A stretch of DNA of 64,000 nt from Bdellovibrionota bacterium (GCA_044347345.1 JBIKUX010000006.1:45218-109217), one strand, 5' to 3'. Shown: positions 1 through 64,000, counted from the stretch's first letter. Program-made: numbers and translations. Notes: generated by a model not told the origin, from the sequence alone.

Positions 1-1
1 T

Positions 2-1069
2 GAGTTTCGTAATCTTCATCCATTTATGGTGTCTCGAGAAAACTTTTTGATGACCAAGAATCAAAACGAAATATCAGGTATTCTTACACGTTTAAAAACA
101 ACAGTTGATTCATTGGAAAAAGTGCATCCACTTTTTAAAAGTCATCAAAATTTAGACGGAATTCTTTTGACTTTGTATGATACTTTAGCGGACGCTGAAA
201 GAGGTTTTAGTGAAGGTAGAAAAGGGTGGGCATTATGGCGTCTCAGGTCAGTAGCTAATGCCTGTATGACTTGTCATATTTCCTACAAAAAAGACCTCAA
301 ATTTTGTGATTCCTCAGAACCAGAATTAAATGAAAGCGATTACAGTAAAGGAGAATTTTATTTAGCTACTCGTCAGTTCGGCCGTGCAAAAGATGCTTTT
401 ATGAAAGCAGTACTTAAAGAGCCACTGCTACCTGCATCTGATTATCAACGCATTGATGCACTTCGCAAATGGTTAACTGTTTATACTAGGGTGACAAATA
501 GCCCAGATGAAGCTCTGAACCAGTTAAATGAAATTTCTAGAAAGGTTAAGTTTCTTGCTTTTGAATTGGAAGAGATTAGTGCATGGGTAGAGTCATTAAA
601 GAATTGGCAGCAAGAGAATAAGCCTAAAATTCTAGTTCCGTTAGTTCGTCAAGCTGAAAATCTGCTACGTCGAGGTCTGACTCACGATGATCCAATATTT
701 GCGACTCAAGTAGGTACTGTAGAGCTTCTAAGAGCGACCTCATTACTTCATGCTACTCTTGAAGAACAAAAAGCATTATCGTCAGCCGAAAGAGGACATA
801 TCTTATATTTGTTGGGCTTTGCCTATGCGCGTCTTCCACAGTTTTTTATTAATGAACTTCCTGAAATTTATCTGGAGCAAGCTATACGAGAAAGTCCAAA
901 ATCAGATGCAGCATTGCGGGCAATTAGACTTTATACTCAATTAATTACTCAGGAGTATACGGGAAGTGGTGGGACTCATATACCAGAAGAGATTCTTGGT
1001 AAACTCTCCGAGTTACACCGAATTGCCACTGAAGGTCGCGTTACTGAAGGAAGGCCTTCAAAAGAATAA
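2..1069 (+). CDS. c-type cytochrome (single CxxCH) with helical/TPR-like C-terminal region; probably 5'-truncated by window edge
   Basis: Frame is open from position 2 (EFRNLHPF) into the ATG at 26. Contains CMTCH heme motif after a helical region, then TPR-like helices (GEFYLATRQFGRAKDAF; ILYLLGFAY). Confidence 0.6.
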   Translation, partial: EFRNLHPFMVSRENFLMTKNQNEISGILTRLKTTVDSLEKVHPLFKSHQNLDGILLTLYDTLADAERGFSEGRKGWALWRLRSVANACMTCHISYKKDLKFCDSSEPELNESDYSKGEFYLATRQFGRAKDAFMKAVLKEPLLPASDYQRIDALRKWLTVYTRVTNSPDEALNQLNEISRKVKFLAFELEEISAWVESLKNWQQENKPKILVPLVRQAENLLRRGLTHDDPIFATQVGTVELLRATSLLHATLEEQKALSSAERGHILYLLGFAYARLPQFFINELPEIYLEQAIRESPKSDAALRAIRLYTQLITQEYTGSGGTHIPEEILGKLSELHRIATEGRVTEGRPSKE

Positions 1070-1129
1070 AAGCTCTTATAGGTTAACTGTTAGGTTCAAT
1101 ATTTACTATAGTTAGAATATCTTGTTTTG

Positions 1130-2884
1130 TTATTCAGCTAATAAATCCAAAATTTCTAATTGTCTTGTTTCGTATTTCTCTCGGTCATCACTTAAATGTT
1201 GAAGTAGCTCAAAGTCTCCCTCTAGACCAGCTTTTTCAATGTCTTGAGTGTTATTTTTCAGGAGTTTGTCTAGGGAAGAAAATTCAGCCTCCAATTGTTT
1301 TCGCTTTAGCGGATTAAGGCTCTTTTTTTCGTCATTTTTATCCTTTTTTTGCTTTATTGGACTATTAGATTTGGATGGGCTAATACACTCTTGTTCGTCA
1401 GCTCCCCATCCTTTTTGCGAGAGAAATTCATCGTATGATCCTGGAAAAAATTCTGCACCGTTTGAAGTGAATACAATAAGCGAAGTGCACAGCGCACGCA
1501 GGACAGTTTCGCTGTGAGTTACTACGGCAATACCACCTGAAAAAGATTTAAGAGCATCAATTAGTGCTTCTATAGATTCCATGTCAAGATGGCTTGTCGG
1601 CTCATCTAATAGAAGCAGATTTACGGGAGTAGCTAAGATTCGACCGAGAAGAACGCGACTTTTTTCTCCACCTGAGAGTACTCCTATCTTTTTATCTCCA
1701 CTGTCACCACCAAAAAGCATAGCGCCACAGATCGCTCGTATTTTGGTTCGAGAAAGCATAGGATTAGCATCCTGAATCTCCTCTTCAATACGTTTCAAGT
1801 CATTTAGACGAGAGATATTGGTTTGTCCAAAATATCCAATAGATGTAGCCTCATGAAGAGCCACTAGACCTTCTAATGGCTTTATTTCTTGAGCTAGTAA
1901 TTTAAGTAATGTTGATTTACCCCTACCATTTTTGCCAATTATTCCAATACGAGCATCTTTACTTATTGTGATGGAAAGTCCTTGTATCAGTAGAGGGCCA
2001 TCAGGGTACCGGAAAGATAAATCTTTTGTACGACCGAGAGATGGTGCTGAAAAAGGCTTTTGTGAAAACATAAATGAAAGATTGTTGATAGTGCTGAGAG
2101 CCTCATGTTGCTCCATTTTCTGCAAAGCCTTAACTCTTGATTGCACAAGAGTCGCTTTTGATGCTTTTGCACGAAATCTATCAATAAATTCTTGAATTTC
2201 TTCTCGTCTTTTTTCAGTATTAACGCGAGTTTTTTCGTATGTTTCTTCATCTTGGGCAATTAGTTTTTCCAGTTTTCTTGTTCCGCCAAGAGCCTTTCTG
2301 ATTTTATACCGATGAATTCCTAAAGTATGGGTAGTAATGCTATCCATAAAGTCACGATCGTGGGAGATTAGCATAAGTTCACCCCGCCACTCATTAAGCT
2401 CTCTTTGAAGCCATCTTACAGAAATAATATCAAGGTAATTGGTTGGTTCATCTAGTAAGAGAAGATCCGGATCAGAGAGAAGAAGCTTGGCTAAATTGAT
2501 GCGAATTTGCCATCCTCCAGAAAAGGTTGAGGGAGAGTTTAAAAGAGAATCTTGCTCAAACCCTAACCCCATAAGTATTCGCTCGGCACGCCAAGATGAA
2601 TCACTCCTTTGAGATTCAGGTAATCCCAAACATGCTTCAGCAAGCACAGAATCTTCGGTAAATATAAGAGTTTGAGGAAGGTGACCAATTCGGTAGCCAC
2701 GGGGAATATTTATCTTTCCATCATCTGGCTCCTCTTGCCCAAGTAAAAGCCGAAAAAGGGTTGATTTGCCATGCCCGTTACGACCGATAACACCTACCCG
2801 TTCTCGACGCTCTAGCGAAAAGCTTGCATCATTGAAGAGTAAATTTGTACCGTACGATTTTGAAATACTCGCTACTTGAATCAT
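1130..2884 (-). CDS. ABC-F family ATPase (two nucleotide-binding domains, no TM)
   Basis: Two Walker A (GRNGHGKST, GKNGRGKST), signatures FSGGW/LSGGE, two LLLDEPT Walker B, inter-domain linker IQEFIDRFRAKASKA, C-terminal coiled coil. ATG at 2884 preferred to TTG at 2890. Confidence 0.92.
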   Translation of the reverse strand: MIQVASISKSYGTNLLFNDASFSLERRERVGVIGRNGHGKSTLFRLLLGQEEPDDGKINIPRGYRIGHLPQTLIFTEDSVLAEACLGLPESQRSDSSWRAERILMGLGFEQDSLLNSPSTFSGGWQIRINLAKLLLSDPDLLLLDEPTNYLDIISVRWLQRELNEWRGELMLISHDRDFMDSITTHTLGIHRYKIRKALGGTRKLEKLIAQDEETYEKTRVNTEKRREEIQEFIDRFRAKASKATLVQSRVKALQKMEQHEALSTINNLSFMFSQKPFSAPSLGRTKDLSFRYPDGPLLIQGLSITISKDARIGIIGKNGRGKSTLLKLLAQEIKPLEGLVALHEATSIGYFGQTNISRLNDLKRIEEEIQDANPMLSRTKIRAICGAMLFGGDSGDKKIGVLSGGEKSRVLLGRILATPVNLLLLDEPTSHLDMESIEALIDALKSFSGGIAVVTHSETVLRALCTSLIVFTSNGAEFFPGSYDEFLSQKGWGADEQECISPSKSNSPIKQKKDKNDEKKSLNPLKRKQLEAEFSSLDKLLKNNTQDIEKAGLEGDFELLQHLSDDREKYETRQLEILDLLAE

Positions 2885-2922
2885 ATACAATCGCCTATCC
2901 GTTTCATATCAACAATGCCGTC

Positions 2923-3747
2923 ATGAGCTATATACTTTCAAGTCTATCTGCTGTTTTTATCGGAATGGCTATGGGTTTTATGGGTGGAGGTGGTGGAATA
3001 TTAACAGTGCCTCTTCTTCGGTTTGGTTTTGACCATCATGAAAAAGTAGCTATTGCTGAATCATTAGTAATGGTTAGCCTTGTAGGAGTGGTAACAACCT
3101 TAAGTATCCTACGAGAGGGAATAATTTGGTGGCGTGGTGTTGCATTGCTTGCTATTACTGGCTCCATAGGCTCATTTGTCGGCAGTTACATATCTTTTTT
3201 CGTCACAGGATATACGCAGCTTTTTTGGTTATCCCTGATAATGCTAGTAGCTTCAGGATTAATGTTTAGACCGAATTATTCAGAGATTAATGATGCACAG
3301 TCAGTGGAAAAATCATTAAACGATAATTTGATGTCCGGTTTAACACTCAGGAGTAAGTTATGCGGACTGATAGCTGGATTTATGTGTGGCATTCTGACTG
3401 GTTTTTTGGGGGTTGGAGGAGGATTTTTACTAGTCCCAGTTTTATACGCTATATTTATAGTGCCCATGCCGGTTGCAGTTGCTACTAGCTTAGCTATTTT
3501 ATCTTTTAACGCTTCAGTAGGACTTGTTTATCATCTTCCAAAGCTTGTAGAAGAAAAATTGCAAATTGATGTTTTCTTCATTTTATCTTTTGTAATTGCT
3601 GGTCAAGGAGGGGGATATATTGGCCGGATTTTGGCCAAAAGGGTGTCTCCCCGACTAACTAGACTAATTTTTGCTACCTTTCTTCTATTTTCCGCTATTG
3701 GGGTATTTACTGCGATAAACTTACCGCAGTTACCTCTTCCCGAATAA
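2923..3747 (+). CDS. TauE/SafE (TSUP) family sulfite exporter-like membrane protein
   Basis: Duplicated GxxGxGGG motifs (GFMGGGGGILTVP; GFLGVGGGFLLVP), about 8 TM segments. ATG 2923 avoids overlap with the divergent gene. Confidence 0.88.
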   Translation: MSYILSSLSAVFIGMAMGFMGGGGGILTVPLLRFGFDHHEKVAIAESLVMVSLVGVVTTLSILREGIIWWRGVALLAITGSIGSFVGSYISFFVTGYTQLFWLSLIMLVASGLMFRPNYSEINDAQSVEKSLNDNLMSGLTLRSKLCGLIAGFMCGILTGFLGVGGGFLLVPVLYAIFIVPMPVAVATSLAILSFNASVGLVYHLPKLVEEKLQIDVFFILSFVIAGQGGGYIGRILAKRVSPRLTRLIFATFLLFSAIGVFTAINLPQLPLPE

Positions 3748-3823
3748 AAAAAAAAGGCACAGTATAGAACTTTCTCTAAACAGAGAAATTTGTAAAAAAT
3801 ATGTTTGTTCTGCTGGAGTATAT

Positions 3824-4663
3824 ATGTCTAAAGACCGTGATCGTCGGTTCGGATGCTCAAAATTTTATCTATTTCCTGCATGGGCTACCCTAAGCTTGTT
3901 AGGCTTGTTTAGTAGTGCCTGCACTCAGGAAAAAGAGTCTACGTCATCATCAGCATTGCCGACTCAAAGTATTGAGAGTAAGCCCGCTGATAGTAAACCC
4001 TCTAATACTAAGGGGGATAACGAGGGTAGTGTCATGGATTCTAAAAAAATAAGTTATATAATTGGACATAATATCGGTAAAAGTCTCTTATCTGATGGTG
4101 TTAGTGTAGAGAGACAATCTTTGCTTGAAGGGTTGAGCCAGGCTCTTGAGGGTAAAAATTCGCAATTTTCAGAGCAAGAGGCCACTCAAGCGCTACAACA
4201 ACTGCAAAGAGAAGTTATGATGAAGCGTCAAGAAGCTTCAAAAGTACAAGGTAAAAAGAATGAAGAAGATGGCAAAGCGTTTTTAGCTCAGAACAAAAGT
4301 TTAGAGGGATGGATAGAGCTTCCAAGCGGCTTACAATACAAAATTGTAAAAGAAGGTTCGGGAATTAGTCCAAAATTAGAGGATACAGTTGTGGCGCATT
4401 ACACTGGAACTCTTATAAATGGCACTAAGTTTGATAGTTCTCGTGATCGTGGCCAACCAGCTGAATTTCAATTAAGTGGTTTGATTAAAGGGTGGCAAGA
4501 GGCTTTGCAGATGATGAAGCCTGGTTCCAGATGGGAACTCGTAGTACCTTCTGACTTAGCTTATGGATCTCACGGTGCTGGCCCAGGTAGCCCCATTGGT
4601 CCTAATGAAACTCTTAAATTCGATATTGAATTAGTCCAAGTGAAGAGCTCATCTACTAAGTAG
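3824..4663 (+). CDS. FKBP-type peptidyl-prolyl isomerase (FkpA/Mip-like), lipoprotein
   Basis: Lipobox FSSAC; dimerisation region KISYIIG; FKBP domain LPSGLQYK, HYTGTL..GTKFDSS, LIKGWQEAL, LAYG. Confidence 0.93.
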   Translation: MSKDRDRRFGCSKFYLFPAWATLSLLGLFSSACTQEKESTSSSALPTQSIESKPADSKPSNTKGDNEGSVMDSKKISYIIGHNIGKSLLSDGVSVERQSLLEGLSQALEGKNSQFSEQEATQALQQLQREVMMKRQEASKVQGKKNEEDGKAFLAQNKSLEGWIELPSGLQYKIVKEGSGISPKLEDTVVAHYTGTLINGTKFDSSRDRGQPAEFQLSGLIKGWQEALQMMKPGSRWELVVPSDLAYGSHGAGPGSPIGPNETLKFDIELVQVKSSSTK

Positions 4664-5738
4664 TAAGTAAAGATTTGTTTAGCCCACCATCCAGAAGTGA
4701 AAGAAAGTGGTTTTCATCAGCGATTAAGGTAGTCTGTACAGTTACCACTATAAAACACTCTCTGAGATGGTGATTAAGAGGTATTATTTCATTAATTTTT
4801 ATAGCGTCCTTTGCAGTTGTAATAATTAGAGCATTATTTGGTAATTTATCTGCATACTGCGTTAGGTCTGATAGTGAATAACGTGCATGATCTTTGGCTA
4901 AAAATTGATGTGAAATTTTCAAGCCAGTTGATTTTACAGTTTGAATAAAACCATTGGGATTAGCTATCCCACACAAAATAGCTACTTCGTTCTTTATTTC
5001 TTCTTTCTTTATTAAAGTACCATCAAGTCGTTTGAGTATGGGAGGTGTAAGAGCCGTTTCAAAAAACGGAATTTTTTTTGGCAGAATAGCTACTAGATCA
5101 TCTGGAATTGATTGAATATTAGAAATAACCTTTCGATGAGACAATATAATGGCTGAGGCTCTTTGCAGACCCTTATCTCTATCTTCTCGAAAAAAGCCTG
5201 CTGGTAAAAGCTTACCCTTTAAAAAATTATCAATTGCCTCTGAAGTACTTACATCGACCGTGATAAAATTTAAATCTCGGTGTATGTATCTGTGCTGTAA
5301 TCCGTCATCTAACAGTATGACGTTAATTTCAGGGTGATACTGTAGCAAAAGCTTTACTCCGTCACTTCTCTTTGGTGATACAACTATGGGAACGTGAAGT
5401 GTTTCTGATAGTAACTTTGGTTCATCGCCGACTACATTGCTTAATGTATCACTGTCAACAAATGTTGGCTTAGTAGCTGAACCACCGTAACCACGTGAAA
5501 TAATCCCAACCTTATAGCCTTGCTGAGTAAGAGTATTGCAGAGATAAATAATAAAAGGAGTTTTTCCAGTCCCTCCAACAGTAAGATTACCCACGCTTAT
5601 CACACTAACCGGAGCGTGATATTGTTTAATTATATTTTGGTCGAAAAGAGTATTCCGAATGGAAGTTATTTGCCCATAAAAATAACTTAATGGATTAATA
5701 ATCAGATTAGGTACCGACATATTCATATTCATATTCAC
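4656..5738 (-). CDS. lpxK: tetraacyldisaccharide 4'-kinase
   Basis: VISVGNLTVGGTGKTP, SRGYGG, GDEP, LLDDGLQH, LLPAGxxRE, CGIANP, DH, TTAKDAIK. Start ambiguous (5738/5732/5726/5720). Confidence 0.96.
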   Translation of the reverse strand: MNMNMNMSVPNLIINPLSYFYGQITSIRNTLFDQNIIKQYHAPVSVISVGNLTVGGTGKTPFIIYLCNTLTQQGYKVGIISRGYGGSATKPTFVDSDTLSNVVGDEPKLLSETLHVPIVVSPKRSDGVKLLLQYHPEINVILLDDGLQHRYIHRDLNFITVDVSTSEAIDNFLKGKLLPAGFFREDRDKGLQRASAIILSHRKVISNIQSIPDDLVAILPKKIPFFETALTPPILKRLDGTLIKKEEIKNEVAILCGIANPNGFIQTVKSTGLKISHQFLAKDHARYSLSDLTQYADKLPNNALIITTAKDAIKINEIIPLNHHLRECFIVVTVQTTLIADENHFLSLLDGGLNKSLLTT

Positions 5739-5808
5739 GATTAAATATTCTATTTATCGGGATAGCACTTTAAAGAATATCAATAATTATTGATCCCTAA
5801 TGCATTTT

Positions 5809-7083
5809 TTATACTGTTTCTAAAAGCTCTGAGCAAAGAGCTTGAATAGTACGACCGGTAGCGCCAATATGATTTTGAAAAGTCTGGTATCCTTGTTCGC
5901 CGATATTTTTAAGTGCTTCTGGACATTCGACAAGTTTTCTTAGAACTTCAGTTGCTCCTAATTGATTGGTGATTTCAATTATTCCGTTGGTTTTTTTGAG
6001 ATCTGATACAATCTCCCCAACAGTGAATGAATGAGGACCCATTACTACTGGCACTCGATAAGCCGCTGCCTCTAATGGATTGTGGCCACCAATCGGTACT
6101 AATGAAGCTCCTATAAATACGAGTGATGAGTAGGAATAAACTCGCTCAAGTTCACCAAATGTATCAAGTAATACAATACGCTCATTGTCGTTAGCAGGGC
6201 GCTTTTCAGCTTTAAGAGTGGTAAATCTGACGGCAGAAAGACCAGCATTACTGAGAGCATTTTCAAAATACTCAAACTTTTCTTTATGACGCGGCGCTAC
6301 AATAAGTTGAAGATCGTGATATTTAGACATAATTTCACGAATCGGATCAAACCAAATTTTCTCCTCCTGTGGTCTTATGCTACCTAGGGTAATAATGCTT
6401 TTGGGAGTACTAAATATAGTATGAGCGTATACTGTAGCCTCCTCTTTAGATGTTATTGATGGTTTACGATCGTACTTTGTGTTTCCGGTGATGATTATGC
6501 GATTATTTGGAATGCCAAGGTTTGCATATCTATCCTTTGATGCTCTGTCGATCACACAAGCTAGAGATATAGCTTTAACTACATCCCTTAAAAAAGGAGC
6601 TAGAACTCGATAACGGTTAACTGTTGTATCGGAAATTCGGCCATTAATAATAAGCACCTTACCTCCTTGATTTTTTACGAATCTTATCAGTTCAGGCCAA
6701 AGCTCTGTTTCACAAATAATAAGAAGTTTAATAGTAGAATTTTTTAATGCTTGTTTTAAAAATTTTTTGCTATCAAAAGGAAGAAACGCTGAACCATCGA
6801 ATAATTCTTTTCCAATTTTTTCTGCATAGTTTGAAACACTTGTGTGAAGAAAAAAGCTGGATGGAAACTTTGACTTAAAGAAGGGTAAAAGCTCCGCCAC
6901 TGATTGAGTTTCTCCGAGGGAGGCTCCATGAAACCAAACAATTGACTGATTAGTTGGTAAGCTGAATGGCCAGAAACCATACCTCTCCTTGAGTCGGTAT
7001 CTTCCTCTTGAAGAAGCAAAAAAAAATGGATAGGAAAGATAACCGAGAGCTAGCATTAAGAAGCGGTAAGAAAGTGTTCCCAT
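5809..7083 (-). CDS. waaA: 3-deoxy-D-manno-octulosonate (Kdo) transferase
   Basis: WFHGASLGE, LPFD, ETELWP, NGRIS, GNTKYD, VAPRH, DTFGEL, GGHNPLE. Confidence 0.95.
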   Translation of the reverse strand: MGTLSYRFLMLALGYLSYPFFFASSRGRYRLKERYGFWPFSLPTNQSIVWFHGASLGETQSVAELLPFFKSKFPSSFFLHTSVSNYAEKIGKELFDGSAFLPFDSKKFLKQALKNSTIKLLIICETELWPELIRFVKNQGGKVLIINGRISDTTVNRYRVLAPFLRDVVKAISLACVIDRASKDRYANLGIPNNRIIITGNTKYDRKPSITSKEEATVYAHTIFSTPKSIITLGSIRPQEEKIWFDPIREIMSKYHDLQLIVAPRHKEKFEYFENALSNAGLSAVRFTTLKAEKRPANDNERIVLLDTFGELERVYSYSSLVFIGASLVPIGGHNPLEAAAYRVPVVMGPHSFTVGEIVSDLKKTNGIIEITNQLGATEVLRKLVECPEALKNIGEQGYQTFQNHIGATGRTIQALCSELLETV

Positions 7084-7110
7084 AAAATTTTCAATACTAT
7101 CGATACTTTT

Positions 7111-10100
7111 CTAGCTGTACTTTTGATCTGGATTGTCGTTATGGTTTCCAGCATCCTCTGGGAATGTAATATCAATTTCATTTGTAATCTTTTTACAAGA
7201 ATTGTCGACAGAGGAGCTACCATCGAGAGACGAACTAACGAGAGATGCGCTAAATTGTAGCTCGTAGAGACGTTTGTACTCGCCGTCTTTATCCATTAAT
7301 TCGTCATGTGTTCCTATTTCAACTACTACTCCATCTTTTAAAACAAAAATTCTATTGGCTGAGCGGATTGTTGAGAGACGATGAGCTATCACAAGAGTTG
7401 TTCTGCCCTTTTCAAGAACCTCTAAGGCTTTTTGAACCTCACGTTCGGAACTATTATCAAGAGATGCTGTTGCTTCATCTAGTATCAGAATCGGAGATTT
7501 ACTAATTAAAGCTCGTGCTATAGCGATTCTTTGTCTCTCGCCGCCTGATAAGGTCATTCCACTTTCACCAATAATTGTAAAGAAACCTAGAGGAAGCTGC
7601 TTTATAAATTGATAAGCATAAGCAAGTCGGGCAGCATTCTCTACGTCCTCGAGGGTCGCATCTCTTCTGCCATATCTTATGTTTTCAAAGATAGAATCCT
7701 GAAACAAAAATGTGTGCTGGCTTACCATAGCTATTCTCGAGCGAAGCTCAGAGAGAGAAAGTTTTCTTATATCAATTCCTCCAAGAAGCAATCGACCCTG
7801 AGTTGGATCGATAAAGCGCGGGATTAGATCGACAAGTGTTGATTTCCCTGATCCAGATAGACCAACAAGTGCAATTTTTTCTCCCTCTTCGATGGACATT
7901 GTGACATTGGTAAGGGCTCCTCGGGAGGAAGAACGACTATATGAGAAAGAGATATTTTCAAAAGAAATGCAGTTTGTTTTCGGCATGGAAACTGGATTTT
8001 CTGGTGAAGCTATAGTTACTTGAGCATCGAGCACTTCGAAAATACGATGACTGCCCGCTATGCCTTGTTGTAGTGCACCTGTAACTCGACTAAGCTTTTT
8101 AAAGGGATCGTACATTAAAAAGACTGCTAGTAAAAAAGCTATAAAGTCACCCTGCGTTCTGCTGCCGGAGATAACTGTAGTACCTCCATAGAAGATAATT
8201 GTACCAATTGCTATACTAGCTAGCACTTCGTTAATTGGTCCTACAAGAGCTCTAACTTTTTCTGACCGAATTAAGGTTCGAGTAAGAGAGGAGTTAGCTT
8301 GCCGAAAACGTGATTGTTCGTAGTCTTCTGCTGTGAATAATTTTACTATTTTATTGCCGTGAATAGCTTCGCTAAAAAGAGAGGACAGAGATCCTATAGC
8401 TTCCTGACCTTTTCTTGACAGCCTTCTCATCTTCTTTCCAAATGAACTGACTGGAATAATGCCAAGAGGGAATACAATCACTGCAATAAAAGCGAGAAAT
8501 GGATCGAGAAAGAAAGCAGCAAAAGTGAGAGCAATTATTCTAACAATATCTCGAAGAATTGCTGATGTAGAATCCGTTAGAAGCGTGCGCACTAATTGAA
8601 CATCTGCAGTAGCTCTAGCCAATAAGTCGCCACTGGATTTATCAGAAAAAAAACTCGGACTTAGTAATAATAATTTTTGGTGTAGTTTGTTTCTAAGGTC
8701 TTCAACGACTCGGTGCCCTACTGAATTTTGTAGATATTGTTGGCCAAAATCAACGAAGGCTCGAAAAAAACTAATGCTTACCAAAATAATTGGAAAAATT
8801 AGTAAAACATCTCTTTGTCCATTTGTTAAAACCTTATCTAAAGCAAATTTAACAATAAACGGAACCGCTCCATCTGTTGCCCCGTAGCATACCATACATA
8901 ATATAGCTAAAATAAATCTGCGCTTGTGTGGTCTTAACAGTTCTAATAAGCGACGGTTCTCAGTGATTAACGGTGGTTTCGTGGCGGCAAGTTTTAGCGC
9001 AGTTTTAGCTACTCGAAGGGCTGCATCCTCTTTTGACTCATTAGAGGTTTCATTAGCTGAGAGATATGAAAGAAGATTTTCGCTTTTATCCCTTTCATCG
9101 TAGCTAGATAATTGTTTGCGGATTAGAGCTAAATTATCTTCGATCTGCTTTCGGTAAGCATTATCTGTAAGTAATCTGTCTACTTCATCTGCAACATTAC
9201 TGACCGTAAAATCATCTTGTAGAAGTTCTCGAATAGTATTTGGTATAAGTATGTTTACTATGGAGAATTGCTTAAGTGGAGAGAGTTTTCTTATGATTGT
9301 TGCTGAAATTGGATGAACTGCATAGACCATCGCAAAAGGAAGGCCCGCATAGGCGGCTTCAAGGTTGCATGTACCTGACTTTAAAATACCGATATCGCTA
9401 CCGAACAAAACCGTTTTTGTATCTCCTTGCCAAACTATACACCAGTCTAAATGAGGACGAATTAATTCGTAGGTACCGGCGATTAAGTGGGAAGGAATGG
9501 GTATCACTGCTGTAATTGGTTTACCTCTTTTTCTGGCTTCTAAGAGGCCGTTAATTAATATTGGTAAATTCGCGGTAACTTCCTGAGAACGGCTACCAGG
9601 GAAAATTGATACAACATTGTCGGATGAGGGGATTGCTAAAGTGCGCCGAAGTTCTGAGCTAATTTTTGTTCGCGTAGATGCTACGTCATTAGGAAACTTA
9701 TCCTTAAAAGGGTGCCCTACATAAGAAGTTCGGTAAAACCCATGTTTTGCTAAAAATTCCTTTTCAAAAGGAAATATAGTAGCTACATGATGAACGTAGC
9801 GGTCGAGAGCACGGACTCGGCTTGGACGAGAAGCCCATAACTTTGGCGGTACATAATATAATACCGGTATTTTTAAATCTCGAGCTTTTTTTGCAACACG
9901 CAGATTAAAAGTTGGAAAATCAATCAAAATAATTACATCTGGTCGCCATGTTCGTAGAGTTTTTGTAATCGTAGAGAACGCCGTAAGAAGTTGTTTACCA
10001 GAGCGGATTACTTCAATAATCCCCATCACCGCACCAGCAGATTCTGAATCAACTACTATATTAATTCCTTGAGCCTTTGAATAGCGTCCTCCCATTCCTT

Positions 10101-10344
10101 TTATTTCGGCGTGCGGCACTAGGCTAAAAATAGCTTGGGCTAACTCTGCTGCTCTTTGGTCTCCTGAAACCTCTCCGGCAATAATAAATATCTTAGGTCG
10201 GTCACACGCTGAATCTACTGTTTTAGCTAATACAGAATTTTCATCGACAGCTAATCCATCTTTAGCTAAAGGGATTGCGTTATTTGTTACACCTGTCTTT
10301 GATGTTACTGAGTTTGTCATGCTGATATTTGGCATAAATTTCAA
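7111..10344 (-). CDS. lpxB-msbA: fused lipid-A-disaccharide synthase (LpxB, aa ~51-455) / lipid A flippase MsbA-type ABC exporter (aa ~464-1035)
   Basis: LpxB motifs IAGEVSGD, IDFPTFN, IFPFE, YVGHP, PGSRSQE, SGTCNLE. These are followed by an ABC TM domain, Walker A GLSGSGKST, LSGGERQRIAIARA and ILILDEATASLD. Co-oriented with waaA and lpxK. Exact start uncertain (TTG 10344, ATG 10335/10320). Confidence 0.92.
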   Translation of the reverse strand: MKFMPNISMTNSVTSKTGVTNNAIPLAKDGLAVDENSVLAKTVDSACDRPKIFIIAGEVSGDQRAAELAQAIFSLVPHAEIKGMGGRYSKAQGINIVVDSESAGAVMGIIEVIRSGKQLLTAFSTITKTLRTWRPDVIILIDFPTFNLRVAKKARDLKIPVLYYVPPKLWASRPSRVRALDRYVHHVATIFPFEKEFLAKHGFYRTSYVGHPFKDKFPNDVASTRTKISSELRRTLAIPSSDNVVSIFPGSRSQEVTANLPILINGLLEARKRGKPITAVIPIPSHLIAGTYELIRPHLDWCIVWQGDTKTVLFGSDIGILKSGTCNLEAAYAGLPFAMVYAVHPISATIIRKLSPLKQFSIVNILIPNTIRELLQDDFTVSNVADEVDRLLTDNAYRKQIEDNLALIRKQLSSYDERDKSENLLSYLSANETSNESKEDAALRVAKTALKLAATKPPLITENRRLLELLRPHKRRFILAILCMVCYGATDGAVPFIVKFALDKVLTNGQRDVLLIFPIILVSISFFRAFVDFGQQYLQNSVGHRVVEDLRNKLHQKLLLLSPSFFSDKSSGDLLARATADVQLVRTLLTDSTSAILRDIVRIIALTFAAFFLDPFLAFIAVIVFPLGIIPVSSFGKKMRRLSRKGQEAIGSLSSLFSEAIHGNKIVKLFTAEDYEQSRFRQANSSLTRTLIRSEKVRALVGPINEVLASIAIGTIIFYGGTTVISGSRTQGDFIAFLLAVFLMYDPFKKLSRVTGALQQGIAGSHRIFEVLDAQVTIASPENPVSMPKTNCISFENISFSYSRSSSRGALTNVTMSIEEGEKIALVGLSGSGKSTLVDLIPRFIDPTQGRLLLGGIDIRKLSLSELRSRIAMVSQHTFLFQDSIFENIRYGRRDATLEDVENAARLAYAYQFIKQLPLGFFTIIGESGMTLSGGERQRIAIARALISKSPILILDEATASLDNSSEREVQKALEVLEKGRTTLVIAHRLSTIRSANRIFVLKDGVVVEIGTHDELMDKDGEYKRLYELQFSASLVSSSLDGSSSVDNSCKKITNEIDITFPEDAGNHNDNPDQKYS

Positions 10345-10584
10345 ATTGAGTACTATTCCCGCAATAATAGCATTATTAAAACAATTCTACGACCTGTGAC
10401 GAGGATACTTTTTGCTTGTGAATGATCTTTCTTGAAAGAGTAAAAAACCTTATTTTTTTGCAGGTTTTATGCTATTTTAAGGATGGTAATAGGAATGCTA
10501 AGAATGGGTTAAATAGTTTTTTAGCTCACTAAAAAGGGTGTTTAAGTCTGCTCTTAGTTTTTCCTATTTTATAGAGGAGGTAGT

Positions 10585-10863
10585 ATGAAAACTAATTTAC
10601 TCGTTTCCAGTGGTATTGTTCGCGCTACGTTAATAACTAGCATAAGTGTAGCGATGATTGGATGTGCTTCAGTAGGTGAAGTTCGTTCCTTGCGAGATGA
10701 GGTTAGGGGTTTGCGTTCAGCACACTCAGAAATATCTCAGGAAGCTCGCAGAGCTGGTGACGCAGCTGAAAAGGCTGAGTTACAAGCTAAAGAGGCTAAC
10801 GAAAGGTCTGTCCGTACTGAAGAAATGCTCAATCGGAGCTTTCAAAGGAGGATGTATAAGTAA
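10585..10863 (+). CDS. Lpp/OprI-like alanine-zipper outer-membrane lipoprotein
   Basis: RBS GAGGAGG; lipobox MIGC; Ala-rich heptad helix (EARRAGDAAEKAELQAKEANER); ends RSFQRRMYK with terminal Lys. Confidence 0.8.
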   Translation: MKTNLLVSSGIVRATLITSISVAMIGCASVGEVRSLRDEVRGLRSAHSEISQEARRAGDAAEKAELQAKEANERSVRTEEMLNRSFQRRMYK

Positions 10864-11965
10864 CACTAACTGATTCAGGAATGCCGTTAGCGTGGCTGAT
10901 TAGTCTATCGATTTCTTTGCGAGAAGTTGGAGAAAAACCGCGAGATTGTAGAAGTTGATAAATTTTGTTTGTTTTAACCAATTTGTTAAAGGTTAAAGTT
11001 GAACTTTGTACCTGACTTGAACCTGACAGCGTTGAGTCTCGGGGCTGTTCACGTTGAAAATGATGTGATTGATTAACTGGTTGGTGAGTGATGTTGGGAA
11101 AGTTAGAATCGTCCTGTGATAAATCAGGATGAATTTCGACAAATACGGAGTTATGTCGCTCACCAACCTTGATTTGTTCGTCAATAATTGTAACTTTTGT
11201 TCCTAGAGTTACCACAGCGAATAATTGGGCTATATCCTCAGGATACATTCGGATGCAGCCGTGAGTAACTAAAAGACCGATACCCATGGCTTTCTCAAGA
11301 TTAGTTCCGTGAATAAGATAAGTGCTGTTACTTAGTCGTAAAGCAAATTGTCCAAGGGGGTTGTTGGGTGAACCGCCCTTAATGATAGTGGGGAGCGTAT
11401 ATCCGCCGGCAAGTGCTTCACGGTGAAGTGAGGGCGGAGGAATCCAATCTGGATGAACTATCTTTTCGGTTATTATTTTAACCCCCAGCGGTGTCTCCCA
11501 ACCTTCTCTACCGAGGCTAACCGGAAAAGTCATTACATCTGTAGAATCATCACCTTTTGGAAAATAATACAAGCGCATTTCAGCTCTGTTAAGTATTATG
11601 CCGGTGCGTGGTCCAGGGGGTAGAACATACATTTGCGGGATTTTAACCTTAGTTCCGTCACCAGGAAGCCATACCGAAATATTTGGATTAGCCTGTACAA
11701 TCTGTTTAAATCCAAGATCGTATCTGCGAGCTATGACTGGTAATGTATCTTCCTTGGATGCTGTAATAAAAAATTTATTACCAATGACGGATTCCTTAGG
11801 TGAATTTAAGTTAAAAGTTTCAGCAAGGGCAAATTTTTTACTATTATCCGAAATCAAATTAATGCTGATTAATATTGCCAAAACCACTAAACTGACTCGT
11901 AGTATGTGATTAATTAATAATATTACCGTTAGATTACTTAATAGATTCTTCATTAGTTTTTTCAT
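10829..11965 (-). CDS. L,D-transpeptidase (ErfK/YbiS/YcfS-like; LysM-like + YkuD)
   Basis: IARRYDLG..ANP, EMRLYYFP, GREGWETP, PxWxPP, NPLG, YLIHGT, catalytic THGCIRM. Confidence 0.93.
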   Translation of the reverse strand: MKKLMKNLLSNLTVILLINHILRVSLVVLAILISINLISDNSKKFALAETFNLNSPKESVIGNKFFITASKEDTLPVIARRYDLGFKQIVQANPNISVWLPGDGTKVKIPQMYVLPPGPRTGIILNRAEMRLYYFPKGDDSTDVMTFPVSLGREGWETPLGVKIITEKIVHPDWIPPPSLHREALAGGYTLPTIIKGGSPNNPLGQFALRLSNSTYLIHGTNLEKAMGIGLLVTHGCIRMYPEDIAQLFAVVTLGTKVTIIDEQIKVGERHNSVFVEIHPDLSQDDSNFPNITHQPVNQSHHFQREQPRDSTLSGSSQVQSSTLTFNKLVKTNKIYQLLQSRGFSPTSRKEIDRLISHANGIPESVSVTYTSSFESSD

Positions 11966-13214
11966 CTAATGCGGAGGAATACTCGAGCTTTATGTTAAGT
12001 AGTGAGCTATACAAAGAGATAAGTGTCTCTCGAAAAGCTCTTTGAGAGTATTTATTGTCCGCCAAATTTTTTGCAGCTTCGCCAAGAGCTTTGCACCGCA
12101 CTGGATTATTAAGGAGCGAGTTTATTCCCTCAGCAAGTGCATGTGAACTAACTTCGGTCAAAACTGCTGATTGATTGTCGATTATTTGCAAGTGACTTTC
12201 AATAGCTGTGGCTATAATTGGTTTGCCGGCGGCTAGATAAGAATAAAGTTTCATAGGTGTGTTGGTACCGTAGCGTCTTGGAGATACTAAAATATCGGCT
12301 TGAGCTAGGAGATATGGAAGTTCTGGTAAAGGCCGTGGTCCTAAGAGATGAATTTTATTTTGTGCATCTGATGGTAAGGATCTAATTAAATTCTTTGTTC
12401 GTTCTATGTCAGCCAAAGTTCCGCCGATAAGGACTAAATGGGCATTTTCGTTGATGTTTTGCCACGCTTGGACAAGTAAATCAGTGCCTTGGTATGGCTC
12501 AAAATTTCCTACATATAATACAATCATAGAATCGGCAGGAGCCTGAATTAAAGATTGAATATTAGGATGATTGTTATTTTGTGAGTTATTGGACGGAATA
12601 GCAAAATCACGAAGTATAACTACTTTTGGTGTATTAGCCGAATAGGCTACTTTTGCCAATGAATCACATACTGCAATAGTGGCTAGAGAGTCACACATTA
12701 TCTGACTTTCTATTCGCTTGAGTATTTGCTCTCCCGGACCTACCCACCACCACTTAGCGCGCACAAGTTCAGATAAATGCGAGTCCATATCGTAAATGTA
12801 AGGTATTTTAAATAGACGCATGAGTATCCAGCCTATACCCGCTGCTTCCTCAACCCCGTGTACGAGGGTATAGGGAAAATTACTTGCTTTGTTTTGCCGC
12901 ATAAGTTGTACAGCAGCTTTAAGGAGATAGAGGTCAGCAACACATTTTTTTATTGAGACACCTGGTCTCATATTCTTGAGGAAATTGCTCACAACTGAAG
13001 GAGGTTTTATTCGATGAATTATTAATCTTGGATGAAAAATAGGCTCACCCTCTGCTACTGTTAGTATGTCAATGTAAAGTGTTGGAAAGCAGGCTAGTAA
13101 CTCCTCAACAAGTTGCTTTACTGCGATAGGAGTACCGCGCTCAGTATAAAAGGGCTGAGGCGCAATTAGAAGAATCCGTCTTCTGCTGAGGGTATCTTTA
13201 AGGCCATTTATCAT
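11934..13214 (-). CDS. glycosyltransferase family 4
   Basis: APQPFYTERGTP, LYVGNFEPYQG, ADILVSPR, NTPMKLYSYLAAGKPIIAT. ATG 13214 preferred to TTG 13280. Confidence 0.9.
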   Translation of the reverse strand: MINGLKDTLSRRRILLIAPQPFYTERGTPIAVKQLVEELLACFPTLYIDILTVAEGEPIFHPRLIIHRIKPPSVVSNFLKNMRPGVSIKKCVADLYLLKAAVQLMRQNKASNFPYTLVHGVEEAAGIGWILMRLFKIPYIYDMDSHLSELVRAKWWWVGPGEQILKRIESQIMCDSLATIAVCDSLAKVAYSANTPKVVILRDFAIPSNNSQNNNHPNIQSLIQAPADSMIVLYVGNFEPYQGTDLLVQAWQNINENAHLVLIGGTLADIERTKNLIRSLPSDAQNKIHLLGPRPLPELPYLLAQADILVSPRRYGTNTPMKLYSYLAAGKPIIATAIESHLQIIDNQSAVLTEVSSHALAEGINSLLNNPVRCKALGEAAKNLADNKYSQRAFRETLISLYSSLLNIKLEYSSALDEKTNEESIK

Positions 13215-13321
13215 CTGTTTAGTAAGCGACTCTATATACACTGGTTTGGGCAGTATCAGCGAGTATGTTACTGTTAGCAAAGTTTGTCATTGTTTAAGTT
13301 AATTCTTTATGAGGTGATACC

Positions 13322-14074
13322 TTGCTTGAGGCTCCTGATATTCATAGTGGAAGTATTGAGTATGCTTCTCGTTTTTCTGGCTTAGTTGGAGCTTGGATGC
13401 TTGACGTTCAGTGGCACGCTATTAACAAGCTTATTGCTCTAACGGTGCCCCCGCCTGGACCAGTTTTAGATATAGGAGGAGGTCACGGCCAGCTTGCTAT
13501 GCGCTTAGCTAAAGCAGGATATGATGTCACAGTTTTAGTTTCTAACTTTTCAGCATGGGAGAACTTAAGACAAGAAATAAACGGCTTGGAATCAGAAGCT
13601 GATAAGCTGGCCTCTGAGCGGCTAACCATAGTTGAAGGATTAATTCATCGACCCAGCGAACTCTTTTCTCCTGACTCGTATCCTTTAGTTTTAGCCGTAC
13701 GAATATTATCTCATTTAGAGCAATGGGAGACCTTTCTAAAAGAGATGTGTTTGGTGGCAAGAAAACAAGTAGTTTTTGATTATCCGTCGAACATGAGCAT
13801 AAATCTTCTCAAAGAAATGTTATTTACAATGAAAAAAAGAGTTGAGGGTAACACTCGAAGTTTTTTGGTATTTGACGATAATGAAATTGAAAAAGCCATT
13901 AAAAGTTCTAATTACACTATAGCCAAAAAGTATCGGCAGTTTTTTTTGCCTATGGCGCTTCATCGTTTCATTCAAGTGTCTGAAGTAAGTAAAACCCTAG
14001 AAAAAATTGCCCATTCGGTAGGTATTACGCCACTTTTCGGTTCTCCAGTGGTGCTTTCTGCTGTTGCAAGTTAG
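13322..14074 (+). CDS. class I SAM-dependent methyltransferase
   Basis: VLDIGGGHG motif I; RILSH; divergent from the GT4 gene. Confidence 0.85.
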   Translation: MLEAPDIHSGSIEYASRFSGLVGAWMLDVQWHAINKLIALTVPPPGPVLDIGGGHGQLAMRLAKAGYDVTVLVSNFSAWENLRQEINGLESEADKLASERLTIVEGLIHRPSELFSPDSYPLVLAVRILSHLEQWETFLKEMCLVARKQVVFDYPSNMSINLLKEMLFTMKKRVEGNTRSFLVFDDNEIEKAIKSSNYTIAKKYRQFFLPMALHRFIQVSEVSKTLEKIAHSVGITPLFGSPVVLSAVAS

Positions 14075-14110
14075 ACTTATGGTTAAAAACTACGCTGGAG
14101 GTATCAATAT

Positions 14111-14563
14111 ATGAATAAAACTTATGTTTGTCGGCAGTTATTTACAGTCTTTGTTTTCAGTGTAGCCTTAAGTGCTTGTACCGCTAGTCAGAACCCATTT
14201 GTAGCATCTAGTCGCCCGAGTTTGTATCCTAATGAGCACCTTCAAAAAGTGGGAATGCAGCGAGCAAATGCTGATATTGACGAATGTATGGCACTAGCTG
14301 ACCAATATGCAGAGCAGCCTTCTCAGTGGCAAGAGGCATTAAAAAGTTCAGCCAAAGGAGCTGTTGCTGGAACTGCGGTTGGAGCTGTGGGTGGTTCAGT
14401 ATTTAGTAAAGCGGGTAGAGGTGCTGGTGCTGGTGCTGCTGTAGGAGGTATGTTAGGACTCTTAAGTGAATTAAATAATATGGGCAATAGAACTCCTTCT
14501 TATGAAAGATTTACGGAATACTGCTTACAAAAGAAAGGTTATGAAATCACTGGTTGGAGGTAG
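14111..14563 (+). CDS. glycine-zipper lipoprotein
   Basis: Lipobox LSAC; GAVAGTAVGAVGG / GAGAGAAVGG zipper; conserved Cys pair (DECM, YCLQKKGY); RBS GGAGG. Confidence 0.85.
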   Translation: MNKTYVCRQLFTVFVFSVALSACTASQNPFVASSRPSLYPNEHLQKVGMQRANADIDECMALADQYAEQPSQWQEALKSSAKGAVAGTAVGAVGGSVFSKAGRGAGAGAAVGGMLGLLSELNNMGNRTPSYERFTEYCLQKKGYEITGWR

Positions 14564-14578
14564 TTTAATCAGGATAGG

Positions 14579-15667
14579 TTATTTTAAGACAGATAAATCT
14601 AGCAAAATTCCTTGATGGTCAGAACCTTCAATAGGTACCACTGAAAACTCATATTCAATGGTACCTTTCTTAAATCCATGTATAAGTGCGTGATCAATAG
14701 GAAGCATAGATAAAATTGTTAAACCGCTTTTTGTTGTAAATGGCGACCAAGTTGGCTTAAGGCCGTAACCTATTCGAGTATCCTGAAATTGCGAATTATG
14801 AATAAAGCGTTTAAAGGATGGGGTCCAGATTGGAGTGTTAAAGTCACCAATTGCAATGGTGGGCCGGTTTTTAGATTTAACGTAGTTTGCTAAATAATCA
14901 AGATGAAGTTGTCGGTTTTTCCAGCCTGAGTAAGTGATGGGGTTTTTAGTATGAAGCCCTAGAAGATGAATGTTGACTCCGTTCATCGTAAGTAGTGCCT
15001 CTACCATAGGAGGCAAAGTTTTTTCTAAAGTGATTATTCTTGAATAATTTACAAAAATGTTTTCTTCTTTACAAAATAATCCAATACCGTATCCATTTAC
15101 AATGCTTCGACGAGTGACCAGCTTTTTATGCTGAGGTAGAAATTTTTTGATGGCATCAGTCCATTTTTTGTTTAACTCCATAGCAACAAAACAATCGGGA
15201 TTTAATTCAGCTATTTGACCAGTCACCGTGCGATAGGCTGTATTTGGTCTGAGAAGATTAGTAGATAAGAGTCGCAGTGGCTTTGCAATTTTTACGGGCG
15301 TCGTTTCACTCTTTAAACTTGTAAATTTTATTCTACTTAAGGCGTTTGCAGATGTTGGTATGTAAGGGCTAATTTGAATTAAACAAATAACAATTGTTAA
15401 GCAATATAGAAGAACAGATATAGGTGATATTTTTGTACGCCTTTGTGGTAGAACACAGAAAAACATTACGCATAATGACAGAGGAATGAAAAATGGATAA
15501 AAATTAGCTAACAGTTCGCTTAAAAAAGTAATAGGCGTAATTAACGGAAAGAGAGAACTTAAAAATAGGGTCCATGCTGATATTGAGATTAAGTTGGATT
15601 TTCTAAACGAAGCATGAAATGCTAGCTGCTTTGTGAATGATAAAAGTCTTATAATTTTAGTGCTCAA
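14579..15667 (-). CDS. membrane-anchored endonuclease/exonuclease/phosphatase (EEP) family protein
   Basis: N-terminal TMs; STNL, AMEL, IGDFN, PIDH, GSDH motifs. Confidence 0.88.
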   Translation of the reverse strand: MSTKIIRLLSFTKQLAFHASFRKSNLISISAWTLFLSSLFPLITPITFLSELLANFYPFFIPLSLCVMFFCVLPQRRTKISPISVLLYCLTIVICLIQISPYIPTSANALSRIKFTSLKSETTPVKIAKPLRLLSTNLLRPNTAYRTVTGQIAELNPDCFVAMELNKKWTDAIKKFLPQHKKLVTRRSIVNGYGIGLFCKEENIFVNYSRIITLEKTLPPMVEALLTMNGVNIHLLGLHTKNPITYSGWKNRQLHLDYLANYVKSKNRPTIAIGDFNTPIWTPSFKRFIHNSQFQDTRIGYGLKPTWSPFTTKSGLTILSMLPIDHALIHGFKKGTIEYEFSVVPIEGSDHQGILLDLSVLK

Positions 15668-15818
15668 GTTATCTGTACATTATAAACATTAGCCTTCTAA
15701 GTAACCTTTTACAATTACGACTACAATCAAGGCTACAGGTAAAAATGAAACAAAAATCAAAAATAGCTTCAAAAATATATTGTATTGTAGGATTCTTAGT
15801 AAGGTAAATTAAATTGAT

Positions 15819-16526
15819 TTATGGTACTACAGCAATTGTTCCTACAATTGTAGCTGAACCTGGAATTTGGCTCCAAGTCCCATTTGCACTACCCCTTGCA
15901 ATCGCTGTTAGTCTGAATCTGACTGGTGTCGTCATTATGTTACCAGAATCAAGAGTTTGACCGGATTGATCTTCTCCTAAAGCTTCTTGTTCTAATCTCT
16001 CAACTTGAACCCACTGACTTAATCCTTGATTATTTGAAATCAGATAATCAGGAGGAGTATCTGGACGAGCTTGTAATTGTCGGTGTATTGGTTGAGCCAA
16101 AGAAACAGTTGTTGCATAGTCTCCAGCAAACGGTCCGATATTTTTAACTAAACCACCAGAATAGGGGTACATATTTCGATGACAACCTGGACTGTTGATC
16201 TCACAGTGAGGAATGCCGTTTTGATCCTGCGCACTGAGGGGGCTGTAAGCCTGATAGTTTAATGGAGAATCAAGAGTTTGTAACGCATCCCACTGTTTTG
16301 CATTCGAGGCAATTTGAGCTGCTTGGCTATAAAGAGCTCCCTCAGCAGCGGCAAATAATTGCGCAGACTGCTCGTAATTATTTGATGTTTGCAGCATATT
16401 TCTGCCCATGAGGCTGACTACGGCAGCAACCATCACCATAGTAACAAGAAAAAAAAGAGCTACTGGCAGGGCAAACCCGGATTGCTGTGATACTTTCAGG
16501 AGCTTATTATCAGCATCGGTGATCAT
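15819..16526 (-). CDS. type IV minor pilin, PilX-like
   Basis: QSG|FALPVAL hydrophobic helix lacking Glu5; LFAAAEGAL; last gene of the pilin cluster. Confidence 0.75.
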   Translation of the reverse strand: MITDADNKLLKVSQQSGFALPVALFFLVTMVMVAAVVSLMGRNMLQTSNNYEQSAQLFAAAEGALYSQAAQIASNAKQWDALQTLDSPLNYQAYSPLSAQDQNGIPHCEINSPGCHRNMYPYSGGLVKNIGPFAGDYATTVSLAQPIHRQLQARPDTPPDYLISNNQGLSQWVQVERLEQEALGEDQSGQTLDSGNIMTTPVRFRLTAIARGSANGTWSQIPGSATIVGTIAVVP

Positions 16527-17203
16527 ACCGTTTTTCTCCTCATGCCTACACTACTTTGGAAAGGAATCAGACGTGGATTATTTGTTTGATTTTTTACCTC
16601 GATCTGAAACGCTATACTAAGGGCGTTATTTTCTATAGTAAAAACTTTACCGTTGTTAATCTCTGGGGCACGAATTCTAGAGGTCATTAATAGAGCAGAA
16701 TTGAGCGGATCTGTAGCGGGTGTATTGCAGGTTCCATCTGATTGTCTTGATGGTGGATTATTCATAAGAATCTGACCACGGACAAGCTCATTTTTGGCTG
16801 GATTGAAACGGTAACCAACGTACCAAAGTTGTTGGCCTCTACCGGCGCTTTGGCTTACTGAATCGTGGCTGACAAAAAATCTAATATCGTTCCCGTCAGT
16901 GCTGATTTCAACCTGATTAGGACACATTTCAAGAGCTGAATTAATCCCACCAAAGTATGGAGATAGTATCCCAGCCATTCTCACTTCTGCGAGTAATGAG
17001 TGTAAAATGTAACGAGCTTGCATTGATGATTCAGCAGCTTGAGTCTCAAAAGATAGTGTGCTGTAAGCAGAGGATGTTGCACTAGCAATACTTAAGATGG
17101 TGACACCAAGTAAGACTACTGCTACAAGCATCTCCATGAGTGTATAGGCTTGACTATTTTTAACCTTAGAAGAGATACGATGAAGTGGTTTACCTGAAGT
17201 CAT
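16523..17203 (-). CDS. type IV minor pilin, PilW-like
   Basis: QA|YTLMEMLVAV prepilin motif; EVRMAG; 4-bp overlap with next gene. Confidence 0.8.
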   Translation of the reverse strand: MTSGKPLHRISSKVKNSQAYTLMEMLVAVVLLGVTILSIASATSSAYSTLSFETQAAESSMQARYILHSLLAEVRMAGILSPYFGGINSALEMCPNQVEISTDGNDIRFFVSHDSVSQSAGRGQQLWYVGYRFNPAKNELVRGQILMNNPPSRQSDGTCNTPATDPLNSALLMTSRIRAPEINNGKVFTIENNALSIAFQIEVKNQTNNPRLIPFQSSVGMRRKTV

Positions 17204-17214
17204 GCAAATTCCAT

Positions 17215-17688
17215 CTATCTAAAATCAGCTAAAACAGTTGAGAATTGGTAGCTGATGGGAGCATAACCTGCTCCCATCTTATTGCGTACAACCAGATTTA
17301 TCTCTACCCAGTCAGGTAAAATAGCTGACGGAGCACTCATACGAGCTATATATTCAATATTTATTGAGTAGTTTGCTTTTTCAATAGATGTAGCAGAAGT
17401 TGGAGAAAAAATTGTTTGAGTGACAACTTGGTTTTTGGTAATCGCATCACTGCCAAAGATGCTCACGATATTTTGAGCATAAGGTTTGCTTCGCATTGAT
17501 TCAATTAAACCTTGAGCTGCAAACATAGCTTCTGTATTTCTTCGAGAATGAGACGTTGAGTGAATAGATCTTATTAAAAGTCCCCCAAAAGCAATAAGTG
17601 TCATGCTTATGAGCGAGAGCGCAATCATGTTCTCAATAATTGAGATACCTGAGTTTTTGCCTCGAAATTGTTTTTTAAATCTGAACAT
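17215..17688 (-). CDS. type IV minor pilin, PilV-like
   Basis: SG|ISIIENMIAL prepilin motif; AQGLIESMR. Confidence 0.75.
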   Translation of the reverse strand: MFRFKKQFRGKNSGISIIENMIALSLISMTLIAFGGLLIRSIHSTSHSRRNTEAMFAAQGLIESMRSKPYAQNIVSIFGSDAITKNQVVTQTIFSPTSATSIEKANYSINIEYIARMSAPSAILPDWVEINLVVRNKMGAGYAPISYQFSTVLADFR

Positions 17689-17703
17689 ATCTTTTACACT
17701 TGC

Positions 17704-18225
17704 TCACTTAATCCCTTGCTCCATTGACACAGATCCAAATGGATTAACTATCACCGTCTGTTTTATTGTCCCTAGTTGTATTGTTAAAGTAATAGGATTT
17801 AAAATAAGTTCTCCGTTTTGATAGACATGACCCAATCCAGAAAACGTGAACTGTTGAGGCAGTTCTTCCCACTTAATCAGTTTTTTAGTTAATTCTTCCT
17901 TAAAGCTAAATTCGTCGTCGCGAAGCGTTCCTGTGCCAGCTACATCGTAAAAAAAACCGTTCTCTTCAAAAGATACCGTTACTGGTCTATGAGATCTTAT
18001 TGCTTCAAAGCGAGAATGTTGTAACTTCAGTGCTATTGTCCGTCTTATCACGCCTAGACTTTGCCATTTGGTAGTTTCAGAAATACTAGCGTATGCTACA
18101 CCTAAAACTATATTTAAAATTCCTACTGAAATAATGAGCTCTAAAAGAGTAAAACCTCGACAATAGTTTAATTGAGATCTTTTTATCTCAGCCCATTCCT
18201 TCATACTCAAGGTCCACTGTATCAA
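17704..18225 (-). CDS. type IV minor pilin/pseudopilin, FimT/FimU/GspH-like
   Basis: RG|FTLLELII; SRFEAIR..PVTVSF; FTFSGLG; VIVNPFG. True start may be a downstream ATG. Confidence 0.8.
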   Translation of the reverse strand: MIQWTLSMKEWAEIKRSQLNYCRGFTLLELIISVGILNIVLGVAYASISETTKWQSLGVIRRTIALKLQHSRFEAIRSHRPVTVSFEENGFFYDVAGTGTLRDDEFSFKEELTKKLIKWEELPQQFTFSGLGHVYQNGELILNPITLTIQLGTIKQTVIVNPFGSVSMEQGIK

Positions 18226-18492
18226 CTTACATTCTTAGCTCATTTAGTCGGCTTTTTGTAAATAAAACATAAGTGATAATTAGTTTACTGAGAATTATTC
18301 TTATTACGATCATCAGATTTCTAAGATTTTAGTGAGAGCTAATGAAGGCTTAAAAATTTACTAATGAAAAACTAACAAAGTTGGAACTAAATTTTAATAT
18401 TGTGAACTTTTGATAAAAGGCATTGTTTTGGTTTTTTTTTCAGATATACCTTCGCACTAAGATATTCTTTTATTTAATTTTTTATTAATCTG

Positions 18493-19251
18493 ATGAATAA
18501 CTCCGCTGAGTCGTATTTTGGATATGAGTCTACGTTTGTCTCTGGGAAGGGTGGCAGATTCCCTAGGCATTTTAACAATATAGATTCTGTAAATGAACCG
18601 ATAATTGGTGAACAATTCAAGCCAGAGCCAGCGTATTACGAAACAAATAGAGAAAATAATTTTATTGAAGTAGATGATGAAGGCAACTATACGGTTAAAA
18701 ATAGCTCAGTTGTTGATATAAAAGAGATTTTTCCGCTTTCACCATTACTTGTACTTGAAAAGACATGGCATTATCTTTTTTTTGTCATTCTTACCCTTAC
18801 AATTTATGTAGGTCGAAATGGATGGGAAGAATTATTTTATCCGCACCATTGGACTGAGGCTCTTGAGTTGCTGCTAATTAGGGTTAAGCTTTTCATGTGG
18901 ACCGTAGCAGGTTTGTATTGGGAGTGGATTCGTCGTGGTACAGAAATTTATCTGTATGGTTTGCGTCTTGAAATAGCGCAAGGGATTTTCTTTAAAAAGA
19001 GAGCATCGGTGCATCTTTTACCCCATACTACAGTGTATGTGTTGCGACACGGATGGTTTGATCATATTTTTAATACAGCTACCCTTAAAGTTTGTCCGGT
19101 GAATATGCCTGACGAAGACCTTGTAACAATTACATGTTTACCTATAGATAGGGCTCATAGATTGCGGCGTTATTTAACTCAGCAAATAGATAAGCAATTA
19201 AATGTTGATAAAGATCATCCGGTTTTTGTGGAATCTAAAAAAGTGGTATAG
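18493..19251 (+). CDS. membrane protein with possible bacterial PH (bPH_2-like) domain
   Basis: Two TM segments followed by IYLYGLRLEIAQGIFFKK...WFDHIFNTATLKV pattern. Confidence 0.5.
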   Translation: MNNSAESYFGYESTFVSGKGGRFPRHFNNIDSVNEPIIGEQFKPEPAYYETNRENNFIEVDDEGNYTVKNSSVVDIKEIFPLSPLLVLEKTWHYLFFVILTLTIYVGRNGWEELFYPHHWTEALELLLIRVKLFMWTVAGLYWEWIRRGTEIYLYGLRLEIAQGIFFKKRASVHLLPHTTVYVLRHGWFDHIFNTATLKVCPVNMPDEDLVTITCLPIDRAHRLRRYLTQQIDKQLNVDKDHPVFVESKKVV

Positions 19252-19354
19252 TTTGGGTGGCGCATACCAATTAGCCCTTGCTTTAGTACAAATAACTTTT
19301 CAGTAGTGAAAGCGATTCAGATTTATGCTGTAAGAATAAATGATAGTAAAAAAA

Positions 19355-20038
19355 ATGTTTACAGGTATTGTAGCAGGCTGTGGTAGTGTTAATTCGTTTA
19401 AATGTTCTCAAGGCTACAAAGAGCTTATCATCGAAGCACCTGACGAAATATTAAAGTCGTGCGAAAAAGGCGCTAGTATAGCAGTAGACGGAGTATGTCT
19501 GACTGTAAAATATATTGATCAAAATTTTGTAGCCTTTGATGTTGGAGCCGAAACTAGACGTTTGACAACCTTAGATCAGTATCAGGTAGGATATAAGGCC
19601 AATTTAGAGCGTTCTTTAAAATTAGGAGACGAGATTGGCGGGCATATGTTATCTGGTCACGTTGATGGTGTTGGAAGGGTACTAAATATTAGTAGTACCT
19701 CAGGGAATACAATTCTTCAAATAGCTGCTCCAGTAGGACTTTATAAATACATTTTTTTAAAAGGTTACATCGCAGTTAATGGTGTGAGTTTAACTATAAA
19801 TGAACTTTACCTGCCCAGCGTAATTCATGAATCTGATAAGGTTACGCCTATTCAAAAAGCGAGTGAGAGTAACAACGGATTTTTCATTTGTCATCTTGTG
19901 CCTGAGACACTTAAGCGTACTAACCTTGAAAAATTGAATTGTGGTTCTTTGGTCAATTTAGAAATATCTCGTAATGATCAAGTACTTGTCGAGACAGCTC
20001 TCCGGTGGTTAGAGCATAATTTCAGCAATAAATCCTGA
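19355..20038 (+). CDS. ribE: riboflavin synthase (alpha chain)
   Basis: Conserved N-terminus MFTGIV; GASIAVDGVCLTV; NLERSL; GGHMLSGHVD; KGYIAVNGVSLT; VNLE. Confidence 0.96.
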   Translation: MFTGIVAGCGSVNSFKCSQGYKELIIEAPDEILKSCEKGASIAVDGVCLTVKYIDQNFVAFDVGAETRRLTTLDQYQVGYKANLERSLKLGDEIGGHMLSGHVDGVGRVLNISSTSGNTILQIAAPVGLYKYIFLKGYIAVNGVSLTINELYLPSVIHESDKVTPIQKASESNNGFFICHLVPETLKRTNLEKLNCGSLVNLEISRNDQVLVETALRWLEHNFSNKS

Positions 20039-20190
20039 TTACTCAAATATCAAATGCCTTGTTTTTTACGGCAGTTCCTTTTATTAACGATAACTTAGTT
20101 TCAGTATTTTAGTAAATCTAACTTAAAAGCGATAATAAACTGTGAGCAGTAAAAAAGGCCTAATAAGTCTCTCCACCCTCAGGGTATTTA

Positions 20191-20475
20191 ATGATCCGAT
20201 TTTTCTTTTCTTTAGTTTTTTATGTTGTTGTAGCAAGGTGGGTATATGTAGAGATTGCCACATTTATGCCCCATGCTATTCCGTACATTGATGCAGGAGT
20301 GAGAATAATTTCGATTCCACCGCATACTCAATGGGGACCCGTAATTGCCAAGGTAAAAAGTAGGCTCCAGAAATTTTCAACTAAGCCATACATAGCGAAC
20401 ACTGAGTTAATTCCAAATTTGCCAAAAGCCCGTTTGAGAGAGGACTGGTGGTTAACCGGCAATGTCTCAGAGTAA
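20191..20475 (+). CDS. small hypothetical membrane protein
   Basis: 94-aa ORF filling an intergenic gap, N-terminal hydrophobic segment. Confidence 0.5.
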   Translation: MIRFFFSLVFYVVVARWVYVEIATFMPHAIPYIDAGVRIISIPPHTQWGPVIAKVKSRLQKFSTKPYIANTELIPNLPKARLREDWWLTGNVSE

Positions 20476-20557
20476 GTTTTTTAAAGACTGAAGTAGAGTT
20501 TAATTTAAATTTGTATTTTTTAGTTTACGCGTTCATTGTTTGCTATTTGGGAGAGAT

Positions 20558-21169
20558 TTAGCCGTTTGAAACTCGAGCAGTAGTAGAGTTTTGTACCGAG
20601 GAACAGCACTCAGTAAAAGTAGTTTTGTATAGCTCTAAAGCATCTAAAACTATTTGTTGAGCAGCACTTTTTCCGACAAATTGGTCAACTAAAACAGCTT
20701 TATTCTCTAACTTTTTGTAGTCTTCAAAGAAATTACGAAGTTCAAGGAGGATATGTGGAGGAAGATCATTTACATCATCGTAATGTTGCACGCTCATGTC
20801 ATTAACTGCAACAGCAATGATTTTATCGTCATGCTCTCCTTGATCTACCATCTGCATGGCACCAATTACTTTAGCTTCAACCAAGCACAGTGGCTGAATA
20901 GCTATTTGAGAAAACACTAAAATATCTAAAGGATCTTTGTCATCGCAAAAAGTTTGGGGAATAAAACCGTAGTTTGCGGGATAATGAACGGCTGAAAACA
21001 GCACTCTATCAAGTTTTAGTAGTCCACTATCTTTATCCAGCTCATATTTAGCTTTCGATGCTTTGGAAATTTCTATAATGGATGTAACAATCTCAGGAGA
21101 ATCTTGGCCGGGAGACACAGTGTGCCAGGGATTCTGGACAATACCCTTCTGATTATTCTTGGTAGACAT
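20558..21169 (-). CDS. ppa: inorganic pyrophosphatase (family I)
   Basis: [38 protein letters not shown]. Confidence 0.96.
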
Positions 21170-21344
21170 AATAACTTAAACTCTAACGTTTGATCTTAAC
21201 AATAGTTCCTATATTTAGCTGATGAACAGCGTATTACACAAGTTGTTATAGCTAAATCTTTTGTTTTGGATCGCTCTTATTTAATTAAGCATCTTTTCTC
21301 TAAGAGTTAAATAAATTGATAGTTAAAAACTAGGTAAAAGTTTT

Positions 21345-22292
21345 GTGACCCTTAAAAAGCCTAAAGTGTTAATTTTAGGTGCTACTGGCATGCTAGGGTC
21401 AATGGTGCTTGACGTTTTTGACCGAGCTGGTTGCTTTTCATTGCATGCAACCGGTCGAGAACATGAGATGATTGAACTAGGTAGTGTTTTATTTCCGAAA
21501 GTTTCTTGGCATCCGCTTTTACTATCTCCCTTTGAGTCAAATGTTCAGCGCTTGATTCCCTTACCCGAAGTGGAATGGATTGTGAATGCTATTCATATAA
21601 CGCGACCTTTTATTTCGGGTGAATCTCCAAATGATCGTGAAAGAGCACTCCAGATTAATGGTATTTTCCCTCATGAATTAGCTAGATTTGCAACATCTCG
21701 CAATATTAAAATAATACAGTTTTCAACTGATTGGGTATTTTCTGGACTAACCGGAAATTACTCGGAGAAGTCATCTCATGATGCTATTGACGTTTATGGG
21801 AAGACAATGAGTTTGGGGGAAGTAGTACTTCCTCATACTTTTGTAATCCGTACATCTTTAGTTGGGCCGGAGCCTGTGCGTTCGAAGTATCTTCTTGAAT
21901 GGCTTTTGGTTCAGCCTCTCGGAGCTAAAATATCAAGTTTTAGTAATTATTTGTGGAATGGTATTACTACCTTGCATCTTGCAAACATTTGTAAAGCGAT
22001 AATTGAACATGACCTTACACCATTTGGCATTCATCATCTTATTCCAAATGGTGTATCTTCTGAAGCTGAAACCGTTTTAGCGTTAGCCGCTAATTTTAAA
22101 CGAACTGACTTAGATATTATTATATGTTCTGGTCATGATTCAGCGAATCGAATTTTGGTAACTGAAAGAGAAGCTCTCAATGAGCGGCTTTGGTTTCTTG
22201 CAGGTTATCGTGAAAAAATACCAACGTTAAACAACATGATTAAAGAGCTAGCAAACTATCCGTATCGTTTTAGGCAATTTCGAAATCAGTGA
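21345..22292 (+). CDS. RmlD-like (dTDP-4-dehydrorhamnose reductase family) extended SDR, with non-canonical catalytic motif
   Basis: GATGMLG, FSTDWVFSG, YSEK, IRTSLVG, WNGITT; YxxxK reads YGKTM. Confidence 0.85.
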   Translation: MTLKKPKVLILGATGMLGSMVLDVFDRAGCFSLHATGREHEMIELGSVLFPKVSWHPLLLSPFESNVQRLIPLPEVEWIVNAIHITRPFISGESPNDRERALQINGIFPHELARFATSRNIKIIQFSTDWVFSGLTGNYSEKSSHDAIDVYGKTMSLGEVVLPHTFVIRTSLVGPEPVRSKYLLEWLLVQPLGAKISSFSNYLWNGITTLHLANICKAIIEHDLTPFGIHHLIPNGVSSEAETVLALAANFKRTDLDIIICSGHDSANRILVTEREALNERLWFLAGYREKIPTLNNMIKELANYPYRFRQFRNQ

Positions 22293-22311
22293 ATAGAGAA
22301 AGCTATAATAT

Positions 22312-22743
22312 CTAACGAATCATAGCTCCATTTTTGGCACGCATTTCGAGAGATTCCTTAATACATTCAATAAGCGCAGTTGCTGAAAGATATCCAAAAT
22401 CTTTTTCAACTTCGGTGCCGAGAGCTCTCTTTAGTTTCTCAACAAGCTCTTGAGTTTCATGGTCATAACTACCTGAAATTGTTACTCTATCTGAGATACA
22501 TGTAAATTCACAAAACATATTTATGAGCGTCTGCATAGCTCGTATTTGTTGTTCTTGAGCCAATTTACCTATAGATGGAGCAGTAGCTTCCGATGGTATA
22601 GGTTCTATTTGGGCGATAGCTCTTATAAGCTCGGCCCAGCGTGAGCTTATATGTGATGGACTGGTGTCAGCTCTTCTGCGTAGCTGGTTTGATCCATTAC
22701 TTTGGTATTCTTTGTCTTGTTTAGTTTTGTTGGGTTCACTCAC
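22312..22743 (-). CDS. hypothetical protein
   Basis: 143-aa ORF filling the gap between convergent/co-oriented genes; no recognised motif. Confidence 0.55.
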   Translation of the reverse strand: MSEPNKTKQDKEYQSNGSNQLRRRADTSPSHISSRWAELIRAIAQIEPIPSEATAPSIGKLAQEQQIRAMQTLINMFCEFTCISDRVTISGSYDHETQELVEKLKRALGTEVEKDFGYLSATALIECIKESLEMRAKNGAMIR

Positions 22744-22813
22744 GGTAGTATCATTTTAGAGAATTCTTCTAGTAAATTGGATGATCGGCATTTATACGGA
22801 TAACGTTTACAAT

Positions 22814-24337
22814 TTATTTTCTACAAGATTTTTTAATAAATTCTTTAATTATGGCTTGATAGTTAAGAAAAGTAGTTCGGTTTCGTGGTCCTTCGTGAGA
22901 AAAGACTTTTTTACCAAACATAATTATACGAGATTCTTCATGAAGAATTTGTTTTCTTCTGAGGTGTGAAAAAAGTTCGATCAGTGCATTTACTGGAGCG
23001 CGCTCGTCATCTTCGGCACTTATAACTAAAATAGGGGGTAATAAATTTTTGGGGGGTGAAGTTAGTAATGAAATTTTCTTTAATATTTCTTCTTGCACAG
23101 ATTGCACAGATTTAATGTTTCTACCCAACCACTCAGCTTTTTCATCTGGGGAGAAAATGGGAATCCTGGGGTGAGTGTCTCTTTTTTCTAATTTAAGTAA
23201 GGCGTAAGGATCAATAAAAGGTACTTCGAGAACTACTGCACAGAACAAGTGTGGCGCTGTAGCAACGCCCCTCAAGACTGGTATCGCACCAGCGCTACGA
23301 GCTAACGCTACAGTTTGGCCTGGTGGAATGTTGTATTTTTCTGTGATTGCAATCGTCTCAGTTACATATTCCGTTGCTGAGCGTAATTTCCCAAGTCCTT
23401 GACCTTCAATAGCGCGTCCATTATCTCCAGCAATTTTTGTGCGGTATACTAAATATCCATCACGAGCAAGTAAGGATAATAGGGGAAGTGAAGGGAGTCG
23501 CACCGGTGCACCGTATGCTCCATAACCAATGCTTATGAGCCCCGTTCGTTGAGATTTAGGTTTTAGGGGAAATTGGCGCGGCTGTTCTTTTACCAAGTGT
23601 GATAAAGATCTATTTTTCTTTAAGTAAATAGGCTTCGATGTTGTTTCGTCTATCTTGTTAGTCCCCCATAAAACAATCTTATTTAGAGGTATTTCTTTAC
23701 TTAGAGTGGTGGCGACTAAGGATCCGTCATTTTGATTGTTTTCTTTTACGTCCCAGGATATGTCGTAAATATTTTTAACCTCGGAGAATGTTTTTATTGA
23801 AATAGTACCGTTTTTATTCCAACGAGCTAAGAATACATTTGCATCACGTTCTTGATTGTTAAACAGAAGAGCCACCCAAGGATATTTTGGATGAACTCTA
23901 ATAGCATCTAGTGAACATGAGTCGTTGTGACATAAAGACTCAAGGATTAGACTACTCGTTTTTCCTTGACTGTTTTTTAATTGAATGGTTGGAAGGCTTC
24001 GACCAGTAGCATCGGCAATGATCGCTAATGATCCGTTTGTAGTGTTTTGAACAATTTTTACTTCATTTTTGAGTGAAGCTTGATCAGAAACGGATGGGGG
24101 AAGAGTTGCTGATAATAGTAGTTGTGTCCTCTTAATTGATCTGGTGTTTGTAGAGAGCCAAGCATTTCCCCATTCGATCTCTTGTTGGTATCTCTTTTTA
24201 AGAGATGCTTCTTTACCAGTTGGAACCTGAGAAGAAAAAGTTGAAGTGCTGCATCCTAGAAGCACGGTACATTTTATAGCCAAGATAAAACTTAAAAGTG
24301 GCAGGTTAGAGATGATATTGTCTTGAGACCAAAGCAT
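22814..24337 (-). CDS. S9A prolyl oligopeptidase/oligopeptidase B-like serine peptidase, probable lipoprotein
   Basis: Lipobox LLGC; GYGAYG, LLSLLARDG, nucleophile ARSAG, EVPFID, Asp in EDDERA, His in SHEG. Confidence 0.7.
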   Translation of the reverse strand: MLWSQDNIISNLPLLSFILAIKCTVLLGCSTSTFSSQVPTGKEASLKKRYQQEIEWGNAWLSTNTRSIKRTQLLLSATLPPSVSDQASLKNEVKIVQNTTNGSLAIIADATGRSLPTIQLKNSQGKTSSLILESLCHNDSCSLDAIRVHPKYPWVALLFNNQERDANVFLARWNKNGTISIKTFSEVKNIYDISWDVKENNQNDGSLVATTLSKEIPLNKIVLWGTNKIDETTSKPIYLKKNRSLSHLVKEQPRQFPLKPKSQRTGLISIGYGAYGAPVRLPSLPLLSLLARDGYLVYRTKIAGDNGRAIEGQGLGKLRSATEYVTETIAITEKYNIPPGQTVALARSAGAIPVLRGVATAPHLFCAVVLEVPFIDPYALLKLEKRDTHPRIPIFSPDEKAEWLGRNIKSVQSVQEEILKKISLLTSPPKNLLPPILVISAEDDERAPVNALIELFSHLRRKQILHEESRIIMFGKKVFSHEGPRNRTTFLNYQAIIKEFIKKSCRK

Positions 24338-24565
24338 AAAAATTAAAGAATTATTTCGGGCTGAAAAGTATACTCCTTATCTAGATCATTGGTCTTAAGT
24401 GAATAAGACTCTAGATGCTTCTTCGGTAGTGATTGAATTTTCCTAGAATAGACCACTACATTTAATAACGTTAAGCCTACGAGATTACTTTTTGAATGAA
24501 TAAAGATTAGGCTTGGAAGAACAAAATAATGTTTATCGATGAAATACAAGTCGATTGATTCAGTC

Positions 24566-25153
24566 TTAAGGACTTCGAAGACAGGGATTTCGTATCCAGA
24601 GTCCTTCAACGACGTCTTGTAGCGGCCCAAGCTGGGAGATTGAAAGAGATGCTATTTTGGTAAAGCCATGAGACAAATGAAAATGGCGCGAAGCTACGTT
24701 ATCGTTTGGATGCTCAACTATGAAAGCTAGTATCGTGATAGAGGAGGATAAGTCAGAAAAAAGGCGGTTATAAATTCTGTTGGCCAAGCCGAGACGACGC
24801 ACCTCAGAAGCAACACAAATCTTGTCAACGTGAAAAACGGCTCGAGTTGACAACAGAGATTGTAATTTTAATGTTTCTACTCGATCTTCTGTAAAGATCT
24901 CCCGGAAAGGTTTTGAGCCCTTATGATAGCCTATAACAAATCCGAGAATTTGGCCGTTAGAGTCATGAGCCACCAGCGATACTCCTTCAGTAAACATCTG
25001 CAAGTAATCATCAGCGCTCTCAGTTCCAATTAGAAATCCTTGAGAGGAAGATCCACAACCTCTTACTAAAGCAACTGAGTTCGCCAATTTCCAACATCCC
25101 TGAGCATCAACACTACACCCTGATACAATACTGATTTCGCCATTTAATGACAT
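24566..25153 (-). CDS. GNAT family N-acetyltransferase
   Basis: HVDKICVASEVRRLGLA (motif A); PNDNVASRHFHLSHGF. Confidence 0.85.
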   Translation of the reverse strand: MSLNGEISIVSGCSVDAQGCWKLANSVALVRGCGSSSQGFLIGTESADDYLQMFTEGVSLVAHDSNGQILGFVIGYHKGSKPFREIFTEDRVETLKLQSLLSTRAVFHVDKICVASEVRRLGLANRIYNRLFSDLSSSITILAFIVEHPNDNVASRHFHLSHGFTKIASLSISQLGPLQDVVEGLWIRNPCLRSP

Positions 25154-25395
25154 AAAAGTTTCCGTTTATGCTAGTGTCCGATGGTTAGTAATTATGAGTA
25201 AAATGGCGGCAAACATTCAATAATTAAACAAAAATACTAAAGATTGGCAGGTTCTATCAGTAAGACACTAGAAGGCTGTTATATGCTGATATATGTGTGC
25301 TTCATGCTCTGCTTACTAAGCATCTTATTTAAACACAACTAATCATTATACGGTAAGTTGTGAACTAAATTAGCGTTTGAGTTAGTAATACTTTC

Positions 25396-26553
25396 ATGAG
25401 TTTCGCAATCTCAAGTACTGTCGATGGGGAGAATGTTCAGCTTCTAATCAGTACGGTGCGTAATTTTGTTGAAAAAGAAATTACGCCACAAGTCAAAAAA
25501 ATAGAGGAGCTAGGCTCAATTCCTCGGACTATTTGGCAGGCACTAGGATCTCTCGGGTTATTGGGAATTACTGTACCTGAGGAATATGGTGGTGTTGGTC
25601 TTGGCTACTATGCTCACTGTTTGGTCATGGAAGAGATAAGTCGAGTATCAGCTTCATTGGGCTTAAGCTACGGTGCTCATTCAAATCTGTGCGTAAATCA
25701 AATAATGCTTAATGGCTCAGATGCTCAGAGGGCAAAATATCTACCTAAATTAGTTGCAGGAGATTATATAGGGGCACTTGCTATGAGCGAGAGCTCGTCT
25801 GGCTCCGATGTAGTAAGTATGAAACTTAAAGCAGAGCGTCGTGGTAACAGCTATTTTCTTAATGGTTCCAAAATGTGGATTACCAATGGCCCACAAGCAG
25901 ATATAATTGTGGTTTACGCTAAAACTAACCCAAGTTTAGGATCACGCGGAATTACAGCCTTCATTATTGAGCGAAACTTCAGTGGTTTTAAATCTGCTCA
26001 AAAGTTAGACAAACTTGGTATGCGTGGGTCAGAAACATCTGAATTAATTTTTGATTCGTGTGAAGTCCCAGCTGAAAACGTCTTGGGTGATGAAGGTGAA
26101 GGGGTACGTGTTTTAATGAGTGGTTTAGACTATGAGAGGATAGTTTTATCCGGCGGTCCAGTAGGTATTATGCAAGCTTGTTTAGATACAGTATTACCGT
26201 ATGTTCGAACTCGCGAACAATTCGGTAAGCGTATTGGTGATTTTCAACTAGTTCAAGGTAAGCTCGCCGATATGTACACCGCATTGGGCTCAAGTAGAGC
26301 CTACCTTCATCATGTAGCTAAGCTATGCGATATGGGCAAGGTCGCTAAAGAAGATGCAGCGGCAGTAATTCTTTACTGTGCTGAATCAGCAACAAAAGTG
26401 GCACTTGATGCTATTCAACTGCTCGGAGGTAATGGATACACTTCCGATTATCCGACAGGTCGTTATCTTAGAGATGCAAAGTTATATGAAATTGGTGCTG
26501 GAACATCTGAGATTAGGCGAATGTTAATCGGCAGAACCTTAGTTGATCGGTGA
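25396..26553 (+). CDS. liuA: isovaleryl-CoA dehydrogenase
   Basis: [73 protein letters not shown]. Confidence 0.95.
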
Positions 26554-28166
26554 TTATGACAATCCTTACTACATCGATTGATATAAACTCCTCTCGCTTT
26601 AAAGAACAGTATTCAGAGATGGCAACACTAGTGTCGCACCACTCATCTCTCGTAAAGCGAGCGGCGTTAGGTGGAGGACGGGAAGCAGCCATTAGGCACG
26701 AACAGCGAGGGAAGTTATTGCCGAGAGATAGAATAGCGGCACTAATTGACAAGAACACTGAGTTTTTTGAGCTAAGTCCGCTTGCAGCACATAGCGTTTA
26801 TGATGAAGAGGTTCCTGGTGCTGGAATAATCACCGGACTCGGTTGGATATCTGGGCATCTTTCGGTAATCGTAGCGAATGATCCAACGGTAAAAGGTGGT
26901 ACTTACTTTCCCTTGACTGTTAAAAAACATATAAGAGCTCAAGAAATTGCCTTAGAAAATCATTTGCCGTGTGCATACTTAGTAGATTCTGGTGGCGCAT
27001 ACCTACCGCGACAAGATGAAGTTTTTCCGGATCGAGATCACTTTGGCCGCATATTCTACCTTCAGGCTAGAATGTCAGCGTTCAAAATTCCGCAACTTGC
27101 TATTGTACTTGGTTCCTGCACGGCTGGTGGTGCTTATGTGCCGGCAATGTCAGATGAAGCTATCATGGTAAAAGGAAATAGCACTATATTTTTAGGTGGC
27201 CCACCTCTTGTGCGAGCTGCTACGGGAGAAAATATTGATGCTGAGTCATTAGGCGGAGCTGAAGTACACTGCACTGTGTCAGGAGTAGCCGATCATTTTG
27301 CTGATTGTGAGCAGGCGGCTTTTGATAAGGCAAGAGCAATTTTTGCTCGTTATCCGGGAGTAAATTCTGATAAATGTTATAGATATAATTTTGCAAAGAC
27401 TCCCAGATACAATCCTGAAGAAATATATGGAATTGTCCCACGAGACCTAAGAAAACAGTACGATGTAAGAGAGATTTTAGCTCGAATAGTTGATGATTCC
27501 TATTTTGATGAGTTTAAGGCTCGGTATGCACGTACCATTGTTTGTGGCTTTGCTGAAATTGGTGGACATCTCATCGGAATATTGGCAAACAATGGAATTT
27601 TATTTTCAGAATCAGCATTGAAGGGTGCACATTTTATTCAGTTGTGTTCTCAGCGTGATATACCGCTTCTTTTTTTACAAAATATAGTGGGATTTATGGT
27701 TGGCTCCAAGGCAGAGCACGAAGGTATTGCAAAACATGGAGCAAAACTTGTTGCTAATGTAGCTACTACACATGTTCCAAAAGTCACTGTACTGATTGGA
27801 GGAAGTTTTGGAGCGGGTAATTATGCAATGTGTGGAAGAGCCTATAATCCTCGTTTTTTATTTTCTTGGCCAAATTCTCGTATATCTGTGATGGGAGGTG
27901 AGCAAGCGGCAAGAGTGATGTCAATTATTCACGCTGAAAAGCATCATAGAAATGGTCAATTATGGACAGACGATGATGAGGTATCGCTGACTGATCCGAT
28001 TCGAGCTCAATATGAAATTCAAGGGAATCCTTTTTATGCTACTGCACGCCTTTGGGATGATGGTATTCTTGATCCTGCGAAAACAAGAGATCATATTATA
28101 CAAGCGTTCAATGCTACGCAGTTTGCACCACTTGAAAAGCCATTAAGTAGCGTACTTCGAATGTGA
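26550..28166 (+). CDS. liuB: 3-methylcrotonyl-CoA carboxylase carboxyltransferase (beta) subunit
   Basis: [70 protein letters not shown]. Confidence 0.95.
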
Positions 28167-28181
28167 AAAAGTAAGTTATAA

Positions 28182-29033
28182 ATGTCAAATACTTGCGATA
28201 AAATTCTACCATCACCGCTGCTAATAAATGAAAATCAGGAAAAGTCGATTGTATATATAACTCTAAATAGACCTGATGCTAGAAATGCTTTTACTCGCAA
28301 AATGTTGGATATTTTACACAGTTGGCTAGTAAATTTTCCAACGACGTATTCAAGACATCAATACCGAGCAGTAGTTCTTAGGGCTAATGGGGAGGATTTT
28401 TGTGCTGGTGCAGATCTTTCTTGGATGGCTTCAGCACAAGCAATGACTCCTGAAGAAAATGAAGCAGATGCTAGAGTGCTTGCTGAAGTTTTAAGTATGT
28501 TATCTAATTTACCCATTCCCACACTGGCTGAAGTAAAGGGAAGGGTAATCGGAGGCGGACTTGGTTTTGTAGCCGCTGTAGATATAGCTATTGCTACAGA
28601 CAGCTTTCACGGTAAATTTAGCGAGTCCTTACTTGGATTAGTACCTGCCACAATAGCCCCATACATAGTACGAGCGATAGGTGATCGTGCTACAAGGGCG
28701 CTTTTTTTAACAGCAAATAGTATAAATGCGAAAAAGGCAGTTGAATTTGGACTTCTTCATGAAGTAGTTTCAACGGATCAACTATCCAACCGTTGTGATG
28801 AAATACTAAATGCTATTTGTGCATGCGCTCCTAAATCTCAAATGGCAATTAAGGAGCAACTTTCCTTTTTGAGGGAAGAGCTTCAAAAAAAGCCGTTTAT
28901 CCATATCCAGCAAGACTCAATTTCTCGGTTAGCAAAGGTGAGAGTATCAGATGAAGCAGTAGAGGGTCTAAACGCTTTTATAGAAAAAAGAGATCCTGTT
29001 TGGCGCAAAAAGACAGATCAAATAAAGGCTTAG
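28182..29033 (+). CDS. liuC: methylglutaconyl-CoA hydratase (crotonase family)
   Basis: LNRPDARNAF, FCAGADLSWM, GGGLG, FSESLLGLVPATI; operon context. Confidence 0.88.
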   Translation: MSNTCDKILPSPLLINENQEKSIVYITLNRPDARNAFTRKMLDILHSWLVNFPTTYSRHQYRAVVLRANGEDFCAGADLSWMASAQAMTPEENEADARVLAEVLSMLSNLPIPTLAEVKGRVIGGGLGFVAAVDIAIATDSFHGKFSESLLGLVPATIAPYIVRAIGDRATRALFLTANSINAKKAVEFGLLHEVVSTDQLSNRCDEILNAICACAPKSQMAIKEQLSFLREELQKKPFIHIQQDSISRLAKVRVSDEAVEGLNAFIEKRDPVWRKKTDQIKA

Positions 29034-29037
29034 TAAC

Positions 29038-29982
29038 ATGGCTAATCTAAAGCCTATAGATGGTGATGATAATCATGCTGTGATAGTTGAAGTAGGCTTA
29101 AGAGATGGTTTACAAGCCATCAAGAAAATTTTAACTCCAGAACAGCGAGCAGAATTAATTTTATCTTTAATTGAGGCAGGTATTCATCACATTGAAGTGG
29201 GGAGCTTTGTTTCGCCAAAAAAAGTACCACAACTTTCAGACACAGGAATTGTGGCAGAGTTAATTGGCATACAAGAGGGCATTATTACCAGCGCGCTTAT
29301 TCCAAATGAGCGAGGACTTTACGAAGCACTCCAAACATCAATAGACGAATATGCTGTTTTTATCGGTGCTACTGATGAATTTACTCTCGGAAATATAGGA
29401 AAAACCGTTCAACAAGCGTTGGAGACATATCAAGAAATTATTAAGATAGCGTTCGCTCGAGGAAAAAAGGTCAGAGGCTATCTTTCATGTATTGTGCGAT
29501 GTCCTTATTCTGGCGCGGTTAGTTCAATTCAAGTGGCACGATTAGTGGATAAGTTACTTGAAATAGGTTGTTACGAAGTTTCGCTTGGTGAGACATTAGG
29601 AGTTGCAACTCCAGCGGACATAGAAAAAGTGCTTCATAATTTGGGAAATATATCTCTAACAAAACATGTAGCCTTGCACCTTCATAATACATTTGGTCAG
29701 GCATTAGCGAATATATTGAGGGGGCTTGATTTGGGAATAAGACGCTTTGATGCTGGAGTAGGAGGATTTGGCGGTTGTCCATTTGCGCCAGGTTCAGCTG
29801 GTAATTTGGCCACTGAAGATTTAGTTTATCTACTCAATGGTTTGGGTATAAAGACGGGAATAAACATCAATGCCCTTCCACAAATTACTCGAAAAATTTC
29901 AACTCTTACTGGCGAGAGTGCGCACTCTCTAGTAAGCAAGGCACTTGAAAATCAGCTCTCATGTAAATCTGTATTTCCTTGA
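29038..29982 (+). CDS. liuE: hydroxymethylglutaryl-CoA lyase
   Basis: EVGLRDGLQ, SFVSPKKVPQ, HLHNT, GGCPFAPGSAGNLATED. Confidence 0.93.
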   Translation: MANLKPIDGDDNHAVIVEVGLRDGLQAIKKILTPEQRAELILSLIEAGIHHIEVGSFVSPKKVPQLSDTGIVAELIGIQEGIITSALIPNERGLYEALQTSIDEYAVFIGATDEFTLGNIGKTVQQALETYQEIIKIAFARGKKVRGYLSCIVRCPYSGAVSSIQVARLVDKLLEIGCYEVSLGETLGVATPADIEKVLHNLGNISLTKHVALHLHNTFGQALANILRGLDLGIRRFDAGVGGFGGCPFAPGSAGNLATEDLVYLLNGLGIKTGININALPQITRKISTLTGESAHSLVSKALENQLSCKSVFP

Positions 29983-29997
29983 GGGAAAGGAAATACT

Positions 29998-32751
29998 ATG
30001 CAGCAAAATAAAATCTTATGGGAAGCATCGAAAGATAAAAAAACCAAATCGCAAGTATACAAGTTTATTGATACAGCTCGAAAGGATACCGGCCGAGATT
30101 TTTCAAACTATAAGGATTTGCACTTATGGTCTTGCAAATATCCCGAAGAGTTTTGGTCATTAGTGGCAAGATTTACAAAATTTTGTGAACAGCATCAAAA
30201 TATACCTTATTCAAGCTCTGATAAATCATTTTGCTCTTCTCGTTTTGGTGATGGTGTAAATTTTAATTATGCTGAACGGGTAATTTATCCTCCGTTCAAA
30301 ACTGCTTCAGATACAGCTATAATTGAGGTAAATGAGAGTGGTGAGTGGAGCTCTTATTCTTTTGAGCAGTTGCGAACCTTAGTTTGTAGTATTAGTGATT
30401 GGTTCCATAATTTTGGAGTAGGTAAAAATGATCGTATCGCAGGAATAATCACTAATTGTGCTAATGGTGTATGCAGCTATTTAGCATCTGCTAAATTAGG
30501 AGCTATCTGGGCTTCGTGTTCACCAGAGTTTGGTGATTCTGCTATAATAGACCGCTTGCTAATGATTAATCCTGCAGTTCTAGTTGTATCCTTGTTTAGC
30601 GCTTATAACGGAAAAAAATATGACCATAGTGAGCGAATAGCTAGCCTGCTTAAAAAAATTAGCTCGATTAAATCTGTTTTGATTATTGATCATGATATAT
30701 CTGATGATACACTAAATAAATTTGCAGATAGTATTCCAAGTACAATAACGTGTGCGCACATTTCTCAAACTAAATGTGCTAATAATAACCAGAAATTTGA
30801 ACAATTTCCTTTTTCTCATCCTTTAACTCTATTATTTTCATCTGGCACGACTGGTAAACCTAAAGCCATACTGCATGGAGCAGGAGGGACATTACTTCAG
30901 CATCTCAAGGAGCATCAACTTCATTGTGAGTTTAATCATGATGCAATCGTTTGTTTTTATACCTCAACTGGTTGGATGATGTGGAATTGGTTAATTAGTT
31001 CTCTTGCATCTGGATCTTCAATTGTGCTTATAGATGGCTCACCGATGTTTCCATCCGTCAGTCGTCTTTGGAGACTAGTTGATCAATTTAATATTACAGC
31101 TCTTGGTGTTAGCCCGAGATATTTAAGCACTGTTGAAAAAGAGAATGGATATAGCCCAATTAAAGAACATAAGTTAAGTAGTCTTTCTCTGTTACTGTCT
31201 ACCGGCGCTCCATTACTCGGGACACAATTTGATTGGATTTATAATTCAGTAAAAAAGGATTTGATGGTGGCTTCTATTTCTGGAGGAAGTGACATCATTT
31301 CTTGCTTTGCATTAGGAAACATTCTTGCACCGGTCAGGCGTGGAGAAATTCAAGCAGCTGGACTCGGGATGGATATAGCAGCATTTTCAGATGATGGAAC
31401 AGAGTTAACTGATACCGTTGGAGAGTTAGTCTGCCGGACACCTTTCCCTTCAATGCCGGTTGGATTTTGGAATGATCCTAATAACACTCTGTTTAATCAG
31501 ACTTATTTTTCTCGTTATCCGAGCGTTTGGATGCATGGCGATAGAGTTATAATTTATGATCATGGCGGATTGGAAATTTTAGGCAGGTCTGACACCGTAC
31601 TTAATCCAGGTGGTGTGCGAATTGGCACAGGTGAAATATACTCGGTCATCTCTAAGATACCGTGGATTACGGATGTAGTAGCAGCCCCATTAAAGAGACA
31701 AGGAGATGAAGATATTATTTTAATTGTATCATTAGCTTATAATGATAATTTGACTGAGGATAAGATAGAAGAAATTCGAAAATTAATTCGTTCGGAGCTT
31801 TCACCACGTCATGTACCAAGGTTTATATTTTCTGTTTCTAGTCTTCCGCACACTATGAATGGTAAAATCTCAGAAGTAACAGTTAGAAAAATTTTGAATA
31901 ATGAGGATATAAATAATACCACTTCTCTTGCTGACTCTTCAGTTTTGACTGAATTAGTAGCGATTAGAAAAATCATAATGACCGATGCAGATTATCAGGC
32001 TAGATGTGATCTCTCGATTGTTATACCTGCTTATAATGAAGAGAACAGGTTGCCTGCTACTGTACTAAGTTATCGAACTTGGTTACTACAAGAGCAGCAG
32101 ACTTTAAATCGACTTGGTATTTCATCTATAGAAATAATTGTTGTAGATGATGGAAGTATTGATAGAACAGCAGAGGTAGTTGCATCTTTTTCATCATCCT
32201 TTTTACCGGTGCGTTTTGTTAGACATTCAAGAAATCTTGGCAAGGGAGCAGCAGTTCGTACAGGTTCACTGCAAGCAATAGGTAAATTCATTCTTGTTGC
32301 AGATGCCGATGGATCTACTCCCATTGAAGAGTTAGAGCGATTATTAATTCATATGAATAGTGGACAAGCACAAATAGTTGTTGGCTCACGCGTTGTTACA
32401 AATAATAAAGTTAGGCGCCATATAAAATGGTATCGTCGTTTTCTGGGATGGCTCTTTAGAGGCCTAGTGCATAAGATAGCATTCGGAGATTTACAAAATA
32501 TACATGTTGAAGATACTCAATGCGGTTTTAAGCTAATGACTTATGAAGTAGCACAGGCTATATTTACAAAAGCTACCATTGATCGTTTTGCATGGGATGT
32601 CGAATTTTTACGGGTTGCTGCTCTGCAAGGGTGCACAATATTAGAGGTGCCAGTTTCATGGCATCATGTTACTGGCTCACGGATCAATTTATTAACAGCA
32701 CCTTTTTCTATGTTACTAGATCTTGTCAGAATTAGGCTAAGACATAGATAG
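29998..32751 (+). CDS. acetoacetate-CoA ligase (aa 1-660) fused in frame to a dolichyl-phosphate glucosyltransferase-like GT2 (aa 661-917)
   Basis: FSSGTTGKPK, GWMMWNWL, SISGGSDI, GRSDTVLNPGGVRIG; then LSIVIPAYNEE, VVDDGS, NLGKGAAV, DADGST, DTQCGFK, FAWDVE. Confidence 0.88.
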   Translation: MQQNKILWEASKDKKTKSQVYKFIDTARKDTGRDFSNYKDLHLWSCKYPEEFWSLVARFTKFCEQHQNIPYSSSDKSFCSSRFGDGVNFNYAERVIYPPFKTASDTAIIEVNESGEWSSYSFEQLRTLVCSISDWFHNFGVGKNDRIAGIITNCANGVCSYLASAKLGAIWASCSPEFGDSAIIDRLLMINPAVLVVSLFSAYNGKKYDHSERIASLLKKISSIKSVLIIDHDISDDTLNKFADSIPSTITCAHISQTKCANNNQKFEQFPFSHPLTLLFSSGTTGKPKAILHGAGGTLLQHLKEHQLHCEFNHDAIVCFYTSTGWMMWNWLISSLASGSSIVLIDGSPMFPSVSRLWRLVDQFNITALGVSPRYLSTVEKENGYSPIKEHKLSSLSLLLSTGAPLLGTQFDWIYNSVKKDLMVASISGGSDIISCFALGNILAPVRRGEIQAAGLGMDIAAFSDDGTELTDTVGELVCRTPFPSMPVGFWNDPNNTLFNQTYFSRYPSVWMHGDRVIIYDHGGLEILGRSDTVLNPGGVRIGTGEIYSVISKIPWITDVVAAPLKRQGDEDIILIVSLAYNDNLTEDKIEEIRKLIRSELSPRHVPRFIFSVSSLPHTMNGKISEVTVRKILNNEDINNTTSLADSSVLTELVAIRKIIMTDADYQARCDLSIVIPAYNEENRLPATVLSYRTWLLQEQQTLNRLGISSIEIIVVDDGSIDRTAEVVASFSSSFLPVRFVRHSRNLGKGAAVRTGSLQAIGKFILVADADGSTPIEELERLLIHMNSGQAQIVVGSRVVTNNKVRRHIKWYRRFLGWLFRGLVHKIAFGDLQNIHVEDTQCGFKLMTYEVAQAIFTKATIDRFAWDVEFLRVAALQGCTILEVPVSWHHVTGSRINLLTAPFSMLLDLVRIRLRHR

Positions 32752-32812
32752 TTGGGATATAATACGTGGCGACCGGCTAATAATAATTAGATCATAATAA
32801 ACAGACAAACCT

Positions 32813-34969
32813 TTAAGTGACTTTTTTTGGAGGTGCTGATGAGAACGCTCCATTTACTTCAGCTCGTGAAACTATACCAGACCATGGTTGTACTAGCCCG
32901 TTAAAGGCTGCATTTACTTGATTAATAAGTTGTAAGAGAGATCTAGCACCTAGTTTATCTGCGTAGTATAACGGGCCTCCGCGGAAAGCTGGAAACCCAG
33001 CGCCCATTACCATGCCCAAGTCGATTTGGTTTGCAGCTTCGACGCTTGGTTGTCCGGCTACACCTTCGTCTAAACATCTTACTGCTTCATTCACGATAGC
33101 TGTTACTAAGCAGTCAGCGATTAATTCTCTGTGAACTCTCTGAGGACGAGAGTTAGATGCAATCGTTCTGACAAGTTCTGGCCATATTATGTTTGTGGAT
33201 GTTGAATAATTATAAAAGCCCTTGTTATTTTTTCTACCTAAGCGTCCAAATGAAACAAGTTCACGTGGACCAGCGGCAAGTTTCATGCGCTCACCGTATC
33301 CCTTTTCTAGAATCTCACCAACGTGAGTAACTACCTCTAGACCAACCTCATCGAGTACCCTAAAAGGACCCATTGGAAATCCAAATTTTATCGCAGCTTC
33401 CTCTATTTCAAGCGGCTCTATTCCAGCGAGCAAGAGTTTACAAGCTACTTGAAAGTATGGAAATAAGATGCGATTGACTAGAAATCCTGGAACATCTTCC
33501 ACAATAATTGGGAATTTCCCGAGCTTAACGGCGAGTGCAGCAGTTATTAGTAAGGAGCGATCAGTAGTAGCTTTGCTACGAACAATCTCAACGAGAGGCA
33601 TTTTTTCGACTGGATTAAAAAAGTGCATCCCAACCACTGAGCCTGGTGATGGCAGTGCAGAACTTAAACTGGTGATTGATAAAGACGAGGTATTTGATGC
33701 TATGAGAGCACCTTTATCGATTTTTGCCGATAATTCTTGTAAGACAGCAAGTTTTATTTCTACTTTTTCAGTGACAGCTTCAATTAAAAGATTGCAATCA
33801 CGTAGGCGGTCATCTCCAGTGCGCTGTAAAAAAAGCAAATCCAGTAACGCTCTTTTTTCAGCCGGAGTTAAGGATGAGCGCTTATCTAAAGTTTTCTCAA
33901 TATGAGATCTGGCTTTTTGGAGTGATAATTCATCTGAGTCTCTGAGCACTACCGGGATTTTTTGTTGTAGCAAGGTACTGGCAATGCCTGCACCCATTGT
34001 TCCTGCTCCTACTACTAGAGCTCTTATATCACCTAGAGAGTCAATTAGTGACTTCCCGAGTTTTTTCGCTCCTTCAGAGAGAAGAAAGACATGGGTAAGA
34101 GATTTACTTTCTGGTGTTACTACCATCTCACCGAGAAGTTTTGCTTCATGTTCAAGACCCAAAGTTACGCCATACTTTAAACCATAAAGAACAGCTTCTA
34201 ACGCCTTTAGTGGAGCCGGCAGTTGACCCTTTGTTTGTTTGATTATTTGTTTTGTTGACATACGTTGAACAAGTGCTCGTCCCAGGTTGGTATATGTTAG
34301 GAGACGTTCTTGCATTGTTGGAGGTGGTCGTGGAGGCAAAGATAGTCCGGTTAGGATTTTCTCAGCGCGCTCTATAAGGCGAGGCACCGGAACTAATTCA
34401 TCAATTAGTCCTAAGGTGAGAGCCTCTCTAGCGCGGATTTTTTTACCGGTTAGAATCAAAGAGAGAGCTTTCTGTATTCCTATTAAGCGAGGGAGTCTTT
34501 GAGTACCTCCAAATCCAGGAATAATTCCAAGTAGAACCTCAGGTAGGCCAAGGATTGTAGTCGAGAGATCAGTACAGATGCGGTGATGGCATGCTAGAGC
34601 CAACTCGAGAGCTCCTCCGACGCACGGACCACTTATTGCAGCAAGTGATGGGAATGGAAGGCTTTCTATTTCGTTAAAGACCGATTGACCCTGTTGAGCA
34701 AGAGACTTCCCTAAATTTGGGTCTACTATATCTCTTATTGCATTTATATCTGCTCCTACCGAAAACATTTGTTCACTTGGACCAGTTATAATCATGCCTT
34801 TTGGTTTAAGATCTCGAACCTGAGCTAGGGCACTGCGAAGAGCTTCTATTCGGTCTTTGGTAAGAATGACGGTTTGCTCTGATATTCCTCCGAGGCGCAC
34901 TATGACGACTCCTGAAGATAGCTCTTCTACTCTTACTAACGGATGGTTACTAGACGCGGCGTGGTTCAT
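32813..34969 (-). CDS. fadJ: fatty acid oxidation complex alpha subunit (enoyl-CoA hydratase / 3-hydroxyacyl-CoA dehydrogenase)
   Basis: GGALELALAC, GLPEVLLGIIPGFGGTQRLPRLIG, GAGTMG, SNTSS, GMHFFNP, PGFLVNR. Confidence 0.9.
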   Translation of the reverse strand: MNHAASSNHPLVRVEELSSGVVIVRLGGISEQTVILTKDRIEALRSALAQVRDLKPKGMIITGPSEQMFSVGADINAIRDIVDPNLGKSLAQQGQSVFNEIESLPFPSLAAISGPCVGGALELALACHHRICTDLSTTILGLPEVLLGIIPGFGGTQRLPRLIGIQKALSLILTGKKIRAREALTLGLIDELVPVPRLIERAEKILTGLSLPPRPPPTMQERLLTYTNLGRALVQRMSTKQIIKQTKGQLPAPLKALEAVLYGLKYGVTLGLEHEAKLLGEMVVTPESKSLTHVFLLSEGAKKLGKSLIDSLGDIRALVVGAGTMGAGIASTLLQQKIPVVLRDSDELSLQKARSHIEKTLDKRSSLTPAEKRALLDLLFLQRTGDDRLRDCNLLIEAVTEKVEIKLAVLQELSAKIDKGALIASNTSSLSITSLSSALPSPGSVVGMHFFNPVEKMPLVEIVRSKATTDRSLLITAALAVKLGKFPIIVEDVPGFLVNRILFPYFQVACKLLLAGIEPLEIEEAAIKFGFPMGPFRVLDEVGLEVVTHVGEILEKGYGERMKLAAGPRELVSFGRLGRKNNKGFYNYSTSTNIIWPELVRTIASNSRPQRVHRELIADCLVTAIVNEAVRCLDEGVAGQPSVEAANQIDLGMVMGAGFPAFRGGPLYYADKLGARSLLQLINQVNAAFNGLVQPWSGIVSRAEVNGAFSSAPPKKVT

Positions 34970-35128
34970 AAAGCCTCAAAACAAATTGTCCGCGAAACTT
35001 ATTGTGTTCTTAAAACACAGTACGAAAGACATAGACAATAAAAACTGCGACAAAAATTTTATCACCGCAAGGATTCTAACGTATATCAGCGATTTAGTGC
35101 TATAGAATAAGTATAGATAAATCCACGT

Positions 35129-38100
35129 TTACTTGTTTACCTTAGAAAATATAAAACTTATTTTCCTTTCCGACTGGTTACTTAAGTTTACAATTATCTC
35201 ACCTTTTTTGTTTTTTAGACTGTCTTCTGTCATTGAGTTTAAATTATGCTCCCTAACTTCTTTGATTGAGATAGAAGCCGCCAAAGTTTGTGCTGATATG
35301 TAATCAGAAAATTGTTTGATGATTTCACTGTCACGAGTGTCTTCAACAAATACCATCAAGTCTATTTTATCACTTATTATTAGGTTAGCGTCTTTTCTGG
35401 CTTGTTGGATGTGACGCACCAAATCGCGGGCAACCCCTTCCTTTTCGAGCTCGGGAGTTACGGAAACACTAAGTGCGATAATAAGTGAGTTATTGTCTTG
35501 ACTGATGCTCGCTACACAAATCTGGTTTACATCTGATTTATCGCTTCCTTTAGGTACTAGGCGGATTGTGTATTCGCAAGGATCTAATTTTATTCCGTTA
35601 CAAATTACCTGACCATCATTGGTACGGTACCAATTGCCTGTTTTTGATGAGGCAATCAGATTCTTCATTTCATTACCTAATCTTGGACCGAGCACCCTTG
35701 AATTGAGCTGAAGCTGTTCTTCCGCGAAAGCGCTAAAACTCTCTTCTAATACAACTGACTTTACATTTAATTCCTCTGCAATTAGAGAAGTAAAAACGGC
35801 AAGTTGATCGGCGGACTTACCGGCAAGAATAACTTTTTCAAGAGGAAGGCGCGTGCGGAGTCCTTTTGATTCTCGAATAGAGAGTCCTGCTGAGCAAACC
35901 TCGCGAGTTAAATCCATTGCAGTGATAAGATTCTTATTATTAGGTAAGCTTGTTGCTAGAGGCCACGCCTCAAGATGTACGCTTTTTCTTCCCGTGAGAG
36001 TTCTATACAAATGCTCAGATAGGAGAGGCAATATTGGAGCTATTACTCGACATAAACCGATGAGTGTTAAAAAGAGAGTCTCATAGGCTACCTGTTTTTT
36101 TTCACTGATGCCACTTTCCCAGAATCGTTCTCTTGAACGACGAATGTACCAATTAGTGAGTACATCAAGAAAATTTTTAATTTCTTCGCATGCCTTTGGG
36201 ATATCGTAATTAGTAAGTGCTACATCGGTTTCTTCAATTAAAATCCGGAGTTTTGCTAATATATATTCATCAATTTGCGACAGAGAGTCGTTGTAATTTG
36301 GGGGTACTCTACCAGCTAATGTATCTTGTGCATGATCATGGTTAGCTGTAACTCTATCTGTGTTTGCATAGAGAGTAAAAAAGTAGGCTGCATTCCAAAG
36401 AGGATTTAGCACAGTTCGCACTATCTCGGCTATCCCTTTACCCTCGCGGTCAATAAGAAGGTCGCTACCCTTTATTATAGGGGATGATATTAAAAACCAA
36501 CGAAGTGCATCGGCTCCGAGTTTATCAAATACTTCATCTGGGCTCGGATAATTTCTTAGTCTTTTGCTGAGTTTCTTTCCTTCTTCGTCAAGAACTACGC
36601 CGTGACACATGCAGGTTTTAAAGGGAGGCTTATCAAATAAAGCAGTACCTAGAACCATGAGAGTGTAAAACCAGCCGCGTGTTTGAGCTACATACTCAAC
36701 GATAAAGTCAGCAGGAAAGTGTTGCTCGAACCACTCTTTATTTTCGAAAGGATAATGCATTTGGGCAAACGGCATTGAGCCAGATTCAAACCAGCAGTCA
36801 AATACCTCGGGGACCCGGCGCATCATGCTTTGGCCGGTTGGGTCATCGGGATTAGCGCGGATGAGCTGATCTATGGCGGGGCGATGTAGATCGGTGATAT
36901 GTGCACCAAAATCACGTTCAAGTTCTGCAATACTGCCATACACGTCTGTGCGCGGATAAGATAGATTATCACTTTTCCAAACAGGGAGTGGAGTTCCCCA
37001 AAATCTAGTTCGACTGATTGACCAGTCTCGGGCGTTTTCTAACCATTTACCAAATTGACCGTCTCTAATGTGGCTGGGTATCCAATTAATAGTTTGGTTA
37101 AGCTCAACCATTCGGTCTTTAAATTCAGATACTTTTACAAACCAAGAGCTTACTGCTTTGTAAATAAGAGGCGTATCGGTCCGCCAACAATGGGGATAGT
37201 TGTGGAGATATGTTTCATGCCGTACTACTTTGTTTTCGGCTTTTAAGTGTTTGATAATAAGTTTATTGGAATCAAAAACTTGAATATTGTGATATGGACT
37301 TACTTCGGCGGTAAATCTTCCTTGGCTGTCGACTGGGCATATAATAGGTATTCCGTTGGCCTTGCAGAGGTCAAAATCATCTTCTCCAAATCCGGGTGCA
37401 CAGTGCACGACGCCAGTTCCGTCAGTAGTGGTAACAAAATTACCAGACAAAATTGTAAAAGCCGGCTTTACATTGGCGAAAAATGGAAATAGTGGTTCAT
37501 ACTTGCGATTAATGAGGTCTTTCCCGGTGATATTTCCGACATTTTTCCCCCCATCAAGCTCACTTTGATAGCGCTCGACACTGGCGTTGGCTAAAATAAC
37601 GAATCTGTCTTTAAGACTGTAAATGGCGTAGTCTATATCCTCTCCGACAGCTAGTGCCAGATTAGATGGTAAAGTCCAAGGGGTCGTTGTCCAAGCGAGG
37701 ATATCAAGGGGGCCAGGATCGTTTGGATTGGGGGTTAGGGTGAAGCGTACCGTGAGTGCCGGATCTTGACGCTGTCTGAAAGCGTTATCAAGGCGAGTTT
37801 CAAAATTTGAAAGAGGGCTTTCTACTGCCCAGGAGTAGGGCATGACTCTGTGGCCTTCTGTTACGAGACCCTTGCTCCACAACCGCTTAAATGCCCAAAG
37901 AACGCTCTCCATGTAGGAGATGTCCATAGTTTTGTAATCGTTTTTGAAGTCTACCCAACGTGCCTGGCGAGTGACAAATGTCTCCCACTCTTTGGTGTAA
38001 CGAAGAACAGAGTCTCGGCAGTGGGCGTTAAATTTATCTATGCCGAAGTCTATAATGGCTCGTTGTCCAGAAATTCCTAATTCTCGCTCAGACTCCATTT

Positions 38101-38398
38101 CTGCGGGAAGACCGTGGCAGTCCCATCCGAAACGGCGCTCTACCCTCAACCCTTTCATTGCTTGGTATCTCGGGATGGTATCTTTTATAAATCCAGTCAA
38201 AAGATGACCGTAGTGAGGAAGTCCGTTGGCAAACGGGGGACCGTCGTAAAAAACGAATTCACCACCATTTTTGGTTGTGATACTTTCTGAGAAAATGCTC
38301 TCTACCTTCCAGTAATCGAGTACTTCTTCTTCTATTTTTGGATAATTGGGCTCTCTCGACAAAGGGGCATAACAAAAGGTGGGCTTAGTCGGATCCAT
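35129..38398 (-). CDS. ileS: isoleucine-tRNA ligase, type 2 (eukaryote-like)
   Basis: FYDGPPFANGLPHYGH, GWDCHGLP, WTTTPWTLPSN, YPHCWR, DWSISRTRFWGTP, DCWFESGSMP, QTRGWFY, KLSKR; long C-terminus EGVARDLVRHIQQARK and no C-terminal Zn finger. Confidence 0.96.
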   Translation of the reverse strand: MDPTKPTFCYAPLSREPNYPKIEEEVLDYWKVESIFSESITTKNGGEFVFYDGPPFANGLPHYGHLLTGFIKDTIPRYQAMKGLRVERRFGWDCHGLPAEMESERELGISGQRAIIDFGIDKFNAHCRDSVLRYTKEWETFVTRQARWVDFKNDYKTMDISYMESVLWAFKRLWSKGLVTEGHRVMPYSWAVESPLSNFETRLDNAFRQRQDPALTVRFTLTPNPNDPGPLDILAWTTTPWTLPSNLALAVGEDIDYAIYSLKDRFVILANASVERYQSELDGGKNVGNITGKDLINRKYEPLFPFFANVKPAFTILSGNFVTTTDGTGVVHCAPGFGEDDFDLCKANGIPIICPVDSQGRFTAEVSPYHNIQVFDSNKLIIKHLKAENKVVRHETYLHNYPHCWRTDTPLIYKAVSSWFVKVSEFKDRMVELNQTINWIPSHIRDGQFGKWLENARDWSISRTRFWGTPLPVWKSDNLSYPRTDVYGSIAELERDFGAHITDLHRPAIDQLIRANPDDPTGQSMMRRVPEVFDCWFESGSMPFAQMHYPFENKEWFEQHFPADFIVEYVAQTRGWFYTLMVLGTALFDKPPFKTCMCHGVVLDEEGKKLSKRLRNYPSPDEVFDKLGADALRWFLISSPIIKGSDLLIDREGKGIAEIVRTVLNPLWNAAYFFTLYANTDRVTANHDHAQDTLAGRVPPNYNDSLSQIDEYILAKLRILIEETDVALTNYDIPKACEEIKNFLDVLTNWYIRRSRERFWESGISEKKQVAYETLFLTLIGLCRVIAPILPLLSEHLYRTLTGRKSVHLEAWPLATSLPNNKNLITAMDLTREVCSAGLSIRESKGLRTRLPLEKVILAGKSADQLAVFTSLIAEELNVKSVVLEESFSAFAEEQLQLNSRVLGPRLGNEMKNLIASSKTGNWYRTNDGQVICNGIKLDPCEYTIRLVPKGSDKSDVNQICVASISQDNNSLIIALSVSVTPELEKEGVARDLVRHIQQARKDANLIISDKIDLMVFVEDTRDSEIIKQFSDYISAQTLAASISIKEVREHNLNSMTEDSLKNKKGEIIVNLSNQSERKISFIFSKVNK

Positions 38399-38467
38399 TG
38401 AAAAAACTTCAAACTTTTACCTTCCTATACGATAAGCCGTTTGCCCTTAAAAGTCCATCAACGGAAG

Positions 38468-38699
38468 AAAGTTTGGTGCACCCCACCTTTGACGTTCTCA
38501 GTTTGAAGGTTTGAAAAAAAAGTTTGGTGTGGGAGGAGAGATGAAAGTAGAGGAGGAGAATAGTGAGAGGAGGAGAATAAAGAATAGTGCATACCATTTT
38601 GTAAACGGTCAAAAACGGTCAAAATAAAAATTATATTACCCATAATTAGGGCTAACTTTGATCAATCAGCTAGTCATTACAGATATGTTGGCACCAATA
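38468..38699. repeat. cluster of short direct repeats and palindromes between ileS and the transposase
   Basis: AAAGTTTGGTG at 38468 and 38519; palindrome GGTGCACC 38475-38482; AGAGGAGGAGAATA at 38549 and 38566; AAACGGTCAA at 38603 and 38613; TGTTGG-CA-CCAATA 38686-38699. Confidence 0.7.
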
Positions 38700-38899
38700 C
38701 TTTAAACTCCAATGCTGCTTAGCTTAGAGTGCTCATAATGAATTGCATGGAGAAGTAATTACTCAAAAATCGAAACAGAGAAAGCAGTTATAGAGAAAGT
38801 AAAACACCAATTATTAAAATGTCTTGAGTTTACTCGTGTGAAATTTAAATAATTTTTGCGTTATTTTGTATTAGCAAATGGAAAGTAAAGGTCTGGCCA

Positions 38900-39895
38900 T
38901 TAAAAACAACAGCCATGCTTTGGGGGGAGCCAAGGGATAAAAGTCCCATCAGGCCACTGAGTATCTTTGAACCCTGCCTTAGCTCGCTCATAAGCATCTC
39001 TACATAAAATAATAACATCTTTAAACATTCTTAGTAGTTCTAGTCGCCGCTTGGGATTTTTACAGATGAGAAATATTTTACGTTCTTTTTTCTTTGGGGT
39101 ATGAGACTTCATGTAAGGTTGTTGTTTAAGAGCTTCAGGACTGAAAGTAGTTTGCTTTTTACTTTCTAATTGTCTTTTTATCTGCACTTCTTTTTCTCGT
39201 ACTGCGGTAATTATTTCTCGTCTTATCAGCTCTATTTTATGAGGCTCTGTAATGCCAAATTGTTTGAGCCAAATAAATGGTTGAATAACAAGTTCCTGCT
39301 CCACTTTGTGCAATGAAGAATTCATTTTTTGTAATAAATTCCTATCTGACTGCTCACTAAGAATTTTATTATCTGGAAGTTTTGGGATGCTCTTAACAGG
39401 AAACCAACAAGTTTTAATGACAATCTTTGCATTGACATCGGCTTCACAGGTACAAAAAGCTTTCCAACTCGATAAACCGGGATACTGGTCGATAGTTTGA
39501 CAGAGTCTAGCTGCTACTGGGTTACAAAAGATGTAAATTAGTCTGTCAATGGCATCTTGCAATTCTGCAAGCATAAGGAGGGATGCCCTACCTTCCCAGA
39601 GAAGTAAATTTTTGCGCCCAAGAAGAGCTTTGATAGATTCAGTTAACTTTTTCTGTGTTTCACCATAGAAATTTGTGATTTGATGAGGCTGCTTTGTTAC
39701 TGCCATTATGTGAGCGTGGTTAGCCATCCAACAGAAGTTAGAGAGTTCGACTTTCTGATCGCGTTGAGCTCTAGCCATAACTCCTTGAATAATTGCATTT
39801 GATGTTCGAGTTGGTGGTAGGGGCAGACCTTCTTTTGCCCTAACTACAATTTCGTATACCTGCTTATTTAGAATAATTCGTGGTGTTCTAGCCAT
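38900..39895 (-). mobile_element. HUH/Y1 transposase of REP-associated tyrosine transposase (RAYT) type
   Basis: MARTPR..YEIVVR N-terminus, HUH in CWMANHAH, LWEGR, catalytic-Tyr motif YIFCNPVAARL, YPGLSS, C-terminal extension ending WPDGTF. Confidence 0.82.
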
Positions 39896-39969
39896 AATTA
39901 TACTAACTCGCTTACTTGAGTAAAAAGTTGCTATAATAATTCAATTAGAAATAAGTTTTTAAAAAACTG

Positions 39970-40037
39970 AATTAGTAAAAGTGCAATTAGTAAAAGTGCC
40001 ATGCACCAAAATATTAAGGCAGCACCAAAATATTAAG
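39970..40037. repeat. two adjacent tandem duplications around a GTGC-CAT-GCAC palindrome upstream of the transposase
   Basis: AATTAGTAAAAGTGC x2 (39970-39999); GCACCAAAATATTAAG x2 (40003-40018, 40022-40037); junction GTGCCATGCAC 39996-40006. Confidence 0.85.
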
Positions 40038-40049
40038 TAAAAAAGTACT

Positions 40050-41414
40050 ATGTACCAACAACACGTAGATCCTTTTGCTCCGATGCTGGTGACACTTAGC
40101 ATCATAACTGTTGCGGCGGGGTTGGGTCGGCTTCTTGCGAATAAATTAGGTCAGGCACCTGTATTAGGAGAGCTATTAATCGGGGTGGCTCTGGGTCAAT
40201 TTTTACTTGCGATGAATCACCCAGAAGGCTTGTTGATTATTCATTTTGATAAGGTGAGTGAGCTGTTAAACTACGCTGCTACCAACGGTAGTAGTCTAGC
40301 AACCGTAGCTTCAGAAATATTTTCAGAATATGAATTTTCAACCGGAATACCTCAAAAGTTAATTTCAATCTTATCTTCAAATGAAGGAATGGCTTACCAA
40401 AAAGTAGTACAGGGTATTTGGATATTTTCTAATCTTGGCCTTATTCTGCTACTCTTCATGGTGGGACTTGAAAATACTCTCTCAGAGATGGCGGCAGTTG
40501 GTGCTAGAGCAACCGTAGTAGCAATTGTGGGGATAGTGGTGCCATTTTTGCTCGGTCTGCTAGCTGGAAAAGTGTTTTTGCCAGACTACAACTTTTCATC
40601 ACACTTATTTCTAGCAGCTACATTGTGTGCAACTAGCGTGGGTATTACCGCAAGAGTATTTAAAGATATGGGGAGATCCGCAAGTGCTGAAGCCCGAATA
40701 ATTCTCGGCGCCGCTGTTATTGATGACATACTAGGTTTAATAATATTGTCGCTGGTTGTAGGACTCGCAACCACTGGCATATTGGATATAACTAATGTTT
40801 TCAAGATTTCAGTTCAAGCGGCTGTATACATTTTTATAACGATAGCATTTGGTGTTTATCTACTTCCAAAAGTTATTACTATTCTCGCACCTTTCTTCCG
40901 ACCTAAACCAAAAGTTTTATTCCCCCTGGCGATGTGTTTTTTATTTTCGTGGCTCGCGACAAAATTTGGCCTTGCTGCAATCGTGGGCGCCTTTGCTTCA
41001 GGATTAATATTGGCGGATTATCATTTTACTTCTTCTAGTGACGAGGATAATTTAGACGATCTTATTGCTCCCTTAGAATTACTTTTCGCTCCGATTTTCT
41101 TTGTGCTCATGGGTATGCAAGTAAATGTGGATGTATTACTTAGCCCACAAAATGTTTTATTAGCGTCAGCTCTTATCGTTGTAGCTGTTGTAGGCAAATT
41201 AATTAGCGGCATAGTGGCAGGGTCAGGATTAAACCGACTTGTTGTAGGAATTGGGATGATTCCAAGAGGAGAAGTAGGGCTTATATTTGCAAGTTTGGGC
41301 AAAACTATCGGTGTTGTTGATGATAAGGTCTTTTCTGCAATTGTATGCATGGTAATTGTAACAACGCTAATTACTCCACCTCTTTTGAAAGGAGTAATTC
41401 CAAAGGAAAGGTAA
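40050..41414 (+). CDS. cation:proton antiporter (CPA2, Na+/H+ exchanger family)
   Basis: PVLGELLIG, LLFMVGLE, ATSVGITARV, GAAVIDDILG, VGAFASG, PIFFV, GMIPRGEVGLIFA. Confidence 0.93.
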   Translation: MYQQHVDPFAPMLVTLSIITVAAGLGRLLANKLGQAPVLGELLIGVALGQFLLAMNHPEGLLIIHFDKVSELLNYAATNGSSLATVASEIFSEYEFSTGIPQKLISILSSNEGMAYQKVVQGIWIFSNLGLILLLFMVGLENTLSEMAAVGARATVVAIVGIVVPFLLGLLAGKVFLPDYNFSSHLFLAATLCATSVGITARVFKDMGRSASAEARIILGAAVIDDILGLIILSLVVGLATTGILDITNVFKISVQAAVYIFITIAFGVYLLPKVITILAPFFRPKPKVLFPLAMCFLFSWLATKFGLAAIVGAFASGLILADYHFTSSSDEDNLDDLIAPLELLFAPIFFVLMGMQVNVDVLLSPQNVLLASALIVVAVVGKLISGIVAGSGLNRLVVGIGMIPRGEVGLIFASLGKTIGVVDDKVFSAIVCMVIVTTLITPPLLKGVIPKER

Positions 41415-41484
41415 AAGTTAAAAAATTGAAAAAGGTAATAACCATTGCAAAACCAGTTTTTGCTGAGCTTAAAGTGACTTCTAC

Positions 41485-42243
41485 TTACAAACATCGGTAA
41501 ATATACAGGGTTGTATCATTTGATACCTTAACTTGGTTTAGTGATAAAGAGCTTGATACTGAATCAGGGAGCTTAAAAGAATTAATAATTGCAGATGAGT
41601 TAGTTGCTAATTCATCTGCAATTTTTATGGCTAGTTGTTCACTTACTTCGGGAGAAAGAAAAGCATAAATATAGTTATAATTTGAGAGAGGTTCTTGCCA
41701 CAGATTAGTCCATTTAATGGATACGTTTGGTACGAGCAAGCTGCGTAGCAATCCGTAAAAAGCAAGAATTGGGCTTACTTCAACTCCAATAAATGTTCCG
41801 CGTGGAAACTTTTTGGCTAGTTGAAAAAGAACGCTCCCAAAACCACATCCGCAATCAATAAACCGAAATGCACAATCATTTGGAAGCATTTGAGTAAGGT
41901 GCGTAATGACAGGTGGTGAAGTCGGATAAAACGGTACATCATTCCACCAGCTCGGTAAAAAAACACCGAGAAGTATGAATGCAATTACACCAAGAAATAT
42001 GGGCGGAATATTAAAAGAAAATGTAATAAATAGACCCCAAGGGATAGCAGCATTTACAATTTGCCAAGGCAAAGTATCCCGAAACAATCGAGATAGAAAG
42101 CCGCTTATAATTGAGTGAAGCGAGACTCTTTGAATAATAGAGAGTTGTGGTGCAACTGTGATTCCTAAAATAATAAGGCTTGATTGAATAATAAATAGGT
42201 TTGCCAAAGGCCTAATGGTAGTGCGACTCTTAAATTTTGTCAT
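41485..42243 (-). CDS. membrane-anchored class I SAM-dependent methyltransferase
   Basis: N-terminal TMs; VPFYPT; FIDCGCGFG; GVEVSP; YAFLSP; NSF. Confidence 0.85.
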   Translation of the reverse strand: MTKFKSRTTIRPLANLFIIQSSLIILGITVAPQLSIIQRVSLHSIISGFLSRLFRDTLPWQIVNAAIPWGLFITFSFNIPPIFLGVIAFILLGVFLPSWWNDVPFYPTSPPVITHLTQMLPNDCAFRFIDCGCGFGSVLFQLAKKFPRGTFIGVEVSPILAFYGLLRSLLVPNVSIKWTNLWQEPLSNYNYIYAFLSPEVSEQLAIKIADELATNSSAIINSFKLPDSVSSSLSLNQVKVSNDTTLYIYRCL

Positions 42244-42314
42244 ACTAGCCTAAGGTATCACTTAGAATTGATACAGGCCATCAGTAACAACATAAAGATT
42301 TTTGGATACAGACT

Positions 42315-43631
42315 GTGGCAATTTTGATTAATGGAGATGACTCATTACCAGATATTTCGCTCTCGAAAAGAATTGCGTTATTTTTGGGACAGGAGTGGAT
42401 AGATCCAGCGGGCTCATCTAGTTCTGTTGCGAGATTTCTCAGCGCTACAGAGCTAGCTGATATAGAGGTTAAATCAGTTTATTTTTTTGGGAGTTTTGTA
42501 ACTGAAGATTCCTTATCTCTTAAATTTTCCTTAGATGTTGATTTGGTGTTGATTTGTGCTAGTGATGAAGAAGTTCCAGAAGCTCTGCAAGTTTTACGCT
42601 TTTTGCGTCTATCCGATGAAGAGCCAGTAGCATTAGCACTATATCGCTCTTTGTATCAAAAGACTAAGTTAGACGAAGAAGTGGTCAGTTCTCTTTTTCA
42701 AAAAGCAATTAGCTTTGATTTACTTAAATCACAAAGTATATGGCGCGGTATAAGAGCTAGTCTGAGGCATCGTGAACGTTTTACCGAAAGTAAGCGATTA
42801 ATCCTTCGTCTATCAGAAGCACAGTTGCTACTTGAGGAAAAGAATAAGAGACTAGACAGCTTTAGTGCTACTGTTGCTCATGATCTACGTTCTCCCCTTT
42901 GTACAATCTGTATGAGGCTAGATTTAGCGTTAGAAAAACTCGCCGATTCTATTCCGGAATCTATCCGTTCTCTTCTCGTAAGCTCGCTAAAAGCCGGAGA
43001 AAACCTAAGTGAAATGGTGCAGGGTATTTATGACTTTGCTAAGCTCGGGGCAAGTTCAGGTAAAGTTGAACTAGTAGTGCTAAATAATTTAGTAGATGAA
43101 ATCTTTGCTGATCTCAAAATGAGCAGCCCTACTAATGTAGTATTAAGCAGAGAGGATTTGCCCAACATTTGGGGATATCAAGTATCTATAAGGCGATTAC
43201 TGATGAATTTAGTCGCTAATGCTATTAAATATAATGAGTCTATACCACCGAGGGTAAGTGTAGGCTTGGGTCCCTCAATTACTCGGTCTATTGGATCTTT
43301 TGTCACTATAACAATTTCGGATAATGGGATTGGAATCCCTGAAGAGGAAGTTCCGTTTCTTTTTGATCTTGGTTTTCGAGGTAGAAAAAAAATCAAAATA
43401 GACGGTAATTCAAGAGACGGTATCGGCTTTGGTTTAGCAGTTGTCAGGCGTATAATTGACCAACATTTTGGAACTATTAATGTCCAGTCAAGAGTAGGCA
43501 GTAATATTGTTAACTCTGAGATCGTTAACTCTGATATAGTGCCTTTAAGTGGAACAGTGTTTACGTGTACGCTTCCAGCCACACCAGACGTCTTTGATCA
43601 AAAAGTTAGCCTTACCTTCCCAACTACTTGA
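42315..43631 (+). CDS. cytoplasmic sensor histidine kinase
   Basis: H-box VAHDLRSPL, N-box NLVANAIKY, G1 DNGIGIP, G2 GIGFGLAVV; no TM; N-terminus resembles a degenerate receiver plus coiled coil. Confidence 0.9.
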   Translation: MAILINGDDSLPDISLSKRIALFLGQEWIDPAGSSSSVARFLSATELADIEVKSVYFFGSFVTEDSLSLKFSLDVDLVLICASDEEVPEALQVLRFLRLSDEEPVALALYRSLYQKTKLDEEVVSSLFQKAISFDLLKSQSIWRGIRASLRHRERFTESKRLILRLSEAQLLLEEKNKRLDSFSATVAHDLRSPLCTICMRLDLALEKLADSIPESIRSLLVSSLKAGENLSEMVQGIYDFAKLGASSGKVELVVLNNLVDEIFADLKMSSPTNVVLSREDLPNIWGYQVSIRRLLMNLVANAIKYNESIPPRVSVGLGPSITRSIGSFVTITISDNGIGIPEEEVPFLFDLGFRGRKKIKIDGNSRDGIGFGLAVVRRIIDQHFGTINVQSRVGSNIVNSEIVNSDIVPLSGTVFTCTLPATPDVFDQKVSLTFPTT

Positions 43632-43761
43632 TAACTTTTATTTAATAATCATCGCAAAAAGTATCTGCCTCGTTATCTAACTAAATTAAGAACCGAATCA
43701 CGTTATAAACTAAAGGCGTTCAAGTCATTGTTCCGAAGCTATTGATGCCTCACTCGGTGTA

Positions 43762-45180
43762 GTGCTGCCCTGCACTGCATTGAATATAGAACGACACAAT
43801 TTACAGTGGATCTGTATGGTGACATCAGCTAATCCTTTTGAGCAACTTTCCCAAGCATTTGTTGAACTAGCTACGCCATTACTTGGGTCTACTAGTGTAA
43901 TTAAAAATAACATTTTTTCCTCATCTTCGGTGTCTTACTTGCTTGCTCCGCTTAGAAATCGCATTAGTTGCGGAGAACAGTTAAGTGATCGCGGATATGA
44001 GCTTTTTTATATGGCAGCCGGATATTTAGCCAGTATTACACAGGATCTTTTTAATCGCAGTGATATAGTGGCTTTTGGTCATATTGAGCGGTTCTACGGT
44101 GCCCCTGGTAAAGTTATCATCAAATTAGAGAACGGGTATGCCCAAAACTTAGGGAGCGATATTCTTGTAAATGCAAGTGAGTATGATTTCTTATCAGAAT
44201 GTAGTGGGCGCTACTTTGCTAGCAAACTTAACGCAGGTGATGATTTTTGGTATTTGTTAGATGTCATTCGGTTTAATTCGCCCCTTGCGCAGAGTCAAGT
44301 GACATCAGATGCTATTTGTGTTCGCTTAGTAACTTCAACTCTAGTCTCAGATCTAATCCACGAACTTAGTTTGGATAGCCACGATCCCAATGTTAAAGAA
44401 TTTTCTGAAAGAGTAATTTCTGCTTTTCTAGAGTATCCCGGTAGAGATGTATTATTATCCCGCGCATCTCGGTTTTTACATTGCAGTCGTAATAATGACC
44501 ATTTATGCGGTATTATAGAACTTGTGCCCAGTATACTTAAAGCGAATTCTCCTCTTTTACGGGATCTTGGTTTAATTATTCAGTTAATTTGCGGAGAAAT
44601 TCAGTATTTACCTAAATTAGAAACAAGCTCCTTTGGTTTAATGGGGATCGATTTATCAGAGCTTGCAAAAGAGAGGTGGCGTTATCTTCGAGGTAAAGAT
44701 GCGGTAGCTCCACCTGAATTTATAAATGAAACTACTGAAGAATGGAGTAGGCAAAGTAATCAAAATAAAGATGATTATTCTGTTGTTACTAATGATTCAC
44801 TTTATGAACACTTTTTTTTGCTCGCAAGCACTATGATCCAAGAGCGACAGGAGGTAGCAGCCTCTTTGTTGGCCAAGTATCCACGAGATGAAATAGCAAG
44901 AGTAGTTTTTGCTAAATCGCTATTAACCAGCCCTAATGGAAGCGATGGTGAGAAAATATTACAAACTATGATTGACGAAGATAAAGCCGAGACTCCAGAG
45001 CCTTATATGACATTATTCTATCATATGCTTAGTTATGGTCGTTTGCATGAAGCATTGTCAGTAATTCAAACAGCAATTAAAAAGTGGTCGAATGATCAAG
45101 AGGTGATTCAGGCCGCATGTGAGCTTAATTCAGTAGGCTGTACTAGAAGACTAGAATATGAAAATTATATTGGATGTTGA
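43762..45180 (+). CDS. hypothetical protein with C-terminal TPR-like helices
   Basis: Long ORF; C-terminus PEPYMTLFYHMLSYGRLHEALSVIQTAIKKWS. Start uncertain. Confidence 0.6.
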   Translation: MLPCTALNIERHNLQWICMVTSANPFEQLSQAFVELATPLLGSTSVIKNNIFSSSSVSYLLAPLRNRISCGEQLSDRGYELFYMAAGYLASITQDLFNRSDIVAFGHIERFYGAPGKVIIKLENGYAQNLGSDILVNASEYDFLSECSGRYFASKLNAGDDFWYLLDVIRFNSPLAQSQVTSDAICVRLVTSTLVSDLIHELSLDSHDPNVKEFSERVISAFLEYPGRDVLLSRASRFLHCSRNNDHLCGIIELVPSILKANSPLLRDLGLIIQLICGEIQYLPKLETSSFGLMGIDLSELAKERWRYLRGKDAVAPPEFINETTEEWSRQSNQNKDDYSVVTNDSLYEHFFLLASTMIQERQEVAASLLAKYPRDEIARVVFAKSLLTSPNGSDGEKILQTMIDEDKAETPEPYMTLFYHMLSYGRLHEALSVIQTAIKKWSNDQEVIQAACELNSVGCTRRLEYENYIGC

Positions 45181-45198
45181 TATTTAGGATGTTTATAG

Positions 45199-46374
45199 TC
45201 ATCTATTTAACCAACGTATACCGTAAGTTGACCAAAATAATTGTTGATTGAATTGTTTTGCTCCTATCCAGTACGCTCCAACTAAGCCACCTTTTAAAAT
45301 ATCTCTGGCTCGTTCATTATGTCGCGGGTCGGCAGTGCGGTCAGACAGCCAAGCGTATAAAGGAAAAATAAGAAGATTAAGATCCGGGGCAGCTCTACGA
45401 TGTAATGCGCTTTTATCGAGACTCTCTCCGCTAATTACTTCACGGTCAGCATAACGAAAAGCTTTTTCTTTTGATAACCATAACGAATCCCATAATAGGT
45501 CTGCTAAGGCTGACAGTTCCTCTATTACCAACCCAAGCTCTGAAGTAGGAATCTTATTTGCTTCCACGGCTTCAATAATAGCTCTTGCTGTTAGAGCCGC
45601 CATAAATGGAACTATATATCTTGTTTTAGATTCAATGCCTCGCCAAGATGCTTTTCCTCTCCATTGTGCTATGTGGCCTCTAGCTAAAGCTACAAGTGAG
45701 TTCCTCCATAATTCTTCTGAAGGTCGTCCTAATTTTTCAGCATTAAGATGAGCTAAAAGCCCATAAGCTACTTCACGACTGCGTTCAGCACTTTCAGCGT
45801 TAGAGTGCGCCTTTTCATCGCTGGAGGCATATCGCCCTCGTTCTGCCAGTAAAAAAAGTGCTTCTTTTGACTTTAAATCTTTAGATCTTTCGTAATGTCG
45901 TTTGAGTCCTTCAGTAAATATCCAGTAACCCGGAACAAGGCCTTTCTGACTTTCTGGAAGTTTTTCGTGGAGAAGATATTTGTCTCTGTAAAATAAAGCA
46001 GCCTCATCGCCAAGTTTTAGCCATTCTTTATCTCCTAATAGTTCTCCTACGTTATAAAAGGCACTTGCTCTGTCATAATAGGTTATAGCTAGAGCTTGAT
46101 TATATGGCCCTACGCCTCCTGGCTCAGCAAGATCATTATAGTCTTTCACTGCATGGTGTATTTGCTTAAGAGCATTTAAAGAATTTAAAAACTCCTGTTT
46201 GTGATGGGATGCATGGTGTTTAACGGCGCTTATAAACTCAGCTTGAACTTCATCTCGACCAGCTGCATAGACGTAGTGCTCTTCCGGAGAAGGAGCACAA
46301 CCGCTAACCAAGCTAATTGAGATAACAGGGGGTAACGTAGTACAAAGAAGCCAAGTAAAAAAGCTCATGCACAA
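45199..46374 (-). CDS. hypothetical lipoprotein, all-alpha, aromatic-rich
   Basis: Lipobox-like VSGC; motifs YYD, SREVAY, PFMAAL, APDLNLLI, KQFNQ. Confidence 0.65.
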   Translation of the reverse strand: MCMSFFTWLLCTTLPPVISISLVSGCAPSPEEHYVYAAGRDEVQAEFISAVKHHASHHKQEFLNSLNALKQIHHAVKDYNDLAEPGGVGPYNQALAITYYDRASAFYNVGELLGDKEWLKLGDEAALFYRDKYLLHEKLPESQKGLVPGYWIFTEGLKRHYERSKDLKSKEALFLLAERGRYASSDEKAHSNAESAERSREVAYGLLAHLNAEKLGRPSEELWRNSLVALARGHIAQWRGKASWRGIESKTRYIVPFMAALTARAIIEAVEANKIPTSELGLVIEELSALADLLWDSLWLSKEKAFRYADREVISGESLDKSALHRRAAPDLNLLIFPLYAWLSDRTADPRHNERARDILKGGLVGAYWIGAKQFNQQLFWSTYGIRWLNR

Positions 46375-46417
46375 TCCAGCTTTAGATGAATATCAAATAA
46401 GTTGTAATTATATATCT

Positions 46418-47095
46418 CTAAATAAGGCCACCGATACCTGCTACTTTGGCGAGTAAGCTCATAATAAATTTTATAGGAATGTCGATGATAGCTCGGCCTT
46501 CGCCTTGAAGCAGCAGTAATAGCAGTATTAGCGGGAAAAAGTTTACTCCAGGTATATTCTCTAATCGGTAAATTAACGACCTTGGAAGCAGGCCAGCAGC
46601 CACTTTACTACCATCTAAAGGAGGAACAGGAATTAGATTGAATATCGCCAGACTCACATTGATTAAAGCAAATAAATATAGTGGCTCAGCCATCAAAGCC
46701 AGTAAATTTCGGAGCGAATCAGCATTAACTAATATAGAGAGAAGCCCAAAGCTTGCCAAAGCTAGTAGTAGATTTGATATTGGTCCTGCGGCTGCTACCC
46801 AAACTAGCGCTAATCGGCGATTGTACCGAACTTTAAAACCATTTGGATCAACGGGAACTGGGCGCGCCCAGCCAAACGGTATTCCAAGAAGAGGTAAAAG
46901 GAGAGTCCCAAATGTATCTATATGAGACAGTGGGTTGAGAGTTCGACGCCCCTCTTTTTCTGCTGTTTCATCACCAAACCAAAAACCAACCTGCGCATGA
47001 GCCCACTCATGAACTGTAAGAGATAAAATAACTGGAATAAGCATCATTAGTCGCGAGGTAAAGTCCATAATCCAAATCAGCAAATAATTTGCCAA
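46418..47095 (-). CDS. site-2 protease (M50 family zinc metalloprotease)
   Basis: HEWAH, TLNPLSHID, FGWARPVP, AAAGPISN, FNLIPVPPLDG. Confidence 0.95.
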   Translation of the reverse strand: MANYLLIWIMDFTSRLMMLIPVILSLTVHEWAHAQVGFWFGDETAEKEGRRTLNPLSHIDTFGTLLLPLLGIPFGWARPVPVDPNGFKVRYNRRLALVWVAAAGPISNLLLALASFGLLSILVNADSLRNLLALMAEPLYLFALINVSLAIFNLIPVPPLDGSKVAAGLLPRSLIYRLENIPGVNFFPLILLLLLLQGEGRAIIDIPIKFIMSLLAKVAGIGGLI

Positions 47096-47107
47096 ACTCC
47101 TTATTTT

Positions 47108-48061
47108 TTAGACTACTCCGAATTCTCTAAACCACTCAGCGGCGCATATTGCTGTAGCGGTTGCTACGTTCAGGCTTTCAATTTTCCCAGACCCCGGTAT
47201 TCTGACCCTCGTCTCTAGCCGTTCTAGAATTTGTGGGGGTAATCCATCGGCCTCAGAGCCTATGGCTAAAACAGTTCGAGCACTGAACGAGACAGTAAAG
47301 AGGTCTAATTCAGCATCTGGTACCGTTGCTACTAAAGCAAAACCACATTTCTGAAATGCTGAGATGGCAGAAATTGGATCTGGAACATAAACTAGTTCCA
47401 CATATTCAGCCCCTCCTTCCGCCACCCGTAAAGCTGAAGGAGCAACGGCATGGGATGAATGAGTAAGGCATACTGCTTGAACACCAAAATGAGCTGCCGC
47501 ACGAATTACAGCACCAATGTTATGGGGATTATCCACGCCTACTAAAAAAAGCACTAAAATTCGGTCACGAATTATTCGAAGTTTTATCCATTCGTCAAAC
47601 GACCATACTTTAGGGGCAGAGGTAAAAAAACAAACTCCCTCATGGTGGTATGATTTGGTAAGGCGTTCAAGCTCCTCACTGTCAACTACTTTAAAGGGTA
47701 TATTATGTAGTCGACAGTATTCTGATGTGCTTTTGAATCGAGAAAGAAGATTGCGCTGGAGAAAAACTCGATTTAAGGCTTGCGGACGAATGTGTGCCGC
47801 AGCTTCACACGCACGAATACCGTAGATTAACGAATGATTTAGCGAATCTGCCAGCGAGCCTGATGAACCCGAACCACGATTATAAGTACGAGCACGAGAA
47901 CCAGCACTTGGTTTACGGTTTAGTAAATCGTTATTCTTGCGCCCCTTAGTGGGTCTATAACTTCTTGGCTCTGACTGGGTAGGAGCGCGCGGTGGCCGAC
48001 GAGCCATTTTTTTTGATGAATCTATTACCACCCTTAGAGCTCCTTGAACTTTAGCTGCCAC
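47108..48061 (-). CDS. TrmH/SpoU family RNA 2'-O-methyltransferase (YfiF/RlmB-like)
   Basis: IYGIRAC, HHEGV, NPHNIGAVIRAAAHFG, GSEADGL, IPGSGKIESLNVA; basic disordered N-terminus. Confidence 0.92.
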   Translation of the reverse strand: MAAKVQGALRVVIDSSKKMARRPPRAPTQSEPRSYRPTKGRKNNDLLNRKPSAGSRARTYNRGSGSSGSLADSLNHSLIYGIRACEAAAHIRPQALNRVFLQRNLLSRFKSTSEYCRLHNIPFKVVDSEELERLTKSYHHEGVCFFTSAPKVWSFDEWIKLRIIRDRILVLFLVGVDNPHNIGAVIRAAAHFGVQAVCLTHSSHAVAPSALRVAEGGAEYVELVYVPDPISAISAFQKCGFALVATVPDAELDLFTVSFSARTVLAIGSEADGLPPQILERLETRVRIPGSGKIESLNVATATAICAAEWFREFGVV

Positions 48062-48075
48062 CGCCTACTTAACTT

Positions 48076-48633
48076 TTATAGACGCGCCTTTTGACTTATT
48101 TCTATTCTGTTGTACTTACGACGTGGAAATTGCTCAAGAGCTTGCCAGACAAGTGTTCCAGCAATTTCTTGAAAGAAATCTTCGTCTTTTCCAGATTTAT
48201 CAGGTAACCGCATCCTTACAAAGTAGAGTATCTGTCCTGAACTGCGATTGCGAGCGGTAAGATTAAAAAAACTTACATTTTTATTGTTTGAATTAAAGTT
48301 TATAGAATTTGACTGTTCACGAGCGTAAGTAATAACAATTTGTGCCAAAGGCTCTATAGTTTGAACATAGCCTCGCTTTTTGAGTTCATGTTCAATCGAT
48401 TGTGCCACTTTGATGTCTGATATTAGCTGTTGCTCTTGGTTGGTAGCACCAAGTAAACCAGTTGCCGGAATACTTACAACTGGAGTCACTGCAAATGTCC
48501 TTGATTTACTGAGTATTTTGAGATTATCTCTTTTAAGTGTCTGATTTGTAATTTGTCCTAAATTAGAAATCCCGCATCCTGCAACTAGACAAATTAGTGA
48601 ATTTAGGAAGATTGTTGTAGTCTTTTTTCGCAT
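48076..48633 (-). CDS. lipoprotein of unknown function (DUF4136-like)
   Basis: Lipobox VAGC; IEHELKKRGY; C-terminal LEQFP. Confidence 0.6.
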   Translation of the reverse strand: MRKKTTTIFLNSLICLVAGCGISNLGQITNQTLKRDNLKILSKSRTFAVTPVVSIPATGLLGATNQEQQLISDIKVAQSIEHELKKRGYVQTIEPLAQIVITYAREQSNSINFNSNNKNVSFFNLTARNRSSGQILYFVRMRLPDKSGKDEDFFQEIAGTLVWQALEQFPRRKYNRIEISQKARL

Positions 48634-48830
48634 ACTGGTAAGATGTTGGTTAGGCTAAAGCGATGTAATTGATTTTTTGGTCGATAGCCATACGAAGTAT
48701 GGTACTGATTTTTGCTTTTTTAGCGTAACTCTTGGCTACTGAATAAAATTTTAGGGTAAGGGTTGCTGGGCAGAAAAGATACTGCAGAAAAGATAATGCT
48801 TGGTAGATACTGCTTGGTAGAAAGGATTCA

Positions 48831-49469
48831 ATGGATATCTTTAATATTTCTTTGAGAAGCTGGGAAGTGTGGCAAATTATCACTTTAGGAGTGATAATAG
48901 GGGCTTTGCTAAATAAAGCAATCTCGCGCATTAGAGCTGGGTTATTGCAGAAACAAAGGCAAGAAAACCCTTTTGTGAAGAAAATTGCAGAACTTGAAGA
49001 GAGTTTAAGGGCAGCATCGGCATCAGCATCAGCACAAGCACTGCCTTCACCGCAAGGTTCTCTTGAAACATTGGTTCTTTTATCGTTATTTCAAGAAAAA
49101 GGACGATTGATTGATTTTATCCAACGAGACATAGCAACATTTTCTGATGAAGAAGTAGGCCGGGTGGCTCGCTTTGTTCATCAAGGCGTAAATAGTGTTT
49201 TTCGTGACTGCATTTCAGTAGAACCCCTTGCCTCACAGCTTGAAGGGGAGTTGGTTGTTTTAGAGAAAGGTTATGATCCAGCAGTTTTTGCGATCCTGAG
49301 AGATCCGTCACCAGGGGAACAATCCTCATCAGATTCAGACGCGCCTCCCTATTCAGGTAAGGTTGTTCATCGTGGTTGGAAGATTAAGTCCATAAACATA
49401 CCAAAATTGATTGCAAATCAAGATGAAGCAGGAGTAGCCGTGATTGCGCCAGTGCTAATTAAGGTTTAG
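48831..49469 (+). CDS. DUF2760 family protein
   Basis: N-terminal TM; LSLFQEKGRLIDF, VGRVARFVHQG, GKVVHRGWK, VIAPV; directly upstream of two Hsp70-like genes. Confidence 0.8.
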   Translation: MDIFNISLRSWEVWQIITLGVIIGALLNKAISRIRAGLLQKQRQENPFVKKIAELEESLRAASASASAQALPSPQGSLETLVLLSLFQEKGRLIDFIQRDIATFSDEEVGRVARFVHQGVNSVFRDCISVEPLASQLEGELVVLEKGYDPAVFAILRDPSPGEQSSSDSDAPPYSGKVVHRGWKIKSINIPKLIANQDEAGVAVIAPVLIKV

Positions 49470-49514
49470 TACAAAAAATTATTTTCAGTAACAAAAAATA
49501 AGTGATTTTTTATT

Positions 49515-51488
49515 ATGACTCAGGAGCATACTTCATCTAGGGATTCCGCATCATTTTTACAATGGATTTTTGGTATTGATCTAGGCACCTCTCATAGTTC
49601 AATTGTAGCAGCTAGGATATTTCAAGACTCAAACAATAATAGAGTGCTGTCAGAGCTTTACCCTATACCTTTGCTTCAGATTAGAGCGCCACGTCAGATT
49701 GAAAAGACAACCTTAATAAGTAGCGCAATATATTTCCCCACTCAAGAAGAGATTAGTAGCTCAATTTTTCCCGATCCGTATGAAAAGGTTTATCAAGATA
49801 ATTTTCAGGAAAGTTCAGAATTAGTTGTGGGAGACTACGCTAGAGCTGAGAGAGCATTTCGTCCAGAGCGAGTTATTGTCTCGGTAAAATCATGGCTTTC
49901 TCAGCAGGGTATAGATAATGATACGCAACTACTTCCTGAAAATACTAAAGAAAGTTCAAATATAAAAAAGCTCTCTCCAGTGGATGTAACCAGTGCTATA
50001 TTAGCTTATTTACGCAGGGCAATTCTCAGTTTTTTAGCTGAGCAAGGAGAGAGTGAGCCGGTGCGGAGTCTGAAAGAATCTGTAGTTGTAATTACAGTGC
50101 CAGCATCATTTGACGAAGCCGCAAGAGTTGCCACTACCAGAGCCGCAGAGCAGGCTGGTTTTGGCGCTAACATCCTTCTTCTTGAAGAGCCGCTCGCTGC
50201 AGTGTATGCATGGCTTAACGATCATCGTCTTGATTGGAGAAATAAATTTTCTTCGGGAGATTATCTGTTGGTAGCGGATGTAGGAGGTGGTACAACTGAT
50301 TTTTCACTACTTGAGATTCAAGATAATAATGGTATTTTAGGCCTAGAAAGAGTGAGAGTTGGTGACCATATACTTCTGGGTGGTGATAATATAGATTTAG
50401 CGCTGGCTCACCAGGTTCAGCAATCCCTAAGCAATCAGGGAACGGTGCTTGACTCTTGGCAATTTCTCACTCTGCAGCAACTAACGAGAGACGCTAAAGA
50501 AAAACTTCTTTCTGAAGATGCTCCTGCTGAAATTTCAATTACTATCCCTAGTCAAGGTGCAGATCTCTTTGCTTCATCTGTGTCATTTAAGCTTCAGCGA
50601 GAGAGTGTGCGGCAATTGGTGCTTGAAGGCTTTTTCCCCTTAGTGCCAAGAGATTCAATACCACTGAAGAGAAAAAGAGTAGGTTTAAGGGAGTCTGGGC
50701 TGGCATATGCTTCCGATCCAGCTATCACAAAGCATTTAGCTGCCTTTTTACGGTCTGGTAATAATGAATATTTCCCCAAGATAACGGCCTTACTTTGCAA
50801 CGGTGGCGTATTTATTCCTCAGTCATTACAAGAGCGGATAGCTTCCTTGGTAGCGGAATGGAGCGGGCAGCCAAATCCGCCACTAATTCTTACAGATAGC
50901 GACCTTAGGCTTGCTGTTGCTAGAGGTGCTGCTGTTTTTGGCGGAATAAAATCAGGAGCTGAAGGATTTTTAATTCGCGCTCGCACTGTCAGGTCCTATT
51001 ACATCGGCATTGAGAGTGCAGAGCCAGCTATACCGGGTTACGAGCCGCCGTTACGCGGAGTTTGTATCGTTCCTCAGGGTCTTGAGGAAGGTAGTGAGTG
51101 TGAGTTGCTTGGGCATAACTTTTTTCTGTATTTAGATGAAACAAATAAGTTTCAGCTCTTCTCTTCCACCCGATATCCTCATGATAAGTTGGGATCGGTG
51201 CATCTTAACGCTGAGACCTCATTAGAAAATGCGGGGAGCGTATCTACAGTTCTTACATCTATGCAGGGTAACCATCAATTTATACCTGTGACTCTTACCT
51301 CTCGTTTAACTGATGTTGGAGTATTGGAGCTATGGTTGAAAAGTGAGACAGGTGAAGAGTCATGGCGTCTTGAGTGGAGCACTAGGGGCGTTGAAAAGGT
51401 GAATGGTGAGCAGGTCAATTTAGCAATTACTTTTGAAGGTATTACGAGTGATAATTTATCAAGAGCATCTGCATCTTCTTTATCCTAG
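49515..51488 (+). CDS. atypical Hsp70-family protein
   Basis: GIDLGTSHS, ITVPASFD, LEEPLAA, DVGGGTTDFS, LLGGDNID, LAVARGAA; lacks the canonical DnaK lid. Confidence 0.9.
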   Translation: MTQEHTSSRDSASFLQWIFGIDLGTSHSSIVAARIFQDSNNNRVLSELYPIPLLQIRAPRQIEKTTLISSAIYFPTQEEISSSIFPDPYEKVYQDNFQESSELVVGDYARAERAFRPERVIVSVKSWLSQQGIDNDTQLLPENTKESSNIKKLSPVDVTSAILAYLRRAILSFLAEQGESEPVRSLKESVVVITVPASFDEAARVATTRAAEQAGFGANILLLEEPLAAVYAWLNDHRLDWRNKFSSGDYLLVADVGGGTTDFSLLEIQDNNGILGLERVRVGDHILLGGDNIDLALAHQVQQSLSNQGTVLDSWQFLTLQQLTRDAKEKLLSEDAPAEISITIPSQGADLFASSVSFKLQRESVRQLVLEGFFPLVPRDSIPLKRKRVGLRESGLAYASDPAITKHLAAFLRSGNNEYFPKITALLCNGGVFIPQSLQERIASLVAEWSGQPNPPLILTDSDLRLAVARGAAVFGGIKSGAEGFLIRARTVRSYYIGIESAEPAIPGYEPPLRGVCIVPQGLEEGSECELLGHNFFLYLDETNKFQLFSSTRYPHDKLGSVHLNAETSLENAGSVSTVLTSMQGNHQFIPVTLTSRLTDVGVLELWLKSETGEESWRLEWSTRGVEKVNGEQVNLAITFEGITSDNLSRASASSLS

Positions 51489-51523
51489 AAGTCAGAAATT
51501 ATTGTTGATTAAAAGTGTAGTGT

Positions 51524-54277
51524 ATGAGCGCACGTTATTCTATTGGAATAGACTTAGGAACGAGTAATTGCGCCTTAGCTTGGACTATTTTATCAGAAAG
51601 CGACCCTAGTAATGATGTATCTTCTGATATCGCGCAGATTTTGCCTATAAAGCAAAGAATAAGATTTAATACTGAGGGCTTGCTTCCTTTACTACCTTCC
51701 TTTCTTTGTTTATCTGGTAATAATTTAATTGTCGGTGAATATGCCAAAGAGCAATTAGATGAGAATCCTGAGACAGTTATCCATTCGGCTAAGTCATGGC
51801 TTTCTCACCCAAGAGTAGATCCCAGGTCAGCGATACTACCGTGGCGCTCAAATAAAGTAGTAGAGGCTAATCGACTTAGCCCAGTTGATGTAAGTGCAAA
51901 GTATCTTTCTTTTGTGAGACAGGCTTGGGATGAGAGTTGTTTAGGCGGCATTAAAGCTCCCTTTGTTGAGCAAGAAATTACTATCTCCGTACCAGCTTCA
52001 TTTGATGAGGTGGCGCAAGCACTTACTCTTGAAGCAGCGGAGCGAGCCGGTTATCCCACGTCAACACGCTTAATTGAAGAGCCTCAGGCTGCTTTTTATC
52101 GCCTTTTAGCCCGTAAATCGGTCTTGCCATTTCCAAAGGGAGCGACAGTGTTAGTTGTTGATATCGGCGGAGGCACTACAGATTTTTCTCTTTTACAGCG
52201 TAGTAACAATGATGAGGATGGCGGCGGTGAAAGTGAGTGGCATAGAGTAGCAGTAAGTGACCACTTACTGCTTGGCGGTGATAATCTAGATAGAGCAATT
52301 GCTTACGAGATAGAGCGAAGGGCAAAAATAAAAGTAACTCCTGCAGAGTTCTCTCGCCTTATAGCTTCAGCGCGAGGACTTAAAGAAAGTTTTCTTAATG
52401 ATAAAAGAGCTACTGCTGTAAATGAAGATAGTATCTACACCGTTACTATACTTGACCGCGGAGCCGATATGTTCTCTGGGGCTCGTTCTGTTCAAATCAG
52501 TCAAAATGAATTGGAGCAGCTAGTATTAGAGGGATTTTTTCCTCTCTGCACTCAGGAATCCAAACCATACACTAGTCGTAGTGTTCAAACTTTAAAGGAT
52601 GAAGGCCTTCCTTATGCTGCTGATCCCAGGATAACTGTGCATCTTGCTTCTTTTTTAAGTAGCACAGGACTAAAAAAAATTGATGGAATTTTGATGACTG
52701 GTGGGACTTTAAAAGGAGTAGCGTTAGCTACTCGACTTAAAGAAGCTATTGTCTCGTGGCAACCAGAGCATCCAGTGACTGTATTAGAAAACAGTGAGAT
52801 GGATTTGGCTGTTGCTCTTGGAGCGGCTGATTATGGAAAGTTACGGCGAGCACCAAGAGGTTGCATTGGTAGCGGATATCCTCACAATCTTTTTTTAGAG
52901 GTACTGCGAGGAAGACGTCCGGCTTTTATCTGTTTAGTACCACAAGGGGCTCAGCAAGGTTTTGAAATCACTCTTTCAGAATTTCCGTTGATAGCTCTTA
53001 TAAATGTTCCTGTTCGATTGCAACTATTTTCACTTCGCGAAAATGATTTAGCTAAAAGGCAAGATCGTCTCTTTACGCCTGGTGCTATTTTATCTGATGA
53101 CTATGTAGATCAATTATTGCCTCTAGCGCCTCTTCAAACTAGTCTACGCGGACTTTCAACAAGCAGAGATAAGGTAAAGATTGTGTTGTCTGTGCGGCTC
53201 GAAGACACTGGCATATTAGTGATGCACTGCTTGGCTCAGAACGATAGCGTAGCGCGTGAGACGCAACAATTGGCTTGGAGGCTATGTTTTAATCTCAATT
53301 CAACTAAAGCTGAAATAGAACCAAATACCTTTAAAGGTCATGAGCGAGCTTACCCCTCTTGGTTAACTGATGCCAATGAACTTTTTATTGGGTTTTTTGG
53401 TCCTCCAAAAAAAGGAGCACAAGTAGAGGGTAAGCCTAGTTCTAAATTAATTTTTGAACAGTTGGAGAAGATATCTAAAAAAACACGGTTAGATTGGGAC
53501 GTATTTACATTGCGTGGATTGTGGCATGGTCTGGCATCAGGGATTAATAAGCGAAGAAGGTCTGCTGAGCATGAACGAACCTTTTTAAATCTAGGAGGAT
53601 TTTTTCTAAGGCCGGGTTTTGGTGATGAACTTGACCCATTAAGAATGCAAGAACTTAATCTTTTATTAAAAGATGGATTAGCGTTTCGTAATGTGGCTGC
53701 AAATTTTGATCAGTGGTGTATATTTTGGCGAAGAGTTGCAGGTGGATTATCAAGAGACCAGCAATTAGAGGTATTCGAAGGCACTAAGCTCCGTCTTTAC
53801 CGCAACGCAGAAGCTCTTCGTCTTTTTGGTTCGCTTGAGCGCTTACCGGAGTCAATCAAGGTTTCAGTTGGTGATGCTGTAGTTAAAACTTTGATTGAGC
53901 AAGATCAAATAATTAGTTCTGCGGTGCGTGGATGGGTGCTTGAACGTTTGATGTCTCGAGCTTTAATGTATGGTGATAAATCTGCTGTTTTAGATTGTGT
54001 ACATTTGCAGAGATGGTTTGAGATTCTTGAACCATTTGATTGGCGTGCGAAATATTTCTCATCCCTCATTGTAGCTTTTGCAAGAGGTGTGCGGATAGTT
54101 AATGATCGTTTTACCGATACACCAGATGATCTAAGAAGAAAGGTACGAAAAAAATTAGTATCAGTAGGGTGTTCTGCCGAGATTTTGCGAAGTGTTGATG
54201 AGTTTGTACCAGTGCTAAAAGAGGAGGAGTTTGCTCGAAGTGGAGATGAGTTGCCATTAGGATTTCGTTTGAATTAG
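51524..54277 (+). CDS. atypical Hsp70-family protein with C-terminal DUF3731-like domain
   Basis: GIDLGTSNC, SVPASFD, IEEPQAA, DIGGGTTDFS; C-terminal NLGGFFLRPGFGDELD and WCIFWRRVAGGL. Confidence 0.88.
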   Translation: MSARYSIGIDLGTSNCALAWTILSESDPSNDVSSDIAQILPIKQRIRFNTEGLLPLLPSFLCLSGNNLIVGEYAKEQLDENPETVIHSAKSWLSHPRVDPRSAILPWRSNKVVEANRLSPVDVSAKYLSFVRQAWDESCLGGIKAPFVEQEITISVPASFDEVAQALTLEAAERAGYPTSTRLIEEPQAAFYRLLARKSVLPFPKGATVLVVDIGGGTTDFSLLQRSNNDEDGGGESEWHRVAVSDHLLLGGDNLDRAIAYEIERRAKIKVTPAEFSRLIASARGLKESFLNDKRATAVNEDSIYTVTILDRGADMFSGARSVQISQNELEQLVLEGFFPLCTQESKPYTSRSVQTLKDEGLPYAADPRITVHLASFLSSTGLKKIDGILMTGGTLKGVALATRLKEAIVSWQPEHPVTVLENSEMDLAVALGAADYGKLRRAPRGCIGSGYPHNLFLEVLRGRRPAFICLVPQGAQQGFEITLSEFPLIALINVPVRLQLFSLRENDLAKRQDRLFTPGAILSDDYVDQLLPLAPLQTSLRGLSTSRDKVKIVLSVRLEDTGILVMHCLAQNDSVARETQQLAWRLCFNLNSTKAEIEPNTFKGHERAYPSWLTDANELFIGFFGPPKKGAQVEGKPSSKLIFEQLEKISKKTRLDWDVFTLRGLWHGLASGINKRRRSAEHERTFLNLGGFFLRPGFGDELDPLRMQELNLLLKDGLAFRNVAANFDQWCIFWRRVAGGLSRDQQLEVFEGTKLRLYRNAEALRLFGSLERLPESIKVSVGDAVVKTLIEQDQIISSAVRGWVLERLMSRALMYGDKSAVLDCVHLQRWFEILEPFDWRAKYFSSLIVAFARGVRIVNDRFTDTPDDLRRKVRKKLVSVGCSAEILRSVDEFVPVLKEEEFARSGDELPLGFRLN

Positions 54278-54385
54278 AGGAGTATTTGGGAGGAAAATCT
54301 TTTAATTTAATTTTGGTATCAAGAATTTTGCTATGTTAACCGATCTTTATTTACAAGGTTATGATGTGATGCGTTGTGTAGTATT

Positions 54386-54436
54386 GCGAGGTGTAGGCGG
54401 CGAGGGTAGGTGGCGAGGGTAGGTGGCGAGGGTAGG
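54386..54436. repeat. G-rich 13-bp tandem repeat (GCGAGGGTAGGTG), about 3.8 copies
   Basis: Exact units at 54400 and 54413, partial at 54426, variant at 54386; intergenic. Confidence 0.9.
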
Positions 54437-54527
54437 AGCTGTGTAGCAATCGCTTATCGTACTGAAAAATAAAAATAGCAAAGTTTAACGGTAAGTTTTT
54501 CACTAAATATAGGATAATAGATCTGCC

Positions 54528-54881
54528 ATGAGAAAAGTGCTCGTTATAGAAGATGATGTTGTTATAGCACTTCTTTTGGAAGAGCAGCTTGCTAAAGAAG
54601 GCTTTAGAGTTAGGTCAGTGACCGACCCATCAGATTTTTTTAAATATATTGAACTCTGGCAACCTCAGGTAATAGTTCTTGACATCATGATGCCTAAAAT
54701 AAGCGGGTGGGAAGTATTGCAGCAGCTTAAGGCAAATGAAAGGACGAAAGGAATTAAAGTTTACATGCTCACTGCTCTTAGCCTTATGGAGGATGTTGAG
54801 CGAGCTCTACAAATGGGAGCTGAAGGTTATTTTGTAAAACCGGTTAAGATGAATGTACTTGCAAGTAAGTTGTGGACGTAA
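54528..54881 (+). CDS. single-domain response regulator receiver (CheY-like)
   Basis: VLVIEDD, phosphoacceptor VLDIMMP, LTA, YFVKP. Confidence 0.95.
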   Translation: MRKVLVIEDDVVIALLLEEQLAKEGFRVRSVTDPSDFFKYIELWQPQVIVLDIMMPKISGWEVLQQLKANERTKGIKVYMLTALSLMEDVERALQMGAEGYFVKPVKMNVLASKLWT

Positions 54882-55137
54882 TTTTCATTCTTTACTAAAA
54901 ACTTCCTTAAACCCAAGCATCGAACCTCCTAGATATTTCCCCAATCAGTGAGTTAATCGCTAATTTACTTGACTAGTAAGGGATATGCTGAAACGGCTCA
55001 AAAATATTGCATAGGGTGCGGCGGATTAAGGATTACACCGCTATTGGTAAAGGGCTCAGTTTTAGGTTGTACGCTAAGGATAGCTACTAATCGTTAAAAA
55101 ATGATTATTAAGGTAAATGCTTAAGAGAAAATGTTAG

Positions 55138-55171
55138 TGATGGAGGCACAGCATGATGGAGGCACAGCATG
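55138..55171. repeat. 16-bp tandem duplication TGATGGAGGCACAGCA
   Basis: Exact copies at 55138-55153 and 55154-55169. Confidence 0.9.
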
Positions 55172-55502
55172 TAAGAGCTTCTAATTGTTATTTAAAAAAG
55201 ATTAAGAAAGAAAAAAACCATGCATATTGCTTTTGCCTAATTTTACAGTTCGGACAACCGCTTCAAAAGCTTTTTCCTAATTTATTGGATATTTTTACTA
55301 GAGTTAATCAACAAAGTACTGACTCCTTTGTACAAAAATTACGGATTTCGGTAACACCCTTTGATTTTATTGCACAAGACAGAGGATATCTGCGCCGATA
55401 GGTAAAATAAATGCATCGTAGAGGGGATAGTAAGGAGCAAGATCTCGTGCGCTAAAATAGGAATATTTTTAAACCTTACAAACAAAAATCCTAAAATGCG
55501 AA

Positions 55503-55976
55503 ATGGTAAAGAGTAAAACCTTAGAGCACCAAAACTGTGGCTATTTAAAGGACGGTCATTTATCTTCTATAGGAAGCTCACTAGTGGAGTTTGCCTTAGT
55601 TCTAGTGTTAAGTATTCCGCTTCTGACCGGTTTTATTGATGTAGGTTTATCCCTTTACCGAAATACTTCTTTTGCATTTTTTATCGATAAAGCCACTAGA
55701 GAGGTAGCTGTAAGCGCTCATCGTTGCGAGCTTCATTGTTTAGAAGGAAATCCTCGCCCTCTTCTCTCCTCTAATCTCCAACAAGAATTTGACCGATTTT
55801 TATCTCGTGGAGCTGATGTAAGACTACAAAAAAATCTTCGTTCAGTTCGCATTAGCGGTAGTACTCCAGTTGTTTGTTTTACTTGTGGTCTTTTTGATGC
55901 AGAAGCTCGTTATAATGCAGTAAGTGAAATGGTTGTCGATTTTTCAGCGTGTTCACCTGTATCGTGTAGTAGGTAG
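55503..55976 (+). CDS. TadE-like Flp pilus pseudopilin
   Basis: G|SSLVEFALVL, FIDVG, ATREVAV; Cys pairs. Confidence 0.82.
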   Translation: MVKSKTLEHQNCGYLKDGHLSSIGSSLVEFALVLVLSIPLLTGFIDVGLSLYRNTSFAFFIDKATREVAVSAHRCELHCLEGNPRPLLSSNLQQEFDRFLSRGADVRLQKNLRSVRISGSTPVVCFTCGLFDAEARYNAVSEMVVDFSACSPVSCSR

Positions 55977-55992
55977 AAGTAGGAGTAAGTGG

Positions 55993-58287
55993 GTGATGAA
56001 GATGTCTCTAACGAATGACCATAAATGTAGTAATCACTACTATTACGATAGATTAAGAATTAGAAAATTGAGACATTCAAATAACGGCGTTGTGTTGATT
56101 TGGATTGCCGCTACTTTATCGGTTTTTCTCGGTATTTCTGGCATAATTTTAGATGCTAATCGCAAAAGAATGATAGTAGCTGAGTTGCAAAGGGTAGCAA
56201 ATTCAGCCTCTGTTTCCGCTGCTGCTGAGCTTGATGGTACTCGACAAGGTTGGACTAGAGCAAAACGAGCGGCTGTTTCATTGTTACGCAGTCATTCTAT
56301 CCCAGGAGTAGGAGACTTTTCTGATGCTACAGTAGTCTTTAATGAAGGCGACCCAACACTTAGTCCCGATGCTTTAGAAGATGACCCATTGCTTAAAAAA
56401 GTGACGGCTAGTCTCGGAAAATTTGATATTAGAATTGAAAGAGGAGTCTACTGGTCTGGTGATCAGGAGGAATTTATTTCTCTCGAGGGGAGAAAGCCTA
56501 CCGAAATAAAAGATTCGAGTGGAAGAAATCTTCCGATGTTTAAGACTCTCCCGGTATATATTTTGGCTAATGCCGTTAAAGTTTCATTTGAAGCGAGAGG
56601 AGTATCAAGAATTTTTTCACGGTTATTTAGTAAAGAACCTAACTCCGAATATTTTTCGCCAATTTCAGCACATGCTACAGCAGCCAACGATTTTCGCAAT
56701 GAGGAGTGCGTTATACCAGCTGCTATTCCAGCTTGTGCTCTTATGCTTGAAATGGCTCCTCAGGCACAGCAAATGTACGAGACTGAATCATATCAAGCTG
56801 ATCGCCAATGCCAACGTGAAACAGTTATCTCTGAGGCAAATCCAATGGGGCCAGCAGGATTTGGCTACTATCTGGAACGAGGTGACGGAATTTTACGATC
56901 ACAGCTTTATCCAGCCTTTCCTAGAATCGGGGGTATGGTAAACAAGAAGGGTATACCTCTTTGGGGGGTGCTAGGAACTCCTGATGAAGAATTAGCTTCC
57001 AGAAAAGAAGCTGATCCTAATCTTCTAGTATCAATGATTCGTGATGGATGTCGCAGAGTACGACTCGGTGCTCGATTTCGTCCACTTGAAAATGGCGTTG
57101 GATTAGGGGGAGTATACAAAACCCGCGGGGAAGAGATTTCAAATCATTTAAGAATGACATTAGCAAAATTACGCACTGATCAGCCATTTGTTTCTGTGTT
57201 TGGTGATCCGAGCATACCGGAAACAATCAAGCCGAATTATCCTTGGCGGCGTCAAGCTCCTGAGGAATTAATGCAAGATTTTCGAGCTGATAACGATAAA
57301 ACCGTACGTATTTATCTCGACCCTCCGGCTCGGTCAGGTGATTGGCTTAATCCAATGTGCCACGATTGGGAAGGAGGTCCGCCAAATGATCCCAACGCGG
57401 GGGTTGCAGAAGTTATGATTATGGTGATAGCTCCATCTGAATCTAATTACACCACAAATGCCGGTGCATACTGCGATTTTAAAAGTGTATTTGGCGGACT
57501 CCAAGCTAATACTACAGCACCTTTGGCTCAGACTAACCCTGTGGTTGTGGGATTTGTAAAAGCAAAACTATTTGATTTTAATTTTAAGGACTACGGTTCT
57601 GTGGGAAGCCCAAACTTTAATTTTGACAAGAGCCCGTCACAGTATGCTTTTTTAAAGACATCAATGATAATCGAGGCTGAAAAAAATAGTGAGGAATTGC
57701 CAGGAGAAAATGACATACTCACAGATGAAGAGATTTCCTCAGCAGCCACTGACTTTATCGATGAGCACCAAGATTGGCAAGTTTGCCACAATAATAGAGA
57801 AGAATGTATTAGGCTTGCTGGCGGGCCTGGAAGTAGCGACGCTAGGGACTGCCCTAAGTGTGGTAGGCAGCCTGAAATGTCGGATAAATTAAAAAGAACT
57901 CTTAGACACTACTCTGAAGCAGCAAAATATCCAGCAGAATGCGTTGAGCGTCTTCAAGGTACAGATGATGAATCTTATCAGGATATTTTAACTGAGCTAT
58001 CGAACAATGGATGTAGTGGCAGAGTGAGATGTGATGATCCAGCGGTTATCAATCTTTTAAAAGATATCAAAAAATATAAAATTGATGCAGCACAACCCCA
58101 GAGGTATTGTATCCCAGAGAGAAAGCCAAATTGCACAGATTCTCATCAAAGCGGATGTTATCAAGGGCTTTTAGCTAGGGCACCCCAGTGGGGTTGCGGG
58201 GGTTTAAGAGTTAGGCTTGATTGTCAGCAACCTAGTTTGGCCTCTACACGGTTTAAAGATGAGAGAGTTGCTACTTTAATAAAGTAA
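55993..58287 (+). CDS. TadG-like pilus tip/adhesin protein with large Cys-rich C-terminus
   Basis: NG|VVLIWIA TM, LDA, ELQRVANSASVSAAAEL, IERGVYW, ANAVKV; RBS AGGAG at 55981 supports a start at 55993/55996 rather than 55924. Confidence 0.78.
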   Translation: MMKMSLTNDHKCSNHYYYDRLRIRKLRHSNNGVVLIWIAATLSVFLGISGIILDANRKRMIVAELQRVANSASVSAAAELDGTRQGWTRAKRAAVSLLRSHSIPGVGDFSDATVVFNEGDPTLSPDALEDDPLLKKVTASLGKFDIRIERGVYWSGDQEEFISLEGRKPTEIKDSSGRNLPMFKTLPVYILANAVKVSFEARGVSRIFSRLFSKEPNSEYFSPISAHATAANDFRNEECVIPAAIPACALMLEMAPQAQQMYETESYQADRQCQRETVISEANPMGPAGFGYYLERGDGILRSQLYPAFPRIGGMVNKKGIPLWGVLGTPDEELASRKEADPNLLVSMIRDGCRRVRLGARFRPLENGVGLGGVYKTRGEEISNHLRMTLAKLRTDQPFVSVFGDPSIPETIKPNYPWRRQAPEELMQDFRADNDKTVRIYLDPPARSGDWLNPMCHDWEGGPPNDPNAGVAEVMIMVIAPSESNYTTNAGAYCDFKSVFGGLQANTTAPLAQTNPVVVGFVKAKLFDFNFKDYGSVGSPNFNFDKSPSQYAFLKTSMIIEAEKNSEELPGENDILTDEEISSAATDFIDEHQDWQVCHNNREECIRLAGGPGSSDARDCPKCGRQPEMSDKLKRTLRHYSEAAKYPAECVERLQGTDDESYQDILTELSNNGCSGRVRCDDPAVINLLKDIKKYKIDAAQPQRYCIPERKPNCTDSHQSGCYQGLLARAPQWGCGGLRVRLDCQQPSLASTRFKDERVATLIK

Positions 58288-58538
58288 CTTAGATGGCCGC
58301 TAGTAGTAGAACACGGAAAATTACGTAATTTTGAGTATCAGAAAGCGCTTACACCTGACTAACCTCATATCCCGATTATTGTATAAAATACGGTTCGTTC
58401 TAAACCTTTCAAAATTTGTGTCGACATATCAGATGAGTCACCAGATAAAGGACTAATTTGGTATAGGTAAAAAAGTACGGAAGCTTAAGTAAGGCCCAGT
58501 TGACGATAAATGGGATAGCTTGATAAGCAGGATATGAA

Positions 58539-59297
58539 ATGGCAAGACATCTATCGTCTTTTTTATTCAGGGCGGCACGGCTTACACCAAGTCAAGGAAA
58601 AGCTTCAATGCTTTTGACGAAAACAAGTGCAGATAAATTGAGTGATGGGCGGCGCGCAAATTTAGATGATATCAGCAGTAATAGCAACAGCCAAAACGTC
58701 GGGATTATCCAACACAATAATACTTTAAAAGACAATGATAAAGGTGACAGCAAACAAATAATTGTGAATAGGCAGGAAACGGCAATAAAGAGCCTTATAA
58801 AGCCAGTAAAAGAGGAACTAAAAGCGGCTGGTTCAGTAATTGACGAGGTGGATATTTGCTTAAATAATTTATCTACCCTCATTGATATCGCTCGTACCAG
58901 AAAACACTTTACGTTTATTTATGATCCTGACTTAGTTAGCGCACTTGTAGCAAAGGGTAATGAGACGCAGTGGAAAAACTTTTGTGATGCAGCTCTTGGT
59001 GTTCTTTTGGTTGTTTCTAATCTTAGTCAAGTGAGTAAGGAAAAAACAGATTTAGGTTCAATTACCAGTCAGTTAACGACTCTACATGAAATTTTAAGAA
59101 CTTCATTTGAAGATGCACTTAGTGCTTACTCTGAAGATGAACGACGAAGTGCCGAATCAAAAGGATTAGGTGCAGTGCACAAAATTACGTCTTCTATATC
59201 TCAACTGATAAGTGAATTAAAAGGCGAGCAGGTACGAATACTTCCATCTCGTCCTCTTACAGCTCGGGATCTTGGAACTGTCTACCCAAAAAACTAA
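58539..59297 (+). CDS. hypothetical alpha-helical protein
   Basis: 252-aa ORF with upstream AGGA; low-complexity N-terminus then amphipathic helices. Confidence 0.55.
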   Translation: MARHLSSFLFRAARLTPSQGKASMLLTKTSADKLSDGRRANLDDISSNSNSQNVGIIQHNNTLKDNDKGDSKQIIVNRQETAIKSLIKPVKEELKAAGSVIDEVDICLNNLSTLIDIARTRKHFTFIYDPDLVSALVAKGNETQWKNFCDAALGVLLVVSNLSQVSKEKTDLGSITSQLTTLHEILRTSFEDALSAYSEDERRSAESKGLGAVHKITSSISQLISELKGEQVRILPSRPLTARDLGTVYPKN

Positions 59298-59347
59298 AGA
59301 TAGCCAAAGGATAACAAATTTTTGATAGCTAGTAACAGCCCAAAAAC

Positions 59348-61003
59348 TCAAAGTCTTAGTTCATCACGCGATATGTGGTTAAAAGAGCTAATAAACTCTC
59401 GACCACTCCATCCATAAGGTAATATAGCTTTAAAGAGTAGAGGATTAAATTGTATTACTTGATCGTTGTTAAATTGAAGTAATGCCTGTGGCCACAGTTG
59501 AGAGTGGGTAAAGCCGTGGCGCTGTGAGCTACTACTATAATCTTGGTCATCAAGAGTAATTTTAAAGTGTACATGACCACTTAGGAGTTTTTGGAATTTT
59601 TCAACAAGATAATCTCCGCTGTAATCATTTGAAGCATCGATAACAGCCCCAAAAATAAATGAGAATTTACTATTTTTTGTATTGTCGCATAACTTAAGCC
59701 ACTCAGAATGAATAGATGATGAATGGTCGTCAACTAAAATGATATGAGGATCATCTAACTCAAAAGTAGTTGTTTCAACAATTTCATTTATTGCACATTC
59801 TAAATCACTACAAATAATGTGCTGGAGATTCTTGGTAAAGATTTGTTCAGAGCCATGAGGGAGATAAAAATATATTATTTTACCGGATGTAACGGCCTCT
59901 TTAAAATTAAGATCAGTGTACGGAGTAGATATAATACTACTAAGTTCACCGACGGGTAAAGATTCAAGAACACTAGCAACACGCTTAATCGCCTCAAGTA
60001 TATTTGTATGGCGGTAGTGCACATCTTTCACTTTAAAAATCCTAAGTAATATTTCTTCAAGCTCATTAATGCATTTCCAGGCGTTTTGTTCGTGTAAAAT
60101 CTCTTTAAGTGTAGGATAAGTAGATTCAAAATCTGAAAGAACTTTTGCTAAATCTTTAATTGACCACGACTTGTTGGTATTTTCTAAAGCTCGGATGATA
60201 CGAGAAATTGTATCATAAACTAGACGATTAAGATGAGGATTTATAAATCCTTGCTGAAGAAATAAAGAAACAATCTTAAGAATCTTTTTTGATTTAATCT
60301 CTGCTGACTGATTTGTAGCTAAAAAATTATACGAGTGAAGAGAATTTGTTGGGTCAATGATTATGACATCTTCGATTCTACCAGTAATCATGGCAATAAA
60401 AATTATATGGGATAGCGTTTCGGAATTATGTTTCTTATCGATAAAAGTGCATCCGCTTACCCTACCACGAGAAAATTGTTGTAGGATAAGTGATTCAAGC
60501 CAAGCTGTTTTTAAATTTGTAACATTTGAATAACTTAAAATATAGCCATTACTACATATAGCTTGGTCGCTTAGCCAAATTGGTTCGCCGTCAAAAGAGT
60601 TAAATCCTAACAAGTATTTGTTAATTACACCTTTTTGCTCCTTTTGCGTATCTACAAGAGCTTTTGAATATGCATCTCTTTTGGGCGGATAACCGGAAAT
60701 TAACTTTCCGTTTTGTTTAACTGATTCAGTTTGTCTAACAACTTCAATAAGAAGCTTAGATGCTAGTGAGTAAAAAAACTTTCCGATATAAAATGCCGGA
60801 ATTATCCAAATCGAAACGATAATGCTTAAAGGAATTGATTCTCCCAACGGAGACATAGTTAGGAATAAAATGAACGAAGAGACCATAATAGACCGGATTT
60901 TAGAACTTATACTACTCTGGTCATGATATGATATTATTTCACTTAAGAGCTGTTTGATACTCGCCTTAGCGTCAGGTTTTCGATGACCAGTAATATCCCT
61001 CAT
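59348..61003 (-). CDS. DotL/IcmO/TrbC-like type IV coupling protein homolog with degenerate ATPase motifs
   Basis: N-terminal TMs; LLG....GEPIWL; SGCTFIDKK...GRIEDVIIIDP..SYNFL; LNFKEAVTSGKIIYFYLP; PHIILVDD; FSFIFG, in the order expected for DotL-type proteins. Confidence 0.7.
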   Translation of the reverse strand: MRDITGHRKPDAKASIKQLLSEIISYHDQSSISSKIRSIMVSSFILFLTMSPLGESIPLSIIVSIWIIPAFYIGKFFYSLASKLLIEVVRQTESVKQNGKLISGYPPKRDAYSKALVDTQKEQKGVINKYLLGFNSFDGEPIWLSDQAICSNGYILSYSNVTNLKTAWLESLILQQFSRGRVSGCTFIDKKHNSETLSHIIFIAMITGRIEDVIIIDPTNSLHSYNFLATNQSAEIKSKKILKIVSLFLQQGFINPHLNRLVYDTISRIIRALENTNKSWSIKDLAKVLSDFESTYPTLKEILHEQNAWKCINELEEILLRIFKVKDVHYRHTNILEAIKRVASVLESLPVGELSSIISTPYTDLNFKEAVTSGKIIYFYLPHGSEQIFTKNLQHIICSDLECAINEIVETTTFELDDPHIILVDDHSSSIHSEWLKLCDNTKNSKFSFIFGAVIDASNDYSGDYLVEKFQKLLSGHVHFKITLDDQDYSSSSQRHGFTHSQLWPQALLQFNNDQVIQFNPLLFKAILPYGWSGREFISSFNHISRDELRL

Positions 61004-61022
61004 AAGAGCTCGTTTCTAGCCA

Positions 61023-63053
61023 TTAGCGTAGGCCTGAATAAAGGGTTGATTTGTGAGTAGATTGCGAAAAATCATCAATAATTTCTATGCTTACTGCTTC
61101 GGGGATATTTTCAATTAAGTTGTATATTCCGTGCTTTTCAAAGTTTTTGAAACGAATCGGAATAAGTCCTTTTACGAGTGTTAAGGTAAGTTCAGATGAT
61201 CCTGAAAAAACATCTCGGTATTTTATAATACAACTTGTTAGGGCACTTTCTCCGATTTTTTTATTATTTATACTTGATACAATCCATCCATAAAATTGTA
61301 GAACGTATCTCAGTGAATTCCATAACGATAAATCTTTTTCGTTTATCTCGTATTCATATGTTACGTATTCTATGGTTTCAATGGATAAAGGTTTTAGTTG
61401 TTTATTTGCGAAGTTTTCTTGGGAAAACAGGTCTAATCGGTAGCCAGATTCAATCAAACTGGCAATTCGGGATAGCTTTGAATATTGAAGTGTGTCCTCC
61501 ACAAGGTCTAGCATATTTCTAATCGGAATTAGGTAATAATTTTCACCTTGCAAAAAGGTACCGTTTAGAAAAGAAGCATCTCCTTTTTGGATAATGCTAG
61601 CGATAGCTTTTTGCCATTCATTTTCAACCTCATTGAGAAGTCCATATAGTTCTAAATTATTCGCAATTTGGTGGAGAGTTTCAGGATCTCCGTCTGCTAA
61701 TTTTGTCCATTGCTGAAGAGCCAGTAGTGAACTTTCCCACTGTTCCTCAAGGGAAGTCGCTCTTTTTGAGTGAGATGATAACTTAGCTGAATACAGAATC
61801 GATTTTCTAATGAGCGCGCGTTCCAGAGGGGAAAAATCCTCAGAAAATTCTGGTATTGAGTAAAGAATTGATCTAGCACTGAGTATTGGATTGTAGGAGG
61901 TATTAGTCCAATAGCGACCGTCAGTTATTTTGTATACTAGTAGCCTTGCTCCTAATATGGCTAATATAGTTGTTGCTACAAGCTGAGGGGTTAGCTCTTT
62001 AATGCTTGTTTTATGTCTGATAGTCAGTACCGAAATAAAATATTGCTCTAGTTTCGAAATGTCAGAGTCGGTTGTTGACTTTTCAAATTTTATGCGTCTG
62101 TGAGCACTAAGTACTGCACTTAAGAGTATGTTAGTATATTTTGGTAAGGTTTCATATACATCATCGATGTTTGTTTTGCTTGCCTTTTTTAGGTAACTTG
62201 GTAAAGAGGAACCTGCTAGTATATAAGCCGTTAAAGCTCTTGTAGTTTTGCACAAGGCTCCATACTCAGTTAACAATTCATAAAGTCTGCTGTCTTCAAT
62301 GTCGCTGTCTTCAAAGTTTTTATTTTGAGCCTGTTCGAGTATTTGGTCTTTTTTCTGTGAGTTTTGCCTTGATGAAGATGAAGCCAATGATGTAGGTAAC
62401 GCTACTGAACTTGGTAACAAAAGAGTAGGTTGACCTTGTTCGTCGACATTATTGTAAATTGCTGTTAACCCCCAATCGAAATGGAGTCCATTGCTGAGTA
62501 ATCCAAGTAGATCTTTACCTTTGAATGGAGAAAAAGTTTGATATCGCCATACCACCGATACTGCACCGCAGATAACATAGATCCTTAGCCAAAAGAGAAA
62601 ACAGAAGCACACTCGAAGTAGACCTAGTAAAACAAATGCTAGAATTTTACTTTCAAAAAATGTTGAAAGAGTACCTTCCTTATGTACGGTGTCTAAAACA
62701 AATTGGGCGATCTTGGTAAAAATTATGCCTTCAAATTGTGGAACTCTACTTAAGAGAGTCTCGTGCAAGAAAGTTACATCAGCGACTATATTTTGCTCGG
62801 TTTTTGTTATTGTTGTTGTAGGTAATGTTAGTTGAAGAGCGTCCAGAGGAAATAAGGTGAATACTAAAACACTCGTGACATAGAGGGCTAACGAGAAGCA
62901 GGAAAGAATTATTAAATGATCTTCGCGAGAGTATGAGTTTATATTTTGTTTAAAAACGTTTTTATATAGAAACTTGCCGATAAGTGGTGATAACTTTAAA
63001 TATCGGTTTAAAGTCTCTTTTATCTTTACAATCGGGGTCTTTAACCAATGCAC
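61023..63053 (-). CDS. membrane-anchored hypothetical protein, possibly DotM/IcmP-like
   Basis: N-terminal TMs, large helical soluble domain, immediately upstream of the DotL-like gene; weak motif DLSLWNSLRYVLQFYG. Confidence 0.5.
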   Translation of the reverse strand: MHWLKTPIVKIKETLNRYLKLSPLIGKFLYKNVFKQNINSYSREDHLIILSCFSLALYVTSVLVFTLFPLDALQLTLPTTTITKTEQNIVADVTFLHETLLSRVPQFEGIIFTKIAQFVLDTVHKEGTLSTFFESKILAFVLLGLLRVCFCFLFWLRIYVICGAVSVVWRYQTFSPFKGKDLLGLLSNGLHFDWGLTAIYNNVDEQGQPTLLLPSSVALPTSLASSSSRQNSQKKDQILEQAQNKNFEDSDIEDSRLYELLTEYGALCKTTRALTAYILAGSSLPSYLKKASKTNIDDVYETLPKYTNILLSAVLSAHRRIKFEKSTTDSDISKLEQYFISVLTIRHKTSIKELTPQLVATTILAILGARLLVYKITDGRYWTNTSYNPILSARSILYSIPEFSEDFSPLERALIRKSILYSAKLSSHSKRATSLEEQWESSLLALQQWTKLADGDPETLHQIANNLELYGLLNEVENEWQKAIASIIQKGDASFLNGTFLQGENYYLIPIRNMLDLVEDTLQYSKLSRIASLIESGYRLDLFSQENFANKQLKPLSIETIEYVTYEYEINEKDLSLWNSLRYVLQFYGWIVSSINNKKIGESALTSCIIKYRDVFSGSSELTLTLVKGLIPIRFKNFEKHGIYNLIENIPEAVSIEIIDDFSQSTHKSTLYSGLR

Positions 63054-63406
63054 ACTAAATATCCCGTTTACAGAAGTTAAAAAGGTGAGAAGCTTTGAGT
63101 CGAGAGATGGCTCGAAGTTAGCTCGTGGCTTCTCATACTTTGACTACTATTGCTAGCGTTACTTAATAAGTGAGAGTGGTTCTCATAAGTCGAATCAACA
63201 AAAAGTTGTGGCTTGCTTCAAGGCTCTAGTGTTTCCTAAGAAGATATCTCGGGCTGAATGTGGGTGAGCTCGGTATGTTGTGGGAAAGATCCACTAGTTA
63301 GATATGTTTTTTTTCAAATATCCATCCTCAAACTGAAGTGATTTTTCAATTTTAATTGATATTATTATGGTTAGTTAGGAATTTTTACCTATTTATTTGT
63401 AATATC

Positions 63407-64000
63407 ATGTTTCCTCTTACCGTTGATATCTGTTCTCTGGTCCATTCTCAAGCACGCGAGAATAAAAGACTCGGACTAGTGACCATGGAGGGATTGGCAC
63501 CTGATGTTGAGAGAGTTCTCTTTAGCGATAAAATAGAGATTCTTGGGTTCTTAATTCCGCTTGATTTAGTTGAGTTACCAAGTTGGTGTGTCTCTCTAAG
63601 ACGTGGCGGTAAGTTACTACCTTTAAGATATCGTTCGCTTCCAGAATTTGTACAATGGGAAATTCTTAAGAAACGCTTTAATACGGTTTTTATTAATTCC
63701 TTAACTTCACTGCGTAATGAAGACCTCTCCTGGTTAGCGGACTTACTGCATACGGTGCACGAATTAGCTGGAGTAAATCATGTAATTATTAATATAACAT
63801 CTTTCTCAGTTGAAAATTGGGCAGCTTTGCTGAGTAGATTAAGAGACGATATAGCGTTCTCGATTACTAACTACAATTATAGAGTAAGCAACTACTTCAA
63901 GGAATTTGAGGAGGTTGAAAAGCTTTTACGACGAAATCCTAAGCTGCGATGGGCTGTTAATTATAAATGGTTTTGCAAAAATATTTGCGGATTTACCGAG
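63407..64000 (+). CDS. hypothetical protein, 3'-truncated by window edge (not in ORF track)
   Basis: Manual translation from ATG 63407 (MFPLTVDICSLVHSQ...) is open for 198 codons to the end of the window. Confidence 0.65.
   Translation, partial: MFPLTVDICSLVHSQARENKRLGLVTMEGLAPDVERVLFSDKIEILGFLIPLDLVELPSWCVSLRRGGKLLPLRYRSLPEFVQWEILKKRFNTVFINSLTSLRNEDLSWLADLLHTVHELAGVNHVIINITSFSVENWAALLSRLRDDIAFSITNYNYRVSNYFKEFEEVEKLLRRNPKLRWAVNYKWFCKNICGFTE

Follow-up and report, generated by a model that had tools for sequence, protein, structure and literature searches.

Can lipid A disaccharide synthase (LpxB) and the lipid A flippase MsbA be made as one polypeptide, and what would such a union serve? The question is raised by a single long frame in a 64 000-nucleotide stretch of DNA from a Bdellovibrionota bacterium (GCA_044347345.1, JBIKUX010000006.1:45218-109217), the whole of which is called the window here. 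A reading made without database searches (the sequence-only reading) had claimed a 1077-aa open reading frame at 7111-10344, with a complete LpxB followed by a complete ABC exporter. The frame was confirmed and assigned to the minus strand (10344..7111), which that reading had not given, and its double content was borne out by Pfam and NCBIfam domain matches. We put at roughly 80% the probability that 10344..7111 is a genuine bifunctional gene heading an lpxB::msbA-waaA-lpxK operon.

Reading frame and domain content

The gene and its main parts are as follows.

7111..10344, minus strand: lpxB::msbA fused gene (open reading frame list and translation; Pfam and NCBIfam domains)
10204..10344, minus strand: N-terminal extension, aa 1-47, predicted to be disordered (AF2 pLDDT below 50 for residues 1-47)
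9115..10191, minus strand: LpxB domain (GT19, GT-B fold), aa 52-410 (PF02684)
8110..8961, minus strand: MsbA elbow helix (aa 462-468) and six-helix transmembrane domain (Pfam 477-745; PF00664)
7222..7914, minus strand: ATP-binding domain, aa 811-1041 (PF00005; confident in AF2)
7111..7221, minus strand: C-terminal tail, aa 1042-1077, and stop codon, the tail predicted to be disordered (AF2 pLDDT below 50 for 1043-1077)

In a Pfam scan of the fused protein, LpxB was matched at aa 52-410, ABC_membrane at aa 477-745 and ABC_tran at aa 811-960, with E-values of 3e-68, 4e-50 and 8e-33, respectively. Since two full-length domain matches lie in an uninterrupted 3.2-kb frame, and the arrangement recurs in related genomes, chance is not an issue. 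The AF2 model of the fused protein had a mean pLDDT of 85.3 and a pTM of 0.74, and both domains were confident. The frame comprises 1077 aa when read from TTG at 10344 and 1074 aa when read from ATG at 10335, three codons in. The true start codon, and with it the N-terminus, is uncertain, because the start codons of other fused proteins lie nearer to the LpxB domain than in the window's protein and neither candidate start (TTG, ATG) was found to be preceded by a Shine-Dalgarno-like sequence. Judged by the catalytic and substrate-binding residues that are kept, both halves look active.

The LpxB half

PF02684 was matched by the LpxB half with 230.8 bits (cut-off 22.6) over model positions 1-357 of 374, and the NCBIfam model for lpxB, TIGR00215, scored 196.3 bits on the fused protein, above its cut-off of 190.25. 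The half was aligned with residues 8-364 of the 382 of E. coli LpxB 5W8S (phmmer, E 1e-31). The active-site residues given for the E. coli enzyme in Table 3 and the text of PMC5785501 are E15, S17, D98, P198-G199-S200-R201, T277, E281 and N316, and all of them were matched in this alignment; F298, which stacks on R201 in trans, is replaced by Ile in the fused protein. A single LpxB match was found in the window's genome, namely the fused copy, and the same genome also carries LpxA, LpxC, LpxI, LpxK, WaaA and LptD. In keeping its active-site residues and in being the sole such gene of its genome, the N-terminal half resembles E. coli LpxB. The latter (GT19; PDB 5W8S/5W8X; PMC5785501) exists as a free peripheral membrane protein and dimerises by C-terminal swapping, whereas the C-terminal helix of the fused LpxB leads via about six residues into a membrane transporter and is preceded by a disordered insert of about 25 aa. 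A complex prediction for a pair of LpxB parts (aa 48-460) scored 0.28 against a mark of 0.42, an uncontrolled score that weighs neither for nor against dimerisation.

The MsbA half

The ATPase motifs of the MsbA half were read in the translation and are intact; we take them to be Walker A (GLSGSGKST), the signature (LSGGERQR), Walker B (ILILDEATASLD) and the H-loop (AHRLST). The MsbA model TIGR02203 was covered over positions 3-571 of 572 with 560.9 bits, below the equivalog cut-off of 602, and MsbA_lipidA was the best of 192 matching NCBIfam families, 58 bits over the next. The half is thus probably an MsbA-type orthologue, not a certified equivalog, given the score below the NCBIfam cut-off. 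R528, R598 and K749 of the fused protein align with R78, R148 and K299 via V. cholerae MsbA 3b5x, whose numbering is assumed here to be that of E. coli. These three are given in PMC10945598 as basic residues of the inner-cavity lipid A site in MsbA. With Foldseek, the half matched MsbA and its relatives at a TM-score by target of about 0.7 (type IV ABC exporter fold, half-transporter).

On sequence alone, the half could be a related lipid exporter, given the sub-cut-off score and the fact that PDB MsbA proteins and Sav1866 tie at 365 bits when the whole half is used as query. The cargo of the ABC half would then be a different lipid or glycolipid, and the fused protein would serve a side pathway. 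TmrAB, too, lies near MsbA in the PDB searches, and the genome holds a second MsbA-like ABC exporter on contig C3. Against this, MsbA_lipidA leads the NCBIfam families; the lipid A-site residues are kept; the gene stands beside waaA and lpxK, an association that msbA shows in 41 related loci too; and the fused LpxB is the only one of its genome. With the MsbA model, the whole-genome search gave 563 bits for the fused copy and 384 for the next ABC exporter, that on C3; the C3 paralogue reached only 383 bits, with HlyB-type models close behind. When the transmembrane domain alone was used as query, the top PDB matches were MsbA proteins. A different cargo is therefore improbable.

The preferred reading, that the half is an MsbA, also agrees with its likeness to known MsbA proteins in half-transporter fold, in R78/R148/K299 and ATPase motifs, and in having lpxK in the same operon. 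The MsbA proteins of E. coli, V. cholerae and A. baumannii (for example PDB 3b5x, 7met and 5tv4) differ in starting a few residues before the elbow helix, where the fused protein adds 460 N-terminal residues carrying an enzyme.

Junction and integrity of the frame

Between the LpxB domain and the elbow helix lie three short segments.

9025..9102, minus strand: low-complexity insert, aa 415-440 (AF2 pLDDT below 50 for 420-425 and 431-435)
8980..9024, minus strand: helix, aa 441-455 (..AALRVAKTALKLAA; AF2 helix, block pLDDT 95)
8962..8979, minus strand: short connector, aa 456-461 (TKPPLI), from the last LpxB helix to the MsbA elbow helix (AF2 secondary structure)

The insert is the longest of its kind among 10 aligned fused proteins (gap pattern, alignment A1). 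The helix appears homologous to the one at the C-terminus of stand-alone LpxB proteins: the LpxB tails of stand-alone relatives show a helix of the same ..YERVAKL.. type, and A155 is invariant in alignment A1. These C-terminal sequences were compared directly and not by column, as the global alignment A2 misplaced the stand-alone tails. The connector was delimited by comparison with the in-frame separate genes of relatives as well as by AF2. A linker of about 50 residues, as assumed in the sequence-only reading, must accordingly be replaced by a tether of about six residues past LpxB's own last helix. Its placing of the elbow-helix motif RRLLELL at aa 464 was correct (nt 8955).

That the long frame is an artefact of assembly or sequencing, or that the MsbA half is also made alone from an internal start, is very improbable. 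By script, zero in-frame ATG, GTG or TTG codons were found from aa 395 to aa 483, so that the claimed lack of a start in the linker holds; the first start codon is the ATG of aa 484, which falls, as had been stated, inside TM1 (predicted helix 471-508). This Met is a conserved TM1 residue, present in unfused MsbA proteins too. The scan across the junction thus supports the absence of a separate start codon for the MsbA part. The source genome is in 68 contigs and probably metagenome-assembled, which speaks for an artefact. Against one, 13 genomes, no fewer than 28 additional protein clusters and contigs from independent runs all show this frame, and nine contigs from several sources encode an identical 1074-aa protein. 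The junction is bridged without stop or frameshift by contigs from two further DNA runs that are not flagged as source: X10 (7645-9198) and X12 (8630-9574) showed 0 differences and 0 gaps, a comparison made on contigs, which drop rare variants. Elsewhere in the gene, at 7234 and just within the end of the ATP-binding domain, one other run carries 15 extra nt in frame.

Operon context and transcription

The neighbourhood of the fused gene contains the following.

5809..7083, minus strand: waaA (Kdo transferase), 27 nt downstream of the fused gene (PF04413, E 2e-42)
4656..5738, minus strand: lpxK (tetraacyldisaccharide 4'-kinase), 70 nt downstream of waaA (PF02606, E 9e-85)
10345..10584, no strand: intergenic region of 240 nt (open reading frame map), with a divergent small lipoprotein gene on its other side

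For waaA, NCBIfam lipid IV(A) Kdo transferase models were the best matches, all under their cut-offs; lpxK scored 223.3 bits with TIGR00682 (cut-off 91.95). From the gaps of 27 and 70 nt, co-transcription of the fused gene with waaA and lpxK is plausible, and 10345..10584 is presumed to be the promoter region of the operon. Promoter-like sites lie there on the minus strand at 10501-10474 and 10400-10372; in the promoter/terminator scan, such sites were no commoner than in shuffled sequence (17 found, 19.5 expected). Contigs of an RNA library covered three short pieces of the fused gene (8404-8601, 8955-9114 and 10089-10255). The piece at 8955-9114 fits a fused and a merely polycistronic reading equally, and an RNA library can carry DNA.

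Recurrence among relatives

The same architecture was searched for in related genomes and found to recur in five families of the order, a group of uncultured, mostly freshwater bacteria that NCBI labels Bdellovibrionota or Bdellovibrionales. The fused frame is present in 13/91 genomes of the order, counted as 12 with an LpxB frame of at least 915 aa and one with a frame of 715 aa cut by a contig end. LpxB and MsbA share one frame in all 10 such loci that were fetched (tblastn), and 12 of the best 80 loci in a species-genome scan are fused. In protein databases, 18 fused protein clusters were found by direct search; with a junction profile, 28 of 29 'longer' matches were fused. Among the best 150 representative proteins matching the LpxB part, at least eight are long (at least 900 aa), a lower bound, since this search missed the window's own protein and its 55%-identical relative P0003; we suspect that fused proteins belong to clusters whose representatives are other proteins. 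Over the junction region, the fused proteins of the five families are 40-45% identical.

Separate genes are kept in about 70 of the 86 genomes of the order with an LpxB match. Elsewhere in the phylum, all 31 genomes with such a match keep them separate as well. As most of the order keeps the genes apart, the fusion is not required for the pathway. The relatives are mixed: many have separate genes, but 13/91 of the order are fused.

Origin of the fusion

In 41 of the best 80 loci, lpxB stands directly before msbA as a separate gene. Of these 41, 25 have a candidate msbA start that overlaps the stop of lpxB and 14 have one 3-27 nt beyond it; two are broken. At six loci the two genes share a frame and are only one stop and 1-9 codons apart, and in L045 and L047 the in-frame separate form is one point change from the fused form. 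The separate, coupled lpxB-msbA-waaA-lpxK operons of related MAGs (for example L045, L047 and L086) have the same gene order and an MsbA part 47-58% identical to that of the fused protein; they differ in having a stop codon and an own msbA start codon, and hence two proteins. The fusion seems to have arisen from this widespread operon by loss of the stop codon between translationally coupled neighbours, since one lost stop suffices where lpxB and msbA of relatives lie in the same frame with one stop between them. It offers a clean case of fusion by single stop loss, with the pre-fusion and the fused state both present in living relatives.

The tree does not tell a single origin from several: its backbone is unresolved, and the free tree needs three changes where the starred branches allow one. 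One fused clade was not rejected by the AU test (p 0.344), and the window's branch is very long (1.41). Loci without both genes, those with an LpxB match of fewer than 290 or an MsbA match of fewer than 500 query residues, L052 (truncated) and L090 (stop inside the match) were left out of the tree. Family f5 (G004 and G023, with separate, overlapping frames) was considered as a secondary split. An ancestral separate state is simpler, as its TAATG and ATGA stop/start overlaps match those of many distant relatives; the tree does not decide.

Two other fusions were found in related MAGs by Pfam matches only: L114 and L115 carry LpxB-LpxK, and L078 carries WaaA-LpxK. Like the fusion of the window, these join pairs of the same neighbouring lipid A genes and are known from uncultured bacteria only; their partners differ from those of LpxB-MsbA.

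What the fusion may do

Late lipid A synthesis follows the Raetz pathway in the order LpxB, LpxK, WaaA, late acylation and MsbA. LpxB is normally a peripheral membrane enzyme, and LpxB and MsbA are both homodimers elsewhere. As the N-terminus of MsbA is cytoplasmic, LpxB would be fixed permanently on the cytoplasmic membrane face, tethered within a few residues of the elbow helix of the flippase and produced 1:1 with MsbA. A two-chain LpxB2-MsbA2 particle would be the simplest assembly, both partners being homodimers elsewhere. The sequence-only reading had proposed a synthesis-to-export assembly line, which is not supported as stated: the LpxB product passes LpxK, WaaA and the late acyltransferases before it reaches MsbA, and since these enzymes act in between, a direct hand-over from LpxB to MsbA is not expected. 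The most likely benefit would be that the late lipid A steps are brought together at the export site and matched in dosage.

The fusion could also be a neutral accident, in which a stop was lost between tightly coupled genes and the halves work as before, the tether bringing no benefit of co-localisation or dosage. This is unlikely, though it deserves more weight than the other alternatives. In its favour, the fused and the in-frame separate form are a single point change apart, the genes stay separate in most of the order and in the phylum's 31 other genomes with an LpxB match, the LpxB-LpxK and WaaA-LpxK fusions suggest that such fusions arise easily, and the pathway order argues against direct channelling. 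On the other hand, the fusion has been kept in five families that retain only 40-45% identity around the junction; every complete LpxB frame examined in those families is fused (the LpxB frame of G043, family f2, is broken off by a contig end), and no reversion by a new stop was seen.

A further-reaching form of the co-localisation reading is that the fusion is the fixed core of a late Raetz pathway particle, either LpxB2-MsbA2 or MsbA dimers chained via swapped LpxB dimers, which recruits LpxK and WaaA so that lipid A is finished and flipped at one site. We regard this as doubtful. If true, it would be the first natural evidence of physical coupling between lipid A synthesis and export, and it would predict a transient LpxB-MsbA contact in bacteria with separate proteins.

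Novelty and comparison with known systems

No published description of an LpxB-MsbA fusion was found in a full-text literature search, in agreement with the sequence-only reading, which knew of no characterised example. The architecture itself is present in databases, as unnamed or half-named MAG proteins labelled MsbA or LpxB alone, so that it is on record there but described in none of the papers searched. The finding bears on how the cytoplasmic lipid A steps are organised at the inner membrane and matched to MsbA export. In an uncultured, freshwater, Bdellovibrio-like lineage, it shows that lipid A disaccharide synthesis and flipping can be physically joined; its presence in five families indicates that the two activities tolerate, and possibly benefit from, a closeness of a few residues. 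It yields the testable prediction that LpxB works beside MsbA. Both proteins are antibiotic targets, and for structural work the fusion offers a full-length LpxB already anchored to the membrane; for E. coli LpxB, as reported in PMC5785501, the structure was solved with six or seven surface mutations that were needed for solubility.

MprF, as it is presented in PMC4324311, likewise has a lipid-making enzyme and a lipid flippase on one polypeptide. Its folds and lipids are unrelated, and the MprF flippase takes the direct product of the synthase, whereas other enzymes act between LpxB and MsbA. TIGR03796 and TIGR01193, families of C39-type exporters, were among the weaker NCBIfam matches of the fused protein. 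Bacteriocin exporters with a C39 peptidase are ABC exporters of the same class and likewise carry an enzyme domain on their cytoplasmic N-terminus; the peptidase there acts on the exported cargo, and the LpxB domain is unrelated to it.

Fused gene and its domains

LpxB (lipid A disaccharide synthase) and the flippase MsbA were encoded in a single open reading frame (ORF):

10344..7111, minus strand: lpxB::msbA fused ORF, LpxB part then MsbA part, 1077 aa from TTG

An alternative start, the ATG three codons downstream of the TTG, gives 1074 aa, the form recorded in the protein collection. The sequence-only reading had placed the ORF at 7111-10344; the coordinates were recovered, and translation of the ORF assigned it to the minus strand. 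Its claim of LpxB and a complete ABC exporter on one polypeptide was upheld by Pfam matches to both halves: aa 52-410 for LpxB (E 3e-68), then aa 477-745 for ABC_membrane and aa 811-960 for ABC_tran. In NCBIfam, lpxB TIGR00215 scored 196.3 bits (cut-off 190.25), and the top family for the second half was MsbA TIGR02203 (560.9 bits, model positions 3-571 of 572), just below the 602-bit equivalog cut-off. Both halves are ordinary family members, of LpxB and, probably, of MsbA. Genes waaA (27 nt downstream of the fused gene) and lpxK (another 70 nt on) lay on the same strand.

Intactness of the reading frame

An identical 1074-aa protein was on record from 9 contigs of several sources. When words sampled from the junction region were looked up in the 24 public runs listed, 15 runs, all of them lake or freshwater metagenomes, contained 50% or more of the words. 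The sequence across the junction, for which a check had been proposed, was covered by contigs of two other DNA runs, neither marked as a potential source of the genome, one each (7645-9198 and 8630-9574), with 0 differences and 0 gaps. A contig from an RNA library matched 8955-9114 exactly, a weak hint of transcription. The sole indel seen was an in-frame 15-nt insertion at 7234, accompanied by G>A at 7267 and 7282, in one other lake metagenome run; it lies close to where the ATP-binding domain ends, just ahead of the disordered C-terminal tail, and represents strain-level length variation.

Junction and predicted structure

No in-frame ATG, GTG or TTG was found by script between aa 395 and aa 483, as had been stated for the linker, and the earliest in-frame start codon past aa 395 was the ATG at aa 484, within predicted TM1, where the first Met of the MsbA part had been located. 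The earlier description of the fused protein was thus confirmed in all details open to checking. The AlphaFold2 model (101-row alignment, mean pLDDT 85.3, pTM 0.74) was confident for both the LpxB half and the MsbA half, with predicted disorder at residues 1-47, 420-435 and 1043-1077. The modelled start of the MsbA half comprised:

aa 462-468 of the fused protein: MsbA elbow helix
aa 471-508 of the fused protein: TM1

A confident helix (aa 441-455) comes right behind the low-confidence insert. Because stand-alone LpxB proteins of relatives end in a like helix (..YERVAKL..) plus a few residues, the LpxB part would itself end with this helix. According to PMC5785501, each subunit of E. coli LpxB contributes its last helix (369-382) to complete its partner's N-terminal domain, and that domain bears a hydrophobic membrane-binding patch. 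As only about six residues (TKPPLI) link helix aa 441-455 to the elbow helix, the modelled tether is very short, and LpxB's membrane-facing domain would be kept next to the transporter, at the surface of the membrane. Foldseek matches of the fused protein were ABC exporters only, aligned over approximately 570-600 columns; none of these solved structures carried a comparable extra N-terminal enzyme.

Conservation of both halves and genome context

In the translated ABC half, Walker A, the signature motif, Walker B and the H-loop were intact. A PDB search with the transmembrane domain only gave MsbA proteins as top matches (several entries). Residue positions were counted through the alignment with V. 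cholerae MsbA (3b5x): R528, R598 and K749 of the fused protein fall on R78, R148 and K299, whose mutation abolishes lipid-stimulated ATPase activity according to PMC10945598. For the LpxB half, E. coli residues listed in PMC5785501 were compared using phmmer against E. coli LpxB (5W8S): active-site matches were E15, S17, D98, P198-G199-S200-R201, T277, E281 and N316, and the position of F298 was occupied by Ile.

The genome holding the window (G000; 2.53 Mb, 68 contigs, 95.8% complete) had the fused gene as its sole LpxB match and, at 563 bits, as its top MsbA match; the ABC exporter ranked second scored 384 bits and looked generic. Since LpxC, LpxA, LpxI and LptD are encoded in the same genome, the host makes lipid A, without a second LpxB. 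Two of these genes were located on another contig:

G000:C32:81041-82722, minus strand, outside the window: lpxA and lpxI, adjacent

As lpxI adjoins lpxA, the genome uses LpxI, not LpxH. The lpxB of this genome has moved from the lpxA-lpxI neighbourhood to a position before msbA.

Distribution of the fusion

The architecture had been proposed for checking in related genomes, and a search of 91 genomes of the order with the LpxB model returned a match in 86. A long LpxB frame was present in 13 of the 91 (915-1091 aa in 12; 715 aa, ended by the contig end, in another), all in five families (f1, f2, f3, f15 and f21), and LpxB and MsbA shared one frame at 10/10 long-frame loci checked (tblastn). 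Genome G043 (f2), in which the LpxB frame reaches the contig end, was kept outside the fused/separate count. In the rest of the phylum no long LpxB frame was found among 31 LpxB-positive genomes (33 searched).

A junction-spanning profile was scanned over the species-genome collection and the best 80 loci were kept. Twelve were fused, corresponding to genomes already counted in the order survey; 41 had lpxB immediately upstream of msbA as separate genes, 18 had msbA with no lpxB within 4 kb upstream or as far as the contig end, and 9 had only lpxB. Fused records bore the titles Bdellovibrionota or uncultured Bdellovibrionales, apart from a few labelled 'bacterium', 'Proteobacteria' or 'Candidatus Dadabacteria'. 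The large protein collection held 18 fused clusters with words in common with the LpxB part, and 28/29 'longer' matches of the junction profile were fused; database names, where given, described one half only ('MsbA' or 'lipid-A-disaccharide synthase'). A full-text literature search, mostly of sources outside subscription journals, returned no description of an LpxB-MsbA fusion. The novelty lies in the combination, the parts being ordinary; conceptually it is akin to MprF, in which a lipid synthase and its flippase are fused, and to ABC exporters that bear an enzyme domain at the N-terminus.

Probable origin from separate genes

The separate-gene order lpxB-msbA-waaA-lpxK extends well past this lineage (Binatia, Syntrophobacter, Thermodesulfobacteriota, Verrucomicrobiia and other titles). 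The closest candidate msbA start overlapped the lpxB stop in 25 of the 41 separate loci, mostly as TAATG, TGATG or ATGA, and lay 3-27 nt past it in 14; two were broken. At six loci (L038, L043, L045, L047, L082 and L091) lpxB and msbA were in the same frame, separated by the stop and 1-9 codons (L045: ..RVAQLIVELARGDGLVREVG*GMYWRIFRYL..), and loss of one stop codon at such loci would yield the fused architecture.

A tree of the LpxB and MsbA parts was built without the linker (47 rows, 930 columns). It placed every fused row in one well-supported 31-row clade, which also included family f5 as well as separate forms grouped in a clade of 17 rows; the 31-row clade's backbone was without resolution. 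The free tree implied 3 changes between fused and separate states. As the supported branches permit 1, and the 12 fused rows as a single clade were not rejected by the AU test (p 0.344), a single origin is possible.

Proposed mechanism

The fused protein would be made whole, inserted into the membrane via its MsbA half with LpxB on the cytoplasmic side, and dimerised through MsbA, so that a single protein would act both as disaccharide synthase and as flippase. Given the short tether, LpxB's swapped dimer might fit into one MsbA dimer or might instead bridge separate dimers. The proposed gains are a fixed 1:1 dosage of LpxB and MsbA and permanent anchoring of an otherwise peripheral LpxB beside the export site. 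A neutral fusion, for which neither gain need be assumed, is a serious rival that we consider rather unlikely. The 'assembly line' from synthesis to export, suggested earlier with waaA and lpxK, was not adopted, as in the Raetz pathway LpxK, WaaA and the late acyltransferases work after LpxB and ahead of MsbA. For researchers of LPS assembly the fusion is real, conserved and mechanistically suggestive; it is a simple two-gene fusion of uncultured bacteria, known from sequence alone.

Other fusions and neighbouring genes

Further composite or long frames were recorded in the locus scan (L), the protein search (P) and G000.

L114:2068-4275 and L115:1991-4198: LpxB-LpxK, 736-aa proteins (LpxB aa 4-387, LpxK aa 417-727)
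L078:5738-7969: WaaA-LpxK, 744 aa (WaaA Kdo transferase N-domain aa 31-204, LpxK aa 421-741)
P0172: oxidoreductase-LpxB, 718 aa (GFO/IDH/MocA oxidoreductase aa 19-324, LpxB aa 341-675)
G000:C10:66298-67104, minus strand, outside the window: LpxC match, open frame 494 aa

The L114 and L115 records, titled Bdellovibrionota or Bdellovibrionales, carry two consecutive Raetz-pathway enzymes per chain, and the L078 gene lies immediately downstream of a separate msbA. The P0172 oxidoreductase might have a role in sugar modification. The LpxC frame far exceeds the 268-position LpxC model and could be another fusion, e.g. with FabZ; LpxC-FabZ fusions occur in other phyla.

Other genes of the window were:

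10585-10863, plus strand: lipoprotein ORF, 92 aa, Alanine_zipper (major outer membrane lipoprotein; Pfam, E 4e-8)
10829-11965, minus strand: YkuD L,D-transpeptidase gene with LysM match, adjoining the lipoprotein ORF, convergent
15819-18225, minus strand: four consecutive ORFs, 157-235 aa, read from translations

The lipoprotein ORF has a strong ribosome-binding site (GGAGG) and encodes a signal peptide as well as ..MIGC, which resembles a lipobox; with the adjoining gene it may form a Braun-lipoprotein-like anchor and its attaching enzyme. The four ORFs have hydrophobic N-terminal segments apparently of the type IV pilin/pseudopilin kind, e.g. ..GFTLLELIISVGIL...
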